From an uncultured Acidobacteriaceae bacterium (GTDB lineage: Bacteria > Acidobacteriota > Terriglobia > Terriglobales > Acidobacteriaceae), in assembly GCA_963727295.1 (NCBI GenBank), contig CAVSFL010000009.1, positions 93,014-157,013 on the forward strand: a stretch of DNA of 64,000 nt. The letters are read 5' to 3'. Shown one piece after another: positions 1 through 64,000 of this stretch. The position numbers were made by a program, and so were the translations under genes. Under the pieces are notes generated by a model, which saw only the letters and a program-made list of their open reading frames with translations, was not told the origin of the DNA and ran no database searches. Within the stretch, counting starts at the first letter, position 1. The number at the start of each line of letters is the position of its first letter.

Positions 1-856
1 TACCTGAATCCCTGGTTTGCCGTCTCGGGCGAGTTGCGCAGACACGAGGAAATGCGAGCCCGCGCCTTCGGCGTTCTGCTCGACTACATCCAGCGGCGGC
101 GCGGGGAGGCCCCCGGCCACGATTTACTGCAGACCATGATGGATGCTCGCTACAGCGACGGCGAAGGCATGAGCGATGAGTTGCTCCTTAGCGAGAGCAT
201 GCAACTGCTGGTCGCCGGCCATGAAACCTCGTCGAATGGCTTATCGTGGCTCTTCTACCTGCTAAGCTTGCATCCGGATTGTCTGGACAGGGTACGGCAG
301 GAGTTCGATTCGGTGCTGGGCGAAAAGCCGCTGAGTTACTCCGACGTTCCGAAGTTCGAGTTCACAACTCAGGTTATACAGGAGGCGCTGCGCCTTTATC
401 CGCCGTTTTGGATGGTCGACCGAATGGCTCGTCGCCGACGACAGAGTAGGGGATCTCGCGATACCCCGGGGGTCGACAGTCGTTGTGTTCGTTTACGGCG
501 TGCACCATTCGCCGCAGTACTGGGAGAACCCGGAAAGCTTCGACCAGGAACGTTTCGCCAAGGCGAAGCAGAAGCTTCACACGCCCTTCTCCCATTTGCC
601 CTTCGGGGCTGGGCCGCGGACCTGTATCGGTGCCAACTACGCCATGTTGCAGATGCTCATGATTCTGGGTGGTCTGCTCAGAAAATATGATTTCCATCTG
701 GTTCCGGGCCAGACAATCGAAGCACGCCCGGTGGTCATCTTGCGACCGGAGCACGGAATCCGTATGACCTTCACCGAGGCCAACGCGCTGCAGGTTCCGC
801 CTTTACGCGATCAAGCACACACGTTTTCTTCTTGCGAGATCCCTTCGGAAAGGTGA
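1..856 (+). pseudogene. Cytochrome P450 (5' end outside window); reading frame broken near 428-431
   Basis: Frame 1 is open from nt 1 (ORF 34-690). It gives LVAGHETSS (I-helix), EALRLYPP (ExxR) and ...FWMVDRMA, then nonsense. Frame 2 (ORF 485-856, readable back to ~431) continues VADDRVGDLAIPRGSTVVVFVYGVHHSPQYWENP ... FGAGPRTCIGANYA (heme Cys loop). One extra base around ATGGCT-C-GTCGCC joins the two halves. Confidence 0.85.
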
Positions 857-943
857 ACTGATTCAGGTGCGGCGAGTATCCGCTCGTAGATCCAACCGAA
901 CTTTTGTACTTCGCTACCGCTTCTTCCTCGAACCGATATCCCC

Positions 944-1777
944 ATGACAAGTGAGCGACGATCTGTACCCGATTTCCTGTACGGCACCGCCTGGAAAGAA
1001 GACCGCACTCCGGGCCTCACCGAACTAGCTCTGCGAGCGGGCTTTCGAGGAATCGACACAGCGAACCAGCGCCGGCATTACTTCGAAGCTGGAGTGGGCC
1101 AGGGGCTGGCCGCGTGTTATCGCGCTGGAGTGGTGGCGCGCAGCGATGTTTTTCTGCAGACGAAATTCACTTACCAGGGAGGCCAGGATCACCGGCTGCC
1201 CTACGATCCTGCGGCAAGCCTTTCCGCTCAGGTGACTCAGTCGTTGACCAGTTCGCTCGAACATCTTGGGACCGACTACGTGGACAGCTATGTACTGCAT
1301 GGCCCCTCGTCGGCAAACGGTTGGAGCAATGCTGACGCCGAGGTCTGGGAGGCGATGTGCAAAGAACGTCAGGCTGGACGGACCCGTTTTCTCGGGGTGA
1401 GCAATGCTTCCTTAAGGCATCTCGAGCAGATGGCGGCCGCTCACGGCGACCTTCCTGCATTTGTGCAAAACCGCTGCTTCGCGCAGCTCGGCTGGGACCG
1501 CGATATTCGCTCGTTCTGTCGGGAGCGGAAGATCCTCTATCAGGGATTTTCTCTTCTTACCGCGAATGCAGAAGTGCTGCACCATCCTCTGGTACTCGCG
1601 CTCGCCGCGAATCAGAATGCGACTCCCGCTCAGGTTATTTTCAGCTTCGCACGCGCGGTCGGGATGCTGCCTTTGACTGGCACCTCTAACGCGGAGCACA
1701 TGAAACAGGACTTGTGCAGTCGCGACATAACGCTTTCTCCGGAGGCAGTGCAGGCGATCGAGTCTCTGGCTGGCTGA
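944..1777 (+). CDS. Aldo/keto reductase family oxidoreductase
   Basis: 277-aa ORF. The N-terminus YGTAWKEDRT...GFRGIDTANQRRHYFEAGVG, then DYVDSYVLHGP and a C-terminal LPLTGTSNAEHMKQDL, are typical AKR signatures. Confidence 0.85.
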   Translation: MTSERRSVPDFLYGTAWKEDRTPGLTELALRAGFRGIDTANQRRHYFEAGVGQGLAACYRAGVVARSDVFLQTKFTYQGGQDHRLPYDPAASLSAQVTQSLTSSLEHLGTDYVDSYVLHGPSSANGWSNADAEVWEAMCKERQAGRTRFLGVSNASLRHLEQMAAAHGDLPAFVQNRCFAQLGWDRDIRSFCRERKILYQGFSLLTANAEVLHHPLVLALAANQNATPAQVIFSFARAVGMLPLTGTSNAEHMKQDLCSRDITLSPEAVQAIESLAG

Positions 1778-1977
1778 CGAAAGCCAAGCCGATTGTCAAA
1801 ACTTTGTGTCTAAGTCCGTCTCTCCGGATGGGCGCGAGAGGTCTAGTGATACAATTTCTGCCGCTTGGGGCAAGAAGGGGAGCTCCCAAAAAACTAGCAG
1901 GAAAATCCAGCATCCCTAACGATGCCGGCGGGCCATCACGCTTTCCTTCACATACGACCTCAATCACGAGGAGGAAC

Positions 1978-3462
1978 ATGAAGCCTTTGCGAATGCTCGC
2001 AATTGCCACGATCGCGTTGACCGCGTTGTGTGCGGCCAATGCGCAAACCTGGACACCTGTACAGAACGTCCCGAACATCGGCGCCGGTGCGATGGCGCTG
2101 CTAACTGACGGCCGGGTGCTGGTTCACGATGAGAGCGGCAACAGCACGCCCAACTGGTATACCTTAACGCCGGACATCAACGGCAACTATGCGACGGGCA
2201 CGTGGACGCAAGTGGCATCCACTCCGTCCAGCTATGCGCCGCTGTACTTCGGCTCGGCGGTCTTACCGGACGGCCGCTATATCACGGAAGGCGGCGAATA
2301 CAACAATGGCCGTCCGAATCGCGGAACCGTCGGCTACATTTACGACCCGGTAGCGAATACCTGGACCAACGTAGCTCCGCCCAGCGGATGGAGCAACATT
2401 GGCGACAGTCCCAGCGTCATTCTGGTCAATGGAAGCTACATCCAGAGCAGTTGCTGCGACAACCCGCCCACGGCTGCCATACTTAACCCGTCGACATTGA
2501 CCTGGACCTCGACCGGTACGGGCAAGTTCGATGTCTACGACGAAGAAGGAATGACCTTGCTGCCCGGCGGCATGGTGCTGGATGTGGATGCCTACGTGGA
2601 GAAGTACCAGGCGAACGGCATGAACTATGAGCTCTACAACCCGAGCACCGGTGCCTGGACTAGTGGCGGCAATACGCCGGAGCAGTATTGGGATTCGGCA
2701 GCCGACTGCGGAGGGTCGGGCAAGGCAACGTATGAGCTAGGTCCCGCTGTGCTGATGCCGAATGGAACAGTCTTCCAGACCGGCGCCAACACCTGCGCTG
2801 CCGGACATACCGGCACGTACACTCCCGGCACTAACTCGTGGGTCGCCGGCCCCGACTTCCCCGGCAGCTTCGACATCGCCGATGGTCCAGCCGCGCTGGA
2901 AGTTAACGGCAACGTGATGATGTTTGCCAGCCCGGGTTTCGGAGGCACCGGCGGCCAGATGTTCGAGTGGAACGGCAGCGCGCTGAGCATGCTTCCCAAT
3001 CCGCCGAACGGCCCGGGTGACTCGTCCTATTACGGCCACATGCTGATGCTGCCCAGCGGGCAGGTTCTCTTCACCGATTTCAGCAGCGATGTTGAGCTGT
3101 TCACTTCCACCGGCAGCCAGTACACCGGCTGGGCACCGACTCTGTTGCTGCCGAACATCACCATGAAGCACGGCACGACGGTTCTGCTGAACGGAACCAA
3201 CTTCAATGGCGCCTCGCAGAACAACGCCTACGGGGACGACTTCCAGGACGCCAGCAACTACCCGATCGTCCGCTTCACCAACGTTTCGACCGGGCATGTG
3301 TTTTACGGCAAAACGCACGACCACAACACGATGGCGGTGGGATATCACGGTCCCAGCTTTACGCATGTGGACATTCCGTCGGACATCGAACTGGGCCAGA
3401 CGCACCTGCAGGTGATCGCGAACGGCATCGCCTCGCAGAACTACACGGTGGTGATCAACTAA
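1978..3462 (+). CDS. Secreted Kelch/galactose-oxidase-like beta-propeller protein with C-terminal Ig-like domain
   Basis: Lies within ORF 1714-3462. I moved the start to ATG 1978, which is preceded by GAGGAGG. Signal peptide MKPLRMLAIATIALTALCAANAQ. Blade-like segments recur (DGRVLV, DGRYIT, NGSYIQ, NGTVFQ, SGQVLF). No catalytic assignment is possible. Confidence 0.6.
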   Translation: MKPLRMLAIATIALTALCAANAQTWTPVQNVPNIGAGAMALLTDGRVLVHDESGNSTPNWYTLTPDINGNYATGTWTQVASTPSSYAPLYFGSAVLPDGRYITEGGEYNNGRPNRGTVGYIYDPVANTWTNVAPPSGWSNIGDSPSVILVNGSYIQSSCCDNPPTAAILNPSTLTWTSTGTGKFDVYDEEGMTLLPGGMVLDVDAYVEKYQANGMNYELYNPSTGAWTSGGNTPEQYWDSAADCGGSGKATYELGPAVLMPNGTVFQTGANTCAAGHTGTYTPGTNSWVAGPDFPGSFDIADGPAALEVNGNVMMFASPGFGGTGGQMFEWNGSALSMLPNPPNGPGDSSYYGHMLMLPSGQVLFTDFSSDVELFTSTGSQYTGWAPTLLLPNITMKHGTTVLLNGTNFNGASQNNAYGDDFQDASNYPIVRFTNVSTGHVFYGKTHDHNTMAVGYHGPSFTHVDIPSDIELGQTHLQVIANGIASQNYTVVIN

Positions 3463-3501
3463 CGGCGCCGTCAGGGCACGGTTCAGCCTTGCCGTCCAAA
3501 C

Positions 3502-3682
3502 GGGCTTTAGCCTCTGCAATTCTGGTACAGGGGCTAAAGCCCAAGTTTTCTTGGGTCGCTTTTCGGCACGACCAAAGGCAGGCTGCTGAAAAACTCATAG
3601 CGCGCGTCGCATGTCGTCGGCTGAAGCCGACTCAGAACAGTAATAAACGGCTTAGACGCCGGCTTGAAGGCCAGCTCTACCC
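3502..3682. repeat. REP/BIME-like hairpin cluster, including copy A of a ~105-nt composite unit (3579-3682)
   Basis: An inverted pair GGGCTTTAGCC (3502-3512) / GGCTAAAGCCC (3533-3543) comes first. The unit then runs CAGGCTGCTGAAAAACTCATAGCGCG...GTCGGCTGAAGCCGAC...GGCTTGAAGGCCAGCTCTACCC. That unit recurs at 33879-33984 and, reverse-complemented, at 14703-14807. Confidence 0.85.
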
Positions 3683-3721
3683 GATTACTGTGGAGCATGG
3701 ATCGGCCACGCTGAATTCTTC

Positions 3722-4774
3722 TCAGGGAGTTACGTTGAAGCTGTCCCGCAGCGCGTCCTCAATCGTGTACTGGATCACGCGCGTGTAATCGGAACCGAGA
3801 AACTGTTGCAGCCGCGTGGTGTCCATGGTGTAGGAGCCGATGAGATAAGGAGCGGCTTCGGGCGGAATCGCCGAGATGCCGAATCGCCATAAGAGCTGCA
3901 ATATCGTGCGGAAGACGGCGCGGCCGGGAACGCGCTTGATCGTGGCATGGGCTATTTCGGCGCAACGCTGCAAGGTGAGCGACTCACCGCGTCCGGCTAC
4001 ATTCATGATGGTGATAGGCGGATCAGTAACGGGACGGTGAAGTAGGACGGCCAGCAGCCGCGCGACGTCGTCCACATGCACGAACTGGAAACGCTTCTCG
4101 AGATACTTTGCTCCGCTTGGAAGCATCAGCGGGAGCCGGCGTCCTTCGGCGCGCATTCGCGCCGCGCGCTTGCTTGGGCCCAGAGGCGTTCCGCGCAGGA
4201 CTCCGACCATGTAATTCTGCATGCTGGCGCCGGTGAAGATGTGCGGACGTAGAACATAGGTCCGGCAATCGCCGAGACTCTCGGTGCGATAGCGGACGAC
4301 CTCGTCGCATTCGCGCTTGTGAATCGCATAGGGCAAGGTGTGAGCGCGAAGTGGTGCGTCTTCCTTTACGGCGCCTGCAGTCTCCGGACCGTACGCAGAT
4401 ACACTGCTGGGAAAGACAAAGCGGCGAACCTCGCCGCCGGTGCGGTTGACGACGCTGATTGCTTCCATCACGCGCGCTGTGCCGGCAACATTGATCTGCC
4501 ACATGCGCTCCACATCGAGAACGCCGGTTCGTTGCGGATCAAGAACAAATGCGAGATGAACGACGGACTCGGCGCGGGTGTCGCGCAGCAGCTCGATGAG
4601 CTGGCGGCAACAGGCCTCGCGGCCCAGATCCATTTGTTGGAATTGCAGAGGCGAGGAAGTTTCGGGTGGGCGCATATCGACGCCCACCACACGAAACTCC
4701 GAGAGTAGCGGAAGCAGCCTGATTCCCAGATTGCCTGAAATCCCCGTAACCAGGACAGTCCGGTCTGGCGGCAT
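3722..4774 (-). CDS. NAD-dependent epimerase/dehydratase family protein
   Basis: 350-aa ORF with an N-terminal Rossmann motif VLVTGISGNLG. SDR-extended-like layout. Confidence 0.8.
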   Translation of the reverse strand: MPPDRTVLVTGISGNLGIRLLPLLSEFRVVGVDMRPPETSSPLQFQQMDLGREACCRQLIELLRDTRAESVVHLAFVLDPQRTGVLDVERMWQINVAGTARVMEAISVVNRTGGEVRRFVFPSSVSAYGPETAGAVKEDAPLRAHTLPYAIHKRECDEVVRYRTESLGDCRTYVLRPHIFTGASMQNYMVGVLRGTPLGPSKRAARMRAEGRRLPLMLPSGAKYLEKRFQFVHVDDVARLLAVLLHRPVTDPPITIMNVAGRGESLTLQRCAEIAHATIKRVPGRAVFRTILQLLWRFGISAIPPEAAPYLIGSYTMDTTRLQQFLGSDYTRVIQYTIEDALRDSFNVTP

Positions 4775-4776
4775 GG

Positions 4777-5907
4777 TTACTGGGGTGGTGCTCCTGCGTT
4801 AGGCGGAGGCGCGTTGCTGGCAGGCGGGGCAGGCGGTTGCGGCGGCATGGGGCGCGGACCTCCCGGACCACCGGGCCGCATCCCACCAGGCATTCCCGGC
4901 CGCATCCCTTGCATTGGCTGCTCGGGAATGTCAGGACCGAAATAGGCCACATTGAGCTCCGGTGTTACCGAGCTCTTGATCTGCTGAATCTTGTCCTGAT
5001 ACATCTGCCGCTGGAGAGTCGTCTCAATCGTCGACTTCACTTCGCTCAAAGGCACTTGGCGAACCGTCAGCGCCTTGTAGATGTAATATGCAGCGGCATC
5101 GTTAAACGGCTGCGAGACCTCAGTAGCCTTCAATTCGAAGACCACCTCGTGCGTTGGAGGCAGTGAGCCCGGCCGGCGAGCGCCCAGATTCACGTCAGGC
5201 GACGTTGTGGAATAGCCGGCGTGTTCGTAGACTTCTTTTTCCAGCTTGGCCGGATCTTCGCCCGCGACCCAGCGCTCGCGGATCTTCACCGCATAGGCCT
5301 TCTGCTCGTCGTCGCTGGGCTTAGGCTTGTCGGCGGTTGCCTGTGGGATCGGGATACTGATCCGTTGCAGAGTTACTTCCGTGTACTTCTTAATGTTCTG
5401 GTCGTAGTAGGCCTGGATTTGCTGGTCGCTGGGATGTGCGTACTCTTCCATGTAATGCTGGTCGAGGCTTTGAGCCAGGATCTGGGTCTTGGCAAAGGTC
5501 AAAATCTCCAGCACCCTGGGATCGTTTTCCATGCCCAACTGGCGGGCCGCATCAGCAAGGACGAGCAGGTCGGCGTAGCGTTTAGCAAATCTCTGCTTCA
5601 CGTCCGGCGGGACAGGCTTGTCGTTCTGCTGAAGAGCAGTGGTGAGCTTCTCGAATTGCTCGCGCGTCAGGCTGCTGACACAACCAGTCGGCGGCGTGCC
5701 GCCGGTCTTGGTCTGGCAGGCACCTTTTAAAGTGATAACGGGTTCCGACATGGGGACATTGGTCGTCGCGGGGGCAGGAGCAGCGGTCTGCCCCGCCGGT
5801 GCGGCCGCAGGTGCTGGCGGCTGTGCCGGAGTGGCCGGCTGCTGGCCATAGGCAATTGGCGTGATGGCACACGCGAGCGCGAGTACCAATCTTGTGAAAC
5901 GTGACAT
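4777..5907 (-). CDS. Periplasmic SurA/PrsA-like chaperone with a degenerate parvulin-like domain and Pro-rich termini
   Basis: Lies within ORF 4777-6045. I moved the start to ATG 5907 (MSRFTRLVLALACAITPIAYGQQ signal peptide); codons upstream of that run into a repeat element. The segment LGARRPGSLPPTHEVVFELKATEVSQPFNDAAAYYIYK resembles a PpiC domain. The C-terminus is a GMRPG/PPAPP low-complexity tail. Its stop lies 2 nt before the epimerase start. Confidence 0.6.
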   Translation of the reverse strand: MSRFTRLVLALACAITPIAYGQQPATPAQPPAPAAAPAGQTAAPAPATTNVPMSEPVITLKGACQTKTGGTPPTGCVSSLTREQFEKLTTALQQNDKPVPPDVKQRFAKRYADLLVLADAARQLGMENDPRVLEILTFAKTQILAQSLDQHYMEEYAHPSDQQIQAYYDQNIKKYTEVTLQRISIPIPQATADKPKPSDDEQKAYAVKIRERWVAGEDPAKLEKEVYEHAGYSTTSPDVNLGARRPGSLPPTHEVVFELKATEVSQPFNDAAAYYIYKALTVRQVPLSEVKSTIETTLQRQMYQDKIQQIKSSVTPELNVAYFGPDIPEQPMQGMRPGMPGGMRPGGPGGPRPMPPQPPAPPASNAPPPNAGAPPQ

Positions 5908-6034
5908 GAAGTGGTTTTCCTCCAGATAATGCCGCCTGAAGGCGGTGCAGATGGATGCAGAAAATCGTATCACATTGTGGGTAGGATACGGCGCGTCACC
6001 CGTTTCGCGCGGTGGCTCAGGATGAACTTCAATT

Positions 6035-6182
6035 GGGTGGAGCACGCCTTTTAGGCGTGCATACGAGGATCGAACTTAAACACGCGCTTTAGCGCCTGAG
6101 GTAATGATTAACGTTACCTCAGCGGCTGAAGCCGGGAGGCACAGAAAGATCCAACTGCACGCCTGAAAGGCGTGCTCCACCC
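6035..6182. repeat. 148-bp MITE-like element bounded by inverted GGGTGGAGCACGCC termini
   Basis: 5' end GGGTGGAGCACGCC (6035-6048); 3' end GGCGTGCTCCACCC (6169-6182). Internal hairpins: CACGCC-ttttag-GCGTG, GCGC-ttta-GCGC, GAGGTAA...TTACCTC, CGGC-tgaa-GCCG. Confidence 0.8.
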
Positions 6183-6271
6183 TAAGAATTCCTACGGCAC
6201 ATCATGAAAATCGCGAACTGACTCCGCTACGCATTGGCAGATCGCGAGCGGAACGTGAATAATCTAAGCGT

Positions 6272-7693
6272 ATGACCGAGGCCGTCCGCACCGCCGAGAT
6301 GCAGCGTGAGAAGAAGGCCGTCGCGTTGAATTCCATCGTTGCGGCAATCGCCATCACGGTGATGAAGGTGATCGTCGGTGTAACGACGGGCAGCCTGGGC
6401 ATCTTGTCCGAGGCGGCGCACTCGGGACTCGATCTCGTTGCCGCGGCAATGACCTACTTCTCCGTTCGAGTCTCCGACAAGCCTGCCGATGCCGATCACC
6501 AGTATGGTCACGGCAAAATCGAGAGCTTTTCCGCATTCGTTGAGACCGCTCTTCTGCTCCTGACCTGCGTCTGGATCGTCTACGAGGCGAGTAAGCGGCT
6601 GTTCTTTCACTCGGTGGAAATCGAGCCGACGGTGTGGGCATTCGTCGTTATGGGAATCTCGATCGTGGTCGACGTTTGGCGCTCGCGGCGGCTGCGCCGC
6701 ATTGCAGACAAATACGAGAGTCAGGCCCTGCAAGCTGATGCCCTGCACTTCAGCACCGACATCTGGTCCAGCTCGGTCGTCATTCTGGGGTTGGCGCTGG
6801 TGCTGGTGGGACGGCAATTTTCGCAGGCGTGGCTTTTCAAAGCCGATCCAGTCGCTGCGCTGTTCGTGGCCTGCATCGTCGTATACGTCAGCTCGCGGCT
6901 GGCTCGGCAGACCATCGATACCTTGCTCGACGCCGCTCCCAAAGGCATTCGCAGTCGCATCATCGAAGAGGTCTACCGCGTCGATGGCGTCTTGCAGGTG
7001 GACCGCGTGCGCATTCGGCGCGTCGGCAGCCGATACTTTGCCGACGTCCTGGTTGCGATGTCGCGCAACGTTACGTTTCAGAAGTCGGAGCAGGTTTCCA
7101 ACGACGTTGCGACGCGCATTCGGGGCCTGCTGCCTGACGCCGATGTCGTGGTAAATACCGTGGCCCGGGCCAGCCATCAGGAGAGCCTCTTCGATCGCAT
7201 TCGCGCCGTGGCTACGCGCAACAATCTCAATGTTCACGACATCAGCGTGCAAGACCTCGGCGGCAGCCTGCACGTGGAGCAGCATGTCGAACTCGACGAG
7301 CGGCTGAGCCTGAAGGAAGCGCACGATCGCGTGACGCGCCTGGAAGGCGAGATGAAGCTGGATGTGCCCGAGATCTCCAACATCCTGACCCATATCGAAA
7401 GCGAGCCGGCCACCATCGAGACCAGCGACGGCCTGCTGCGCGTGCCCAGCTTTGAGCAGAAACTGCAGACTGTCGCCGAGGGCTTTCCCGAAGTAGTGGA
7501 CATGCACGACTTGATGTTCAAGCGCGTCGGTGGACGGCTCTATCTCTCCGCCCACCTCACCATGCAGGATGATCTGCCGCTGTCGCGCGTGCACGATATT
7601 CAGACCGCAGTGGAGGGACGATTCCGGCAGGAAGTACCGGAGCTGTTCCGCGTGCTGATCCATCCGGAACCGCAAACGGATAACCGGCGGTGA
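6272..7693 (+). CDS. Cation diffusion facilitator (CDF) metal efflux transporter with three tandem cytoplasmic domains
   Basis: The TM region has SEAAHSGLDL and DHQYGHGK motifs. Three successive CTD-like segments follow (see finding). The 482-aa antisense ORF 6227-7675 has no recognisable motifs. Confidence 0.85.
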   Translation: MTEAVRTAEMQREKKAVALNSIVAAIAITVMKVIVGVTTGSLGILSEAAHSGLDLVAAAMTYFSVRVSDKPADADHQYGHGKIESFSAFVETALLLLTCVWIVYEASKRLFFHSVEIEPTVWAFVVMGISIVVDVWRSRRLRRIADKYESQALQADALHFSTDIWSSSVVILGLALVLVGRQFSQAWLFKADPVAALFVACIVVYVSSRLARQTIDTLLDAAPKGIRSRIIEEVYRVDGVLQVDRVRIRRVGSRYFADVLVAMSRNVTFQKSEQVSNDVATRIRGLLPDADVVVNTVARASHQESLFDRIRAVATRNNLNVHDISVQDLGGSLHVEQHVELDERLSLKEAHDRVTRLEGEMKLDVPEISNILTHIESEPATIETSDGLLRVPSFEQKLQTVAEGFPEVVDMHDLMFKRVGGRLYLSAHLTMQDDLPLSRVHDIQTAVEGRFRQEVPELFRVLIHPEPQTDNRR

Positions 7694-7852
7694 TGCACTC
7701 CCTTGGCGTTTGCAGCCCGCTGGAACGAAGTACGGCCTCTATGGTTGGCTCTTCGCCGGTCGTCGAAATTAGACCCTGTGCTCATGGCGCACAAGGCACT
7801 CTAGTGACCTAGCCTTCCCCATTTTCCCACCCTCCTGCGAAAAACGGCTTCT

Positions 7853-9616
7853 CTACGCTTCTAGCGTGTAGCGGTTGGCGGCGAGGCGATACATTCGACG
7901 CCAGACAAGGCGGTTCACGGTGACGACGACCATCGCCATCACGATGGTCGAGCCCAGCAGCAGTGCGAAGTTGCCGGAGTCGGTTGCGCGCGAGATGGTC
8001 GCGCCCAGGCCGACGGTCGTGTAGGTTACATCCTTCAGGCGGAAGTACTCGGCGATGATGCTGGCGTTCCACGCGCCGCCGGAAGCGGTGACCAGCCCGG
8101 TGACGAGATAGGGGAAGATTCCCGGCATGATCACCTTCTTCCAGCGCTCCGAGGTGGAAAATTTGAACAGCGCCGCGCACTCTTTCAGGTCGGTGGGAAT
8201 CGCCATCGCGCCGGCGATCACGTTGAAGAGGATGTACCACTGCGTTCCCAGCAGGAGCAGCAGGATCGATCCCAATCCCAGCCCGCCGCCGATGCGGATG
8301 AGCACCAGCAGCACAATAGGAAACAGCGCGGTCGCCGGAACCGAAGCTGCAATCTGCGCCAGCGGCTGAGCGATGCGCGCCAGTCGCGGATTGAAGCCGA
8401 TAGCGACGCCCACGGGAATCGTCCACAGCGAGCCGATGACCAGTGCGGCCAGAACGCGACCGAAGGTTGCGGCTGTGCCGATCAGGATCTGGTGCAGGTC
8501 GCTTCCGTTGATTTGCGTCAGCATTCCCACGGCGCGCACGACCGCGTAGAGGACGCCCAGCATGGCGAGCGCTGCAATGACTCGACCGACCCACACTTTC
8601 CACGGCGCCGCAGGAGCTTCTTCCTGGTCGGTGTCAAAGTCGCGCGAGTAATGCATCATCACTCGCTCGCGCAGCGGATTGACGACGCGCTTGCGCAGCC
8701 TGACCAGCAGCCGCGATCCCTGCAGCAGATCGCGAAACCAGGATTGCGGCGCGTCGGTGCTCTCAACTTGCTCGACCTTGAACTTCTCCGCCCACGCAAT
8801 CACCGGCCGCCAGACGATCTGGTCGAGCAGCACAATGACCGCGATCATCGTTCCGACGCCCCAAAGGATCGCTTGGGTATCGCCGGCGCTGGCTGCGGTT
8901 TGGAGATACGAGCCGAGCCCCGGCAAGCGGAAGTCGTCGTTTCCGAGCACGAACATTTCGCAGGCCATGAGGAAGAACCAGCCGCCCGCGACCGACATCA
9001 TCGAGTTCCACACCAGGCCGATGGCCGCGTAGGGCAGCTCGAATTGCGTGAAGCGCTGATACCAGTTGAAGCGATAGATCTTGGCGGCTTCGCGCATGTC
9101 GCGCGGAATGCTCTTCAGCGACGAATAGAAGCTGAAGGCCATGTTCCAGACCTGGCCGGTGAAGATGAGCAGGATCGCTCCCATCTCCACGCCGACTTGA
9201 TGCCGCGGAAAGAGCGCGACCATCGCCAGCATGACGCCCGGCAGAAAGCTGAGCACGGGAATCGATTGCAGGATGTCGAGCAGCGGAATCATGATGCGCT
9301 CGGCGCGCGGGTTGTACGCGGCAACGTAACCGTAGACCAGCGTGAAGGCCAGCGACAGGATGTAGGCGATCGTAATGCGCAGCAGCGAATATGCGGCGTA
9401 CAGCGGCAAGTGCGAAGGATCGCGGGAGATCTCGACGTGAGGATTGAACGGCCCAAACCAGGTGCGCGCCAATACAAGAATGAGGTAGAAGACCGACAGG
9501 CCGGCAGCGAAGATGAAGAAATCCGTGAGCACCGACCAGGTCTGCGCCGGCAGCAGCGACCACGGACCCTTGCCCAGAATCTTTACGGGTTGCCAAGTCG
9601 ACTTGGAGCGCGTCAT
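7853..9616 (-). CDS. ABC transporter fused (duplicated) permease, NitT/TauT anion-type
   Basis: 587-aa polytopic protein with two BPD-type permease halves. Its ATG (9614-9616) overlaps the TGA of the upstream ATPase (TGATG). Confidence 0.8.
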   Translation of the reverse strand: MTRSKSTWQPVKILGKGPWSLLPAQTWSVLTDFFIFAAGLSVFYLILVLARTWFGPFNPHVEISRDPSHLPLYAAYSLLRITIAYILSLAFTLVYGYVAAYNPRAERIMIPLLDILQSIPVLSFLPGVMLAMVALFPRHQVGVEMGAILLIFTGQVWNMAFSFYSSLKSIPRDMREAAKIYRFNWYQRFTQFELPYAAIGLVWNSMMSVAGGWFFLMACEMFVLGNDDFRLPGLGSYLQTAASAGDTQAILWGVGTMIAVIVLLDQIVWRPVIAWAEKFKVEQVESTDAPQSWFRDLLQGSRLLVRLRKRVVNPLRERVMMHYSRDFDTDQEEAPAAPWKVWVGRVIAALAMLGVLYAVVRAVGMLTQINGSDLHQILIGTAATFGRVLAALVIGSLWTIPVGVAIGFNPRLARIAQPLAQIAASVPATALFPIVLLVLIRIGGGLGLGSILLLLLGTQWYILFNVIAGAMAIPTDLKECAALFKFSTSERWKKVIMPGIFPYLVTGLVTASGGAWNASIIAEYFRLKDVTYTTVGLGATISRATDSGNFALLLGSTIVMAMVVVTVNRLVWRRMYRLAANRYTLEA

Positions 9617-10957
9617 CAGGGCTCCGTCGCGCTCGGCAACACGTCAGCGTCTTCGCGATGGAAAAGCCGACCGTTCTCTGAGTCGTAGTCAAAGATCTCG
9701 GCGTAGCGACCCCAGTTCAGTGCCGTCTGAAACTGGCGCTCTACTTCATCGGTGCTAAAGTGCTCGTCGAGAATGTCGCGGAAGAATTCTTCGCCGATCG
9801 CATGGTCGCGCTTGGCGTGCAGCGTGTTCTCGATCAAGCCGCAGAATCGCGATGTTCTTCAACGCGGCTTCGCGGAAGAGTTGCTTCTGAAGCTGGATAT
9901 CGGCTTCGCCGAACTTGCGGCCTTCGGGCGTGATCTCGACGTCGCCCTCGCGCAGCACGGCAAAGCCGAGCATCACCGCGGCATCAACGATGGGCAGCAG
10001 ATCGTCTACATCCATCGCTAATTCGTCGGCCAGCTTGTAGAGATCGTCTCGGCCGCCGCGATCGGTCAGCAGCTCCAGGAATCCGGCGATGCCGCCCGGA
10101 CGAGCGTGCGGCAACATCTGGAACTTGGTCCTCTCGCGCCCTTGGCCGTTGGTCGCAGCAACAGCGGCCTTGCCCGGAGCAGCCTGTTCGTGCTCCGGCT
10201 GCGTCAGCGTCTTGTAGATGTAATCGACGTAGGCGAGAAAGCGCGGCGACTTGCGATCGCGAAATTGCGGAATATCGATCTCGAAATCGGAACGAATCCG
10301 CCCCGGATTGCGGCCCAGCACAATCACACGATCGGCCAGCAGAACCGCTTCCTCGATGTTGTGGGTCACGATGAAGATGGACTTGGTCGGCATCTTCTTG
10401 TTCAGCCACAATTCCAGCAGCTCGGAGCGCAGGTTCTCCGCCGTGAGGACGTCGAGCGCGGAGAACGGCTCGTCCATGAACAGCACCTCAGGCTCGACAA
10501 CCAGCGCGCGCGCGAAACCTACGCGCTGCTTCATGCCACCGGAAAGCTCCTTCGGATACGCCGTCTCAAAGCCGTCGAGGCCGACGGTGTCGATCATCTT
10601 CAACGCGCGCTTGTGCCGCTCGATCGCGCCGATGGCACGCGCAACCAGTGGCGCTTCTACGTTCTCCAGCACGGTGAGCCAGGGAAACAGGGCGAAGCTC
10701 TGGAAGACGATGGCGACGTTGGGAATCTGCCCATCCATCTGTTTGCCGTGCCACAGGACGTGCCCCGAGGAAGGTTTCGACAGGCCGGTCAGCATGCGCA
10801 AAAGGGTTGATTTACCTGAGCCCGACGGTCCCAGCAGGCCGACAATCTTGCCCGGACACACCTCCAGATCCGTCGGGGCAATGACTTCAATACGATTGCC
10901 ATCCGGCTGCGGATAGTACTTTTCGACCGCTTGGGCCTGAATGATCGCCTCGCCCAA
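9616..10957 (-). pseudogene. ABC transporter ATP-binding protein with C-terminal accessory domain; +1 frame break near 9838-9845
   Basis: ORF 9755-10957 carries Walker A GPSGSGKST, the signature LSGGMKQRV and Walker B LFMDEP. After ...KNIAILR that frame decays. ORF 9616-9837 continues with IENTLHAKRDHAIGEEFFRDILDEHF... in the next frame. Confidence 0.8.
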
Positions 10958-11091
10958 TGTGCTCTCCTGTTTAGTGCCTTCCTAGTCTAGGTGGACTTGG
11001 GGAAGCGCACAACGTGCAAGGCAGCGCGGAATGTGAAAGGACGGTGAATTCTGGGGGCGAGATCAGCGTGCGCGGCTTTTACAATCGCTCA

Positions 11092-11745
11092 TCACTTCTT
11101 CTTGCTACTGCTTGTGTCGTTACTTTTCGTATTGTTATTGCTGGTTGGCGGCACAACCGCCAGATTATTGGTCACCGACAGCACAGAAAAGATCTGGTTA
11201 ACCCGCTGGGTGCACAGATTCTTGTCCGTCTCGTTGTCCACCACTCCATACAAGGTCACGCGCGCATTCTTCACGATGATCCGGATTGGCGGATTGGGCA
11301 TGTTGGCGTACTTGAACAGCGGACCGAAGCCGCCGTAAATCTTCTGCCGAACCTGCTCCCGAATCTCGGCATCCATCGGACTTGGCGGCAACACCTCAAT
11401 CTTGTTGACGACCTTGTCCACGCCCTCAACTTTCTTGACCGCGCTCTGCACATCCTTCGGCAGCGTCGGATTCAGCACCTGGCCGGTAAGGGTCACGGTT
11501 CGGCCCTCCAGCGTATAGCCAAGATTGTCAAAGACGGTGTAATACGGCTGCATCAGGATCGCGCGGCGAATCCCTTGCACCAGCTTCGCCTGGACCTCGG
11601 GCGACACGGACTGATCGGAGGCCGGCGCCGCTCCCGTCGTCAGGGTGGAATTCGCCGCCGGAGGCTGCGCCGTTTGCGCGCCCGCCGCGATCGGCGACAC
11701 CATGCCTAACATTACCGCTATAGCAGCCGAATGCCCCCTCGTCAT
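11092..11745 (-). CDS. BON-domain (OsmY-like) periplasmic protein
   Basis: Signal peptide followed by two BON-like units (YYTVFDNLGYTLEGRTVTLTGQV...VEGVDKVVNKIEV and VKNARVTLYGVVDNETDK...VTNNLAV). Confidence 0.8.
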   Translation of the reverse strand: MTRGHSAAIAVMLGMVSPIAAGAQTAQPPAANSTLTTGAAPASDQSVSPEVQAKLVQGIRRAILMQPYYTVFDNLGYTLEGRTVTLTGQVLNPTLPKDVQSAVKKVEGVDKVVNKIEVLPPSPMDAEIREQVRQKIYGGFGPLFKYANMPNPPIRIIVKNARVTLYGVVDNETDKNLCTQRVNQIFSVLSVTNNLAVVPPTSNNNTKSNDTSSSKKK

Positions 11746-11942
11746 TGCTTGCCTCCCGTAGTCATCACATCCTACTCTCCCCTGCGAGCAAGCGCCAAGA
11801 CGACCGCCAGCGGCGACTTCTCTGCCCGCCGCAAGAACTACTTCCCATTTTCCATCCGAAAATGATCTAATGCTTTCCCGAAGAACAGTACAAACTTACC
11901 GCCTTCTGAAGGGAAATTGTCCTGCGCGCCCAGGGTATTCTC

Positions 11943-13307
11943 GTGCGGAGATTTGCCGGTACAGTCATAGGGATTCTTCTGCTCGTATGCAGCATGGCTC
12001 CCGCAGCTGCCGCACGCCCGGCAACCCAGGACGACAGCGCGGAGCCGGACCTGCTCACCATTGATCAGGCTGTCAAGCTTGCCCTGGCCGACAATCGCGA
12101 CCTCAAGATCGTTGCCCTCAACCTGGACATTTCCAAAGACAAAGTTCAGCAAGCCAAGACCAAGCGCTATCCGGCGTTCAACGTTTACACCTTCGCGTCG
12201 CAGTTGCTTTCGCCCATCGCTTTTGAAGTCCCCGCCGGTCAGTTCGGCACCTACCCGGGCATTGGTCCCATTCCCGCTACCAACACCAACATCTCTACTC
12301 CCGCTCAGCCGACCGCCTACATCTTCGGCACGGTTTCTCAGCCCCTGCTGACGCTCTACAAGATCAACCTGCATGTCCATGGCGAGGAGCTCTCCGTCCA
12401 GCAATCGGTGCAGGAGCTGCGCGAGCAACGCGACACAGTTGTCGACAACGTCCGCGAGGCTTACTACTCGATCGTCGAGATCCAGAATGTGATCGAGGCG
12501 ACGAAGGCCAGTATCAAACAGTACGAAGAGTTGGATCGAATCACGCAGGAGCGCGTCCAGGAAAAGGTCGTCCTCGAGTCCGAACTTCTGGAAGTGAAGG
12601 CAAAGCTTGCCGACGAACGATTGCAGCTCCTGCAGGCGCAGGACAAGCTGGCGACCGCAAAGGAGAGCCTCAACAACCTGCTCGGGCGCGATCTCAACAT
12701 CGACTTTCGCGCCGAAGAAGACAAGGAACTATCGCCGGTGGAGCAGGACCTGAAAGCCGCGCAAGCCACCGCGCTGGCGCAGAATCCCAAGATCAAGGAA
12801 GCGGAAATCAAGATCCAGCAGGCCGACACGGTGAAGCGTCTGGCCAAGTCGGAATACATACCCGATATCGGCGCCTCCTTCCACTACCTCTCGCCGTTCG
12901 GAGTTAACTTTGTTCCGACCAACGTCATGGGTGCCGGCATTGAGTTCAGCTGGGAGCCTTTCGACTGGGGCCGGCGGCGCGACGTGGTCAACGAAAAGAC
13001 CATGCAGGTCGAGCAAAGTAAGCTGAACCTGGGCCAGACGACAGCCAACGTCCTGGTCAACCTCGACAAGGAGTTCCGTTCCCTGCAGGAGGCGCGCATG
13101 GCCGTCGATGTAGCCGCCGCCCAGCAGGACGCCACGCGCGTGAAGCTGCGTGAAGTCACTGACAAGTACGGACAGAAGACCGTCCTGCTGCGCGACGTTC
13201 TGCAACAGGAGGCCGCGGTAGAAAAGGCCAACGCCGACTACAACGAAGCCATTGCCTCGTTCTGGACGGCCAAGGCAAACTTCGAGAAAGCGTTGGGTGC
13301 GGACTAG
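11943..13307 (+). CDS. TolC-family outer membrane efflux protein
   Basis: 454 aa with a GTG start. Signal peptide, LTIDQAVKLALADNRDLK at the N-terminus, and two coiled-coil repeats typical of OEP/TolC. Confidence 0.85.
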   Translation: MRRFAGTVIGILLLVCSMAPAAAARPATQDDSAEPDLLTIDQAVKLALADNRDLKIVALNLDISKDKVQQAKTKRYPAFNVYTFASQLLSPIAFEVPAGQFGTYPGIGPIPATNTNISTPAQPTAYIFGTVSQPLLTLYKINLHVHGEELSVQQSVQELREQRDTVVDNVREAYYSIVEIQNVIEATKASIKQYEELDRITQERVQEKVVLESELLEVKAKLADERLQLLQAQDKLATAKESLNNLLGRDLNIDFRAEEDKELSPVEQDLKAAQATALAQNPKIKEAEIKIQQADTVKRLAKSEYIPDIGASFHYLSPFGVNFVPTNVMGAGIEFSWEPFDWGRRRDVVNEKTMQVEQSKLNLGQTTANVLVNLDKEFRSLQEARMAVDVAAAQQDATRVKLREVTDKYGQKTVLLRDVLQQEAAVEKANADYNEAIASFWTAKANFEKALGAD

Positions 13308-13309
13308 TC

Positions 13310-14602
13310 ATGATGATCTATAAACATCGTCGGGTTTCTCTGCGGACGCCCACGATCTCGGTAGTGCGGCGCTTCAGCGCCGCGTTCGCGCTATCCCTCC
13401 GCACTGGGATGGCAGCCCGTTGCGACGCAACGGGCTGGCATCCCGAATCTCGCTGGCCCAGGCTGAACGCGGGCCTAAAGGCCCGCTCTACCCGTTTCGC
13501 GCTGGCGGGCTTGATCGCCGTCGCCCTGCTCCAATCGGCCTGCAGCAAGTCGGAATCGGCGGACACCCAGATCACACCCGTGCGCACGGCGATTGTGAAG
13601 ACCATCGACACCGGCAGCACGAATACCTACTCTGCCAACATCCAGCCCTACCAGCAGGTCGACCTGGCCTTCAAGTCGAGCGGCTATCTGGTCAGCATCA
13701 AGCAGGTGCGCGATGCCGATGGCCACATCCGCAACATCGATCAGGGCGACTATGTCTCGGAAGGAACTGTGCTCGCCGTCGTTCAGAAGGACGACTATCA
13801 GCAGAAGCTCGACCAGGCCAAAGCTTCGCTCGCCAAAGCCCAGGCTGATCACGAGCGTGCCAAGTTGTCGTTCGGGCGCGTGTCCATACTGTATAAAGCC
13901 GGCGCAGCAACGCAACCGGACTACGACGACACCCGCGCGCAGGATCAGGCCACGCAGGCTGCTGTCGACAACGCTAACGCACAAATTGCCGAAGCGCAGC
14001 TGGCGCTAGGCTATTGCGATCTGCGAGCCCCGTTCGACTCCTGGGTCCTCAAGCGCAATGTCGATGTCGGAACACTGGTCAGCGCAGCCACGAGCGGCTT
14101 CTCCCTGGCGGACACACGAACGGTGAAAGCAGTCTTCGGTGTCCCCGACACAGCCGTCGGCCGCATCCAGCCAGGCAGCCCGCAGACCGTGACCACCGAA
14201 GCCTATAAGAAGACATTCTCCGGTCACGTCACTGCGATCTCCGCGGGAGCCGATCCCAAGAGTCGCGTCTATTCGGTCGAGGTTCGCATCGACAATCCGG
14301 AAAACCTGCTGAAGGCGGGAATGATTGCCTCGATCACTGTGGGCACGCCCGGCCCTCCCGGCGGCGTGATGGTTGTTCCCATCTCGTCGGTGGTGCGCAG
14401 TACAACCAACCAGAATGGATTTGCCGTGTTCGTCACCGAAGGCACGGGTGACATCGTGAAGGTGCGTACGCAGGACGTTACGTTGGGCAATACCTACGGC
14501 AACGTCATCGCCGTCACCAGCGGCTTGAACCTGAATCAACGTGTCGTAACCGAAGGCAGCAACAACATCCGGAATGGAGAAGAAATAAGGATCATTCCGT
14601 AG
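13310..14602 (+). CDS. RND efflux periplasmic adaptor (MFP/HlyD family) lipoprotein; start uncertain
   Basis: Lipobox LLQSAC, a coiled-coil QQKLDQAKASLAKAQADHERAKL, and a beta-barrel C-terminus. The first ~60 codons read through a repeat cluster. The only ATGs are at 13310/13313 (adjacent) and 13409. Confidence 0.8.
   Translation: MMIYKHRRVSLRTPTISVVRRFSAAFALSLRTGMAARCDATGWHPESRWPRLNAGLKARSTRFALAGLIAVALLQSACSKSESADTQITPVRTAIVKTIDTGSTNTYSANIQPYQQVDLAFKSSGYLVSIKQVRDADGHIRNIDQGDYVSEGTVLAVVQKDDYQQKLDQAKASLAKAQADHERAKLSFGRVSILYKAGAATQPDYDDTRAQDQATQAAVDNANAQIAEAQLALGYCDLRAPFDSWVLKRNVDVGTLVSAATSGFSLADTRTVKAVFGVPDTAVGRIQPGSPQTVTTEAYKKTFSGHVTAISAGADPKSRVYSVEVRIDNPENLLKAGMIASITVGTPGPPGGVMVVPISSVVRSTTNQNGFAVFVTEGTGDIVKVRTQDVTLGNTYGNVIAVTSGLNLNQRVVTEGSNNIRNGEEIRIIP
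13359..13493. repeat. REP/BIME-like hairpin cluster between tolC and the adaptor gene
   Basis: GGTAGTGCGGCGCTTCAGCGCCGCG (13360-13384), a near-perfect 39-nt palindrome GGGATGGCAGCCCGTTGCG-A-CGCAACGGGCTGGCATCCC (13407-13445), and GGGCCTAAAGGCCCGCTCTACCC (13471-13493). Confidence 0.8.
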
Positions 14603-14611
14603 TTCGGCGCA

Positions 14612-14807
14612 CGGGTAGTGCGGCGCTTTAGCGTCGCGTTTCAGCGGTGGAAGGGCCGGGCTGTAGCCGGGCCGCCGAAAAAGTCGATGCAAGTAGGGTT
14701 TCGGGTAGAGCTGACCTTCAGGTCAGCGCCTAAGCCATTTATTTCCTCGTCTGAGTCGGCTTCAGCCGACGACACGCGAGTCACGCTACGAGTTTTTGAG
14801 AGCCCTG
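14612..14807. repeat. REP/BIME-like cluster, including copy C (reverse orientation) of the ~105-nt unit (14703-14807)
   Basis: GGGTAGTGCGGCGCTTTAGCGTCGCG (14613-14638) and GGGTAGAGCTGACCTTCAGGTCAGCG (14703-14728). The segment GAGTCGGCTTCAGCCGAC...CGAGTTTTTGAGAGCCCTG is the reverse complement of the unit at 3579-3682. Confidence 0.85.
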
Positions 14808-14856
14808 TCTAGCCGGGCGCAAAGAGATCATTGCAAAGCGGGCTTTATAGCCCTGG

Positions 14857-17800
14857 GTGAAGACGCAAACAGATTTAATGTCCATCCACCACAAATCCGA
14901 CGCCGAGATCATCGCGACCACGCACAACACGGCGCGGTTCTTCACCGAGCATCGTCAGGTCGCCACCATCTTGTTGCTCGCGACCTTCGCCTGGGGCTTG
15001 TACGGCTATCACAACATGCCCAAGCGCAAGGATCCGGACATTCCCGTGCGCGTCGCCATGGCTCAATGTCAGTGGCCGGGCGCCACGGCGGAACAGGTGG
15101 AGCAACTGGTCACACGGCCGATGGAGACGGCCGCTACCCAAAACACCACCATCAAGCCCCACAGCCCGTCCAACTTCGGCATTCGCTCGATGAGTTTTCC
15201 CGGACTCGCGGTCGTCTACATCCAGCTTGACGACAACGTCAAAGACAAGCAGAAAGAATTCAGCGACATCAACCTGAAGATGAATCAGGTGAATCTGCCG
15301 CGCGGCGCCGGGCCCATCCAGTTCAACAGTAACTTCGGCAACACGGCTGCGCTGATGCTGACCGTCGCCAGCCCGATCGCCAATCCAACCGAGATCGCGT
15401 TGCGCGACAAGTCCAATTCGCAAGGCCATTGAAGAGACCCGCTCCCATTTGGCCAGGAACGCGCCGCAACCACGCGTCAGTGTCATCTACGCATTTCCGC
15501 TGACGGTAGCTGCCGGCCCGGTGCGCACCAATTTCGAAATGATTGCCAACATCGGCGAACGCAACGGTACCCTCAGAGACCTGCATTTCTTCGACGGTCC
15601 GGGCTACGTCGGCCTCGACGCCAGCACCTCGTTCGACGATGAGACCATCCGTCAGCGCGGCCGACAGCTCATCCGGAACAATCTGCAGGCCTCGGAACTC
15701 TATCCTGACGCGTGGCAGCCGGCCATCATTCGCAATCCCGCCGATACCGAAGCCGAGCTGGCTAAGGTCGCCGGCGCAAAATACTCCTATCGCCAGCTCG
15801 ACAACTACACGAATCTGATTCAGCGCACCTTGCAAGGCGTGCCGGAAACGTCGACCGTCTCGCGCTCCGGTGTGCTGCCGGAGCAGATTTATCTCGACTA
15901 CTCCCAGCAGCGTCTGGCGCAATACGGATACGATCCTTCCAAGCTCAAAGACATCCTCAACGCGCAAAACATCACGCTGCCGGCCGGCTCGCTGGAGGTC
16001 GGGCCGCAGGATCTGGTCATCAATCCCTCCGGCCTGTTCACCAACGCTCCGCAGATCGGCGACGTCATCATCGGCGTTTCGTCCTCGAACAGTCCGGTCT
16101 ACCTGCGCGACCTGGTCGACATCTCGCGCACCTATCAAAGCCCGCCGACATTTCTGAATTACCTCACCTGGCAGGATAAAGACGGAACCTGGAACCGCAG
16201 CCGCGCCATCTCCGTCGCTATCAACATGCGCTCCGGACAGCAGATCGATCTCTTCGGGCAGCATGTAAAGGAGAAGCTAGCCGCTCTCGCGCCCTATTTC
16301 CCGGGCGATCTCGTCATCGTGCCCACCTCGAGCCAGCCGGTGCAGGTGAAAGAGCAGATCGAGCTCTTCATGGACGCGCTCTACGAAGCGATCGGCCTGG
16401 TCGTTATCGTTTCCCTGCTCGGCTTCTGGGAGTGGCGCTCCGCGGTGCTGATGGCATTGTCCATCCCGATCACGCTGGCGATGACTTTCGGCGTCATCTA
16501 CGTTCTCGGCATCGACATCCAGCAGGTATCGGTGGCTTCGCTCATCATCGCGCTGGGCTTGCTGGTCGACGATCCCGTCGTTGCGGGCGACTCCATCAAG
16601 CGCATGCTCGCCGAAGGTCATCCGCGAATCGTCGCGCCCTGGCTCGGCCCCACCAAGATCGCGGTCGCCATCATGTACGCGACGATCACCAACATCGTCG
16701 CCTACCTGCCGTTCCTGATGATCACCGGTACCACCGGCGAGTTCATCTACAGCTTGCCGGTGGTGATGACGGTAGCGCTGGTCTGCTCGCGCCTCGCGTC
16801 GATGACCTTCATTCCCTTGCTGGGCTATTACCTGCTCCGGCCCGGCAAACCAGAACCGGCGATCGAAGAGCGTCGCAGCAAGGGCTTCACCGGCAAATAT
16901 GCCGCCGTGGCCAAGTTCGCGATTGAACATCGCTGGAAGTTCACCATCGGTTCGCTAGCGTTCCTGGTGCTCGGCGCATTTATGTTCTCGCAGTTGAAGA
17001 CATCGTTCTTCCCTGACGACGTGCAGTACTGGTCCTACATCGATGTCTGGCTGCCCAACGACGCCAACTTCGACGCCACTAATCGCGCCGCACAACAAGT
17101 CGAGCAGATCGTCCGCGAGCAAGCGGATGTCTACGGTAAACAACACCCGGAGAAAGATGGCTCGCCCTCGCATATCCTGCGCTACGTCACCACCTGGGTC
17201 GGCGGTGGAAGTCCTCGCTTCTGGTTCTCGGTCTCGCCGCAACCTAAGCAGCTAAATTATGCGCAGGTGCTGGTACAGCTGAGCAACAAAGAGATCACGC
17301 CGGACTTCGTCAACCAGGTGCAGCCTGTCCTGACCGCCAAAGTGCCCGGCGTGCGTTGCGATTATCGCCAGCTGCAGACCAATCCCATCAACTATCCAGT
17401 CGAGATTCGCGTGGTCAGCGAAGCCGATGTCAGCTCGAATCCCGAGCGCAGTGCGGCCGATATCGCCGAGTTGCGCAAGATCACTTCGAAGGTGGAAGAG
17501 ATTGTCCGCTCCGCTGCCGAGGCTCGCCGTGTACGCAACGAGTGGATGAAGGACAGCTTCCAGGTGACGCTGCAGGTCGATCCCGATCGCGCCAATCTGG
17601 CGGGAATTACCAATCTGGATGTGGCGAACTCCGCCACCGGCGCCATGAGCGGCACCACCGTCACTACGCTTCAGGACGGAGATCAGAATATTCCAGTCGT
17701 CGCGCGCTTGAAGATGAATGAGCGGGCGCGGCTCTCCGACATTCAGAACCTTTATGTCTACTCGTCTTCGTCCGGCGACAACACCAAGATCCCGCTGGTC

Positions 17801-18583
17801 CAGATCTCCGACATCGATAAGAGCATGATGACCCAGCGCATCATTCGTATCGATCAGTTCCGCGAGATGTCAATTTTCGCCTTCCCTGCCGGCAACCACC
17901 TCGCATCGGAAATCACCAGCGTCGTTCTGCCCAAGCTCAAGGAATTTGAAAAGACGATGCCGCCGGGATACAAGATCGAAATCGGCGGCGAGTACAACAA
18001 GCAGATCGACGGCTTCCGCAATCTCACGTTAGTCCTGGCCATCTCAGTGGCGATGATTTACCTGGCGCTGATGTTCCAGTTCAACAATGCGGTCAAGCCA
18101 TTCCTGGTCTTCGCCGCCGCGCCTTATGGCGTCGCCGGAGCCATCTACGGGCTGTGGGTGATGCACACTTCGTTCGGCTTTATGGCATTCCTCGGCATCG
18201 TCAGCCTCATCGGCGTGATCGTCAGCCACGTCATCGTGCTCTTCGATTTCATCGAGGAGATGCACGCCAAGGGCGAACCGTTCGAAGAAGCTGTGATCGA
18301 TGCCGGCATCATCCGCTTGCGCCCGGTGATGATCACCGTCAGCGCAACGGTGCTGGCTCTATTCCCGCTCGCGATGCACGGTGGCCCGCTCTGGCAACCC
18401 CTCTGCTACGCGCAGATCGGCGGGTTGACGGTCGCAACCTTCATTACTCTGCTGATGGTTCCGGTGCTGTACTCGATCTTCGTTCTGGATCTAAAAATCC
18501 TCACATGGGACACGAAGGAAGAGTCGCAAATCACTGAAACGCAGCAGGTTACTTTAACCACCCCAGCAGCGTCGCATGATTAA
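14857..18583 (+). pseudogene. RND (AcrB/HAE-type) inner-membrane efflux pump; +1 frame break near 15412-15416
   Basis: ORF 14857-15432 (N-terminal ~190 aa, ending ...PTEIALRDKSNSQGH*) and ORF 15449-18583 (the remaining ~1040 aa) belong to one pump. Frame 2 read back from 15449 gives IRKAIEETRSHLARNAPQ. One extra base in GACAAGTCC-A-ATTCGC joins the halves. Confidence 0.85.
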
Positions 18584-18585
18584 GT

Positions 18586-18610
18586 CTGACTCCCTTGGGT
18601 CAGCTGTTTT
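18586..18610 (+). terminator. Possible intrinsic terminator after the RND pump gene
   Basis: CTGAC(T)-cccttg-(G)GTCAG stem followed by CTGTTTT, 3 nt after the TAA at 18581-18583. The stem is short, so this call is weak. Confidence 0.4.
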
Positions 18611-18680
18611 GGAAGGGAAGCTTTGCACTAATCGGCTGTTCTTCCCAGCTGAAGCGGCTTTTTGATATAAGCTGCTCCCA

Positions 18681-19178
18681 ATGAAACACTTGCTTGCTCT
18701 CGCACTTCTGTTTTTGTCCCTGAAAGCCGTTGCGCAGAACGAAGCCGAAACCAAGGCGATGTACCCTCGCATGGCGAAGGCTCAGGCATATGAGGCCAAA
18801 GGTTTCCACCCTCTCGACTGTTTCGCTGGTCAGGTCAGGATTCGTGGGAAGCGGCTCTCGCGGCAATCGTTTATTGTATTCCGACCCGACGGGGACATGA
18901 AATGCTGCGGTGAGAAGGCGGGTGTCGGGCGCACCGACACGCACGGGCACTTCCTCTTAGAGCCGCTCCGTGAAGGCGAATATTTCGCGGTGTTCGATAG
19001 CAATGGCACCCAGTACACAGCCAGTTTTGCTGTCATTGACAGCTACCAACGATGCGACGGGACGCACGTGGAATTGAACTTTACGGCAGCCAATCAATGT
19101 TCGTTACAAACGTACGCCGACGTTGACTACAACGAGAGCGACTGCTCAGAGGACGATGCTGCTTGCTATCGCAAGTAG
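18681..19178 (+). CDS. Secreted Cys-rich protein with carboxypeptidase-regulatory-like segment
   Basis: Signal peptide MKHLLALALLFLSLKAVAQ. GRTDTHGHFLLEPLREGEYFAVF resembles CarboxypepD_reg. The protein has 8 Cys. The surrounding DNA looks more AT-rich by eye. Confidence 0.5.
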   Translation: MKHLLALALLFLSLKAVAQNEAETKAMYPRMAKAQAYEAKGFHPLDCFAGQVRIRGKRLSRQSFIVFRPDGDMKCCGEKAGVGRTDTHGHFLLEPLREGEYFAVFDSNGTQYTASFAVIDSYQRCDGTHVELNFTAANQCSLQTYADVDYNESDCSEDDAACYRK

Positions 19179-19398
19179 GGCTGAACCTGTTGATTGCTGT
19201 TGCTAAATCCCTATTGCACGCAATCGACACCTTGACGACACAGCGCGTTCATCCCAGTCCGCCTTCCGTCGCTTCCGATGCCACGAACAACGTCTATGGC
19301 CCCGGACACATTACTCCGTGGGTTATACTGCGGCTAAGCGGAAACTTCCCCCGGATCATCGCATCCACATAAGTCAGTTCCGTTGTTTCTAGAAGCGA

Positions 19399-20391
19399 AT
19401 GGGCGATACGCTCCAATTCGTGGTTCACTACGGCTATGCCTTGCTCTTTGGCTGGGTACTGCTGGAGCAGGGCGGCTTGCCCATCCCCGCAACACCTCTG
19501 TTGCTGGCCGCCGGAGCTCTCGCCGGACAGGGCCGCATGCACCTGGCGCTGGTGATTCTTGTCGGTACCGCGGGCTGCATGGGCGCTGATATCTTCTGGT
19601 ATTCGTTTGGCAAGCGCCGCGGAGCAGTCGTACTGAACCTTCTCTGCCGCATCGCGTTGGAGCCCGATTCCTGCGTCCGCCGCACCGAAACCCGCTTCAG
19701 CAATTGGGGCGAGCGCACGCTCCTCATCTGCAAGTTCGTTCCTGGATTGAATACTGCCGCTCCTGCGTTGGCGGGAATGGTGAATCTCCCGTACGGGCGC
19801 TTCCTGCTTTTCGACCTGATTGGCGGATTGCTGTGGACAACCGGTTATTCCCTGCTCGGCTTCCTCTTCAGCAAGCAACTCGACATTATCGCCCGCGACG
19901 CTCACCTGCTCGGCGGCTGGCTGCTGGTCTTGTTCCTGACCGGAGTCGTCGCTTATGTGCTCCATCGCTGGCGCGAGCGGGAGCGCTTCATCAGGCAGGT
20001 GAAGGGCGACCGTATCACTCCCGATGAATTGAAGCATCAGCTGGAGTCGGGTGAGCGTCCGGTGATCATTGACCTGCGCCATCCCTTGGACGTGCTGACC
20101 GATCCGCGGACCTTGCCGGGCGCATTGCAGATCGCGCCTGAAGATCTCACCGCGCGTCGCGGCGAGATCACGCGGGATGGCGAAATCGTTCTCTTCTGTA
20201 CTTGACCGAACGAAGCCACCAGCGCCCGTGTGGCGCTGCAACTCCGGAAGATCGGAATTCGTCGCGTGCGCCCGCTGCTGGGTGGCTTCCACGAGTGGAA
20301 GAGTCTCGGATTTCCGCTGGTGGAGATTAGTCCTGCGGAGATCGATTCCGGAATCTCGACTCGGCACCTTCCCGCCGAAGGCCGCGCGTAA
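19399..20391 (+). CDS. DedA/VTT-family membrane protein fused to a C-terminal rhodanese domain, interrupted by in-frame TGA at 20203-20205
   Basis: ORF 19399-20205 has the DedA motif FVPGLNTAAPALAGM, then the rhodanese N-half (ITPDELK...VIIDLRHP...EIVLFCT*). The same frame continues for 61 codons to TAA 20389-20391 and encodes PNEATSARVALQLRKIGIRRVRPLLGGFHEWKSLGFPLVE. Confidence 0.75.
20220..20238 (+). promoter_or_regulatory. Hairpin 14 nt downstream of the in-frame TGA (candidate SECIS-like element)
   Basis: Perfect 7-bp stem CAGCGCC / GGCGCTG with loop CGTGT. No covariance model was run. Confidence 0.3.
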
Positions 20392-20408
20392 AGTCATCCA
20401 GGGCATTC

Positions 20409-20628
20409 GGTAGAGCTGGCGTTTGGTAGAGCTGGCCTTCGGTAGAGCTGGCCTTTAGGCCAGCGTCCAGCCGTTGTTCCTTATCCGAGTCGGCTTCAGC
20501 CGACGGCACCACAGTCTTGTCGATTCTTAGACGCTTCCAAAGGCATGCCCAATCCAGCGATGGGTGGAGCACGCCTTCAGGCGTGCATAAAAACTCTTGA
20601 TCTAATGAGCGGCTTTAGCCGCTGCGGT
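20409..20628. repeat. REP/BIME-like cluster with a 16-nt-period triplication of the GGTAGAGCTGGC head
   Basis: GGTAGAGCTGGC occurs at 20409, 20425 and 20441. Other modules: GGTAGAGCTGGCCTTTAGGCCAGCG (20441-20465), GAGTCGGCTTCAGCCGAC (20487-20504), GGGTGGAGCACGCCTTCAGGCGTGC (20562-20586) and GAGCGGCTTTAGCCGCTGCGG (20608-20628). Confidence 0.85.
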
Positions 20629-20630
20629 AA

Positions 20631-23600
20631 TCACGGCTTCCTCTTCCGTATCAGCAGGTCAAAGCTGACCACGCCATTCTCGTCGCGCAGCCCTTGCAGC
20701 GTGTATTCGCTGTTGATGTTGTATTCGAATTGAATGATCTCCTGCGCCGAGCGCGCCAGGTCGGTAACGATGGTAAACGTAACATTGCTCGTCACCTGCT
20801 GCTCGATGGTAAGACGCGCATTGGGATCATTTTCCGGCCCGCCAAATGCCGGGTTGATGCGGATCGTGCTACCGCCAAACAGCTTCGAGACGCGGTTGTT
20901 TACCGCCTGACTCAGCGCCGCGCCCAGCAGCGCTCCGGAAGCGTTCTCCCCAAGTCCAGATGACGGTGCCGCCCCAATCGCGTTTTCCGTCTGCGTCGAG
21001 CCGAAGGCCAACAGGGAGATGATGTCATCGCTGGAGAGCGGCGGGTCGGAGCGATACGTGGTATTCAGTCGCTCCATCGTTCCGTGCAAGCCAATCGTGA
21101 TGTCGTAGTCACGCACGCGCGTCGTCGCTTCCACATCCAGCACCGGATCGATGCGCACAGGATTGGTGAAGGTAATGTCGCCGCGCTCCAGGTGATACTT
21201 CGCGCCACCCACCTTGAGATCGCCTTCCGCGATGCTCACGCGTCCCAGCAACACCGGCCGCACCGCCGTTCCCCGCAAGCGCAGATCGATATCGCCGGAA
21301 AGTTTGGCCAGCGAGGTCTGCACCGTTAGCTGCGGAGTGGACAGGATTCTCACTTCGAGGTGCAGATTGTTCAGCGGCGACGTCGGGTTTGGGATGCTGG
21401 GCGGGCCTGAAGCCTCGGCCAGGAGAAATTGCAGATCGGCAGAAGGAATCTGTGCGAAACGCGTAACCGTGATGTTGCCGGTGAGCGAGGCATTCTGCAG
21501 CGTTCCCGTCACGCGCAGCGACTGATCCGCGGTAACGCTGATGCCCGAATAGCGGAAGCGAATGTCGGTCCCATCGGCCGTCAGGTTGAAGCCGATCGTA
21601 CGCCCGAACGTGATGAAGCCTCCGAACTTCACATGTCCGCCGCCCACGCGGCCGGTAAGATTCTCCACCTCCAGCCGGTCCTGATTGAAGACGAGGCTGC
21701 CACTCACGTCGCCCAATCCCGCCGGCAAGTCGATCATCGAGAATCCGGCATGCTGCACCTCCGCTCGGCCCGACATGATCGGATTCGGAACGGTGCCCTT
21801 GATCGTCACATTGATATTCGTTACACCGTACGCAGTGAGATCAGGATAGATTGTTGATGCCAACTTCAAGCTAAGCGAGCCCTCGACACGCAGGTTCAGA
21901 GGGCGATCGTCGGTCAGACTCGCAGTGCCCGTCAGCGTGAAATGCGTGTCCTCGCTGACAATCGTGCAGTGCTGCACACTGACGGTTTGATTCGCCAGGC
22001 TCAACTCCACCGGACCGTCTGTCTTGATCGGAATGCGGTCGACCTCGACAGAAAATTGCTGCACCATGAGATTTCCATGTAACAAGTGAGGGTGCTTCAG
22101 CGGCCCGGTCACCTTGGCCTGACCGTCCAGTGATGCTGTGCCCGTGACCTGTTGCCGCATCTCTGCGGGCAGGAAAGGATCGACATCGAGGTTCGCAAAC
22201 TGCAGCGTCGCGGTCATCGGCATGTCGCCATCTAAATCGGCACTGCCGTCGAGGGTGAATGTCGCCTTCGGGAAGGCTGATCGCGCGGTCAGCGTGAGCT
22301 TCCGGCCGTGCGTAACGGCATCAGCCCTCAGCGCTCCCAGCGTATCGCCGTTGAGCACCAGATTGTCGATCTGCAGGTGTGCATTGATGACCGGCTCATC
22401 CGCTGTTCCCGATCCCCTCACCGTGAAGTTGGCGATGCCGGCGGTTTGCAGGTGCGGAGTTTGCGCTTCAGGAATGTCGGCCAGGTCGATGCTCTGTCCC
22501 GTCAGGTCCAGCTTCACTTCCTTGCTGCGGAAGTTGTAAGCTGCCGAGCCAAGAACGGTCCCGCGCTTGGCCTGCAGATGAATCTCGTCCAACTCCGCAG
22601 CGTGATTTGCGAATTGAATCTTGGAAGTAAGCGCGATGATCGGCCGGCCGTGCGCCAGACCGTCAGTCAGCGAGAGCTGTCCGTGCCCGTGTGGATCAGC
22701 CTCGGTGCCCGCCGCTTGTAGCGTCACATTGAGGTTTCCGCTGATCCGATACTCTGTACCGAAGGCATGCTGCAGCTGGGTGATATCCCCATCGTGAATC
22801 GCGGCTTGAACCTGAAACTGCGAGTTCTCCGTGAAGTTTCCTTTGTCCAAAGCGGTTGAACCATCAAGGGTGATCCGCGCGCTGCCTTCCTGAACTATGG
22901 CGTGGTGCAAGGCCACGCTCGCTGGCGAGTACTCCACGTCCGCAACAAACTGATCGACGTGAATTCGTCTGGGCGGCGCAGTTGGTGGTGCAGGAGGCGG
23001 AGGCTCAGGCGTCGAACTCAGATCGAACCAGGGTTTGTGTTTCGCGGGAGGCGCTGGCGCCTTCTGGGTCGGAGTAGTCGGGGTCGACGTGTAGATATAG
23101 GTGAAGTTCGTAGCCTGCAAATGTCCGGCCACTTGTGGGGCGCGGAAGCGGCCATTCACTGTTCCGTCGAAGCTCGCAGCGCCGTTCAACTCGATCGGCA
23201 GAGGCGCGTTGCCCATCGCCTTCAGCATGGGCTCAAATTCGGCAAGGCCCGTCGTGCTGGCGTTCAACTTCAGCGCGGCTGATGTCGCGCTTAGCGCGCC
23301 TGACGCTTCCAGATGCGAGCGGGGCGTGGTCAACTTCAGCGCCGATAGGTCAATGCGTCCCGAGCGGGCGCCGTATCGGCCCTGAATGCTGCCGCTCACC
23401 GGCAGTGCGGCGTTCGTAGACTGCGCCGGCGCGACGATGTCGAGTGACAGGTCGGCGAAAGCATCGGCCAGCACATGCTTCCAAGACAGGTTGACCGATC
23501 CGGTCACGCTGCCGACGGGATTCAGCTTATCCAGCGGCGCTGATCTGGTCGAAGCCATGCGGGCCAACTCGCTCAACGACAATCCACTCACGCGCAGCCG

Positions 23601-24824
23601 CGCCGAGCCCAGTTCCGGCTCCGCACTCACGCTCTTCACCGCTGCCGAAGTACCGTGCACCTTGCTGGAGTTCCGGCCCACTTGCTTGCCGTTGAGCCCG
23701 ACCTGTTCCGGCGGAGGGGGCGCAGCGGGCGTCAGATTGTTGGGCAGCAGGCTTTTCACCTCGGCATCGCCGGTCACCTGCCCTCCCAGCAAACGGGCCG
23801 TAATGTTGGTCAACGAGAGGTTATTGTTGGCGAGTGAAAAATTCGAGTTCAGGCTCACCCTTCGCAGTGCGATTCCATTGTCCAGGTAGTCGAGATCACG
23901 AGCAACGATCCGCCCGGTCGATGCGTAGCCGGCGGTGTCGGCGTACGTTCCCGAGCCGTCGAGCTGTACGGTTCCACCGCGCAACTGGTAGACGCGCGTC
24001 ACCGCTCCCAGCTGCATAACATCGAGGCTGCTGCTGTACGTAAGCTGTATCTGCGGCCGCTCAAAATCCGTAATCTTGCCGCTCCCGTGCAGCCACGACT
24101 TTTCCGAGGTCAGCTTGAAAGCCGTGATCTCGGCCTGGTTGTGCCAAAGGCTGAACTGCAAATCGGCTTGCGCAGCAACTTCGCGAAGATCCTGATATTT
24201 CCCGTCCATCTTTCCCACCCGAACGCTGCCGTCATATCGCTGGGCCAGGCGATCGTAGGTCATCGCCGCCAACACTTCGTTGACGCTGAAGTCGAGTGCC
24301 AGCTTGTGTTGATTCAGCAACAACATGCCATCGTGCACATCGACGCGGGCGATGGCGAGATCGAATAACTGCTGCACCGGAGACTTAGGATTGGCCAGCT
24401 TCACCCTGGGCTCCGGCGCATTGGTGCTGCCGTCCGGGTTGACGATGATGTGAATGGTGGGAGCATAAAGCTCCACGTGCTCCAGACTAATTTGTCTCCC
24501 CAGGAATGAGACGACGTGCAGCCGCACCAGAGCGCGATCTATGTGGGCATACGGCGATTCGCCGGGAGGCTCAAGCCCGTGGATGGTGAGATTGTCGGCT
24601 TCGAAGGCCCATTCCGACAGGTTCCAATGAAACGCTGCCATCTCCACGCGCCCGCCGGTCGCTTCTTCGATCGACGCAATCACCTTGCGGCGGACGAAAT
24701 CCGCGAAGCTCGCGCTGCGCAGATACCACGCCAGCGAAACAAATCCAGCGAGCAATACGACGACTATGGTCAGGCTGACCCATAGCCATCGACGCGAACG
24801 CCGTTTTTTGACCTCTTCCGCCAT
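20631..24824 (-). CDS. tamB: Translocation and assembly module protein TamB (AsmA-like, DUF490 C-terminus)
   Basis: 1397 aa with an N-terminal TM anchor WLWVSLTIVVVLLAGFVSLAWYL, a long beta-rich body, and a C-terminus ...LTIEQQVTSNVTFTIVTDL...FEYNINSEYTLQGLRDENGVVSFDLLIRKR typical of TamB. Confidence 0.85.
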   Translation of the reverse strand: MAEEVKKRRSRRWLWVSLTIVVVLLAGFVSLAWYLRSASFADFVRRKVIASIEEATGGRVEMAAFHWNLSEWAFEADNLTIHGLEPPGESPYAHIDRALVRLHVVSFLGRQISLEHVELYAPTIHIIVNPDGSTNAPEPRVKLANPKSPVQQLFDLAIARVDVHDGMLLLNQHKLALDFSVNEVLAAMTYDRLAQRYDGSVRVGKMDGKYQDLREVAAQADLQFSLWHNQAEITAFKLTSEKSWLHGSGKITDFERPQIQLTYSSSLDVMQLGAVTRVYQLRGGTVQLDGSGTYADTAGYASTGRIVARDLDYLDNGIALRRVSLNSNFSLANNNLSLTNITARLLGGQVTGDAEVKSLLPNNLTPAAPPPPEQVGLNGKQVGRNSSKVHGTSAAVKSVSAEPELGSARLRVSGLSLSELARMASTRSAPLDKLNPVGSVTGSVNLSWKHVLADAFADLSLDIVAPAQSTNAALPVSGSIQGRYGARSGRIDLSALKLTTPRSHLEASGALSATSAALKLNASTTGLAEFEPMLKAMGNAPLPIELNGAASFDGTVNGRFRAPQVAGHLQATNFTYIYTSTPTTPTQKAPAPPAKHKPWFDLSSTPEPPPPAPPTAPPRRIHVDQFVADVEYSPASVALHHAIVQEGSARITLDGSTALDKGNFTENSQFQVQAAIHDGDITQLQHAFGTEYRISGNLNVTLQAAGTEADPHGHGQLSLTDGLAHGRPIIALTSKIQFANHAAELDEIHLQAKRGTVLGSAAYNFRSKEVKLDLTGQSIDLADIPEAQTPHLQTAGIANFTVRGSGTADEPVINAHLQIDNLVLNGDTLGALRADAVTHGRKLTLTARSAFPKATFTLDGSADLDGDMPMTATLQFANLDVDPFLPAEMRQQVTGTASLDGQAKVTGPLKHPHLLHGNLMVQQFSVEVDRIPIKTDGPVELSLANQTVSVQHCTIVSEDTHFTLTGTASLTDDRPLNLRVEGSLSLKLASTIYPDLTAYGVTNINVTIKGTVPNPIMSGRAEVQHAGFSMIDLPAGLGDVSGSLVFNQDRLEVENLTGRVGGGHVKFGGFITFGRTIGFNLTADGTDIRFRYSGISVTADQSLRVTGTLQNASLTGNITVTRFAQIPSADLQFLLAEASGPPSIPNPTSPLNNLHLEVRILSTPQLTVQTSLAKLSGDIDLRLRGTAVRPVLLGRVSIAEGDLKVGGAKYHLERGDITFTNPVRIDPVLDVEATTRVRDYDITIGLHGTMERLNTTYRSDPPLSSDDIISLLAFGSTQTENAIGAAPSSGLGENASGALLGAALSQAVNNRVSKLFGGSTIRINPAFGGPENDPNARLTIEQQVTSNVTFTIVTDLARSAQEIIQFEYNINSEYTLQGLRDENGVVSFDLLIRKRKP

Positions 24825-24833
24825 CTTTAGTTC

Positions 24834-25550
24834 TTAGTTCAGACCGGCAGCTCGTCCATCTTCCGCCGGCGCGTTAATCCCGGGAATTGTCACATTGCTG
24901 CGAATGTCCGCCTGCTGCCGCAAGTTGTGCAGCCACGCGTCAAGCAACTCGTCGATGTGCTGCTCGGTCAGGAGCTCGCGAATCCGGGAATCAACTTCCG
25001 CCAGCGGAATCGCCTTCGAGCCGTTCTGCTGCAAGTCAGGCAGCAGCCGATTCTTGTAATACGACTCGATGTCTTCCGGTTCGATGTGCACATTGGGACG
25101 CAGGCGAACCTCTACGAAATTCATCACCTGCACTTCCGTCTGCAAATGTTCTTTCAGAATCTCCTCGCTCAGCCCGTAACTTGCCAGCAGCCGTTTCCAC
25201 GCAGCATCATCTTTGCCGTTTGGAACCTGCGCGCGCAGCTTAGCGACGTCCTGTTGCAGCTGCTCCTCCGATGGCTGCATGTAGCTCGCATCGCCCATCT
25301 GCGCTTTCAGCAGCTGCCGGTCGATGAGGTGCTGCAACGCCAGAACGCGGTCCGCTGAGGTCACATGGTCGAGAGGCTTCTGCTGCATGAAAGCTTCGAA
25401 AGCAGTGGCTTCATTCCAATCGCTACGCAGAATCGGCTGGCGATTGACGCTGGCCACTACGCCGTCGATCACTTCACCGGCAAACACCGGCACAACTGCT
25501 GTCAGTGCCAGCAACACAGAGCAAATCGTGAAATACAAAACTCGTTTCAT
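24834..25550 (-). CDS. SurA N-terminal-domain periplasmic chaperone (no parvulin domain)
   Basis: Signal peptide, then IDGVVASVNRQPILRSDW...DRQLL, as in the SurA N-domain. Its start abuts the bamA stop (25551) with no gap. Confidence 0.7.
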   Translation of the reverse strand: MKRVLYFTICSVLLALTAVVPVFAGEVIDGVVASVNRQPILRSDWNEATAFEAFMQQKPLDHVTSADRVLALQHLIDRQLLKAQMGDASYMQPSEEQLQQDVAKLRAQVPNGKDDAAWKRLLASYGLSEEILKEHLQTEVQVMNFVEVRLRPNVHIEPEDIESYYKNRLLPDLQQNGSKAIPLAEVDSRIRELLTEQHIDELLDAWLHNLRQQADIRSNVTIPGINAPAEDGRAAGLN

Positions 25551-28500
25551 TTAGAAAGTTTGTCCAATACTGAAATAAACGTTGATGCGTCGTAGCGAAT
25601 ACGTCTGATTCAATTCCTGAACCGGATAGCGCGTCGGATTGAGCGCGTATCCCAGATCGAAGCGCACCGGCCCGACCGGAGTCTTATAGCGAATGCCCAT
25701 GCCGAGGGCTTGCGAGTTGTAGCTGAAGTTGCATAGTGTCTTGCTGCCCTGCGGCGCGCATTCTGCAATGGACGGCTGATTGAAGGTCACCATTCCACTG
25801 ATGATGTGATTGGCCGTGTCGAAGACGTTGCCCATGTCATGAAAGAACACGAAGCCGAGATTATTGCCAACGTACGGCAGCATCACCGGAGGCGTGCGGA
25901 TCTCCAGGTTGTTGACGAACAGCCCCTGCCCGCCGATCGGGTAGCCGGTTTGCTGGTCACGCGGGCCGGCCTGATTGATCGAGAAGCTGCGCAGCGAGTT
26001 GCTGCCGCCAGCGAAGAACAACTCGGGCAAAGGAATCTGCGTAGCCTCTTCCGGAATGGAATTGGGCGGCAGCTTGCTCAGATCGAGGAAATCATTCGTG
26101 CCATAGGGCTTCTCGATGCCGATCTGGGTTCTCCGCGCAAAAACCCACCTGCGTGCAAAGGTGTAGTAGGTCGAGTTGTCGAGCAGTATGCGTCCGAAGT
26201 TCGTCTGCGATCCCAGAGCGCTGGTCGCGATCCCGAGGTTGAGCGCACCGTACGAGCCTTTTGTCGGGTTGATGGGATCATCGCGTCGATCCCGCACCGC
26301 AGTAAAAGTAGGCATCGCAATAAAAACGGGGCTTGAATAGAGAGCAATGAGCGTGGGATCGATGATCAGGCTGTTGGGGTCGATGGCGACGCGCTGAAAC
26401 GTCAGGCCATAGAGGAAGGTGGTGTAGCGATTCAAACGCTGCTCAACTTGTACCGCTCCTTCCAGGCGTTCCGAAGCAAAGGTATTGACGTCGGCAGTAT
26501 TGTCATACAAACCGCTGACGATGATCCGCCAGTTTTCGCGATGGAAGAGACGCGGCGCGTCATACGTTATCAGCCCACGGCGTGTGAGCAAACCAATCCG
26601 GCCACGAATGCTGAACGTCTGATCGCGGCCGAACATGTTCAGACGCGTAATCTCAAGCACGCCATTCGGGCTCACGCCGGTTGCCCCTTGCGGATTGTTG
26701 GTGGTCGGAATGTTGCCAGTGGCGAACTCGATGCCTCCGCCGTAACGGAACGTCCACCGCTTGGCCTCGGTAAGGTTGAAGAGCACATCTTTCGACGGCT
26801 CTTGCCCTTCAGGGTTCTGCACCGCCATATTGACTTCGTTAAACAAGCCGAGCGAGTAGAGCCGGCGTTGCGATGCAACCATGCGGTTCTGGCTCAACGG
26901 ATCGCCATCCTGAATCCTCATCTGGCGATTCACGATGTACGGGCGCGTGTGGTTCAGTCCGGTAATGAGTACGCGGTTCACGAAAACCCGCTGCCCTTCG
27001 GTGATCTTGTAGACCACATCCATCCGCGGAGGATTGCCGGGGACTGGCACAGTAGACGAGTCAAACTGCACGTTGGGGAAGCCGCGGTCGTAATAGAAGT
27101 AGGTCAAGGAATCGCGATCGCTCACCACATTGGCTTCGCTGAAGGGCTGGCCCGCCACGTTGCTCAGGTTCTGCTCCAGCGCTGCTGCGGTGTAGGTAGC
27201 AGCGCCTTCGACCTTGAGCGCGTTCACCAATGTTTGGGGGCCTTCGTCGACCTTGATGACGACCTGCATTTCATTTTTCTTTCCCTGGTAGTTATCCACC
27301 AGGTCGCCATTCACTTGGACGTTGAGAAATCCGTTCGCCTGATAGAGGATCTTGATCGCGCTGACGTCGTCGGTAAGCACGCGCTGGCTAAAGCGGCCGT
27401 TAGGCAGGAGCACAGTGGACGGCTCAATCTGCATCCGTTCGCGGATTGTAGCGGTGTTGAAATACTTGTTGCCTTGGACGACCACTGAAACCAGCTTGTG
27501 CCGAATACCAGGATCGATGACGTAGACGATGTTCAGGTGGTTCTGTTCTTCGATCGGATGGCGCTCCACATCGACCGTTGCGTCAAAATAGCCGCGCGTC
27601 TGCAGGTAATCGCGCAGGTTGCGGCGACCCTCGTTCAGCAGGTCGTCGTCAACGGAATTTTCCTGATATACGGGGACGAGTTTCTGCAACTGGCTCTTGC
27701 TGATTCCTTGGCCCTCCGTCGTGATGCTGACCGTTGGGCCTTGATCGACCTCGAAGACGTAATCGAGCCGGTTCGTCTCGGGATGGTATTGCCGGCCGAC
27801 CAGTGAGACCTGCGCCTCCAGATGCGCGTTCTTCTGGTAGTGTTTGCGCATTCTCTCCAGCGCTCGAGTGACACGCGGCGAGCTCACCTTAGCGCCTGCC
27901 TTGAGCTTGGTGAGACTGCGAACCTGTTCCGGCGCAATCCCCGCGTCTCCGCGGATGGTGACATCGCCCACCAGCGCCAGCGGCCCGGGAGTGGCGTGGA
28001 AATGGATCGCCATCTGGCTGTCTTTTGGGTTGGGATCCAGCGTGTAGGTGATCGTCGCCTCGTAGTAGCCGTTGTCGGCGAAGATCTTCTTCATGCGGTC
28101 AATGGAACTGACCACTTTGTCTTCGCTGAAGACGTCGCCGAGATCGATCTGGCTGGAAGCGATCAGTTGATTCGGCTTGGGATCGGTCTTCTGCGGAGTG
28201 CCGTCGGCGCTGATCGCGCCATTAAAATAGTTCTCCGTCACGTTAAAGATCAGAGTCAGCTCTCCGCGCGCGTTGCGATCCGCCTCAACATTCAGCGTGG
28301 CGAAGCGTCCGGTAGCATACAGCGCCTTGATGCTGGCACGCAGTTTTTCAGGATCGAGCGGCTCACCGGTCTTCTGCACGAGCAGCGTTCGCAGTATCGC
28401 CGTGTCGGCGCTGGTCACGCCTCGAAAATCGATGTTGCTGACGGTCTGGCCTTCGTACTTGGCTAAGGGACTGCTCTCGCTGGTCTGGGGCGCGGTGGAA

Positions 28501-28592
28501 GCCGGCGGTTGAGCCTGCGTCTGCGCCGGTGAAGCGGCGAGAGCGCAGAAAACAACAAACATGCACAACGATGGCGTGATCGGCGTCCTCAA
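25551..28592 (-). CDS. bamA: Outer membrane protein assembly factor BamA (Omp85 family, multiple POTRA domains)
   Basis: 1013 aa. Signal peptide, POTRA-like repeats (ISNIDFRGV..., LVSVVVQGNKYF..., VNRVLITGLNHT...), a C-terminal 16-strand-type barrel, and a terminal ...YFSIGQTF. Confidence 0.9.
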   Translation of the reverse strand: MRTPITPSLCMFVVFCALAASPAQTQAQPPASTAPQTSESSPLAKYEGQTVSNIDFRGVTSADTAILRTLLVQKTGEPLDPEKLRASIKALYATGRFATLNVEADRNARGELTLIFNVTENYFNGAISADGTPQKTDPKPNQLIASSQIDLGDVFSEDKVVSSIDRMKKIFADNGYYEATITYTLDPNPKDSQMAIHFHATPGPLALVGDVTIRGDAGIAPEQVRSLTKLKAGAKVSSPRVTRALERMRKHYQKNAHLEAQVSLVGRQYHPETNRLDYVFEVDQGPTVSITTEGQGISKSQLQKLVPVYQENSVDDDLLNEGRRNLRDYLQTRGYFDATVDVERHPIEEQNHLNIVYVIDPGIRHKLVSVVVQGNKYFNTATIRERMQIEPSTVLLPNGRFSQRVLTDDVSAIKILYQANGFLNVQVNGDLVDNYQGKKNEMQVVIKVDEGPQTLVNALKVEGAATYTAAALEQNLSNVAGQPFSEANVVSDRDSLTYFYYDRGFPNVQFDSSTVPVPGNPPRMDVVYKITEGQRVFVNRVLITGLNHTRPYIVNRQMRIQDGDPLSQNRMVASQRRLYSLGLFNEVNMAVQNPEGQEPSKDVLFNLTEAKRWTFRYGGGIEFATGNIPTTNNPQGATGVSPNGVLEITRLNMFGRDQTFSIRGRIGLLTRRGLITYDAPRLFHRENWRIIVSGLYDNTADVNTFASERLEGAVQVEQRLNRYTTFLYGLTFQRVAIDPNSLIIDPTLIALYSSPVFIAMPTFTAVRDRRDDPINPTKGSYGALNLGIATSALGSQTNFGRILLDNSTYYTFARRWVFARRTQIGIEKPYGTNDFLDLSKLPPNSIPEEATQIPLPELFFAGGSNSLRSFSINQAGPRDQQTGYPIGGQGLFVNNLEIRTPPVMLPYVGNNLGFVFFHDMGNVFDTANHIISGMVTFNQPSIAECAPQGSKTLCNFSYNSQALGMGIRYKTPVGPVRFDLGYALNPTRYPVQELNQTYSLRRINVYFSIGQTF

Positions 28593-28782
28593 ACTCTGCC
28601 CTTCAGCACACCCACTGCCTGCCGGATGTCCTTTACGGCGATTCTGGCAGGTCGAGCCTGCGCACTAGCGTCCAATGCGTCGTGCAACCGCGGAAAACCG
28701 TTCCGTTGATTCGGCCTGGGAAGGCTTATCTGCTGTGGAATACCTATAATAAACGTTGCAGGGCTTTCACTGAATAAGGTAC

Positions 28783-29829
28783 GTGCCCGATCGGTTTACT
28801 GAGGTTAAGACGTTGGAATTCAAGGAACGCTACTCCCGCCAGGTTCTTTTCCAGCCCATTGGCGAGGAGGGACAGCAGAAATTAGCCAAAGCTCGTATCG
28901 CCGTGGTTGGTTGCGGCGCTACCGGCTCGGCTCTGCTCTCGCTGCTGGCGCGGGCAGGCGTCGGATATCTGCGCGTCATCGATCGTGACTACGTTGAGCC
29001 CAGCAATCTGCAGCGGCAGGTGCTCTTTGATGAAGCCGACGCCGCCGAATCGCTGCCCAAGGCGATCGCCGCAGCTCGTAAGGTCCAGTCCTTCAATTCG
29101 GAGATCACGGTTGAGCCGCACGCCGCCGATCTCACGCCGGACAACATCGAAGAACTGCTCAGCGATGTCGAGATCGTCCTCGACGGAACAGACAATTTCG
29201 AGACGCGATACCTGATCAATGATTTTGCCGTGAGCCGGAAGCTGCCCTGGATCTACTCTGCCGGCGTCGCCAGTTATGCGGTCACCATGACGATCCTGCC
29301 GGGCGAGACGGCTTGCCTGGCTTGCATCTTTCCGGACTCGCCGCGCGGCATTGTCGAGACCTGCGACACATCTGGCATTCTGAACTCAGCGGTAAACTTT
29401 GTGGCTTCGATCGCAGCGACTGAGGCGATCAAACTTGCTATCGGCGCACGCGACAAGATTCGCCGTACCCTGTTGTCGTATGACGTGTGGACGAACGACT
29501 ATGCCTCAGTCAACGCAGATAAGCCTCGTCCTGGCTGCCGCGCCTGCCAGGAGCAGGATTTCATTCATCTCGCCGGCGAGGGACGCCCTCATATTTCGCT
29601 GTGCGGGCGCAATTCGGTGCAGATTCACGAGCGTGAAAGGCCAATCGATTTCGCCGAGATCACACGGAGATTGTCGCCGCACGGCTCTGTTCGGCACAAC
29701 GAGTTCATTCTGAAGTTCTGGCGCGACCCGTATGAGATGACGCTGTTTCCCGACGGCCGCGCGATTATCAAAGGCACAACCGACACAGCCATCGCGCGAA
29801 GCCTATATGCGCGCTACGTGGGATCTTGA
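28783..29829 (+). CDS. ThiF/MoeB/HesA-family E1-like adenylyltransferase with ~90-aa C-terminal extension
   Basis: RYSRQ..., the nucleotide loop VVGCGATGS, two CxxC pairs (CLAC, CRAC), and an extra C-terminal domain ISLCGRNSVQI...LFPDGRAIIKGTTD. Confidence 0.8.
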   Translation: MPDRFTEVKTLEFKERYSRQVLFQPIGEEGQQKLAKARIAVVGCGATGSALLSLLARAGVGYLRVIDRDYVEPSNLQRQVLFDEADAAESLPKAIAAARKVQSFNSEITVEPHAADLTPDNIEELLSDVEIVLDGTDNFETRYLINDFAVSRKLPWIYSAGVASYAVTMTILPGETACLACIFPDSPRGIVETCDTSGILNSAVNFVASIAATEAIKLAIGARDKIRRTLLSYDVWTNDYASVNADKPRPGCRACQEQDFIHLAGEGRPHISLCGRNSVQIHERERPIDFAEITRRLSPHGSVRHNEFILKFWRDPYEMTLFPDGRAIIKGTTDTAIARSLYARYVGS

Positions 29830-30002
29830 AAGGAGTCCCTAGTGGACTCCGAACCGGCGCAAAAGGTCATATTTTTCCTGTCAGGCAAGTGCTACTTTTG
29901 AATACGAAACGTCAAACCAGCGGGAAGCTTTGTCGAAAACCCGCATCGGAGATCGTTGTCTAAGCCGCTACTATAGAGGCTGACCGCCGGGATGGCCACC
30001 AT

Positions 30003-31766
30003 ATGACACATCGTTCTCGCATGAAGTGGATGTTGCGCGGGCTGTTCACTGTCCTTGTTATTACTGGTTGTGCCGCCGCCCAGTCGGTCACCAATACCGA
30101 CCCTTGGACTGGTGGTTCGGCGTCAGGCGCAACCGGCATGCAGCCCATGTCGGCTCCGCCTCCCGACACCGGACACGGCGCCGATCAGGGTAAGCTGCTC
30201 CAGTTCAAGTCAGAGACTACGCTGATACAGGTTCCGGTCGTGGTCACCGATAAGTCGGGCAACCACATTCACGGACTGACCAAGGCTGACTTCACCATCC
30301 TGGAAAATGGCAAGACGCAGAAGATTTCCACGTTGGAAGAGATCATTCCGGCAGCCACCAGCAACACCACCATCTCCGGCAATCCCGGTGGCGTCTTCTC
30401 GAACATGACTCCCGACGAGAGCAAGCCGCGCTCGCTGACCGTCGTTTTGCTGGATGAGGTGAACACTCCGTTCCTCGATCAGTCTTATGGGCGTCAGCAG
30501 CTGATCAAATACCTGGCGAACCATCTCGACTCTTCGCAACCGACAGGATTGATGGCTCTCACCAATAAGGGATTGTCGGTGCTGAGCCCGCTCGATTCCG
30601 ATCCGGCAACGCTGATCACGATTCTGAAGAAGGCCTCGGGCAAGGTCTCCGAGATGGAAACCTTCAGCAACGACGCGAAAGCGGTCGCAGCCGGTCAAGC
30701 GCAGGCCAGCGCCCTTGGCGGAATTCACATGGGGGACTCGCCCGAGAATCGAATCCGCGCTTTTATGCTGGCCGCAGATTCGACGAATGCCACCAACATT
30801 CAGTCGCGCGCCATCGAAACTACGCTGCGGGGGTTACTGTCGATCGCTCTGTCGGTGACGGGAATACCAGGCCGGAAGTCGTTGGTCTGGGTCACGGGCA
30901 GCTTCCCGTTCGATCTTGACTCGTTCGGCTCCGTGCCCGGTGATGCCAATCTGCGAGCGCTGTACGAGCGAACGCTCAACGCCCTCAACGACGCGCAGGT
31001 CTCCATGTATCCCGTGGACGCGCGCGGCCTGCTGACTGATCCGACCTTTGCCGGCGACAGTATGCCCTCAATGCTCGGTCCCGGCGTTCCCGAGGGACTT
31101 CGCCAGTCCACCCTCACCAGCCTGAAGAATATTGCCGCGATGACAGGCGGCGTCGCCTACTACAACAGCAACGATCTGGCGGGTGCGTTTGGCCGCGCAG
31201 CGCAAGATTCGTCTTCCTACTACGCTCTCACCTACTACCAGGATCACCGTAACAGCAAACCCGGCTGGCGGAAGCTGCAGGTCGCGGTGGTCTCGCGCAA
31301 AGATGTCGACGTCCGCGCCCGCGCCGGATATCTGGTTACCGAGGTAGCCGTCAATCCCGAGCTGACGCACAAGGCTGATGTTGAGTTTGCGCTCATCTCT
31401 CCGTTTGAAAGCACGGGCATTCCTATCACGGAACAGTGGCAAGGGTTATTGGCCGACGGAAGCAAGCGGAAGATCGGATTTGTCTTGCATGTCCCCGCCG
31501 CGAACGTCGTCGATGAAGCCGACCGCAATCGCGTGGACGTCGAGTTCGTCGCTCAAGCCACAAACAACGGCGTGCCGGCCGGTACCGTGTCGCAGACGGT
31601 AAAGGGAATGATCGTGCCCGACACGTTGGCAAAGCTGAAGGCTGACGGAATCATCTACAACAACTTCCTCAGTCTCTCGCCCGGCGATTACCAGGTAAGG
31701 TTCGTCGTCCGTGACAACTTGAATGGGAAGATCGGCAGCGTAATCGTGCCGCTCACGGTGAATTGA
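30003..31766 (+). CDS. VWA-domain protein with N-terminal VWFA-related acidobacterial-type domain
   Basis: Signal peptide, then FKSETTLIQVPVVVTDKSGNHIHGLTKADFTILENGKTQKI (TIGR03436-like pattern recalled from memory). VWA-like core LVWVTGSFPFD. Confidence 0.75.
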   Translation: MTHRSRMKWMLRGLFTVLVITGCAAAQSVTNTDPWTGGSASGATGMQPMSAPPPDTGHGADQGKLLQFKSETTLIQVPVVVTDKSGNHIHGLTKADFTILENGKTQKISTLEEIIPAATSNTTISGNPGGVFSNMTPDESKPRSLTVVLLDEVNTPFLDQSYGRQQLIKYLANHLDSSQPTGLMALTNKGLSVLSPLDSDPATLITILKKASGKVSEMETFSNDAKAVAAGQAQASALGGIHMGDSPENRIRAFMLAADSTNATNIQSRAIETTLRGLLSIALSVTGIPGRKSLVWVTGSFPFDLDSFGSVPGDANLRALYERTLNALNDAQVSMYPVDARGLLTDPTFAGDSMPSMLGPGVPEGLRQSTLTSLKNIAAMTGGVAYYNSNDLAGAFGRAAQDSSSYYALTYYQDHRNSKPGWRKLQVAVVSRKDVDVRARAGYLVTEVAVNPELTHKADVEFALISPFESTGIPITEQWQGLLADGSKRKIGFVLHVPAANVVDEADRNRVDVEFVAQATNNGVPAGTVSQTVKGMIVPDTLAKLKADGIIYNNFLSLSPGDYQVRFVVRDNLNGKIGSVIVPLTVN

Positions 31767-31812
31767 TTCTCTGTGCGATAGACAAGCTGCTAATAAGGGC
31801 CTCGATGGAACC

Positions 31813-31880
31813 GGTAGAGCTGGCCTTCAGGCCAGCGTTCAGACACTTTGTTTCATTCCCTGAGCCGGCTTCAGCCGGCG
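31813..31880. repeat. REP-like modules between convergent genes
   Basis: GGTAGAGCTGGCCTTCAGGCCAGCG (31813-31837) and GAGCCGGCTTCAGCCGGC (31862-31879). Confidence 0.8.
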
Positions 31881-31888
31881 GCACAATA

Positions 31889-32839
31889 TCAATCAGCTTT
31901 GTTGCGCCGCCGGGGATCCGGAATCGCCTCCGGATTGGGATACTTCGCTCCACGCAGCCAAACCGAGAAAATCACGCCCCAAATAGCCAGCAAGGCCAGG
32001 GTGAAGATGCTGGCCTCCGGACCAAAACCACCGCCGGTCAGCAATAGGTTACCGTGAAAGCTGGCGTTGAACAGATGGCCGTTGGCCGGGTAACCGCTGT
32101 CTGGCACGCCGTAAAAGTAAACTTCGCACCAGGCCCATGCCGAGTGGATTCCCAGCGGCATCCAGAGATCGCCGGTTCGGCACAAAACTAAAACGGTCAC
32201 CAGGCAGTACATCGTCGCCGACACCGGTCCCAGCCCATGACCGCTGGGATTGAAGTAGTGCATTCCGCCCATGAACAACGATGTGACGATCGCCGCCGGC
32301 CAGAAACCGATCCCCGTCGTCAGCGTGAATAGCAGGTATCCGCGATAGAAGAAGTCCTCGAGTAATGCGCCCATGAATAGTAGAACAGCCCACGCGGCGG
32401 CGTACTTCCACACATCCCATCCGTGCAGTGCAGTGGCGCCGAATGAGAAGACGCCGGCAAGCCGCATCGCGGCGAGCAGAACAGTGAACGACGCGAAGCT
32501 GAAGGCCGCTCCTTGCCAGAACCGGCGTCCGAAGGCTCGCCGCCACGGCAACCCATAATCGGCGAAGGTGCGGCGTTCGATCCGTCCCATAATCCAGGTT
32601 GCGATCAGCAGGGGAAGGACAAGCAACTCCAGCGTAAAGACCTGGCCCAACGGGGTGGAGAAATCGGCATGCGTGCTGCGGATCAGAGAATCGACACTGC
32701 GACTCACACCGTAAGAGAGCGGCACGAGGATGGAGACAAAGATTAGAAGCCGCCACCCGGCGCGAATACCGTTAGGACCGCGCCAGATGTTGAACGGAAC
32801 CGAGGCAGCGGGGTAAAGAACTTCCGAAGGAGTGCTCAT
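31889..32839 (-). CDS. CPBP-family intramembrane glutamic endopeptidase (CAAX protease-like)
   Basis: Polytopic protein with LLEDFFYRGYL (the EExxxR-type motif, here ED) and GGMHYFN (His motif). Confidence 0.7.
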   Translation of the reverse strand: MSTPSEVLYPAASVPFNIWRGPNGIRAGWRLLIFVSILVPLSYGVSRSVDSLIRSTHADFSTPLGQVFTLELLVLPLLIATWIMGRIERRTFADYGLPWRRAFGRRFWQGAAFSFASFTVLLAAMRLAGVFSFGATALHGWDVWKYAAAWAVLLFMGALLEDFFYRGYLLFTLTTGIGFWPAAIVTSLFMGGMHYFNPSGHGLGPVSATMYCLVTVLVLCRTGDLWMPLGIHSAWAWCEVYFYGVPDSGYPANGHLFNASFHGNLLLTGGGFGPEASIFTLALLAIWGVIFSVWLRGAKYPNPEAIPDPRRRNKAD

Positions 32840-32963
32840 TGAAAATCAACGTCCGCAGACCGGCAAATTGACGACCGGAAGTTACGCTAACACCGACACC
32901 AACGGCAAGGTATGATCTTTTGCGCCAAATCTGGACGAGAGACAAAAATACCGGGACAAGATG

Positions 32964-33803
32964 CTACGCGATCTTCAGTGTCAGCGCCGGTAGCGGCAGG
33001 CCTTCGACCTCAACCGTCCAGACATCGCCTTTGGTAGCCAAATGGCCTGCAGTGAGCGTTCCGGAGCTTACAACTTCGCCCGCGCTAAGCGGCTCGTTAG
33101 GAAAGCGGCGCAGGATCGCCGTACCAAGTTCTGCCAGGCACGCAGCCGGGCTTCCGAGACAATTCTTGCCGGAGCCTTCTTCCACAAACTCTCCGTGCTT
33201 AGAGACGCGCACCTTGAATCGCGGAAGGTTCTCAAGAAGAGTGGGAAGGATCTCCGACGTTATCGACACTCTTTCGCCGACTACCAGCCCCACATGCAGC
33301 CCAAAGTACGCGACAAAATCGCTGGGCGTAAACTTCCAGTCGGGAAACGGGCAGTCGATGATTTCGAAACCGATCGCCAACCAGTCGCAGGATTGCAGCG
33401 CCGCGGCAGCATCGAGACCTTCGACGGTGATCGCCTTTTTCATACCGAACATAATTTCGGGCTCAACCTTGAGGGAGTGGGGGTGGGCGATGCTCTGCGA
33501 CGCCGTGTTGCCCTCGCTGTAATGCACGGTATCGTCATACATGTGTCCCCAGAGCAGTGTTTGAAGCTTGAACACCCGCCACACCGCTTTATTGGCATAT
33601 CCGACCTTGCGGCCGACAGCTCTAGCCCCGCCCGCTTCGCGTGATTGCTTCAGCATGGATTCCACCGCGTAGGCGGCGTCCAGATCGAAGCCGGGTCGGG
33701 CGGACGGCAGCGTGGCTATTCCCTGTCCAGTTTCATACGCCAACATCAGTTCGCGCGCTAACGCGTCAATCTGGCTTTGCTCCATAAGATCGTTCCCCTT
33801 CAT
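32964..33803 (-). CDS. 2-keto-4-pentenoate hydratase / FAH-fold hydratase-decarboxylase family protein
   Basis: Lies within ORF 32964-34055; the upstream codons read through a repeat element. The start is ATG 33803 or, perhaps better, ATG 33785, which is preceded by AAGGGG. Motifs: GRKVGYANKAVW and EPEIMFGM. Confidence 0.7.
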   Translation of the reverse strand: MKGNDLMEQSQIDALARELMLAYETGQGIATLPSARPGFDLDAAYAVESMLKQSREAGGARAVGRKVGYANKAVWRVFKLQTLLWGHMYDDTVHYSEGNTASQSIAHPHSLKVEPEIMFGMKKAITVEGLDAAAALQSCDWLAIGFEIIDCPFPDWKFTPSDFVAYFGLHVGLVVGERVSITSEILPTLLENLPRFKVRVSKHGEFVEEGSGKNCLGSPAACLAELGTAILRRFPNEPLSAGEVVSSGTLTAGHLATKGDVWTVEVEGLPLPALTLKIA

Positions 33804-33860
33804 TTGTAATCGCAACGATTGCGAGGTGATAGTTTGAACTTCACTCGAATGCCGCACATC

Positions 33861-34037
33861 GGGTGGAGCGCGCCTTGACAGGCTGCTGAAAAACTCATAG
33901 CGCGACCCGCGTGTCGTCGGCTGAAGCCGACTCAGAAAAGGAAAATAAACAGCTTGGACGCTGGCCTGAAGGCCAGCTCTACCCGAAAGCACGCGCCGGT
34001 CGACTTTTTCCGCAGCCTGTGAAGGCGTGCTCCACCC
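33861..34037. repeat. 177-bp MITE-like element with GGGTGGAGC(G/A)CGCC inverted termini, carrying copy B of the ~105-nt unit (33879-33984)
   Basis: 5' GGGTGGAGCGCGCC (33861-33874); 3' GGCGTGCTCCACCC (34024-34037). The interior is near-identical to 3579-3682. Confidence 0.85.
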
Positions 34038-34182
34038 ATGTAACCGGAATTTCAACCTGAGCCATTACCGACTTCCCCAGAGCGTGTTGGAACAGGGAGA
34101 TGGTAATTTACAATCATCAACCACACCAAATTGCTTGATCACGTTGGAATGTGATCGCATTCTTCGACTCTCGTATGGAGGA

Positions 34183-34674
34183 ATGATGCGTCGTTATTGT
34201 GTCCTGATGAGCGTAGTGGCGTTGATTGCAACTGCTTTTGCCCAGGTGCCGGCAGCACCGTCAAAGTCAGGCGAGAGCGCGCCGATTGGCAGCGTCTCGA
34301 CGGATCCGGCAGTTAAGACCATGTTTGAAGCGAAGGTCAAAGCTGAGTGGGAAGCGGTGAAGAACAAAGACAAGAAGGCCTACGGCGCTTTGCTGGCCGA
34401 CGACTACCAGGGCGTAGGGGTTGACGGTAGAGGCGAGCGCAACAAGATACAGAGCATCAATGACCTCGCCGACCAGAATCCCTTCAACTACACCTTGGAG
34501 CGAGTTAAAGTGCTGCCGTTGGGCGAGAATGCTGCGTTCGTCATCTATGACGTGACGATACTGTTTCCGCCCAAGGCACAGCTGCGCTTTTCACGTGTAT
34601 ATATTGGCGAGGTATGGGTAAAAAGATCGGGAGAATGGCAACTGCTGCACTACCAGGAAACTCACGTCAAGTGA
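34183..34674 (+). CDS. Secreted SnoaL-like / DUF4440-type (NTF2 fold) protein
   Basis: I moved the start to ATG 34183, which follows GGAGGA. Signal peptide MMRRYCVLMSVVALIATAFAQ. The C-terminus VWVKRSGEWQLLHYQETHV is typical of the NTF2-like fold. Confidence 0.6.
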   Translation: MMRRYCVLMSVVALIATAFAQVPAAPSKSGESAPIGSVSTDPAVKTMFEAKVKAEWEAVKNKDKKAYGALLADDYQGVGVDGRGERNKIQSINDLADQNPFNYTLERVKVLPLGENAAFVIYDVTILFPPKAQLRFSRVYIGEVWVKRSGEWQLLHYQETHVK

Positions 34675-34730
34675 GCCTTGGCTGAATTCTTAATTAGAAC
34701 CTGACGAAGACCGGTCTATCCCTGCCTCCG

Positions 34731-35096
34731 CTACTTGCTGACTTGATGCGTAGAGCAGCTCTTGTCCAGCGTCTTAATCGAGGTGACCCTGATCGTCAGA
34801 GGAGATGGAGCACCGCCAGTTGCTAAGGAATCCGAGCTGGTAGGCAGTGACGTCAGCTTGGCGCCGGTAACTTCCACCCTCTGCCCGAAATACTTATTGA
34901 CCTTGATCTTGTTGGTGCCCTGAAGCTCGTAGGTCATGCCTGGGTCCTGCTGGATCAAGACGTAATCACCTGCACGCCGATCGACGCAGCCCTGGACCGT
35001 GATCTGTCCTTTGGAATCTTTGGAATTATCCTGGCCTGCAGCGCCCGCCACTAAACAGCTGCTCGAAAGCAAGAGAACTAAGATCACCCTTCTCAT
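34731..35096 (-). CDS. Small secreted hypothetical protein
   Basis: ATG 35096 with an AAGGAAA upstream. Signal peptide MRRVILVLLLSSSCLVAGAAGQ. No recognisable family. Confidence 0.5.
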   Translation of the reverse strand: MRRVILVLLLSSSCLVAGAAGQDNSKDSKGQITVQGCVDRRAGDYVLIQQDPGMTYELQGTNKIKVNKYFGQRVEVTGAKLTSLPTSSDSLATGGAPSPLTIRVTSIKTLDKSCSTHQVSK

Positions 35097-35145
35097 TGGA
35101 TTTTCCTTTCGACAGTGGATTTCCAATTCACAACAGCGGTTGTAC

Positions 35146-35748
35146 TTAGCCGCAATCCGGCGGCATAGCCTGAATCTCCGATTCGGAGGTGCAGGGCTTC
35201 TTGTGCTTCACAGGCTCGAAGGCCGGCCCGCGGTCATATTTCAAAACCCAAAGGCCTTCGTTATTGGTGAGAAAAATCAATCCGTGATTGCCATCCGGCA
35301 GCACGCTGGTAACGCCGGTAAACTCCTCCAGGACCTGCGGCTTCTGCGGATTGCTGAGATCCAATATACGAATCGTCTGCGCAGGATGACTGGTGTTGGT
35401 GAGCGTGTTTGGTTTCTTCTCAGGAGCGGAAGCGATGCCGACATCCGGGCCGACCATCTCCAGATTGCCGGACATAGCCTGGCTTCCCTCAGCTTTGCTT
35501 TTCAAAAGCCTTGGCATATCCGCCTTGCTCACATCCACAATCATGAAACCTTGTTTGGTAGCCTGCTGCACATACAGGTAGCTCTTGCCTTCGTCCCTCT
35601 GCAGAAACATCTGGCTGCCGGTCGCCTGTGGAAGCGGCAGATGAGCAATCACTGTTGCCGGCACGTCCGTGGACTTTTTGGCGGAGTCCTCCGCGGCAGG
35701 ACAAGTCGCAGCCAGAATTACTGCGAATGTCAGAAGTCGCAACTCCAC
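35146..35748 (-). CDS. Secreted hypothetical protein with LVIVD-repeat-like segments
   Basis: Signal peptide MELRLLTFAVILAATCPAAE. FMIVDVSKADMPRLL and IRILDLSNPQKPQVL resemble LVIVD beta-propeller repeats. Confidence 0.5.
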   Translation of the reverse strand: MELRLLTFAVILAATCPAAEDSAKKSTDVPATVIAHLPLPQATGSQMFLQRDEGKSYLYVQQATKQGFMIVDVSKADMPRLLKSKAEGSQAMSGNLEMVGPDVGIASAPEKKPNTLTNTSHPAQTIRILDLSNPQKPQVLEEFTGVTSVLPDGNHGLIFLTNNEGLWVLKYDRGPAFEPVKHKKPCTSESEIQAMPPDCG

Positions 35749-35885
35749 TAACTCCGAATTTTCGCTTAGGGTTTGTCATCACCATACCAACTTCAGGTCT
35801 GACTATCGCGTGAACTATACCACAGGGTTTCCCTGCCAAGTTCGGCCGAAAACCCTGTGGGTTGCTGATGCATGGTTGCTATCGC

Positions 35886-37772
35886 TCACTGCTCGGAGTA
35901 AACCCCTACACAGCCGTTGCCGCTCTGTGTGCCACACGGGCCACCGGCCTGCATGGGCACAAACGCGTGATTCGTAACCGGATCAACCGTGATGCTATGC
36001 GAGTTCGAGTTGGTGGAAACATTCTGCAACCACACCATGTTGATCGCATCAATCACGCCCATCACCGGTCCGTTAGGCATATCGCGCGCGGCCACGTAGT
36101 AGCGGTTATCACCGGGGTTGAACCAGACTTCGTCCACACCGCCGACGTTGGTGATGGTGGTGAGAATCGAGCCGGAGGTCCCGTCAATGATGTATTCGTT
36201 AGGCGGGAATGCCTGGCCATCGTGGTCCGCGCAACCTACCAGGAAATTGTTTCCTGGGCCTTGCACGAGACTGGTCGGCATACAATCCGTCATCACAAAT
36301 GTATTGACGACTACCGGACCGTTCGGGTTTCCAAGCCGGGGATCGATTTCATCCACGGCACCAACGCTGGTGATACCGATGGAGTTGGGATTGGTCAGCA
36401 GCAGGTGACCGGTGTTGGGGTTCCAAACCATACCGCCTAAACCGGCTGGCGATATGGCGCCACTACAGGTCCCTCCTGGAGACGCCTGGCTACAAAACGT
36501 TCCCAGCGCCGTGTCAAGAATGGGTCCGTGATGGCAGGGGATGGTGTAGTTGGCACCGCTGGGAGTTACGCCGACGCCGGGAATACCGGAGTTAACCGAC
36601 CCCGATACGCCGCCGAAAATCGTCGGATTGGATGGATCCGGGCAGGGGAACGAACCGCCCACGGTGTCCACAGGAACGTTCGGATTCAGTCCCATCCCGC
36701 CCGACGCCGTACCGCCTGCGCCGTCATAGTAAATCTGGCCAATGATGCAGGTGGGCGGGTTAAAGGAAGCTCCGGTAGCTGGATTGACCGGGGTGGTCGA
36801 CAAGCCTTGTGAAGGATAAGAACTGGGCAGCGGCGGCGCCGGATAGGGGCCGTAAGGAGACGTCTGATCAACCGGCAGACAGTGCTGCTGCTGCGGCGTG
36901 CCGCTCTTGTTCACGATGTGTGACACGTCGATCAAGGTTACGAAGGGCAAGCCCGGATCGCCGTTGATGACCGCGAGTACCTGATGCACCGGATCATAGG
37001 CCATTTCGTCGGCGCGATCATCGCCGCAGTCGGCACTGGAGCCGGCCTCTCCGTTCCACGACGCAACGCAGGGAGCTATACCCAGCGGACCGTCATAATC
37101 GGCCGACACGCCAGTCGGAATGACGGCCAGGACGTTAGGCGGCGTCGGAGGACTCTTGCTCAGGTCCATGGTGCTCAAATCCCAGACCACGACTGACGAG
37201 CTGCCACTTCCACTAAACAGCACTTGGCCGTTTGGGGTTACCTCTTCTCCATCGGGCCCGGACATCGGGTTTACGCCGTTGCCGCGTGAAGCGCAACACT
37301 GCGCGCCCGGAAATCCGCCGAAGTTGCCGTTGGCACCGAAGCCCGAGGCCAGGTGGAACGGTGCGTTTCGACATCCGAAGCGCGTGAAGTTGCCGTAGGC
37401 GGAGATGAGAGGAGGAATACTGGGATCGCAGGGGCTGGCCTGGTTTCCCGCACCGGTAACCGCGTTGGAGCCCTGCAGTGCGAACACTGCCAGATTCTGG
37501 CTGGTGTCGAGCACCACCACCGCCAGGCCAATGCGATCGGAGATGTAATCCAACCGCGTGGCGGCGTTCTCCCAGCTGATGTCGAACGAGTTGAAGGGAC
37601 CGCCAGGTTCACCGGTCGGGTTGTGCTCCGGCACTGGGATATTCAGGATGTCGGTATAACCCTGACCGTCATTGGTGCTACCGCACGTAGGGCAATTGGG
37701 TGTCCCCCCGCAGCCGCTCAGAATCAGCAATAAGACAGCGAAAGGAATCGTCAGCAAAAATTTCGATCTCAT
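35886..37772 (-). CDS. Lipoprotein with YVTN/beta-propeller-like repeats
   Basis: ATG 37772 is preceded by GGAGGAG. Lipobox LLILSGCGG. Gly/Asn/Pro-rich propeller-like repeats. The porin stop (37814) lies 41 nt upstream. Confidence 0.6.
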   Translation of the reverse strand: MRSKFLLTIPFAVLLLILSGCGGTPNCPTCGSTNDGQGYTDILNIPVPEHNPTGEPGGPFNSFDISWENAATRLDYISDRIGLAVVVLDTSQNLAVFALQGSNAVTGAGNQASPCDPSIPPLISAYGNFTRFGCRNAPFHLASGFGANGNFGGFPGAQCCASRGNGVNPMSGPDGEEVTPNGQVLFSGSGSSSVVVWDLSTMDLSKSPPTPPNVLAVIPTGVSADYDGPLGIAPCVASWNGEAGSSADCGDDRADEMAYDPVHQVLAVINGDPGLPFVTLIDVSHIVNKSGTPQQQHCLPVDQTSPYGPYPAPPLPSSYPSQGLSTTPVNPATGASFNPPTCIIGQIYYDGAGGTASGGMGLNPNVPVDTVGGSFPCPDPSNPTIFGGVSGSVNSGIPGVGVTPSGANYTIPCHHGPILDTALGTFCSQASPGGTCSGAISPAGLGGMVWNPNTGHLLLTNPNSIGITSVGAVDEIDPRLGNPNGPVVVNTFVMTDCMPTSLVQGPGNNFLVGCADHDGQAFPPNEYIIDGTSGSILTTITNVGGVDEVWFNPGDNRYYVAARDMPNGPVMGVIDAINMVWLQNVSTNSNSHSITVDPVTNHAFVPMQAGGPCGTQSGNGCVGVYSEQ

Positions 37773-37813
37773 CGAATCTCCTCCACATTCGCCTTGCACG
37801 CCATGGCGCACGT

Positions 37814-39421
37814 TTAGAAGCGGAACTGAAGTTCTTGCAAAAAGACGACGATATTCTGCGGCTCTTGCCCTGTGACGCTAGGCTCCTTCAGCCGGTCGAC
37901 GTTGATATTGAACTGGTACTTCACCCAATAATTCAGGTACCAGTTGAGACCGATCGTAAATTGGTCGGTGTGGTAGTTGTAGGTTGGTACAAATCCCGGA
38001 GTAAACAGATTCTCCTGATCGGCACCGGGCGCGATGCCTTGAATCGCAGAATAACGGAATCCCACGCCCCAGGCGCCCCAACCATGTTCCTTCCCGCCTT
38101 CGGGTGTGTCCGGACCGAACAACGGACGTTTCACGCGCGGCGTGCCGTTTTCCGGCTGCTTCTCGCCCGTCAGCAGGTAGGTGCTGCTGAGATTCCAGGC
38201 CTTGGCGCCCACACCGGGATAGGTGAAGAAGGCCAAGCCGCCCGGAGTCGAGGAGCCAACGCCGTAGCGCTGATCCTGCAGCTGCACATACTCGCCGCGG
38301 AAGGCGAATCCGCTCTTGAGGTAGGTCGTCTCAGCTTCGTAACGGGTGATGGGTCCGTTGATGGGAAGCTGCGGGAAGAACGCGTACGCCTGATCGGGAA
38401 TGACACCGCTGAAGCTCACGTCCTTGGACAGGCCGCGCGACTCGGCACGAGCCGCCGACCCGCCAAAGGCCCACTCGCGGAACCACTTGCTAGTCGTGTT
38501 TCGCCACGGATACACGCGAACTCGGCCCACCACCTCAGGCTCATTCACCACTGCCGTGGCAACGCCGCCTCTGCCGTTGAACGCGCCGACGAAGTACTGG
38601 AGAGCGCCATGCTTGAAGTCACCGTGGAAGGTGATGCCAGGACTGCGGAAGGCCGTGACGACCGACGGATAGAGCAGCGCCTGCAAGCCGCGCTCGACGA
38701 AGTCGAGGTTGGTGGCGCCGGTCGCCAACTCCTGCGCGAAGGGCTCCTTAAATTGACCTGCCTGAAATTGGAATTCGGGAAAAATCCTGGTGTTGAGGTA
38801 GACGTCGCGGACAATCGCGCCGGATGTGGCGTTGGCGTCAGTCAGAATCGCGAAGTCAAACTTCTTTCCGTAATTGCCCTGGAAGCCGAATCGCGCGCGC
38901 CGCAGGACAAACGTATTCGCGGGCACGGAGTCGCCGGTGTACGCGCGATAATCAACGTCGACGTACCCGTACGGGTTCAGGTTGAATTGTCCGTCGGGAC
39001 TGCGGATGAAGAAGTGTTCACCATTCCATCCGGCAGTAAGCGCCGCGTCTTTCTTGCCCGAGCCGGCCGGTTGCGCCTGCTCGACGATCACCGATTCGCC
39101 GGAAGGATAAGGCTGGACGAGGACGGCGTTGACCAACTGCGGAGTGGCTGCCATCGAAGAGGAGTCGGCCACCAAATGAGTTGTAGCCGCGGCATTTTCG
39201 GGCTGGCCATTCGCATCCACCAGTTTCCCGACCATAGCCTTGAGCTCTTCGATGGTTTTTTGCTGGGCGGCCACCTGATTCCGCAATTCGTTAACTTCAG
39301 ATTCGGTGGCGCTTGCGGAAGTCGATCCGCCGGTTTTGCTCGGGGAACTCTGGGCATAAACGAGCAAACCTGACATTACAAAACTGACCAGAAGTGCGAA
39401 ACACGCTCTTAGTAACCGCAT
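37814..39421 (-). CDS. OprO/OprP-type (phosphate-selective porin O/P family) outer membrane porin with N-terminal coiled coil
   Basis: Signal peptide, coiled coil EVNELRNQVAAQQKTIEELKAMVGKL, alternating beta-strand pattern, and a C-terminal ...LQELQFRF. Confidence 0.75.
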   Translation of the reverse strand: MRLLRACFALLVSFVMSGLLVYAQSSPSKTGGSTSASATESEVNELRNQVAAQQKTIEELKAMVGKLVDANGQPENAAATTHLVADSSSMAATPQLVNAVLVQPYPSGESVIVEQAQPAGSGKKDAALTAGWNGEHFFIRSPDGQFNLNPYGYVDVDYRAYTGDSVPANTFVLRRARFGFQGNYGKKFDFAILTDANATSGAIVRDVYLNTRIFPEFQFQAGQFKEPFAQELATGATNLDFVERGLQALLYPSVVTAFRSPGITFHGDFKHGALQYFVGAFNGRGGVATAVVNEPEVVGRVRVYPWRNTTSKWFREWAFGGSAARAESRGLSKDVSFSGVIPDQAYAFFPQLPINGPITRYEAETTYLKSGFAFRGEYVQLQDQRYGVGSSTPGGLAFFTYPGVGAKAWNLSSTYLLTGEKQPENGTPRVKRPLFGPDTPEGGKEHGWGAWGVGFRYSAIQGIAPGADQENLFTPGFVPTYNYHTDQFTIGLNWYLNYWVKYQFNINVDRLKEPSVTGQEPQNIVVFLQELQFRF

Positions 39422-39993
39422 GTCGTTCCTCTCCCGGGATGATTTGCAAAAACGCCGCTTTTTGTCCCTTTTTCAAGGCAGGCCTGTCCGCCTTGACCTT
39501 CCGAACCGAACTGGTCTGAAGAGTTGACCAGTTGCGGTTTACCACTTCGAAATATCTGTTGTCAAGAAAACTTTGTTCCCGTTACCGGAAAAGGCATCCT
39601 AGTGACGTGATTAGGGCCAGGACGTAATACTGCTACTCCCAAGACGAGAATCGTTAAGTTGCACAATTGCAGAAAATTGTGGGGATGCTACAAAAAGGCT
39701 GTCCTGGAGGGATTTAGGTGGTTCGCCAGCCAGACAGGTCATCCATACCAATGGCAATACGACCCATTTTGGAACGAACCACGGCGGCGGGCCAAAGGAA
39801 GTTGACTCCACATACTCGCCCTGCAATTATGTTTTGTTCTCAAGACAGGCGGTGGAAAACTGGCTCGAATTCGTCAGCGCAACTCGAAAAACTGCCATCG
39901 CATTGCAACACCTTCTGAAATGGCGGTTCCAGAACCGAGGCCAGCCATACACCTCGGCAGCAGAGCACGTAGCGATCGCCATAAGGACAGCGA

Positions 39994-41517
39994 ATGACCC
40001 TGAAGTCAGTAGATACGCTACTGGACGTATTACATTTTGCGGATCGGGCCAAAGCGGCTCACACCGCAGTTGTCATTCCCGAGATTGGAATCAACGTAAG
40101 CTACGATTCGCTGCGTGACCAGGTTTTCGGTCTGGCCGGCGCATTGGCCTCGATTGGTATTGGGCGTGGCGATGCGGTCGGTATCGCCTTACCGAACGGC
40201 CTGCCTGCCATCGTGACCTTTCTGGCTGCCTCGACCGTCGGAACCGCGGCTCCGCTAAACCCTGCGTATCCCTATGAGGAGTTCCTGTTCTTCCTGCGCG
40301 ATACCAACGCCAAAATCCTGCTCTGTCCTCCGGTGGGCTTGGAATTCGCGCGCAGCGCGGCAGCCGACTGCAAAATCCCGGTGTATTCCGTCGAAATGGA
40401 CGACAAGGGCCACGTTCACTTGCATGGGGTGTCCGCTGGAGTTGCTGTCACCGAGCCTACGGCCGACGATATTGCCCTCATCCTGCATACCAGCGGAAGC
40501 ACTGGCCGGCCCAAGCGCGTTCCCTTGCGGCACTTCAATCTCGCCGTCTCGTCGGCCAACATCGCCAATACCTACGCTCTCTCACCGGACGACATTTCGC
40601 TGTGCATCATGCCGCTCTTCCATGTCCATGGCTTGATGGCTTCCACGATGGCGACGCTGGTTTCGGGCGGAACGGTCATCGTCCCAACAAAGTTCAATGC
40701 GCTTTCGTTCTGGCGCACGGTGCGGGATCATCGTGTCACATGGTTCTCGGGCGTGCCTACGATGCATCAGCTTCTGCTCGCGCGCGCTCACCAGAAGCCC
40801 ATCGAGGCGGAAACTCTGCGCTTTATTCGCTCCTGCAGCGCGCCATTGTCGCCGGAACTCATCCAGAAGATCGAAGGACTCTTTGGCGTGCCGTTCGTTG
40901 AAGCGTATGGCATGACCGAAGCTGCTCATCAGATGACCTCGAATCCCTTGCCGCCGCGGCATCGCAAGGCCGGCTCGGTTGGAGTGGGAGCCGGACTACG
41001 CGTCCGCATCATCGACAAGGAAGGGCACGATCTCGGCAATGATCGGCGCGGCGAAGTTGCCATCATGGGCGCCAGTGTTTTTCGCGGCTACGCTGGCAAT
41101 CCCGATGCCAACGCTCGCGCCTTCACCAACAGCTGGTTCCGTACCGGCGACGAGGGCTGGCTCGATTCGGATTGCTATCTGCATCTGAGCGGACGAATCA
41201 AGGACATCATCATCCGCGGCGGTGAGAACATCGCACCGCATGAGGTCGACGAGCTTCTATTGAAGCATCCCGCCGTTGCCGCTGCCGTGACCTTCGGCTT
41301 TGCTCATCCCACTCTCGGCGAAGAAGTCGCTGCGGCTATTGTGCTGCATGAGCCGCACGGCGCCAGCGAAGTGACTCTCATCAAGTATTGCCGCGAACAC
41401 CTGGCGGAGTTCAAGTGCCCCAAGAAGATCTACCTGGTGAAGAGCATTCCCACCACCGCAACCGGAAAGATCCGCCGCCGCGCCGTCGCCAGTGCCCTGA
41501 TGGATAACGAGCAATGA
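39994..41517 (+). CDS. AMP-dependent acyl-CoA synthetase/ligase (oxalyl-CoA-synthetase-like)
   Basis: AMP-binding motif LHTSGSTGRPKRV, then YGMTEA, TGD(E)G and ...GKIRRR. Confidence 0.85.
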   Translation: MTLKSVDTLLDVLHFADRAKAAHTAVVIPEIGINVSYDSLRDQVFGLAGALASIGIGRGDAVGIALPNGLPAIVTFLAASTVGTAAPLNPAYPYEEFLFFLRDTNAKILLCPPVGLEFARSAAADCKIPVYSVEMDDKGHVHLHGVSAGVAVTEPTADDIALILHTSGSTGRPKRVPLRHFNLAVSSANIANTYALSPDDISLCIMPLFHVHGLMASTMATLVSGGTVIVPTKFNALSFWRTVRDHRVTWFSGVPTMHQLLLARAHQKPIEAETLRFIRSCSAPLSPELIQKIEGLFGVPFVEAYGMTEAAHQMTSNPLPPRHRKAGSVGVGAGLRVRIIDKEGHDLGNDRRGEVAIMGASVFRGYAGNPDANARAFTNSWFRTGDEGWLDSDCYLHLSGRIKDIIIRGGENIAPHEVDELLLKHPAVAAAVTFGFAHPTLGEEVAAAIVLHEPHGASEVTLIKYCREHLAEFKCPKKIYLVKSIPTTATGKIRRRAVASALMDNEQ

Positions 41518-42497
41518 AATTCCTGATCGCGGGTGCGGGCGCAATCGGAGCCTACATCGGCGCACGCATGGCGCAAGCGGGCTTCGATGTCACGCTGTTT
41601 GCGCGCGGGCCGCATCTTCGCGCCATGCAGGAGCACGGCGTGCTGGTCAAAACCGCGGAGGGCGATTTCGTCGCGCGGCCCGTTATCGCCGGCTCACTGG
41701 AAGAAGTCGGTCCGGTGGATGTTGTTTTTCTCGGCGTGAAGGCGCATGGCCTGCCGCAGCTCGCGCCTCACCTCAAGCCGGTGTTGGGTCCCGACACGAC
41801 CGTCGTCAGCACGCAGAATGGAATTCCCTGGTGGTACTTCCAAGGCTTCGGCGGCGAGTGGGATGGATTGCGGCTGGAGCGCGTCGATCCCGGCGGCGTG
41901 ATTTCATCGGCCATCGAAGCGCGTCGTGTTGTTGGCTCGATCGTTTACTTCTCTACCGAAATCACTGCGCCCGGCGTGGTTCAGCACATCGAAGGCAACC
42001 GGATTTCTCTGGGCGAGCCTGATGGCTCGCGCTCCGATCGCTGCCGGCGAATCGCCGAGGCGCTCATTGCCTCCGGCTTGCGCGCGCCGATCTCCGCTCG
42101 ACTGCGGCACGAGATCTGGGTCAAGGTCATGGGGAATGCTTCCTTCAATCCCGTCAGCGCACTCACCCGCGCAACGCTGGTGCAGATGGTCCGTGATCCT
42201 GACGTTTGTGCCGTGATCCGCAACATCATGCGGGAAGTCGAGGCGGTTTCAAACAAGTTGGGCATGGAACTGCCCATCTCGATTGACCAGCGAATCGCCG
42301 GCGCGGAAAAGGTCGGCGAGCATAAGACCTCAATGTTGCAGGATCTGGAAGCGGGCCGGCCGATGGAACTGGAAGCGCTGGTGGGAGCCGTTGTCGAACT
42401 CGGCGAGCGCGTCGGCCTGCCGATGTCCTATACGAAAACGGTGTACGCCTGCACCAAGCTGCTGGCGAAGAGTTCCACGTCGCAACAAACCAAATAA
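41514..42497 (+). CDS. 2-dehydropantoate 2-reductase (ApbA/PanE) family oxidoreductase
   Basis: MKFLIAGAGAIGAYIGARMAQAG Rossmann motif, then the C-terminal KTSMLQDLEAGRPMELEAL motif. Its ATG overlaps the ligase TGA (ATGA at 41514-41517). Confidence 0.8.
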   Translation: MKFLIAGAGAIGAYIGARMAQAGFDVTLFARGPHLRAMQEHGVLVKTAEGDFVARPVIAGSLEEVGPVDVVFLGVKAHGLPQLAPHLKPVLGPDTTVVSTQNGIPWWYFQGFGGEWDGLRLERVDPGGVISSAIEARRVVGSIVYFSTEITAPGVVQHIEGNRISLGEPDGSRSDRCRRIAEALIASGLRAPISARLRHEIWVKVMGNASFNPVSALTRATLVQMVRDPDVCAVIRNIMREVEAVSNKLGMELPISIDQRIAGAEKVGEHKTSMLQDLEAGRPMELEALVGAVVELGERVGLPMSYTKTVYACTKLLAKSSTSQQTK

Positions 42498-42566
42498 GAC
42501 CATGAATTGCGGTCGTGTGGCGGACGTAAGCTGCAAAGCCACCCGCAGAAAGCTGTACTGGTGGAT

Positions 42567-44285
42567 TTATTTTCTCGGGAGGTTTCCTGCTGCCTCATAG
42601 CATTGGCGGGCGCGCTCTGAATCTCCTAGATTGCTGTAAATATGTCCCATATTCACGAGCGCCTGCCGCTTGTCTGCGAGAGCCAGGCGCGGCGAGCGCA
42701 CCGCCTGATGATAGTAAACGAGCGCCCGTTGCAGATCGCCCTGTTCATGCTCGTAGAAGGCAAGTGCTAGATCGCCGTACGCGCCTCCAGGATCGAGGCT
42801 CACTGCCCTGGCCAAGTGTTCCGTCGCTTCCGCCCTTCTTCCGTTAGCCATGAGGTCGCCTATGATGCGCAGTTCGATGGCGACGTTGTCAGGCACCGCT
42901 TCTAGAGCGTGAGACCATAACGTGAGGTCGTCGCGCCAGTAATTCGCCTGGCGATAGGTCAACGCGGCAAGTACGGTGAGAATTGCAACGCTTATGCCTG
43001 CGAGCAGCGCGACCGGAAACCGCCTCCTCTCGCTAAACTCCGCTGCGCTCCAGCAGACCAGGAGAAATATCCCACAGAGCGGCTGGTAGGCATAGCGGTC
43101 CGCCATGGCCTGATCGCCAAAATGGACAACACCGCTCATGGGGAACAGGCTGATCAGAAACCAGAACCATCCCACGAGCAGGTACCTCTGACTCTTCGCC
43201 CACAGCACTAGCATAGTGATTGCAAGCAGCAGTACTGCAGCTCCGGCGATCTGCCACACCGGCAGAGTGTTACCCGGATGCGGATAGGTGATACTCAACC
43301 ACTGCGGCCAAAAAGCCTTCCCGATATATCGCACGTAGGCGACTATCGCATTCTCCAGGCGAACGGCGTGGGAATAGGGCCAATGTTCCGGATGGGCTGA
43401 TCCTTGAACCTTAAGTGTCACGGCAGCGTCCAGAATCGCCAATACGAACAGCGGAATCTTCTCCGTCACCAACCCAACGAAGTTTTTCGCCGGCGTTGGC
43501 GCCAATTCGTTGGTTCCCTCGACGACTCCCGATTTGGCAGGAAACATCCGCTGCAAAGGCCAGTAATCCCACAGGAGCAGAACGAGCGGCAGCATGATGA
43601 TCTGCGACTTCGCCATCAACCCGAGCGCATACAGCAGGGCCACCAGGCAGTAACGGCCGCGGCCCGGCTTCACGGAATACCAGCGATAGCAGTCCAGCGT
43701 CAGCAGAAAGAAAATCATGCTGAGCATGGTCTTGAGTTCCGCAACCCAGGCCACGGGCTCAACGTTGAGAGGATGGAGCGCAAATAGCGCTGCCACCATG
43801 TAGCTGCGGCCCAGGAAACCCGTGGCGCGCTTCAGTGTCCAGAACAGGAGCCACGCAGCGAGCGCATGCAGCAATACGTTGACGACGTGATGACCGGCGG
43901 GATTGATGCCAAACAACTGATAATCCGCCGCATGGGCTAGCCAGGTCAGCGGGATCCAGTTCACCATGTTCATCGCGGTAAACGCCCATATCACGGTTGA
44001 CCAATGCAGGCCTTCGTGGATGTGAACATTGTCGACGACATAGAAGTTGTCGTCCGCGGGCATGTACGGATGAGTGTGTACCGGCCAATATACTGCGAGC
44101 GTCGCCACGATCAACGCAAGACTCAGAAGGAGGAAGCGTGCGGGTAAATCCGCCAGTGCGGTGCGGCTATTGGATGAGCCCGTTAACTTCCGCTGAGGGG
44201 CAGCGGTTGCCATGAGGATCACCGGCTCGTGAACGCGGTCGAACCGAATCGGTCGCGCATCCGACTGCTCGCCACGTCTTGGCAA
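42567..44285 (-). CDS. Polytopic membrane protein with C-terminal TPR repeats (GT-C/TMTC-like putative glycosyltransferase)
   Basis: About 10 TM segments, ADDNFYVVDN near the first loop, and C-terminal TPR-like helices (AEATEHLARAVSLDP..., ALVYYHQAV...). The start could be the internal MATAAPQ. Confidence 0.6.
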   Translation of the reverse strand: MPRRGEQSDARPIRFDRVHEPVILMATAAPQRKLTGSSNSRTALADLPARFLLLSLALIVATLAVYWPVHTHPYMPADDNFYVVDNVHIHEGLHWSTVIWAFTAMNMVNWIPLTWLAHAADYQLFGINPAGHHVVNVLLHALAAWLLFWTLKRATGFLGRSYMVAALFALHPLNVEPVAWVAELKTMLSMIFFLLTLDCYRWYSVKPGRGRYCLVALLYALGLMAKSQIIMLPLVLLLWDYWPLQRMFPAKSGVVEGTNELAPTPAKNFVGLVTEKIPLFVLAILDAAVTLKVQGSAHPEHWPYSHAVRLENAIVAYVRYIGKAFWPQWLSITYPHPGNTLPVWQIAGAAVLLLAITMLVLWAKSQRYLLVGWFWFLISLFPMSGVVHFGDQAMADRYAYQPLCGIFLLVCWSAAEFSERRRFPVALLAGISVAILTVLAALTYRQANYWRDDLTLWSHALEAVPDNVAIELRIIGDLMANGRRAEATEHLARAVSLDPGGAYGDLALAFYEHEQGDLQRALVYYHQAVRSPRLALADKRQALVNMGHIYSNLGDSERARQCYEAAGNLPRK

Positions 44286-44543
44286 TTGTACCGCCGTCGA
44301 CTGTCGTAAAAGCGCACAGCTGTCGAAAAAGTTTCGCTAGCGCTCATTTCTCCGCTGGGATCAGGCGAGCAGTGGCTTATCTCGCCTCGATTTGACGCAT
44401 CGCGACAATATTCCTGTAGGTGGATGGGCGGTTCTTGGGTTCTAATTCTTGTCGTAATAAAAAATTCCCGAAATGGGTTGCCGAGGAACAATGAACGCGT
44501 TATAGTGGCTGGCAAGACTGGTCCACTAACCGGACCACATTCC

Positions 44544-45248
44544 ATGGCCGAACCGATTCAATCCGATTTTGAGATCGTTCGACGACAAAAGGTCTACGAA
44601 GCTGTGGCGGAGCAGATCGAACGCCTGATTCTACGAAAGCTGAAACCCGGTGACAAACTGCCCTCGGAGCGCGAGCTAGCGGAAATGCTTCAGGTCAGCC
44701 GCAGCTCCATTCGCGATGCGATTCGCAGCCTCGAGTTGCTGGGCCTGGTGGAACCACGGCAGGGCGCAGGCACCATCGTTTGCGAACCGGTGGATGCGTC
44801 CATGAAGCCGTTTACCGAAGCGCTCAGGCATCGCCGGGCGCTCGTCGGCGAGCTTCTCGATTTTCGCAAGATGCTGGAGCCGGGACTGGCATCGCGCGCC
44901 GCGACCCATGCTTTGCCCGAGCAGATTGCGGTCTTGGAAGAGATTCTGGAGCGGCAGGAAGTCAAATTGTCTACCGGCGAACCGGCGATTGCCGAGGATG
45001 CGGAGTTCCATTACAACATCGCACTGGCGTCGGGCAACACCGTGCTGCTGAAGATTCTCGACTTAATTATCGACTTGCTACGCGACACGCGGCAGCGCGC
45101 TCTGCAGGTGCCTGGCCGGCCGCAGAAATCGCTCGCCGGGCATCGGCGAATTCTCGCGGCCATCAAGAAGCATGACGGCGAAGCGGCAATGGCAGCAATG
45201 CGCCGGCACATTGAAGATATTGAAGAGATCGTTCTGAACGAGTTTTGA
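44544..45248 (+). CDS. GntR-family (FadR/FCD subfamily) transcriptional regulator
   Basis: I moved the start to ATG 44544. wHTH motif KLPSERELAEMLQVSRSSIRDAIRSLELLGLVEPRQGAGTIV, then an FCD-type helical C-domain. Confidence 0.85.
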   Translation: MAEPIQSDFEIVRRQKVYEAVAEQIERLILRKLKPGDKLPSERELAEMLQVSRSSIRDAIRSLELLGLVEPRQGAGTIVCEPVDASMKPFTEALRHRRALVGELLDFRKMLEPGLASRAATHALPEQIAVLEEILERQEVKLSTGEPAIAEDAEFHYNIALASGNTVLLKILDLIIDLLRDTRQRALQVPGRPQKSLAGHRRILAAIKKHDGEAAMAAMRRHIEDIEEIVLNEF

Positions 45249-45254
45249 CCGAGG

Positions 45255-45287
45255 CTGTCGGTTGTGGGGCCGACAGTTCGTTGATTT
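45255..45287 (+). terminator. Probable intrinsic terminator after the gntR-family gene
   Basis: CTGTCGG-ttgtgggg-CCGACAG stem followed by the T-rich TTCGTTGATTT, 7 nt after the stop. Confidence 0.5.
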
Positions 45288-45387
45288 GCAATTCTCTCTG
45301 CTGAAGCTACCGTAATCGCGCCAGACATGGCGTAGCGACTCGAGCGCTAACCAGGCGATCGAGCCGACGGTGCGGGGACCATAAGAA

Positions 45388-47658
45388 TTGACTGAGCTGC
45401 GCAATCAGACGGAGTTGCGAGACGACACCTGCGACATCACATCGCTGTCGGCTCCGCTGAATTCTGTCTCCACGGTCACCCTTACGCTGCGGGTTTCCGA
45501 AGCCTGCGTCGAAGACATTGGACATGCGGTCGCGCGGGTTGCGCCCGCCGATCTCGCGCGCATGGGAGCACAAGCTGGAGATGTGCTGAAGATTACTGGC
45601 TCGACTGTAGCCGTTGCGCGCGCGGAGCTCGCTCACGAGCGCATGGCGGGCATGATCCAGATCGACGGCACCACTCGCAGCAATTGCGGCGCCGGATTAC
45701 AGGAGCAGGTAACGGTCGCGCGCACCGCGCACGAGCAGGCGGTCGCGGTTCGCTTCACGCCGTTGTGGGTAGGAGCCGCACCAGCGACGGTCGCTCCCGA
45801 TCGCATACTCGAAGATCTGGTCGGCGTTCCGGTGACTACCGGCTCCGCAGTTCGCGTGCCGACGTTCGCCAAGGCAGTCAACTTCCAGGTTGTTCGCACG
45901 ATCCCTTCCGGACCGGTGGTGATCGGAAAGCGCACCGACATCCGAATCGTGGAAGGCGAGTCAGCGCCCGGACGCGCTCCATCAGTGTCGTATGAAGATA
46001 TCGGAGGCCTGGAGCGTGCGGTAACGCGCGTACGTGAGATCGTGGAGCTGCCGCTGCGGCACTCTCGGCTGTTCGAGCGTCTGGGAGTTCTCGCACCCAA
46101 GGGCGTGCTGCTATATGGCCCTCCCGGCACAGGCAAAACTCTGTTGGCACGCGCTGTGGCAGCGGAAAGTCGCGCGCACTTCATTCATCTCAACGGCCCC
46201 GAGATCATGCGGAAATTCTATGGCGAGAGTGAAGCCAAGCTCCGTGAGGTCTTTGAGGAAGCCGCGCGCCATGCGCCCGCCATCCTCTTCATCGATGAGA
46301 TCGACGCTGTCGCTCCCAAGCGCACGGAAGTAATCGGCGAGGTTGAGAAGCGGGTTGTGGCGCAGCTTCTGAGCTTGCTGGACGGCTTTGTCGCGCGCGG
46401 GCAGGTCATCGTCATCGGCGCGACGAATATTCCTGAGGTGCTGGATCCGGCGCTGCGCCGTCCCGGTCGCTTCGATCGCGAAATCGAGATTGGCGTTCCC
46501 AACACCGAAGCGCGGTTAAAGATCCTGCGAATCCACACGCGTGCCATGCCGCTCGCGCCAGATGTTGAGCTGCACGAGATCGCTGACCACTCGCACGGCT
46601 TCGTAGGCGCTGATCTGGAGGCGTTGTGTCAGGAAGTCGGCATGATTGCTCTGCGCCGCTTCCTCGCTACCGCTCCCGTCGACGCTGATGGAGTCTCGTC
46701 GCTGGACGCCACTTCCCTGCACGTTACCCGCGACGATTTTCTGACCGGCTTAAAAGAAGTCGAACCCAGCGCGACGCGCGAGTTCTTCATTGAAAAGAGC
46801 ACGACGACATTCGCCTCGCTGGGAGGGCTCGATCGCGCAAAACGGCTGCTGGATGCGGTGATCGAGCACTCGCACGTTCACGACGAGCTTTACGAAAAAG
46901 TTGGGCTCACTCCGCCGCGCGGTATTCTCCTCTCCGGGCCATCGGGTACAGGAAAGACCGCGCTGGCACGTGCGCTCTCCGGCGAGAAGGACCTTCCGCT
47001 GATCGCAATCGATGGGCCGCAGCTGTACTCGAAGTGGCTGGGCGAATCGGAGCGAGCACTGCGCGAAGTCTTCAAGAAGGCCAGACGGGCGGCGCCCTGC
47101 ATTCTGTTCTTCGACACGATCGACGCTATCGCGCCCCGGTTTGGCGGCGATCAGTTCGGCAGCGATGTCTATCAGCGAATTCTCAGCCAGCTATTGCGCG
47201 AAATCGACAACCTGCGCGATGTGAAGGGCGTGATCCTCGTGGCAGCCAGCAATCGTCCCGATCGAATTGAGCCTGCGCTCCTGCGCAGCGGCCGCTTCGA
47301 TTACGTCGTCAGCTTCGCCAATCCTGACGTCGCCGAGCGCGCCGCCATTATGCGGCTGTGTTGCCGGCAGGTTCCGCTGGCGTCTGACGTCGACTTTGAT
47401 GAATTCGCCGTAAGAACCGAAGGATTCACCGGCGCCGATCTCGAGAGCTGGTGCAAGAAGGCGACGCTTCAGGCGATCGCCGACTTTAAGGACACTGATG
47501 AAACCAAGTTGTTCGTGGTCTCGCGCGGCGATTTCCTGAAGGCGCTCGAAGTCGATTACGGCAGTTTCACCCAGTTCGACAAAGCTCCAGCACGACGCAA
47601 CGTTACCGAGATTCACGCCTCCACGTATTTCGGAGGCACTTACGAGGGTCGATCATGA
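45388..47658 (+). CDS. Cdc48/VCP-like double-ring AAA+ ATPase (N domain + D1 + D2)
   Basis: TTG start. Cdc48-N-like domain GDVLKITG...IQIDGTTRSNCGAGLQEQVTV. Two AAA modules: GPPGTGKTLLARAVA/ILFIDEIDA and GPSGTGKTALARAL/ILFFDTIDA, each with an SRH (RPGRFDREIEIG, RSGRFDYVVSF). Confidence 0.9.
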   Translation: MTELRNQTELRDDTCDITSLSAPLNSVSTVTLTLRVSEACVEDIGHAVARVAPADLARMGAQAGDVLKITGSTVAVARAELAHERMAGMIQIDGTTRSNCGAGLQEQVTVARTAHEQAVAVRFTPLWVGAAPATVAPDRILEDLVGVPVTTGSAVRVPTFAKAVNFQVVRTIPSGPVVIGKRTDIRIVEGESAPGRAPSVSYEDIGGLERAVTRVREIVELPLRHSRLFERLGVLAPKGVLLYGPPGTGKTLLARAVAAESRAHFIHLNGPEIMRKFYGESEAKLREVFEEAARHAPAILFIDEIDAVAPKRTEVIGEVEKRVVAQLLSLLDGFVARGQVIVIGATNIPEVLDPALRRPGRFDREIEIGVPNTEARLKILRIHTRAMPLAPDVELHEIADHSHGFVGADLEALCQEVGMIALRRFLATAPVDADGVSSLDATSLHVTRDDFLTGLKEVEPSATREFFIEKSTTTFASLGGLDRAKRLLDAVIEHSHVHDELYEKVGLTPPRGILLSGPSGTGKTALARALSGEKDLPLIAIDGPQLYSKWLGESERALREVFKKARRAAPCILFFDTIDAIAPRFGGDQFGSDVYQRILSQLLREIDNLRDVKGVILVAASNRPDRIEPALLRSGRFDYVVSFANPDVAERAAIMRLCCRQVPLASDVDFDEFAVRTEGFTGADLESWCKKATLQAIADFKDTDETKLFVVSRGDFLKALEVDYGSFTQFDKAPARRNVTEIHASTYFGGTYEGRS

Positions 47659-48311
47659 GCTACACAGAACTCACGGTTTGGACACGCGGCATCATTATGG
47701 ACAAAGAAGGCCGCGACATCGTCAACTCCGTCGCCGCTGCCGCCCGCAAGGAGGGCAAGCAGTCGCAGGCGATGGAGAACTACGTCGACAATCCCGATCG
47801 CACCAACGCGCCGACGCGCAAGTATTGCCGCGTCAGCGACGGGGTGATCGAGAACGCGCTCACCTACGAAAACGAGAATCCCAACATCGTCGTGCTGGTC
47901 GAAGGAACGATGGTGAAGGGTTGGGATTACATGCGCGGCATGCCTCCGGGCGGCACGCTGATTATCAACACACACTACACGCCGGATTACGTGCTGCGTT
48001 TCGTTCCCGGTCCGGAGCGACTGGCGCAGCTGGTGTGCGTCGATGCCGCCAAGCTGGCCGATCACAAATGGCTTTACTACCGGCTGGGCGAATTGGGCCT
48101 GGACCGGCTGTCGACGGAAGGCGCGGCTGAGCGCAGCAAGCTGGTCGCGCCTGACATTGCGGCTCCGCTGATTGCGGCGGTCGTGAAGACCACCGGCATT
48201 GTGAAGCGCGAGACCATCGAGCCCATGATCGCCAACAAGAAAGCATTCGAGATGGCAATGAACGAGTTGCACATCATGCCGCTGAACGCGGAAGTTCAGG
48301 TAGGAGCTTAG
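47655..48311 (+). CDS. 2-oxoacid:ferredoxin oxidoreductase, gamma-subunit-like protein
   Basis: 218 aa. Layout is like POR/VOR gamma (…NIVVLVEG…GGTLIINT…). Its ATG overlaps the Cdc48-like TGA (ATGA at 47655-47658). Confidence 0.65.
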   Translation: MSYTELTVWTRGIIMDKEGRDIVNSVAAAARKEGKQSQAMENYVDNPDRTNAPTRKYCRVSDGVIENALTYENENPNIVVLVEGTMVKGWDYMRGMPPGGTLIINTHYTPDYVLRFVPGPERLAQLVCVDAAKLADHKWLYYRLGELGLDRLSTEGAAERSKLVAPDIAAPLIAAVVKTTGIVKRETIEPMIANKKAFEMAMNELHIMPLNAEVQVGA

Positions 48312-48315
48312 ACAC

Positions 48316-50148
48316 ATGTCGACCAAAGGCACTCACATCCCCGACCGGCTCAAGATCACGTTCGCCGGCATTACTCCCGCACCAACACAGGAGAAAGGTC
48401 AGGACCTGTTTCCCACCGGCAACTGGCGCTCGATTCGGCCGGTTTACCGCGACAAGCTTCCACCGTGCAACAACGCTTGCGGCACCAACGAAAAGATTCA
48501 GGGCTATCTCGATCTGGTGAAGCGCGGCAAATATCTCGATGCCTATGCGCTGATCAAGGAGGACATGCCCTTCCCTTCCGTCACTGGGCGTGTGTGTTAT
48601 CACCCGTGCGAGCAGGCCTGCAATCGCGGCAAATATGACGAAGCGATTTCGATTCGCGCGGTCGAGCGCTTCCTCGGCGATCTCGGTCAGGCGCTGACCA
48701 ACGATGTGGTGAAGGCGGGCAAGCCGAACGGCAAGAAGGTCGCGATCGTTGGCTCGGGTCCGGCGGGGCATAGTGCGGCGTATCAACTCGCGCGGCTCGG
48801 CTACAAAGTGACGATCCTGGAGAAGTCGCCCAAGCCCGGCGGACTGAATCGCGGCGGCATTCCGGTGTGGGTGCTTCCTCCGGACATTCTGGATCGTGAG
48901 ATCGAGCGCCTGGTACAGATGGGCGTCGAGATCAAGTGCAACGTCGAAGTCGGCAAGGACGTCAGCTGGGACGATCTGAAGAAGAATTACGATGCCTGCG
49001 TGCTGGCGGTTGGGCTGATCAACTCGAACAGCGTCCGCGCTGAAGGCGAAGACAAGCAAGGCGTGATCTACGGCCTGCCTTACCTGCGCGACATCGGCAT
49101 GGGCACGTCGAAGGTGAAGCTTGGTCCTCGTGTGGCCGTCATCGGCGGTGGCAACACGGCGATCGATTGCGCTCGCGAAGCGTTGCGGCAAGGCGCGGTC
49201 GAAGTCACGATGATTACGGTCGAGTCCAACAAAGAAGAGCTGCCGTGCGTGGCTGAAGACCTTCACGACATGATGCAAGAAGGCGTGGAAATCTTGCACT
49301 CCCGCGCCATGACGGCGGTGCTGGGCAACGGCAAGGTGGAAGCGCTGCAGCTGCATCCGGCGCGGTTCTCCGGCGCGATCAATGCTTCGCCCATCGACAT
49401 TGACCGCGATTCGCCGGCGGACAAGTTCGGCGTGGATAACGTCATCATCGCCGTCGGGCAGCATGCCTCGCTGAACTGGGTGCCTGCCGAGTTCAAGAAC
49501 GAGCGCGGCAACCTCAAGACGGATCGCTTCGGCCGTCTTGGCGACTCTAACTTTTTCGCGGCCGGTGACGTGGTGCAGCTGGGCACCGGGATTCAGTTGA
49601 TGGTGGTGAACGCTGTCGGCGACGGCAAGCGGGTCGCGTTCAATATGGACAAGGTCCTGCGCGGCGAAGAGCTGCAGCCGCGCTCGATTCCGGTCGATGT
49701 CATCTTCGATCTGAATCGCATGAACATGACCTACTTCCCGCACTTCCCGCGCGTGCAGCAGGAGATGCTAGCCCCGAACAGCCGCAAGAAGACATCGCAG
49801 GAAGTGATTCTGGGATACAGCGAAGAGCAGGCAGTCGAAGAGGCGGCGCGCTGTTTCAGCTGCGGAACGTGTAATGCTTGTGACAACTGTTACCTGGTTT
49901 GTCCCGAGCCTTGCATTGCGCGGCCGGAGCGCTCGAACGGCCTGTACAAGATTCTGATCGACTACTGCAAAGGCTGTCGCGTGTGCATCGAGGAGTGTCC
50001 AACGGGATGCCTGGAAGGCGTTCCCGAGCTCGACTTCGACACCGGCGTGGTGAGAATGGATACGGCGTTCGCAATCTCACCCGGACTGCACGGACGGCAG
50101 GCGGAACAGTTAAGGCAGCTGGCCGAGCAACCGGCGAAAAACATTTAG
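48316..50148 (+). CDS. GltD-like NAD(P)H flavoprotein fused to a 2x[4Fe-4S] ferredoxin (OFOR delta-like) domain
   Basis: N-terminal Cys cluster (PCNNAC...CYHPCEQAC), the dinucleotide fold VAIVGSGPAGHSAAYQLARLG plus a second VAVIGGGNTAIDCA. The C-terminus carries CFSCGTCNACDNCYLVCP and CKGCRVCIEECP. Confidence 0.8.
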   Translation: MSTKGTHIPDRLKITFAGITPAPTQEKGQDLFPTGNWRSIRPVYRDKLPPCNNACGTNEKIQGYLDLVKRGKYLDAYALIKEDMPFPSVTGRVCYHPCEQACNRGKYDEAISIRAVERFLGDLGQALTNDVVKAGKPNGKKVAIVGSGPAGHSAAYQLARLGYKVTILEKSPKPGGLNRGGIPVWVLPPDILDREIERLVQMGVEIKCNVEVGKDVSWDDLKKNYDACVLAVGLINSNSVRAEGEDKQGVIYGLPYLRDIGMGTSKVKLGPRVAVIGGGNTAIDCAREALRQGAVEVTMITVESNKEELPCVAEDLHDMMQEGVEILHSRAMTAVLGNGKVEALQLHPARFSGAINASPIDIDRDSPADKFGVDNVIIAVGQHASLNWVPAEFKNERGNLKTDRFGRLGDSNFFAAGDVVQLGTGIQLMVVNAVGDGKRVAFNMDKVLRGEELQPRSIPVDVIFDLNRMNMTYFPHFPRVQQEMLAPNSRKKTSQEVILGYSEEQAVEEAARCFSCGTCNACDNCYLVCPEPCIARPERSNGLYKILIDYCKGCRVCIEECPTGCLEGVPELDFDTGVVRMDTAFAISPGLHGRQAEQLRQLAEQPAKNI

Positions 50149-50155
50149 GAGGTTT

Positions 50156-50255
50156 TCACCACGGAAGCACAGAAGACACGGAAGAAAACCAATAAGAATG
50201 AAGTAGAGAATGAAATAAGAAATCTTGTTCCGTGTATGCCGAGCTTCCGTGGTGA
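50156..50255. repeat. 100-nt purine-rich long hairpin repeat (copy 1)
   Basis: TCACCACGGAAGC (50156-50168) pairs with GCTTCCGTGGTGA (50243-50255). ACACGGAA pairs with TTCCGTGT. The element starts 8 nt after the stop at 50148. Confidence 0.85.
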
Positions 50256-50288
50256 TACCCAGACCCGAATCGTTGTAATGGAGAAATC

Positions 50289-51497
50289 ATGGCAACGGCA
50301 CCAACCTTGAGCAAGAAGACAGTTCGCATCAACGGCTGCGTCGCATCGGCGCAGGCCGCAAAGTATGCGGACGTCGATGTGATTACGGCTTATCCGATCC
50401 GGCCTTACACGGCGACCATGATGGCGCTGGCGCAGATGGTGGCGAACGGCGAACTCGACGCCGAATACATCGTTGCTGACAGCGAGCACTCGCAACTCAG
50501 CATTGCTCATGGCGCTTCGTCGAGCGGTGCGCGCGTCTTTACCGGGAGCTCCGGCGTCGGCGTGCAGTATGCGTACGAGCTGTATTCGCCCATCTCCGGC
50601 AGCCGCATGCCGGTGCAGATGATGATTGCCGATCGCACGCTCGATCCGCCCGGCGACTTCGGCTCCGAGCACACGGACGCGCTGTCGACACGCGACATGG
50701 GCTGGCTGATGGGCTGGTCGTGCGACGCGCAGGAGGCGTTCGACAATCACTTGATGGCGTATCGCATCGGCGAGGATCGGCGGGTGTTGCTGCCGCAGAT
50801 GGTGTGCCAGGATGGCTTCTTCGTCTCGCACATCACGAGCGATGTCGAGCTGCCGGATTCCGGGCAGGTGAAGGAATTTCTGCCGCCGTACAAGCATCCC
50901 TATCCGCTGGATCCGCGGCATCCGGTATCGCACGGCCCGCAGATCATGCCGGAGCAAGGTCCGCCGCTCCAGTTGGAGCGCGCACGTGCGATGGAAGAGT
51001 CGATGGCGGTGATCGAAGAAGTGCATGAGGAATTCGCGCGCATCTTCGGCCGCCGTTACGATCCCTGGGTCGAGGAGTACATGACCGATGGCGCTGACGT
51101 GGTCTTCTATCTGCAGGGCGGCCATGGGGTGACGGCGCGTTATGCCATCCAGCACATGCGCAACGAAGGCCTGAAGGTTGGCATGGTTCGGCTGCGGACG
51201 ATCCGGCCCTACCCCACCGATCGCGTGAACGAAGTGCTGAGCAAGTTCAAAGTGGTTGGCGTGATCGAGACGAACCTCGGATTGGGCAGCGTCGCCAGTG
51301 GTGGTTCGCTCTACGCTGAAGTGTGCGCAGCGCTGTATGAGAGCCCGAAGCGGCCGCTGGTGATGTCGTTCATGGCCGGCCTGGGAGGCGAAGCGATCGT
51401 GCTGAAAGAGTTTTATTGGATGACCAAGAAGATGAGCGAAGCGATGAAGCGCGGCAAGATTGAGAAGCGCACGCATTGGGTGGGATTCGAGGAGTAG
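50289..51497 (+). CDS. 2-oxoacid:ferredoxin oxidoreductase alpha subunit
   Basis: GGAGAAA RBS. ...ITAYPIRPYT...SEHSQLSIAHGASSSGARVFTGSSGVG... is a POR/VOR alpha pattern. Confidence 0.85.
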   Translation: MATAPTLSKKTVRINGCVASAQAAKYADVDVITAYPIRPYTATMMALAQMVANGELDAEYIVADSEHSQLSIAHGASSSGARVFTGSSGVGVQYAYELYSPISGSRMPVQMMIADRTLDPPGDFGSEHTDALSTRDMGWLMGWSCDAQEAFDNHLMAYRIGEDRRVLLPQMVCQDGFFVSHITSDVELPDSGQVKEFLPPYKHPYPLDPRHPVSHGPQIMPEQGPPLQLERARAMEESMAVIEEVHEEFARIFGRRYDPWVEEYMTDGADVVFYLQGGHGVTARYAIQHMRNEGLKVGMVRLRTIRPYPTDRVNEVLSKFKVVGVIETNLGLGSVASGGSLYAEVCAALYESPKRPLVMSFMAGLGGEAIVLKEFYWMTKKMSEAMKRGKIEKRTHWVGFEE

Positions 51498-51512
51498 AAG
51501 GTTTATATAGAG

Positions 51513-51639
51513 GTGTCATCCTGAGCGGAGGCGCGCTTCCGTTGCGCGCCGCAGTCGAAGGACCGCTACAGTCAAGCCGATATAGGGGTCCCTCGACTCC
51601 GGCGGCCAAACGAGGGCCGCCTGCGCTCGGGATGACACC
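51513..51639. repeat. 127-nt long palindromic element (GTCATCCTGAGCG-type)
   Basis: GGTGTCATCCTGAGCGGAGGCG (5') and CGCCTGCGCTCGGGATGACACC (3') are near-perfect reverse complements. An inner pair is GTCGAAGGACC / GGTCCCTCGAC. Confidence 0.85.
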
Positions 51640-51657
51640 ACATTAAAGAGTTTGTGC

Positions 51658-51722
51658 AGTCGGCTGAAGCCGACTCAAGGCAAAATGATAGCGGGAACGC
51701 GGCGCTAAAGCGCCGCACTACC
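51658..51722. repeat. REP-like modules upstream of the OFOR beta gene
   Basis: AGTCGGCTGAAGCCGACT (51658-51675) and GCGGCGCTAAAGCGCCGCACTACC (51699-51722). The latter is the reverse complement of the GGTAGTGCGGCGC module. Confidence 0.8.
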
Positions 51723-51745
51723 GAACAAGATCGGGAGGAACGATC

Positions 51746-52810
51746 ATGGCGACCATTGAAGTGCAACGGCAGCTGCTGCCGATTCTGGACAGTCCGAATC
51801 AGGGAGCGCGTTTCTACAACCCTGAATTACCGTCGAGCGAACCGTTTGTTCCCGGTCATCGCACCTGTGCCGGCTGCGGCCCGTCGATTCAGTACCGCAT
51901 GACGAGCAAGGCCGCGGGCGACAACACCATCCTGATCGGACCGACGGGATGCATGTACGTGGCGAACAGCTCGTACTTGTGTACGCCCTACAACGTGCCG
52001 TGGGCGCACACGCAGATCGGCAGCGCGGGCAGCTTCACCGCCGGCGTGGCGGCCGCGTACGAAGCCATGATTCGCAAAGGAAAGTGGCAGGGGAAATTTC
52101 CCAACATCATCTGCGAAGCGGGCGATGGCAGCGCGTCTGACATCGGCATCGGATCGGTGTCAGGCGCGCTCTATCGCGATCACGATTGCCTGATCATCTG
52201 CTACGACAACGAGCAGTATGCGAACACGGGCATTCAGGCATCGTCGCGCACGCCATACGGCGGCATGACGACGTTCTCGCCTCCGGGGCCAAACATTCCG
52301 CAGGCCAAGAAGCTGTTCCCCAAGGAACTGGCGCGCATGATGGCGGCCGGCCATCCGCACTGTTACGTCGCGACGGCCAGCGTAGGCTATCCCATCGACC
52401 TGATGAACAAGGTGCGCAAGGGCCTCAACCACAAGGGCGCAGCGTTCCTGATGGTCTACACGCCGTGCCAGAAGGGCTTTGTGTACGAGACGCCGCGGTC
52501 GATCGATCTGGGCAGGCTCGTCGTCGAGTGCGGACTATATCCGATGTGGGAGTGGAATCCGGAGAAGCGCGAGTTCGACTACAGCTTCCGTCCGCAGAGC
52601 ATGCGGCCGGTGTCGGAATACCTGAAGCTGCAAGGACGCTTCGGTCACTTGCACGCTGAGCACATTGCAACCCTGCAGCAGTTCGCCAATCAGCAGTGGC
52701 GCATGCTGGGCATCGCGTTGCCCGAGGCATTGATCAAGGCAGCGGATGCCAAGAACGTAGTAGACATGGCGGCGGCGCAAGAGGCCGCGGTGGTAGCGGA
52801 GACCGTATGA
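51746..52810 (+). CDS. 2-oxoacid:ferredoxin oxidoreductase beta subunit (TPP-binding)
   Basis: GGGAGGA RBS. CAGCGPSI..., GDGSASDIGIGS (TPP GDG motif) and NEQYANTG. Confidence 0.85.
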   Translation: MATIEVQRQLLPILDSPNQGARFYNPELPSSEPFVPGHRTCAGCGPSIQYRMTSKAAGDNTILIGPTGCMYVANSSYLCTPYNVPWAHTQIGSAGSFTAGVAAAYEAMIRKGKWQGKFPNIICEAGDGSASDIGIGSVSGALYRDHDCLIICYDNEQYANTGIQASSRTPYGGMTTFSPPGPNIPQAKKLFPKELARMMAAGHPHCYVATASVGYPIDLMNKVRKGLNHKGAAFLMVYTPCQKGFVYETPRSIDLGRLVVECGLYPMWEWNPEKREFDYSFRPQSMRPVSEYLKLQGRFGHLHAEHIATLQQFANQQWRMLGIALPEALIKAADAKNVVDMAAAQEAAVVAETV

Positions 52811-53196
52811 ACAAAGAAGCAACCGAACCCGGAAATGAACCCGAAGTTGAACCAGAAGGCCAGGAAAGTTACATCGTCACCGAAGGCAAGAAGCGCGGAT
52901 CCACGCGCGATGTGCGTCCCGAGGCAGCGTACGACCGTTACTTCACGGTGATGCGCGTGCATCCCGGCGATGCCATCCTGACCGACAACTGGCACACCAA
53001 CGAAGTGCTGAACCACGCGCGCAAGAACTTCGAAGGGGTGACCTTCGCCATGCGGACGCTGGAAGCCTGGGGGGCGATGGTGGAGAACGATCATCGCGCC
53101 TATTACACCGCGGGTGGGCGCATCTGGGTGATGGATCTGGAACCCGCGGAAGGCAAGAAGCCGCGAATGGCGGACACGGGATCAAGCAAGAATTAA
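52807..53196 (+). CDS. Hypothetical 129-aa protein translationally coupled to the OFOR beta gene
   Basis: ATG 52807 overlaps the TGA at 52808-52810. Acidic N-terminus, then a globular part (YFTVMRVHPGDAILTDNWHTNEVLNHARKNFEG...). No recognisable family. Confidence 0.55.
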   Translation: MNKEATEPGNEPEVEPEGQESYIVTEGKKRGSTRDVRPEAAYDRYFTVMRVHPGDAILTDNWHTNEVLNHARKNFEGVTFAMRTLEAWGAMVENDHRAYYTAGGRIWVMDLEPAEGKKPRMADTGSSKN

Positions 53197-53201
53197 GATT
53201 C

Positions 53202-53278
53202 TCACCACGGAAGCACGGAAGACACGGAAGAAAATGAAGACAAAATTCCATTCCGTGCATTCCGTGCTTCCGTGGTGA
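53202..53278. repeat. 77-nt purine-rich long hairpin repeat (copy 2)
   Basis: TCACCACGGAAGCACGGAA (53202-53220) pairs with TTCCGTGCTTCCGTGGTGA (53260-53278). Same family as 50156-50255. Confidence 0.85.
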
Positions 53279-53293
53279 CTCCTCTGGTTTCAC

Positions 53294-53656
53294 TTGTCGC
53301 GCATCCTGCTCATCGACGACACGCCGGAAACGGCGGAACTGCTCGCGTTCGCGTTGCGCGATCGCGGCTACGAAGTTTTTGTCGATGGCTATACCACAAC
53401 GCTCAATGAAGTGATCCGTGAGCAACGCGCCGACGCGGTGGTGCTTAACCTGACTACCTGGGACATGAGCGAGTCGCTCTTCGACAGCGTGCGCGACGAC
53501 GGCGGGCACAACGAATTCCCGGTCGTCATTATCAGCGACACGCCGGAGAAGGCGGAGCCAAGCCTGCGCTCGCGGAAGGCGCGCAAAGTCTTGCTCGTCC
53601 AGAAACCATTTACCGGTGGGCAGGTTGCGGCGGCGCTTGCCCAACTGCTGGAGTAA
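53294..53656 (+). CDS. Stand-alone receiver (CheY-like) domain lacking the phospho-acceptor Asp (pseudo-receiver)
   Basis: TTG start. ILLIDDT (acidic pair present), AVVLNLTTW where receivers have D (Asn52, AAC at 53447-53449), and VVIISD...QKPF (T/S and K positions present). Confidence 0.7.
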   Translation: MSRILLIDDTPETAELLAFALRDRGYEVFVDGYTTTLNEVIREQRADAVVLNLTTWDMSESLFDSVRDDGGHNEFPVVIISDTPEKAEPSLRSRKARKVLLVQKPFTGGQVAAALAQLLE

Positions 53657-53658
53657 CG

Positions 53659-53982
53659 ATGTCGACGTGGAGCATGGACGAGTGGCAGTACCTGGAGCGT
53701 GAGGTCGTCACCGATCCCAAAGGCAGAAAGTGGACGGTGGCGCTCATGGACGTCCTTGGGCAGCAGGGCGATCCCGAGATGCCCAGCAAGCTGCTCGAAC
53801 TCCAGTATTCCTCGGGACGCTATTTCACGCTGGTCTACGCACCCGGCGGCGGCTTGCAGCGCGAGCGCGGTTACACAACGTTAGAGGATGCGAACGAAGC
53901 TTACCAGGTGCTGCTGATGGGAGTCATCGACGGCAGCGTCGATCCGGCGCAGCCGGTGTTTCGGCAGGATCTGGAAGACTGA
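53659..53982 (+). CDS. Hypothetical 107-aa protein co-transcribed with the pseudo-receiver
   Basis: The ATG lies 2 nt after the receiver stop. No recognisable motif. Coding status rests on position and ORF integrity only. Confidence 0.45.
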   Translation: MSTWSMDEWQYLEREVVTDPKGRKWTVALMDVLGQQGDPEMPSKLLELQYSSGRYFTLVYAPGGGLQRERGYTTLEDANEAYQVLLMGVIDGSVDPAQPVFRQDLED

Positions 53983-54360
53983 TCACGGCTCGGTTTTCGA
54001 TTGCGAATCGACAATCGCATCGATGATTGCGCGCTCGATGCAGGTGCTCGCATGCTCGGAGAAGTCCCGCTCCGGATCCGTCGGAAAGGTACTCACGGCG
54101 GCCAGCAGCCCAATGTTACCCTCCTGAATTAAATCCAAGATAGACAGACCTGATGATGAGTGTCGTTCCGCAATCTCTACGACCAGAGAGAGCCGGCTTT
54201 CAATGAGTCGTCTTTTCGCAAGCTCTGCCTGTTTTGCATTTGGGCTTTGTGTCTGTAACCAGAGCACCTTCTCTTCTTCTTTCGTTAGAGGCGCAATATT
54301 GGCGGCCTCCCTCAGATACATGCTCACAGGATCGTTACCGTCAGATTGTCTCGTTTCCAT
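53983..54360 (-). CDS. Sigma-70 region 1.2 + region 2-only mini-protein (no regions 3/4)
   Basis: DPVSMYLREAANIAPLTKEEE (r1.2) and AKRRLIESRLSLVVEIAERH...GLSILDLIQEGNIGLLAAVSTF (r2.1/2.2). Then DFSEHASTCIERAIIDAI where RpoD has FSTYATWWIRQAITRAI. The protein ends after 125 aa. Confidence 0.7.
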   Translation of the reverse strand: METRQSDGNDPVSMYLREAANIAPLTKEEEKVLWLQTQSPNAKQAELAKRRLIESRLSLVVEIAERHSSSGLSILDLIQEGNIGLLAAVSTFPTDPERDFSEHASTCIERAIIDAIVDSQSKTEP

Positions 54361-54693
54361 CGATCTGTCCGTTTACGGCAACTTTGATTAGGTGCTGTCC
54401 CTACAAGACTCGGATTCTTTTTGCATCTACCCAGCACCCCGCCTGCGGCTGCGTGCCGGGCTAAGTTATGCCGTGCCTCCGCACTCGATTTTCCTTGTCC
54501 GGTCCGCTGCCGCGCTCGTAAAACAACTTCTCGGAATGCCTGCGGGCGCTTCTCCGCTCTAATCCCGAACTTTCGGCACGAAGTCTACATACAGTCTTCG
54601 CGAGACTCCGTCCAATATATGAAATCGTGACGAGGATGGCCATGTCGTGCGCGGCGCGGCCTGACGCGTCATGGTATTCTCTCGCGGGGATCA

Positions 54694-55575
54694 GTGCCTA
54701 TGACGTCTTCTTTTCATCCCAAGACAATTTTGTTGGCCACTGATTTTCTGGAAAGCTCCAGGCTCGCGCTGGACTTCGCGGTAGGCTTCGCCCACCATTA
54801 CAAGTCGGAATTGATCCTGCTGCACGTCTTCCATTTGCCACCGGCGGCTGCCGAAGCCGAGGTGCTGCACGGCGGACCGAGCATGTCGCGGCTCAGCCGG
54901 GAAAAGCGTCTGGAGATTTTTGCTGCCGGTGTACGCCGGCTGGGCATTGACGTCAAATGGCGTCTGGAAGAAGGTTGGATGCCCGAAAGCCTGCTGGAAC
55001 GGACCAGGGAAATCGCTCCTGATCTTCTTGTGCTTGGAACGCACGGAGTAAGCGCCGGACTGCAGCACATGCTCATCGGCTCCAACGCGGAAGAGGTGCT
55101 GCTATCGGCGCCGTGCCCGACGCTCACGGTCGGACGCCACGTGCCGGCCGGTGTCAGTCCGGACATTTCCTTTGACCACATTCTCTACATCACCGATCTG
55201 ACGCCGGAATCGGCTGCGGCGGCGCCCTATGCGGTTGCGCTGAGCGAGGAATTCCATGCGCGCATCGAGGTATGCCACTTGCTGGACGGCGATGGCGACG
55301 ATGACACGGAGACGCAACGCCGTCAGGCCGACAAATACTGTGAGGCGGTGGGCCGCATGCTCCCCAATGGCGAGCCCTCCTGGTGCTCGTCCCGAGCGCA
55401 ACTGGAGCACGGCGCGACGGCTGACGAGATCCTGAAGCGCACGATCAACGACACCGCTGGCCTGGTGGTGTTAGGCGTCCGAGCCGAGTCGCAGTTCGGC
55501 AGGCGGCTACATACCAGCATGGCGTATCGACTGGTCGCCAGCGCGGCGTCCCCGGTGTTCACAGTTTGCGGGTAG
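54694..55575 (+). CDS. Universal stress protein, tandem UspA domains
   Basis: Two Usp units (ILLATDF...ELILLHV...LLVLGTHG and ILYITDL...VVLGVR...). The start is GTG 54694 or ATG 54700. Confidence 0.8.
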   Translation: MPMTSSFHPKTILLATDFLESSRLALDFAVGFAHHYKSELILLHVFHLPPAAAEAEVLHGGPSMSRLSREKRLEIFAAGVRRLGIDVKWRLEEGWMPESLLERTREIAPDLLVLGTHGVSAGLQHMLIGSNAEEVLLSAPCPTLTVGRHVPAGVSPDISFDHILYITDLTPESAAAAPYAVALSEEFHARIEVCHLLDGDGDDDTETQRRQADKYCEAVGRMLPNGEPSWCSSRAQLEHGATADEILKRTINDTAGLVVLGVRAESQFGRRLHTSMAYRLVASAASPVFTVCG

Positions 55576-55588
55576 AAGAACACGATAG

Positions 55589-55713
55589 CCACCACGCTAG
55601 CGTGGTGAATCGGAAATTCGTTTACGAATGGACGAGGCCTTCGACTTTTGCCTCAGGGCCTAAAGGCCGACATTTTTCTTATGCGGCGGTTCGGCACGAC
55701 TGAAGTCGTGCCC
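55589..55713. repeat. REP-like hairpin cluster
   Basis: CCACCACGC-tag-GCGTGGTG (55589-55607), GGCCTAAAGGCC, and GGCACGACTGAAGTCGTGCC (55693-55712). Confidence 0.75.
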
Positions 55714-55857
55714 TGATACAAACCGCGCTTTATGTAATGAACTTCCGATTCAGGACACTAGAGCCCGGCTGCGAGTAGCATGGCTCTCCTGACAGCAACT
55801 GCGGTGCGATCTTCTTTGTCGCGCCCGTTCTTACCTACTACACTTAATTGAAACCCT

Positions 55858-57208
55858 GTGACCAGACGCCTGCCATTATTGCTTCGCCAAGCCATGTACA
55901 ACCTGCGTGGCGGCTTCCTGGTTCGCCCGCTCGCGATTGTGGTGGTGCTGGGCGGAGCAGGGGCGCTGTTCTCGTGGCTGGAAGAAGAATTTCCGGTAGT
56001 CAGCACCTGGGTGCCAAAGGTCCTCTTCCCTTCCCACTCCGACCCGCAGATTGCCCAGGCGATCCTCAGCGACATTGCCACCTCTACCATGACGGTGGTG
56101 TCGATCGTCTTCGCCATCCTGCTCATGACGCTAACGCTGGCGTCGATGCAGTTTTCTCCGCGCATCATTGTCAGCTTCTCGCGCGATCGCGTGACGCAAT
56201 GGACACTGGGAATCTTTCTGGGCACGTTCTCTTACTGCATGGCGGCGCTGCCCACGGCGCGGAGTCTGCCGCATCCCTTCGCGCCGGTAGGGACGGTGCT
56301 GGGTGCCATGGTGCTGGCGCTGTGCTGCGTCGGCTTACTGCTGTTCTTTATTCACCACATCTCGCAGGCGATCAGCGTCAATAACATCGTCGACCGGATC
56401 GCAGCGGAAACGGATGCGATGATCGACGAGGTGATGCCGTGGCCGCATCATCCGGAACGGCCCGACCGGGTTGAGCCGCTGCGGCCGAATCCAACAGAAG
56501 CGCCGATCCTGAGCTCGACATCCGGCTATATCCGGTTTGTCGACAAGAACCAGCTGGTGGCAGTGGCCAAGCACTCTCACGTCACCGTGCGGGTGTTACG
56601 GCGCGTCGGTCACTTCGTTCCGGCGGGAGTGCCGCTGATGATGGTCTCCAAGGCGAACCGGCTCTCAGAGACGGCAACGGAGGAGTTGCTGGCCGCTTTC
56701 GACCTGGGCCCGACGCGGACGCTGCAGCAGGACATCGAGTTCGGTGTGTTGCAGATTGTCGATGTTGCGCTGCGCGCCATCTCGCCGGCGGTCAACGATC
56801 CCACCACGGCCATCAACTGCGTCGACCAGCTAAGCCGCATCCTGATTCGTTTCGCCTCGCGCCAGGCGCCGGACGATCTGCTCTACGATCCTCCCGGGAT
56901 CGTTCGCGCCAGCATAGAGCTCGATGCACTTCGACCGCCTGCTGGAGGCGGCCTTCGAGCAGATCCGCATTTATTCCAGAAGCGACATGGCCGTGAGTTT
57001 GCGGCTGCTGCGCGCGTTGAACGACATTGCCGTCACGACCGCCGATCCGGAATACCGCCGCACCCTTGCGGAACAGGGCTGGCGAACGGTCGCCGGCTGC
57101 GCCGAACGCTTCAGCGAAGAAGAGATGCGGGAGCTGGGGGCGCGTCAGGCGGCGCTGCAGAGTTTGAGCACGGTGTTGCAATCAGGCGTGGCCGCCCCTC
57201 AGCCGTGA
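55858..57208 (+). pseudogene. DUF2254-type membrane protein; +1 frame break near 56925-56928
   Basis: ORF 55858-57321 is plausible up to ...IVRASIELDA, then becomes Arg/Gly-rich nonsense. ORF 56924-57208 in the next frame reads (M)HFDRLLEAAFEQIRIYSRSDMAVSLRLLRALNDIA, the expected conserved C-terminus. Confidence 0.7.
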
Positions 57209-57354
57209 GTAGCCGCATTGTCACAGGCTGCCTCACAAAGTCACCGCGCGACGTTCGCGCTCAGTGGTCCCCGTCATCTACCATACCGAGACCGACGGTT
57301 CGCCGGGCAGCATCCGGCTGACAACTGACAACCGGCAACTGACAACTGTTTCTC

Positions 57355-58585
57355 ATGGCTGAGCACACTGCGATCTTCAAGGAACTGTCCTACATCTTCA
57401 TCGCCGCCATTCTTGGCGGAGCGGTGGCATGGCGGCTGCGGCAACCGCTGATTCTTGGCTACGTGCTGGCGGGAATCGCGATCAGCCCGTTCACGCCTGG
57501 ACCGGCGGTTCGCGCGGCGCACACGTTTCAGATCGTCGCCGAGGTCGGCGTGGTGCTGCTGATGTTCTCCATCGGCCTGGAATTCTCGCTGGACGAACTG
57601 GCCGAGGTGAAGTGGGTGGCGCTGGCCGGCGGACCGCTGGGCGTGGTGCTGCTCTCGGCGCTGGGTGCGGGCGTGGGCGCCATTGTTGGGCTGGGGCGCG
57701 CGGTGCGGCATGGTGGTCGGGATGATCATCTCGGTCGCCAGTACGATGGTGCTGTCGCGGCTGCTGATGGACAGCGGCGAGCTGCAATCACCGCACGGCA
57801 AGGTGATGATCGGCATCACGCTGGTGGAGGACCTGGTTGTGGTGGTGCTGACCATCCTGATGCCGGTGCTGGCCAGCCTGTCGCCGCATCATCTGCTGGG
57901 CGTCGCGATGGCGCTGGGCAAGGCCGCGCTGATCCTGGCGCCCATTGGATTTCTCGCCGTGTACCTCGTGCCACGGTGGCTGGCGCAGGTGGCACGCGCG
58001 GAGAACAAAGAGCTGTTCCTGCTGGTGATCCTGGCGATCTGCCTGGGCACGGCGGCGCTAACCGAAGCGGTTGGGTTGTCGCTGGCGTTGGGAGCGTTTG
58101 CGGCCGGGCTGATCGTGAGCGCGTCCGATTATGCGCATCGGGCGCTCGATCAGATGCTGCCGCTGCGCGATGCGTTCGTGGCGCTGTTCTTCGTGACGGT
58201 GGGAACGCTGATGAATCCGCGAGCCGTGTTTCTCCGGCCGGGCCTGCTGTTGACGGTTCTGCTGCTGGTGATCGTGGGCAAATTCGTCGTGTGGACTGGG
58301 GTAGTGCGGCTGTTTCGCTACCGGCTGCGGACAGCGGCGCTGGTTGGGACCGGGCTGACGCAGATCGGAGAATTCTCGTTCATCCTGGTGCAGGTGGCGC
58401 ACGCCAACGCGCTGGTGGGCGATGAGCTCTACCACGCGACGCTGGCGGCGTCGCTGATCTCAATCCTGATCAATGCCACGCTGGTGCGCACGATGCCAGC
58501 CTGGCTGAATGCGGCGCAAGGTGGGGTAATCGGGCGGGTACTCCCCGGGGATTTGCGGTTGCAGGCGGGCGGGTCGGAGGTCTAG
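57355..58585 (+). pseudogene. CPA2-family cation:proton antiporter (Kef/NapA-like membrane domain); +1 frame break near 57680-57710
   Basis: ORF 57355-58425 is membrane-like up to ...GAGVGAIVGLG, then turns Arg-rich. ORF 57665-58585 in the next frame continues LGWGAR.GMVVGMIISVASTMVLSRLL...GAFAAGLIVS... Confidence 0.8.
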
Positions 58586-58855
58586 AATTGCACTACTCTG
58601 GTGCATTCTCCCGCCTCGCGAAGGTGGTTCCTCACAGCAATCGGTCGATCTGCCAACATGACGGTGCAACATACTGGGTTTTCCACAGAATAGCCCCAAC
58701 ATATTGCGGTTTGTATCTTGACCGCCATTGCCCAGAGAAGTAAAGTTGGGGTTAATTTCTGGGGATTTTCCGGTTCGGCCTGCCGTTCTTCGAGATTTTC
58801 CGGCCGCCCGCACCGCTGACGTTTTGGCTCAGCTTGACCGCGTAAGGAGTGCGTT

Positions 58856-61800
58856 TTGCTCAAGTTAAAGAAGCTCCAAATCCTCGGCTTCAAGTCGTTC
58901 TGCGACCGCACCGACCTCCGCTTCCAGGGCGAGGGCATCACCGCCATCGTCGGCCCCAACGGCTGCGGCAAGTCGAATATCTCCGACGCCATCTCCTGGG
59001 TGCTGGGCGAGCAGTCGGCGCGGCTGCTGCGCGGCGTCCACATGCAGGACGTCATCTTCGCCGGCACGCGCGAGCGCAAGCCCACCGGCATGGCTGAGGT
59101 GTCGCTGACGCTGGTTGACCCGGAAGTCTACGGCGATGTCGCCGAGCCGGAGATCGACATTCAGGACGAGATGACGGAGGACGATTGGGACGAGGCGGCC
59201 CAGCGTGCCACTCGCGCCGCCGATGTCGAGAGCTACTCCGAGGAAGTGCGGCCGGGACAGACGGATGAAGAAGGTGCGACGGCAGTTTCGGGTGCAGCCC
59301 CTGATACAGGCGAGTCTGCGGACGCTCAGGATACGGTGCCTGAATCAGAAAGTTGTCATCACGAGCGAAGCGAGGGATCTGCTGTTAGCCCCGCGGCAGA
59401 AGCCGAGTCGGCGACCGCCAGTACACCCCAAGTCGTCCTGAAGATTCGCCGCCGCAAGTTCAAGCGGACCTTCAAGGCCGGCGAAATCCAGATCACGCGG
59501 CGTCTCTTCCGCTCCGGCGAAAGCGAATACCTGCTGAACGGCAAGCTCTGCCGCCTGCGCGACATTCAAGACATCTTCATGGGCACCGGCCTTGGCCCCG
59601 AGTCGTACGCCATCATCGAGCAGGGTCGCATCGGGCAGATCCTGAGCAGCAAGCCGACCGATCGTCGCGCCATCATTGAAGAGGCTGCCGGCATCACCAA
59701 GTACAAAGCGCGCAAGCGGCTGGCCGAAGCGCGCCTGGAAGACGCCAAGCTCAACCTGAACCGCATCAACGACATCTTCGACGAAGTGACGCGGCAGATG
59801 AATTCGCTGAAGCGGCAGGCGTCGAAGGCTGAGCGCTACGCCAAACTGCGCGACGAGATGCGCGTCAAGCTGCGCGTCGTATTGGCGAGCAAGTTTGCCC
59901 AGCTTGATGTGGAAGCTGCGACGCTGGAGCAGCAACTCAGCGAAGTTGCCAATGAGATTCATGCGCAGAGTGAGGCCGTGCAGCAGATGGAAGGCGAGCA
60001 CGGCGAGCGCACCCAGCGCGGCTATGCCATCGAGCGCGAGTCGCAGGAGAATCGCGAGAAGCTGAACTCGTTGGCACTCGATCTGGATCGCGCGGCGGCT
60101 CGCCGCCGCACCAATGAAGAGCGCTGTGCGGAACTCGATGCCCGTTCCGCCGGTGCGCAGGCGGAGATCGCCAACACCGAAGAGCATTCTGGGCGCCTGC
60201 AGCAAGAGCTGGAAACCGATCGCGCGACGCTGGAGTCGGCAAATGGCGATGTTGCGAACGCGCAGCAGGAGTTGCAACAGCGACAGCAGGAAGCCTCCTC
60301 GGCTTCCGCATTGCTGATCGAAGTCGAGCGCAAGCAGGAAGAGCGGCGCGATGCAATTCTGCAGGCGGTGTCAGGAGCTTCCGCGGTTCGCAATCGCATC
60401 ACGCAAGCGGAAGAACGCATGGCCGCGCTCAACCGCGAGTCGCAGCGACTGGACAGCGAACGGAACACGGCCAATCAGCAACTGGAGAGCTTCGGCGGGC
60501 AGCGCGGACAACTTGGGCTGGAGTTCGAGACGGTTTCGCAACGAGTGATCATGATCTCGGCGCAGATTGTCGACACGCGTTCCAAGCTGGAAGCGAAGCG
60601 CACCGCTGAGACCGAAGCCAAGCGCCAGCTCGATTCCATGCGCGGCGAATATGCGTCGCTGATGGGCAAGCGCGCCTCGCTGGAAGGCGCCATCACCGAG
60701 CATGGCTACGCGACCGATTCCGTGCGCAAGCTGTTCACTTCGGGAGCGCTGCAAGGTGGGACGCGCGCCCGCAGGCGTGCTGGCAGACTTTCTCGAGGTT
60801 GAAGATCGTTACGAGCACGTGGTCGACGACTTTCTGCGCGATGAGTTGAACTACATCGTGGTGAAGTCGTGGGATGCGGCGGACGAAGGTCTGCGGCTGT
60901 TGCGGACCGATGTCGATGGCCGGGCGACATTCCTGGTTCATCCCGAAGATTCGCAGGCGAAGTTCTCGTTTGACTTCAACGAGTCGATGCATCACGTCTC
61001 GCACGCCGATACGGTTGTTCCCCTCAAGAACTGCATTCGCGTACTCGACGGCTTTGGCAAGTCGCTGGAAGTGATTCTGCCCAAGCTGGGCAACGGGTAC
61101 ATCGTGCCCGATCCCGAAGTCGGACGCACGCTCGCGCTGGAAAATCCTGATGCGTTCTTCCTCTCGCGATCGGGCGAGTGCTTCCATAACGTGACCGTCA
61201 CCGGCGGCAAACAGCGCAGCCAGGGCCCGCTCTCGATGAAGCGCGAACTGCGCGATGTGCTGCTGCAGATGGGCGAACTGGAGCGCGCCATCGGCGAGAA
61301 GGAGACCTTCATCGCTGCGGTCGCACGCGAAATCGCTGACCTGACGGAGTTGGTCGAGCGGTTGGAAGACGAGAAGCGCGAATCGGAACGCGAAGCTATG
61401 ACCTCCGAGCACACGCTGCGCCAGCTGGAAGGCGAGATGACACGCGTGCGCGAGCGGCTCTCAACGTACGAGCGCGAGCTGCAACGAATCGACGAAGAGC
61501 ACAGCGATCGGGAGAATTTCATTACCTCGCAGCTGGTCGAACTGTTCCAGCACGAGGAGAAGCAGCGCGGGCTGGAAGCCGAGATGCAGGAGGCGCAGAG
61601 CAATCTGGAGGTTCTGCGACAGCATCGCGATGATGCGGCGCAGATCGCTGCCGACGTTCGCGCCAATGTTGCGATGCTGGAAGAACGCCGCCGCGGAGCC
61701 ATGCTCACCGTGCAGCGCATTGAGGCGATGTTGTCGGAGGTTTCGGCGCATCTGGCGAAGTTGAAGGCGCAGCTTGAGGCGGCGATCGCCGAGAAGCAGC

Positions 61801-62799
61801 AGCGCGAGGCGGAGAACGTTCATCTTGCGGAGCAGGTCATTGCGTGGACGGCTGAGCGCGAAGCGCGCGCAGCAGCGCGATCGCGAGTTGCAGGAAGAAT
61901 TGCAGGCCGTGCGTCTGCGCATCGTCGAGCTGGAAGAAGTGTTGAAGTCGGCGCGCGAGGCGCTGGATGCGGCGCGCGATCGCCGCGGGGAACTCTCAGC
62001 CGCGCAGGCGCGAGTGCAGTCCGACGTTCAGCACATGGCCGAGACCTGCATTCAGGAACTCAGCCAGCAGCGCGACGAATTGATGGCCGACACTTCCCTG
62101 CCCCGCGTCGCGGGCGAGGAGCTGATCAGCGAAGACAACGCCTATCGCGAGATGCGCACGCGGCTCGACAACATGGGCCCGGTGAACATGATGGCGCTGG
62201 AGGAGTACAAGGAGACGGCCGAGCGGCATCAGTTCCTGGAGACGCAGCGGCAGGATTTGCTGCAATCGATCGAGAACACACAGAATACGATCAAAGAGAT
62301 CGACGTCATCTCGCGGCAGAAGTTCGAAGAGGCGTTCAACATCATCAACGAGAACTTCGGCAAGACGTTCAGCAAGCTCTTCGGCGGCGGCCAGGGCTTC
62401 ATGCGGCTGACCGATCTGGAAAACTCGATGGAAAGCGGGATCGACGTGGTGGCGTCGCCTCCGGGCAAGAAGCTGCAGAATGTGCTGCTGCTTTCCGGCG
62501 GCGAGAAGGCGCTGACCGCGCTGGCGCTGCTGGTGGGCATCTTCCAGTATCAGCCCAGCCCGTTCTGCATTCTCGACGAGGTTGACGCGCCGCTGGACGA
62601 AGCCAACGTCGGCCGCTTCACCGAACTGGTGCGCGACATGAGCGTGCAGACGCAGTTCATCATCATCACCCACAGCAAGAAGACGATGAACATGGCGCCG
62701 GTGCTCTACGGTGTGACCATGCAGGAGCCAGGCGTGTCGAAGCTGGTGTCGGTACGCTTCGGCGAGGAGAAGGCGGCGCTGGTGGTGGCGAGGGCGTAG
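58856..62799 (+). pseudogene. smc: Chromosome partition protein SMC, broken by two +1 frame shifts (~60758-60772 and ~61863-61871)
   Basis: Three successive ORFs in frames 2, 3 and 1. The head carries Walker A GPNGCGKSN. The hinge is GVLADFLEVEDRYEHVVDDFL...NYIVV. The C-terminal head has LSGGEKALTALALL and ILDEVDAPLD. An AAGGAG RBS precedes the TTG at 58856. Confidence 0.9.
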
Positions 62800-62815
62800 T
62801 CGGCGTTTCGCACGG

Positions 62816-63223
62816 CTACCAGATCTCCAATTCGAATTTTCGGTAGCGATGGACCATTTCGAAGTCCGCGCGATTGCTGGTGATGACGCGTGCCCCGTGA
62901 GACCGGGCGCTGAGGGCGATCAACACGTCAAAGTGCAGGTCACGGAGCTGAGCAGGCGTCAGCCTTCTATCCAGGTAGATCTTGCCCAGTAATTGCCCTG
63001 ACTCCAACCAATTCTTCTCGGTCGGAGTCAGGATAGGATGGTTTCTCTCTAGGCTCTGAAGAAATGCGCGCTCGGCAGCATTGGTCGCACCGCGCCACAA
63101 TTCCGCCAGCACGACGGCGGATGTCCTGATCAGGCCATGGATAGCGTCGATGCGCTGCTGGTGCCGCCCGGTGCGCAGCTGATCGACGATCACCGAGGTG
63201 TCAAAGATTAGGATGCTACTCAT
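62816..63223 (-). CDS. vapC: PIN-domain toxin VapC
   Basis: ILIFDTSVIVD (first acidic residue), ...VVLAELW..., ...DVLIALSA...VITSNRADF. The start is ATG 63223, or possibly 63235. Confidence 0.8.
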   Translation of the reverse strand: MSSILIFDTSVIVDQLRTGRHQQRIDAIHGLIRTSAVVLAELWRGATNAAERAFLQSLERNHPILTPTEKNWLESGQLLGKIYLDRRLTPAQLRDLHFDVLIALSARSHGARVITSNRADFEMVHRYRKFELEIW

Positions 63224-63404
63224 CGAGGCCGGCAAAGGTGAGCTTGCCGGCGTTCCTGGTCATCAGCTTCTGGAAGTTCTTGCGAGCGAGAACTTCTCTC
63301 AGCGCTGCATGGATGGCCTCCGTTCGCGTCTTCACGCCCAGGGCCTCGGCCGCCTCATCTGCCAACTTCGTGTCGAGTCGTATTGATGTCAATGTCGCCG
63401 CCAT
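63216..63404 (-). CDS. vapB: VapB-type (DUF2191-like) antitoxin
   Basis: MAATLTSIRLDTKLADEAAEALGVKTRTEAIHAALREVL pattern. Its stop lies 2 nt from the vapC ATG at 63223. Confidence 0.75.
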   Translation of the reverse strand: MAATLTSIRLDTKLADEAAEALGVKTRTEAIHAALREVLARKNFQKLMTRNAGKLTFAGLDE

Positions 63405-63448
63405 GATTATTCCCCGTATATATAACGTACATAAGATGTATATATGAG
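63405..63448 (-). promoter_or_regulatory. AT-rich putative vapBC promoter/operator with palindrome TACATaagATGTA
   Basis: This 44-nt gap between the hpnE stop and the vapB start contains TATATA tracts flanking a perfect inverted repeat at 63428-63440. Confidence 0.4.
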
Positions 63449-64000
63449 TCAAACCGTTGCGCGATCGTGATTGAACAATCGCATCAATCCCTTCGCCGCT
63501 AAGTCGGGGACGAGGAACCTCTTTCCGCTGAGGGCCTCGGCTGCTCCATAGCCGCTGCGGACGGCTCCTTCCATGGTCGCGGGCCAGCCGGTCGCGGTCC
63601 AGTCGCCGGCGAGAAACAGACGAGGCCAGGGACTGGTGTGCGGTGGACGAAAGGCATCGCTGCCGGGCGAGGGCGAGAAGGTCGCGTGGATTTCTTTCAC
63701 CACGGTAGCTTTGGTGAGCTTGGCTTCGCGAGCGATTGGGAAAAATTCGGCCAGCTCGCGAACCGCGAGATCGATGATCTCCTGGCGCGGCTTGTCGACG
63801 AGCGTCTTGGACGAGCTGACCACCAGCTCAAGATAGCTTCCCTGCTGGGCTGAATCGCGGCGCGTGGCGAGGATCTTTGACTTGTGGAACATCCACTGGA
63901 TGGTGCGCTCAAGCAGGACGGCGTGTTCCAGCGGCGTGATCTCGCGATCGAACCAGAGATGAATGCCGGTAATCGGCGAGCTTTCGAAGCTGCGCGCCTG
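63449..64000 (-). CDS. hpnE: Hydroxysqualene dehydroxylase HpnE-like FAD-dependent desaturase (3' part; 5' end outside window)
   Basis: The frame is open to the window edge: ...ITGIHLWFDREITPLEHAVLLERTIQWMFHK...FLAGDWTATGWPATMEGAVRSG, typical of HpnE/amine-oxidase-fold desaturases. Confidence 0.75.
   Translation of the reverse strand, partial: QARSFESSPITGIHLWFDREITPLEHAVLLERTIQWMFHKSKILATRRDSAQQGSYLELVVSSSKTLVDKPRQEIIDLAVRELAEFFPIAREAKLTKATVVKEIHATFSPSPGSDAFRPPHTSPWPRLFLAGDWTATGWPATMEGAVRSGYGAAEALSGKRFLVPDLAAKGLMRLFNHDRATV

Follow-up and report, generated by a model that had tools for sequence, protein, structure and literature searches.

A probable selenocysteine codon and SECIS hairpin in a DedA-rhodanese fusion gene of an Acidobacteriaceae bacterium

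Does the reading frame of a DedA-rhodanese fusion protein end at a TGA codon in the active-site loop of its rhodanese domain, or is that TGA translated? In the window (the whole 64-kb stretch of DNA that was analysed) the open reading frame begins at ATG 19399, runs for 268 codons and ends ...GEIVLFCT-TGA at 20203-20205, beyond which the same frame remains open for 61 codons (PNEATSARVALQLRKIGIRRVRPLLGGFHEWKSLGFPLVE...) to a TAA at 20389-20391. These coordinates, given in an earlier sequence-only reading that proposed the TGA as a candidate selenocysteine (Sec) codon, hold on the sequence. Open frames are common in the GC-rich DNA of the window. We consider it very probable, from comparative analysis of related loci, that the TGA at 20203-20205 is a selenocysteine codon and that 19399-20391 encodes a 330-residue selenoprotein, with the following features.

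19399-20391, + strand: predicted full selenoprotein gene, 330 codons (268 + Sec269 + 61) plus TAA, coding for a DedA/VTT membrane domain and a C-terminal rhodanese domain.
19483-19860, + strand: core of the DedA/VTT domain, Pfam PF09335, residues 29-154 (47.1 bits against a cut-off of 33.9).
20017-20304, + strand: rhodanese domain (Pfam PF00581), which spans residues 207-302 at 33.6 bits (cut-off 22.2) and is split in annotation by the TGA.
20197-20199, + strand: TGT codon of the invariant Cys267, first loop residue after the central strand and probable canonical catalytic position.
20203-20205, + strand: UGA very probably read as Sec269, third residue of the active-site loop C-T-U-P-N-E, on the evidence of a TGA/Cys column and downstream selection.
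20220-20238, + strand: predicted bacterial SECIS hairpin, with 5' arm 20220-20226, apical loop CGUGU at 20227-20231 and 3' arm 20232-20238.
20389-20391, + strand: TAA, the probable true stop of the selenoprotein; relatives have C-terminal tails of similar length (...AAEG[PS]A).

When related loci are aligned and the column of the TGA is read at the DNA level, it holds TGA in 76 loci, TGC in 35 and TGT in 13, the last two making 48 loci of Cys type. The TGA loci span about 45-96% protein identity, and in all 76 the frame continues through the rest of the rhodanese domain with the pattern PNE[AV][TS]SARVAL..RPL.GG...W. The Sec/Cys pairing that characterises bacterial selenoprotein genes is present here, as are TGA-bearing orthologues elsewhere whose downstream frame is conserved at the protein level. 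The motif C-[TS]-C-P-N-E, given for related fusion proteins in the sequence-only reading, is borne out by the loci of relatives. In 68 non-redundant TGA loci, which served as the Sec forms for codon and hairpin analysis with the 48 Cys forms for comparison, the motif L[FY]C[TSA]U is found without exception, and the Cys267 column is C in 100% of both sets.

The protein databases present the same family largely in shortened form. Among the 120 best homologues (64-94% identity), 119 cover at most 81% of the query, and a length of exactly 268 residues is found in 112; the one that reads through, P0056, is full-length, has 330 residues like the predicted selenoprotein and carries Cys at the column (LFCT-C-PNE). 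An exhaustive search showed that, in the best 150 representatives of clusters at 50% identity, 46 end exactly at hCx and 52 carry hCxCPxE.

The hairpin at 20220-20238, described earlier as perfect, 7 bp long and beginning 14 nt after the TGA, is present as described: the arms CAGCGCC (20220-20226) and GGCGCUG (20232-20238) enclose the loop CGUGU, which starts 21 nt past the UGA, with a folding energy of -12.5 kcal/mol. Because a 66-nt fold of the single sequence gives z = -0.73 against shuffles, the hairpin of one sequence is no evidence by itself; the features of the window alone are not beyond chance, and their significance comes from comparison with relatives. All seven pairs form in 58/68 Sec forms against 2/48 Cys forms, and the mean minimum free energy (MFE) of the hairpin is -12.1 kcal/mol in the former and -5.9 kcal/mol in the latter. 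Paired cells reach 97.4% in the hairpin register, compared with at most 63.5% in registers slid along the alignment. The six core pairs (20221-20226 with 20232-20237) are invariant, so true covariation is confined to the closing pair, which is CG in 48 cases, GC in 5, UG in 2 and GU in 1. A similar hairpin is retained in 8 of the 48 Cys forms and is thus not strictly exclusive to TGA genes.

The codons that form the hairpin are conserved beyond coding needs. In TGA forms their pS is 0.139, compared with about 0.68 in the flanks and 0.575 for the hairpin codons of Cys forms. In the Sec forms, codons +6, +7, +9 and +10 (AGC 67/68, GCC 68/68, GTG 63/63 and GCG 67/68, respectively) have a synonymous entropy of about 0. 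Nearby codons show 1.8-2.2 bits, and the corresponding columns of the Cys forms 1.1-1.7 bits. The RNA-level constraint is confined to the hairpin of TGA forms.

This hairpin also fits what is known of bacterial SECIS elements. The bSECIS model calls for an apical loop of 3-9 nt, an upper stem of 4-16 bp, a G in the first two loop positions, a UGA-to-loop distance of 16-37 nt and an MFE of -7.5 kcal/mol or lower (PMC13188914). The window hairpin agrees in loop length (5 nt, CGKGY), stem (7 bp), spacing (21 nt) and MFE (-12.5), its spacing and stability lying inside the bSECISearch limits; loop position 2 is G, followed by G or U, in 68/68 Sec forms, 96% of which have an MFE of -7.5 kcal/mol or lower. 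Like the E. coli fdhF/fdnG-type SECIS and the bSECISearch consensus, it is a hairpin that lies within the coding sequence directly 3' of the UGA and whose small apical loop has G and then G/U. Its sequence is unlike that of the E. coli elements, which have a bulged U that the window hairpin lacks and a minimal element 11 nt from the UGA, compared with the 14-nt spacer here. Rfam gave no SECIS or other match at gathering thresholds across the whole window and, at E <= 10 on 20150-20330, a spurious miRNA as sole match; this null carries no weight, since SECIS elements of bacteria differ from one family to the next. Comparison with relatives gives strong support to the central claim of the sequence-only reading, namely that the UGA encodes Sec, is followed by a SECIS hairpin and belongs to a Sec/Cys pair.

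Conservation downstream of the UGA shows continued translation, not the identity of the inserted residue, and recoding to a residue other than Sec has to be weighed, whether by a suppressor (inserting Cys, Ser or another residue) or by near-cognate read-through stimulated by the hairpin. Mukai et al. describe allo-tRNAs in Acidobacteria that are possible nonsense suppressors and, from other phyla, selC*/SelB* systems with a possible role in inserting Cys at UGA (PMC5389517); the candidates would be either a UCA-anticodon allo-tRNA of Acidobacteria or a tRNA-Cys of selC* type acting with a SelB paralogue. Searches with E. coli SelA, SelB and SelD (tblastn) found no selA, selB or selD in the window and the flanks of the related loci, and ARAGORN found no tRNA in the window and no tRNA-Sec in window and loci, a total of 0.93 Mb that consists of small fragments of many genomes and says nothing on the whole genome. 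Sec use is documented for Acidobacteria (PMC1794560 Table 2), and selC* is not reported from them in PMC5389517. Moreover, Cys is the specific partner at this column in 48 loci, the hairpin agrees with the SelB-type bSECIS model in all four criteria, and the protein's best family match, itself a curated family of selenoproteins, shares its CxU motif. The window is without other in-frame TGA genes, which argues against general suppression. We regard insertion of a residue other than Sec as very unlikely.

In a codon-usage scan of all TGA junctions in the 64-kb window, no further selenoprotein genes were found, and the TGA at 20203 is the sole junction with coding potential on both sides and a long downstream frame. 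The TGA at 29827, which ends a ThiF/MoeB-like gene, was considered as a Sec codon and is taken as a true stop because its trailing codons number just 23.

The codons after the TGA are under the same purifying selection as those before it, pN/pS being 0.40 at codons +13 to +30, 0.35 upstream and 0.35 in the Cys forms. It is highly improbable, on this and the following grounds, that the TGA is a conserved genuine stop, yielding as functional product a DedA protein of 268 residues that ends in a partial rhodanese stub, and that the 61 codons are conserved for some other reason. All gene callers and the NCBI annotation do end the gene here, with the product named VTT domain-containing protein, and a GTG-initiated ORF of 53 codons at 20230-20391 could specify a separate peptide, or the region a regulatory or terminator RNA. 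A stop would, however, break off the rhodanese fold partway through its active-site loop, whereas the Cys homologues are continuous single proteins; pN/pS is the same on both sides of the TGA in the same frame; and the first five codons past the TGA, which lie upstream of GTG 20230, show the strongest conservation (pN/pS 0.065). The GTG itself sits inside the hairpin, with no ribosome-binding site evident. A pseudogene with a nonsense mutation, or an error of sequencing or assembly, is excluded to within a negligible probability, and with it the two alternatives of the sequence-only reading (nonsense mutation and base-call error), because the identical TGA recurs in the 76 loci and in four independent same-species assemblies (99.4-99.8% identical to the window), with a downstream frame under purifying selection; the assemblies do contain errors, as a neighbouring RND-transporter gene is disrupted in the window and in sister long-read assemblies, but those lesions appear to be of indel type and not substitutions.

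With the UGA translated, the PF00581 match crosses it, covering profile positions 1-101 of 102. An AlphaFold (AF2) model has a pLDDT of 90.9, and a Foldseek search with this model matched solved rhodanese domains with TM scores up to 0.85 and rmsd of 1.6-1.9 Å, so that both a profile score above the gathering threshold and an alpha/beta fold identify the domain as a rhodanese.

The sequence-only reading placed Sec at the canonical catalytic-Cys position, the first loop residue, from its 26-residue spacing to the GG of the downstream motif; this spacing, counted on the GlpE sequence, does equal that of GlpE Cys65. The placement itself is disfavoured by hhalign and by the secondary structure of the AlphaFold model, in which strand 262-266 is followed by a six-residue loop, 267-272 (C-T-C/U-P-N-E), and a helix from 273. 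In hhalign the catalytic C65 of GlpE aligns with Cys267, and two of three PDB alignments put the catalytic Cys on the same residue; the ungapped 6mxv alignment alone matches the register with U on Cys65. Cys267 is also the first loop residue after the central β-strand, where the catalytic Cys is expected. The strand, loop and Cys267 alignment together make Sec269 the third loop residue, in a C-x-U motif. Sec269 probably lies at a position other than that of the canonical nucleophile, and Cys267 is probably the canonical catalytic residue.

The best NCBIfam match is the curated CxU 'rhodanese-related (seleno)protein' family NF041203, across residues 202-307 and profile positions 19-123 of 126. 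Membership of this family is ruled out by the score, 73.5 bits with Cys substituted for Sec, which falls below the curated equivalog cut-off of 115. The h-h-C-x-U motif of NF041203 is present in the window protein; its single-domain form of ~126 residues (judged by profile length) is not, the module here being C-terminal in a 330-residue protein, and the 126-position profile matches only the C-terminal third. Both families share the rhodanese fold and this motif (LYCAU in NF041203, rhodanese_LYCAU or form 3; L[FY]C[TS]U here), with Sec two residues past an invariant Cys and Sec/Cys-paired homologues, and they differ in that the loop of the window family runs on with a family-specific PNEATSAR, which also encodes the SECIS.

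The other catalogued rhodanese selenoproteins are forms 1, 2 and 4 (UxxS/UxxG) and form 5, TsoB (UxxxxU, NF045694) (PMC13188914). Like these, the window protein would carry Sec in the rhodanese active-site loop, but as C-x-U with Sec at loop position 3, in contrast to UxxS, UxxG and UxxxxU, and models of forms 1, 2, 4 and 5 are absent from its NCBIfam matches at E <= 0.01. TsoB, which is rhodanese/DsbD fusion-like (PMC13188914), is also a fusion, with a DsbD-like partner where the window protein has DedA/VTT. The two selenoprotein catalogues searched make no mention of a DedA-fused form, nor of Acidobacteria or soil. Among solved structures the closest folds are membrane-tethered or fused Cys rhodaneses: E. 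coli YgaP (5hbo), the persulfide dioxygenase-rhodanese fusion BpPRF (5ve3) and the CoA-persulfide reductase-rhodaneses 3icr and 3nta (rmsd 1.6-2.9 Å, E-values from 3e-6). In these, as predicted here, a protein that is larger or membrane-bound has the rhodanese as its module for handling sulfur. Their loop is of the standard C-R-x-G-x-R type with one catalytic Cys and no Sec, and their partners are other than DedA. A search for homologues of the rhodanese module alone returned mostly fragments and shows free-standing and short-anchor Cys versions; P0138 (114 residues) is a free-standing Cys relative.

The N-terminal region scores above the PF09335 gathering threshold. The AlphaFold model shows helices from 2-24 through 158-203, the membrane region being helical to about residue 203, and the DedA/VTT and rhodanese domains are connected by a long helix that includes a strongly basic stretch (HRWRERERFIRQVKGDR). 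The N-terminal 200 residues carry the match to the DedA/VTT family, whose characterised members E. coli DedA (PRK10847) and the undecaprenyl-phosphate transporter UptA match this part of the window protein only; the NCBIfam DedA and UptA models match weakly, at 58 against a cut-off of 236 and 48 against 250, far below equivalog level. A role for DedA in selenite transport is noted in one review, DedA of Ralstonia metallidurans being implicated in selenite uptake (PMC11422209); the literature searched held no paper linking DedA/VTT with a selenoprotein. All-against-all clustering of flanking ORFs revealed lineage-level synteny and no conserved operon partner. One sub-clade has an SCO1/thioredoxin-fold gene upstream in 13 of its loci; the clade of the window lacks it.

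If decoding follows the mechanism known from bacteria, the hairpin would act as a SECIS within the coding sequence during translation, recruiting SelB-GTP with Sec-tRNA(Sec) to the ribosome paused at the UGA; Sec would be inserted and the 61 further codons translated to the TAA. The DedA/VTT domain would lie in the inner membrane, with the rhodanese domain probably cytoplasmic and an active-site loop reading Cys267-Thr-Sec269-Pro-Asn-Glu. Most likely, the invariant Cys-x-Sec pair is joined as a selenenylsulfide or else bears a persulfide or selenopersulfide, and it may constitute a redox or chalcogen-transfer centre tethered to a membrane protein. A more speculative proposal, which we consider unlikely, is that the two domains work as one unit in which a chalcogen crosses the membrane and is trapped or reduced at a cytoplasmic selenenylsulfide centre. 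Selenite, thiosulfate and a persulfide carrier are candidate substrates for such coupling, which, if true, would amount to a dedicated selenium/sulfur handling system itself dependent on selenium.

On the selenoprotein reading, the catalogued rhodanese selenoproteins, of which there are five forms, gain a probable architecture fused to DedA. This reading implies that in soil Acidobacteriota and their relatives a large and diverse family is systematically shortened in databases to a 268-residue "VTT domain-containing protein", a shortening that affects 46 or more of the 50%-identity clusters in the best 150 representatives and hides both the rhodanese domain and a probable dependence on selenium. 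The predicted SECIS is unusually clean, in that codons and amino acids (ATSARVAL) are both constrained, and relics of it survive in recent Cys converts; the family should thus be a good system for Sec/Cys interconversion. The link between a DedA membrane protein and a putative Cys-x-Sec centre offers a testable lead on DedA function and on chalcogen uptake and trafficking.

The reading frame opened by ATG 19399 runs for 268 codons to TGA 20203-20205, with a C-terminus of ...GEIVLFCT, and continues for 61 further in-frame codons (PNEATSARVALQLRKIGIRRVRPLLGGFHEWKSLGFPLVE...) to TAA 20389-20391. Re-examination of the sequence confirmed what the sequence-only reading had described, namely the end of the ORF, its open extension and the hairpin beyond it. 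We conclude that the finding is real and that its main interpretation, a UGA encoding selenocysteine (Sec), is very probably right.

Features of the DedA-rhodanese gene (19399-20391, forward strand)
Residues 29-154, forward strand: VTT/DedA domain (Pfam)
Residues 207-302, forward strand: rhodanese domain (Pfam), with the TGA inside it
20220-20238, forward strand: hairpin CAGCGCC-CGUGU-GGCGCUG, starting 14 nt past the UGA, its loop starting 21 nt past it

By analogy with the established bacterial mechanism, a SelB-GTP-Sec-tRNA(Sec) complex would bind the hairpin while the ribosome sits at the UGA, and Sec would be inserted there; without selenium, a truncated product of 268 residues lacking half of the rhodanese fold would result. 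No tRNA is found in the window, and no selA, selB, selD or tRNA-Sec in the 0.93 Mb of fetched DNA, which comprises fragments of many genomes; for Acidobacteria, selenoprotein use is documented (PMC1794560 Table 2). The same phylum has allo-tRNAs for which a suppressor role has been proposed (PMC5389517), and recoding of the UGA to a residue other than Sec therefore keeps a small probability. A base-call error or private nonsense mutation is ruled out by the presence of TGA in 76 loci and in all four sister contigs, which come from different samples and are 99.4-99.8% identical to the window.

The features of the single sequence alone are not beyond chance: the 66-nt fold scores z = -0.73 against shuffles, and long open frames are frequent in the GC-rich DNA of the window. 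A codon-usage scan of the 64-kb window nevertheless gives TGA 20203 as the only TGA junction with coding potential on both sides and a long downstream frame.

The case for Sec is comparative. Alignment of orthologs, the check proposed in the sequence-only reading, covered the window together with 136 related loci drawn from collections of genomes and metagenomes and gave TGA in 76 (Sec forms) and Cys in 48 (Cys forms; TGC 35, TGT 13), with 13 lacking a call, for example at a contig end. The TGA forms share ∼45-96% protein identity with the window, and all continue in frame through the rest of the rhodanese domain. At the protein level, 119 of the 120 best homologs (64-94% identity) cover at most 81% of the read-through query, 112 being exactly 268 aa long; the sole exception, protein P0056 (330 aa), reads LFCT-C-PNESTSAR...LLGGYHEW. 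The exact 268-aa product of the window occurs on at least 22 contigs. An exhaustive search covered 1.84 billion representatives; of its best 150 clusters (50% identity), 46 end exactly at hCx and 52 read hCxCPxE. Two full-length relatives, P0246 and P0311, combine Sec-type downstream sequence (…TSAR[LV]A…) with a Sec/Cys column occupied by Glu (YCS-E-PNEATSAR) or by Ser (YCS-S-PREFTSAR); each may reflect a genuine replacement, a gene-call artefact or an error.

Protein-level selection around the column (codons counted from the UGA; Nei-Gojobori-type pairwise estimates, 68 non-redundant TGA loci)
Sec forms, codons -20 to -1: pN/pS 0.35
Sec forms, codons +1 to +5: pN/pS 0.065
Sec forms, codons +13 to +30: pN/pS 0.40
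Cys forms, codons +13 to +30: pN/pS 0.35

With pN/pS at 0.35 before the TGA and 0.40 after it, protein-level selection is therefore the same on both sides, a substitution pattern which indicates that the downstream codons are translated.

The hairpin spans codons +6 to +11 (Ser-Ala-Arg-Val-Ala-Leu), where synonymous variation in Sec forms is almost nil (AGC 67/68, GCC 68/68, only CGG/CGT, GTG 63/63, GCG 67/68, CTG 56/66). Synonymous entropy reaches 1.8-2.2 bits at nearby codons of the same genes and 1.1-1.7 bits in the hairpin columns of Cys forms; pS in Sec forms is 0.139 in the hairpin against ∼0.68 in the flanks, and 0.575 in the same columns of Cys forms. The proposed register has 97.4% of its cells paired, and no slid register exceeds 63.5%. 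Essentially no variation is seen in the six core pairs, and the closing pair varies (C:G 48, G:C 5, U:G 2, G:U 1, unpaired 9). The full set of seven pairs is present in 58 of 68 Sec forms but in 2 of 48 Cys forms, with mean MFEs of -12.1 and -5.9 kcal/mol respectively. These patterns indicate an RNA-level constraint on the hairpin that is confined to genes with the TGA codon, although at least six pairs persist in 8 of the 48 Cys forms, so that TGA genes do not have the hairpin strictly to themselves. The protein reads ATSARVAL here in Sec forms and ETAVRMAL or VTAARLAL in the large Cys clades, which suggests that the RNA element influences the amino-acid sequence. No Rfam model matches the hairpin, as is expected for bacterial SECIS elements. 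The window element fits all four constraints of the published bacterial SECIS (bSECIS) model (PMC13188914, Fig. 2 legend): loop and stem sizes of 5 nt and 7 bp (limits 3-9 nt and 4-16 bp), a G in loop position 2 with G or U after it, 21 nt from UGA to loop (limits 16-37 nt) and an MFE of -12.5 kcal/mol (limit -7.5 kcal/mol).

A few Cys forms with ATSAR-type sequence also keep the hairpin.

Hairpins in Cys forms (related loci)
L056:3799-3858: TGT, hairpin intact
L011:5799-5858: TGT, hairpin intact
L044:5793-5852: Cys form, top pair compensated from C:G to G:C
L009:2580-2639: Cys form, decayed hairpin copy

These appear to be snapshots of Sec/Cys interconversion, and such remnants match what single-base interconversion followed by decay would be expected to leave.

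The sequence-only reading had placed Sec at the catalytic-Cys position on the strength of spacing. The spacing stands: the distances from U to Ser (+6), Gly (+17) and GG (+26) are those from Cys65 of GlpE, and an ungapped HMMER alignment to 6mxv agrees with this register. The canonical position probably does not. When the family profile is aligned with GlpE by hhalign (95.4% probability), Cys65 falls on the invariant Cys267, two residues upstream of Sec, and alignments to BpPRF and 3tp9 likewise set the catalytic Cys there. In a confident AlphaFold model of the Cys form (mean pLDDT 90.9), residues 262-266 make up the central strand and 267-272 a six-residue loop (C-T-C/U-P-N-E), and a helix begins at 273; Foldseek confirms the rhodanese fold (TM up to 0.85, rmsd 1.6-1.9 Å). 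Cys occupies position -2 from the Sec/Cys column in 116 of 116 sequences. Most likely, then, the canonical position belongs to Cys267, and Sec269 comes third in the loop, in an invariant C-x-U pair. A rhodanese cradle with such a Cys-x-Sec pair points to chemistry of the selenenylsulfide or persulfide type. As a strongly basic segment follows the last membrane helix, the positive-inside rule would put the rhodanese domain in the cytoplasm.

No conserved partner gene was found among the flanking genes of the related loci, so the gene looks free-standing. Directly upstream, a 165-aa ORF (18681-19178, forward strand) with an N-terminal signal-like hydrophobic stretch, several Cys and no Pfam match on record is kept in all four sister contigs, but other clades do not have it as a conserved neighbour. 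One sub-clade of Sec forms (13 loci) has a CusF/SCO1-SenC/AhpC-TSA thioredoxin-fold gene directly upstream on the same strand (loci entered: L001-L007, L070-L072, L077, L078, L081, L084), and 11 loci of a set overlapping with it have a glycogen phosphorylase gene downstream, on the opposite strand; this synteny is lineage-level only. Between the DedA-rhodanese gene and the TamB-like gene, which are convergent, the intergenic region (20392-20630) holds three tandem 16-nt units (20409-20456; GGTAGAGCTGGCSTTY) and a succession of short hairpins, GC-rich and with loops of TTYA (GCTGGCC-TTTA-GGCCAGC, GTCGGC-TTCA-GCCGAC, CACGCC-TTCA-GGCGTG, GCGGC-TTTA-GCCGC), which may be REP-like or terminator elements. 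An AcrB-type RND transporter gene (∼14877-18583, forward strand) encodes 1044 aa from TTG 15449 in the window, 1234 aa in sister contig L052 and two ORFs in sister contigs L053 and L054; its broken frame has the look of assembly indels, probably accounts for the 'other lesions' of the sequence-only reading, and is unrelated to the TGA at 20203. The frame of a ThiF/MoeB-like gene (28781-29829, forward strand; PF00899 in L052) stays open for only 23 codons past its terminal TGA at 29827; MoeB is among the catalogued selenoprotein families (PMC13188914), but this TGA looks like an ordinary stop.

Five rhodanese forms are listed in the 2026 prokaryotic selenoprotein catalogue, form 3 being NF041203, with motif CxU (PMC13188914). 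Of the NCBIfam models, NF041203 ("rhodanese_LYCAU, rhodanese-related (seleno)protein") matches the window protein best, but membership is rejected at 73.5 bits against a 115-bit cut-off; whereas NF041203 is a 126-position single-domain profile, the window's module is fused to a DedA/VTT membrane domain. Cys versions of the module are also free-standing (P0138, 114 aa) or short-membrane-anchored (P0126, P0175), and the closest solved folds are membrane-anchored YgaP and the rhodanese modules found in fusions with persulfide dioxygenase or CoA-persulfide reductase. We file the window protein as a rhodanese-type CxU bacterial selenoprotein of DedA-fused architecture. The two prokaryotic selenoprotein reviews searched make no mention of DedA, VTT, SNARE-associated proteins, PF09335 or Acidobacteria, and no DedA-selenoprotein link was found in the literature searched; in NCBI and JGI annotation these genes appear as VTT/DedA proteins of 268 aa. 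A DedA protein has been linked to the uptake of selenite (PMC11422209), which makes a transport-coupled role in chalcogen handling an attractive hypothesis for the DedA-rhodanese protein. The mechanism is canonical and the kind of protein already known; the new elements are the family with its DedA fusion, how abundant it is in soil bacteria and how systematically it is mis-annotated.

Follow-up and report, generated by a model that had tools for sequence, protein, structure and literature searches.

A stand-alone sigma domain 2 protein of Terriglobia with a remodelled DNA face: a candidate promoter-blind occupant of the sigma site on RNA polymerase

The locus and its genes

The gene considered here lies on the minus strand at positions 53983-54360 of the window, by which we mean the whole 64,000-nt stretch of DNA from a soil member of the Acidobacteriaceae that was analysed. 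It encodes, from an ATG start, a protein of 125 aa which we refer to as the mini-sigma, and the motifs LDLIQEGNIGLLAAV and DFSEHASTCIERAIIDAI are found in it exactly as they were quoted in an earlier note made from the DNA alone. It is flanked by a tandem-Usp gene that diverges from it and by a gene of 107 aa with no assigned function that converges on it (53659-53982, plus strand), the stop codon of the 107-aa gene directly abutting that of the mini gene (TGA/TCA). The spacer towards the tandem-Usp gene (54361-54693) was described in the earlier note as a 330-nt upstream region belonging to the mini gene, and it is indeed present with a length of 333 nt, but it is common to both genes and also serves the divergent one. 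On the other side, the 107-aa gene is the last of an operon made up of 2-oxoacid:ferredoxin oxidoreductase genes, a 166-aa ORF and a stand-alone receiver domain (53294-53656, plus strand), which has Asn at the phospho-acceptor position and is therefore called a pseudo-receiver below; these downstream plus-strand genes are as the earlier note had described them.

The abutting convergent stops are conserved among the closest relatives, the sequence being TGATCA in the window (53980-53985) and in L034 (3471-3476) and TAGTCA in L017 (6361-6366), and since there is no intervening terminator the transcripts of the mini gene and of the 107-aa gene must overlap at their 3' ends.

Domain content, predicted fold and truncation

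The mini-sigma consists of region 1.2, a short linker and regions 2.1-2.3, and it stops where region 2.4 would continue. Residues 10-33 (54262-54333, minus strand; DPVSMYLREAANIAPLTKEEEKVL) make up the region 1.2 helix and the next turn and are matched by the Pfam family Sigma70_r1_2 (PF00140; E=1.1e-5, 25.7 bits vs a cut-off of 22), and residues 52-119 are matched by Sigma70_r2 (PF04542; E=6e-13, 48.8 bits vs a cut-off of 24), so that the profile check suggested in the earlier note gives both domains above the Pfam gathering cut-offs, while neither Sigma70_r3 nor Sigma70_r4 finds a Pfam match within the ORF. The best NCBIfam match is the RpoD model PRK09210 (E=1e-23), of which only profile positions 98-204 out of 370 are covered, and indeed it is only the middle part of the RpoD and RpoS models of this collection that is matched. 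An AlphaFold2 model based on a 34-sequence family alignment comprises six helices with a mean pLDDT of 87, and in a Foldseek comparison with the PDB it superposes on sigma domain 2 of SigA, RpoS and RpoD, the rmsd to sigma-S chains being 1.8 Å over 107-110 columns with 39-42% identity. Furthermore, in a phmmer comparison with PDB sequences residues 39-119 pair with residues 366-446 of E. coli sigma70 with no gap in the alignment, and residue n of the mini-sigma thus equals sigma70 residue n+327; the C-terminus is equivalent to sigma70 residue 452.

Pfam, NCBIfam, the model and the sigma70 mapping hence all agree with the by-eye alignment to RpoD regions 1.2, 2.1 and 2.2 given in the earlier note, and we can conclude from the profile matches and the predicted structure that the gene product has the sigma-2 fold and represents sigma domain 2 on its own, with region 1.2 and regions 2.1-2.3. 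This is the same fold as that of domain 2 of RpoD, SigA and RpoS, and the likeness includes about 50% identity to the genome's own RpoD over regions 2.1-2.3, a region 2.2 core-binding motif that is identical, and, as in SigA of Firmicutes and in sigma-S, a region 1.2 helix without the non-conserved insert. Unlike these sigma factors, however, the mini-sigma is a stand-alone protein of 125 aa that lacks region 1.1, a complete region 2.4 and regions 3 and 4, and it is acidic rather than basic, with both the melting aromatics and the basic DNA contacts replaced.

Since genes with apparent frame breaks are present in the window, a sequencing artefact had to be weighed as the cause of the early end, but it is excluded by the fact that all relatives end at the same place, the aligned family members all terminating just past the region 2.3 helix. 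When the genome's own 564-aa RpoD was compared by tblastn with the whole 6.1-Mb assembly, the only matches were RpoD itself and, at the mini gene, RpoD residues 320-397, and RpoD-like counterparts of region 2.4 onward, region 3 and region 4 are thus absent both downstream of the mini gene and elsewhere in the assembly, RpoD excepted. A hidden frameshift or read-through into regions 3 and 4 is thereby ruled out, and the earlier note's contention to this effect is upheld on the scale of the whole genome. As to the frame breaks themselves, a DUF2254 gene (window 55858-57321), a Na+/H+ exchanger gene (57355-58585) and smc (58856-62585) each appear split over two overlapping frames, as would be the case if the assembly contained frameshifts or indel errors here.

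Residues that are kept and residues that are replaced

Conservation and charge were assessed in 118 family sequences. The motif D-P-V-x-x-Y-x-R-E of region 1.2 is kept in the family, D10, P11, Y15, E18, P24 and L25 being conserved at 94-100%, and in region 2.2 the positions L75, D76, Q79, E80, G81, N82 and G84 of the core-binding motif LDLIQEGNIGL (54106-54138, minus strand; residues 75-85, equivalent to sigma70 402-412) are conserved at 92-100%. Taken singly, L57 (100%), V60 (98%), L75 (99%), D76 (92%), Q79 (99%), E80 (98%) and N82 (100%) correspond to sigma70 L384, V387, L402, D403, Q406, E407 and N409, among which D403, Q406, E407 and N409 are core-binding residues of region 2.2 (10.1101/2020.09.07.285775), and the sigma70 substitutions L402F, E407K and N409D change the interaction of sigma with core via the beta-prime coiled coil (PMC3326312). 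The core-binding surface, which the earlier note had taken to be intact, is thus at the sequence level made up of residues that are nearly invariant across the family.

The remodelled region 2.3 (54019-54069, minus strand; residues 98-114, RDFSEHASTCIERAIID) departs from sigma70 by Y425R, K426D, Y430H, W433T, W434C, R436E and R441D. The loss of the aromatics needed for melting of the -10 element, as claimed in the earlier note, is therefore real (Y425R, Y430H, W433T, W434C), and it is accompanied by a reversal of charge; alanine at any one of sigma70 Y425, Y430, W433 or W434 weakens melting (10.1101/2020.09.07.285775). The family consensus reads G-D-F-T-A-H-A-A-A-C-I-E-D in this region, and the positions of Y425, Y430, W433 and W434 are accordingly G/H/A/C in the consensus and R/H/T/C in the window, while the R436 position is Glu in 85% of the members, the equivalents of Q437, T440 and R441 vary across the family, and the Lys and Arg residues of sigma70 414-426 have given way to neutral, acidic or proline residues. 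The median pI of the family is 4.9 (range 4.3-6.3) vs 9.6 for the same segment of the genome's RpoD, and the net charge of the mini-sigma is about -8. The family-specific replacements are themselves conserved (A93, P96, G98, D99, H103, C107 and E109), the former DNA face having been remodelled under constraint and not by drift. Judged as a sigma-70 factor, the mini-sigma hence has the core-binding surface and neither the -10 melting residues nor a sigma-4 domain.

These replacements bear directly on the notion that the mini-sigma is a minimal sigma factor which, like T4 gp55, reads a -10-like element alone and serves a small regulon. It should be mentioned that gp55, which works with gp33 and gp45, is likewise related to sigma-2 only and attaches to the beta-prime clamp helices while having no sigma-4, and factors of this type show that sigma-4 is not strictly needed; furthermore F92 and F100 (sigma70 F419 and F427) are kept, Tyr occupies the Y430 position in 25% of the family, and some full-length sigmas, e.g. 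L027 and L033, are also devoid of the Trp dyad. Nonetheless we consider this explanation very improbable, as the helix stops short of a complete region 2.4, the residues for reading -12/-13 (Q437, T440 and R441) are not conserved, the basic DNA contacts are replaced in a protein of strongly negative charge, and no conserved upstream motif is found across the family loci. In addition, gp55 is a phage protein that recognises late promoters by a -10-like element, whereas no mini-sigma occurs among the best 80 of 407 sigma matches in IMG/VR. The sigmas L027 and L033 stem from Ca. Marinacidobacterium chromosomes and possess regions 2-4, with H-A-A-T/N-C-I where group-1 sigmas have Y-A-T-W-W-I, and the His/Cys replacement is thus also found in complete sigmas.

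Family, selection and distribution

A database search limited to proteins of similar length gave 372 homologues of about 113-150 aa, many of them inside long contigs (up to 1.37 Mb), with source names that point to Terriglobales and Korobacteraceae. In a tree with region 2 of Terriglobales RpoD the short proteins group together as a single clade (SH-aLRT 100), whose stem of about 1 substitution per site is followed by slow divergence. Nei-Gojobori dN/dS among nine members is 0.13-0.30, with dS saturated, and 0.42 for the closest pair, in which few sites differ. As far as such sequence comparisons can tell, the mini-sigma is not a relic but a genuine, selected protein consisting of sigma regions 1.2 and 2 only, which has a group-1/2 RpoD-type sigma factor as its ancestor and persists under purifying selection as a small accessory protein of some Terriglobia.

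The earlier note had reckoned with an unconserved relic, and a decaying, functionless remnant of a duplicated sigma gene might indeed be invoked to explain the patchy distribution, the three copies that contain a stop or a frameshift and the atypical composition described below. Such a reading is however contradicted by the dN/dS values at saturated dS, by the common length and end point of the 372 homologues, by the conservation of the family-specific substitutions and by the monophyly of a clade with a long stem and slow subsequent divergence, and it seems hardly tenable to us.

A profile search of 1.84 billion cluster representatives returned 43 clusters at E<=1e-30, and about 30 of these represent genuine short members. 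Long matches in several stretches were considered as further family members and rejected, since 13 of the 14 examined are full-length sigma-type sequences, most of them with an internally repeated stretch. The fourteenth, P0121 (213 aa, metagenomic), does belong to the family; it is a fusion with a Clp_N repeat (PF02861, E=5e-10) at the N-terminus, and the core-binding motif has changed to LIQKGNSGL. In 185,579 species genomes scanned by motif there were 19 loci; full-length sigmas account for three of them (L027, L032 and L033), and the other 16 all belong to metagenome-assembled genomes (MAGs) of Terriglobia, namely Acidobacteriaceae, Terriglobales, Ca. Sulfotelmatobacter and one labelled Bryobacteraceae. 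The family, with proteins of about 115-135 aa, is thus seen only in Terriglobia MAGs. Within the window's genus a copy is present in only one other of 24 species, where it is frameshifted after region 2.2, and among the matches listed for 300 genomes sampled across the phylum there was no other short homologue. The carriers have one mini gene alongside a single RpoD, except for one genome with two copies. Three family copies are interrupted, L025 by an in-frame stop, L026 by a frameshift and L002 (genome G004) by a frameshift after region 2.2, which may represent real decay or assembly errors, all carriers being MAGs.

A phage origin was rejected, as the best 80 of 407 sigma matches in IMG/VR contain no family member and are all full-length with the Trp dyad intact. 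Membership of a defence system was likewise rejected, PADLOC and PHROGs giving generic sigma-domain matches only. One of these concerns MzaA of the anti-phage MZA system, where mini-sigma residues 49-119 match positions 431-501 of the 683 positions of MzaA in PADLOC and the NCBIfam score is 55 bits vs a cut-off of 800; it is a match at the domain level only and the mini-sigma does not qualify as an MZA component.

With 52% GC and 56% GC3 the mini gene lies below the genome medians for long frames (60% and 70%) and below its neighbours, whose GC3 is 65-80%, and in seven other family contexts the mini gene likewise has the lowest or nearly the lowest GC3 among its neighbours. Since the low GC3 persists where synonymous sites are saturated, it looks like a property of the gene itself, e.g. 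weak codon adaptation, rather than a sign of recent transfer.

Gene neighbourhood and the question of a partner

The arrangement found in the window recurs in L034, which holds a 91%-identical homologue, and in L017 (68%-identical), but L037 (74%-identical) and all more distant members are found in unrelated locations, e.g. with sugar-nucleotide genes, a sigma-54 two-component pair, haem-synthesis genes or glycosyltransferases. In an all-against-all BLAST of the neighbours at 21 loci no conserved operon partner emerged, conservation being confined to the window, L034 and L017, and the 107-aa gene is consequently not a family-wide partner. The functional tie to the pseudo-receiver operon that was proposed in the earlier note is therefore not a trait of the family, and the proximity of the two amounts to local synteny only.

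Eight congeners keep the block from the oxidoreductase to the 107-aa gene, and their syntenic site is devoid of sigma genes, whether short or full-length. The next gene is instead a convergent one of about 220-264 aa with no assigned function (27 nt away in L133), an orthologue of which (54% identity) is found just upstream of the mini gene in L017. A full-length sigma at the syntenic site of relatives, which the earlier note had named as a mark of a relic, is thus ruled out for these eight, and the mini gene is a presence/absence polymorphism at this site. It follows from its absence at this site in the eight congeners and from its apparently broken state in three genomes that the mini gene is dispensable. 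The phospho-acceptor position of the stand-alone receiver is occupied by Asn in the window, L034, L017, G001 and G012 and by the canonical Asp in six other congeners (from the set L133-L140), i.e. Asp/Asn is a polymorphism within one orthologous group. The idea that the change from Asp to Asn tracks the mini gene was discarded, since G001 and G012 have Asn but not the gene.

The neighbourhoods are of particular relevance for a further alternative, namely that the mini-sigma is the region-2 subunit of a split sigma factor, in which a separate protein of the sigma-4 type reads the promoter and the mini-sigma supplies clamp-helix binding and stabilization of the open complex, as in RsoA-SigO, Sig8-Sig7 and gp55-gp33. 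Small sigma-2-like proteins that work in this way do exist: RsoA (YvrHa) of the B. subtilis RsoA-SigO pair and Sig8 of the Tn916 Sig7-Sig8 pair are small, resemble sigma region 2 only and associate with RNA polymerase, and MacLellan et al. are said to have reported in 2009 that RsoA binds the beta-prime coiled coil. The region-2 core-binding motif needed by such a subunit is kept exactly in the mini-sigma, and the genome has many sigma-4-containing genes. However, RsoA and Sig8 are encoded beside their sigma-4 partners, as is the rule for known split sigmas, and they are needed for promoter opening, whereas the mini gene has no linked partner: there is no conserved neighbour in about 20 contexts, nor is there a sigma-4 domain among those neighbours that carry a Pfam annotation, and no adjacent, co-transcribed gene for a sigma-4 or flap-binding protein was found among them. 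Furthermore, the mini-sigma is clearly derived from RpoD and not ECF-like, its melting residues are replaced and its surface is acidic. A stand-alone sigma-3/4 partner elsewhere in the genome was also sought and dismissed, the Pfam Sigma70_r4 scan giving ordinary ECF and other sigmas and two apparently frame-split ECF genes, with no RpoD-like sigma-4 standing alone and no RpoD-like sigma-3/4 fragment. On balance we regard a split sigma as unlikely. The two ECF-type genes (C15:362329-362761 and C13:594556-595007 of the same genome) have regions 2 and 4 in separate short frames of 117 + 99 aa and 137 + 136 aa, and they are either frameshifted or naturally split.

Possible role at the sigma site of RNA polymerase

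A central part in bacterial gene control is played by the competition of sigma factors for core RNA polymerase, and the endogenous modulators that are known target either sigma (anti-sigmas, Rsd, Crl) or another part of the polymerase (6S RNA, DksA). The conserved docking surface in combination with the remodelled DNA face may suggest that the mini-sigma is a sigma-2 mimic which occupies the sigma site on core RNA polymerase and is blind to promoters; this is the best-supported of the readings considered, and we hold it to be quite possible though we would stop short of calling it probable. With its region 2.1/2.2 surface the mini-sigma would attach to the beta-prime clamp helices of core RNA polymerase or of the elongating enzyme, and because it presumably could neither position nor open a promoter, it would be a promoter-blind occupant of the sigma-2 site. 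By competing with sigma-70-family factors for core it would damp or re-weight the formation of holoenzyme. The N-terminal domain of NusG uses the same clamp-helix site as sigma-2 and might be a further competitor, and the conserved acidic face that has taken the place of the DNA face (A93, P96, G98, D99, H103, C107 and E109) may carry a second contact. We infer the binding to beta-prime and the competition with sigma from the predicted fold, the pattern of conservation and the lost DNA determinants, and the unrelated gene neighbourhoods of the family fit a factor that acts on the general transcription machinery. It should also be mentioned, however, that sigma-2 by itself should have a weaker hold on core than a sigma with several domains, so that competition would need high levels of the mini-sigma, and the low GC3 in all eight contexts weakly suggests modest expression as opposed to the high levels that a stoichiometric competitor needs.

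The dispensability of the mini gene counts against this reading as well. A further point against the mimic of polymerase-bound sigma is that a partner of the anti-sigma kind, gripping the same surface, would likewise be expected to keep region 2.2 invariant. The mini-sigma could then be a decoy that titrates a protein binding to RpoD domain 2, be it an anti-sigma-like factor or a sigma-2-binding activator, off the real sigma. Sigma mimicry is an established mechanism (PMC4551977 and PMC5898713), and in this respect the sigma-like domain of PhyR, which works by protein mimicry and captures NepR in the alphaproteobacterial general stress response, is an analogue, being like the mini-sigma derived from a sigma factor and degenerate in its promoter-binding residues. 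In line with a decoy, the RpoD surface is closely copied in regions 1.2, 2.1 and 2.2 next to a new conserved acidic face, and in two contexts STAS-domain genes are found less than 2 kb from the mini gene. PhyR is however ECF-like, with sigma-2, sigma-4 and a fused C-terminal receiver, and targets NepR, whereas the mini-sigma is an RpoD-type sigma-2 domain only and the receiver near its gene is a separate convergent gene that is found there in the closest relatives only. In addition, STAS genes are common and their proximity is limited to these two contexts, no candidate for a cognate anti-sigma of the NepR kind came to light, and no partner gene or linked small gene is conserved. To our knowledge no sigma-2-binding regulator of RpoD is known in Terriglobia, nor was one found here. 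Taken together this makes a decoy function quite improbable.

The nearest systems that a full-text search of the literature brought up are the split sigmas RsoA-SigO, Sig7-Sig8 and gp55-gp33 and mimicry of the PhyR type, and the search turned up no account from Acidobacteriota of a sigma-2-only family that derives from RpoD, is acidic and lacks the melting residues. Sigma-like proteins of the 'Domain2Only' class, which share with the mini-sigma the presence of sigma-2 and the lack of sigma-4, are reported to be common among both bacteria and phages, with no functions assigned, and most of them are placed with ECF-like, early-branching lineages (Tiwary & Seshasayee, October 2026, bioRxiv 10.64898/2026.10.08.757525). 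The mini-sigma family differs from them as a late truncation derived from RpoD in which the DNA face has been remodelled. Sigma mimics and proteins made up of sigma-2 only are thus already known as such, and what is new here is, by the evidence of its sequences, an RpoD-derived, acidic and melting-deficient family in Terriglobia.

If the mini-sigma does act as a promoter-blind mimic on the polymerase, a host-encoded copy of sigma-2 that blocks the docking site of sigma would represent a different and very simple principle of control, and a natural minimal ligand of the clamp helices would be at hand from a dominant and poorly studied soil phylum. The more general notion that Terriglobia encode a dedicated 'pseudo-sigma' on the clamp helices of free core or elongating polymerase, tuning sigma competition, NusG loading or polymerase storage, can be put forward only tentatively. 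The mini-sigma is in any case a concrete example of sigma 'minimisation' for the debate on how the domain architecture of sigma factors has evolved.

Upstream region and minor features of the locus

The spacer 54361-54693 contains one sigma70-like promoter match, located on the minus strand (TGGCCA-17-TATATT, 54642-54614), and the ATG of the mini-sigma is not preceded by a clear Shine-Dalgarno sequence. A structured RNA in the 333-nt leader was considered and rejected, as the only candidate, Acido-Lenti-1 (54442-54485, plus strand), scores 20.9 bits vs a gathering score of 37 (E=0.12). A promoter or operator motif common to the upstream regions of the family loci was not found. In one subfamily (L013, L021, L023, L031, L039 and L042) a hairpin CTGTT-NNN-AACAG is present about 20-40 nt before a start of the MLEMEMTHM type and could be an operator or a translational element. 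The upstream spacer of L034 contains, at about 2770-2885, a palindromic MITE-like insertion of 116 nt that is absent from the spacer of the window, with which it is otherwise about 90% identical. Finally, an 80-nt purine/pyrimidine mirror hairpin, which gives spurious sub-threshold Rfam matches to plant miRNAs, is found between the 166-aa ORF and the start of the pseudo-receiver (53198-53281) and is probably a repeat element of the window's genome.
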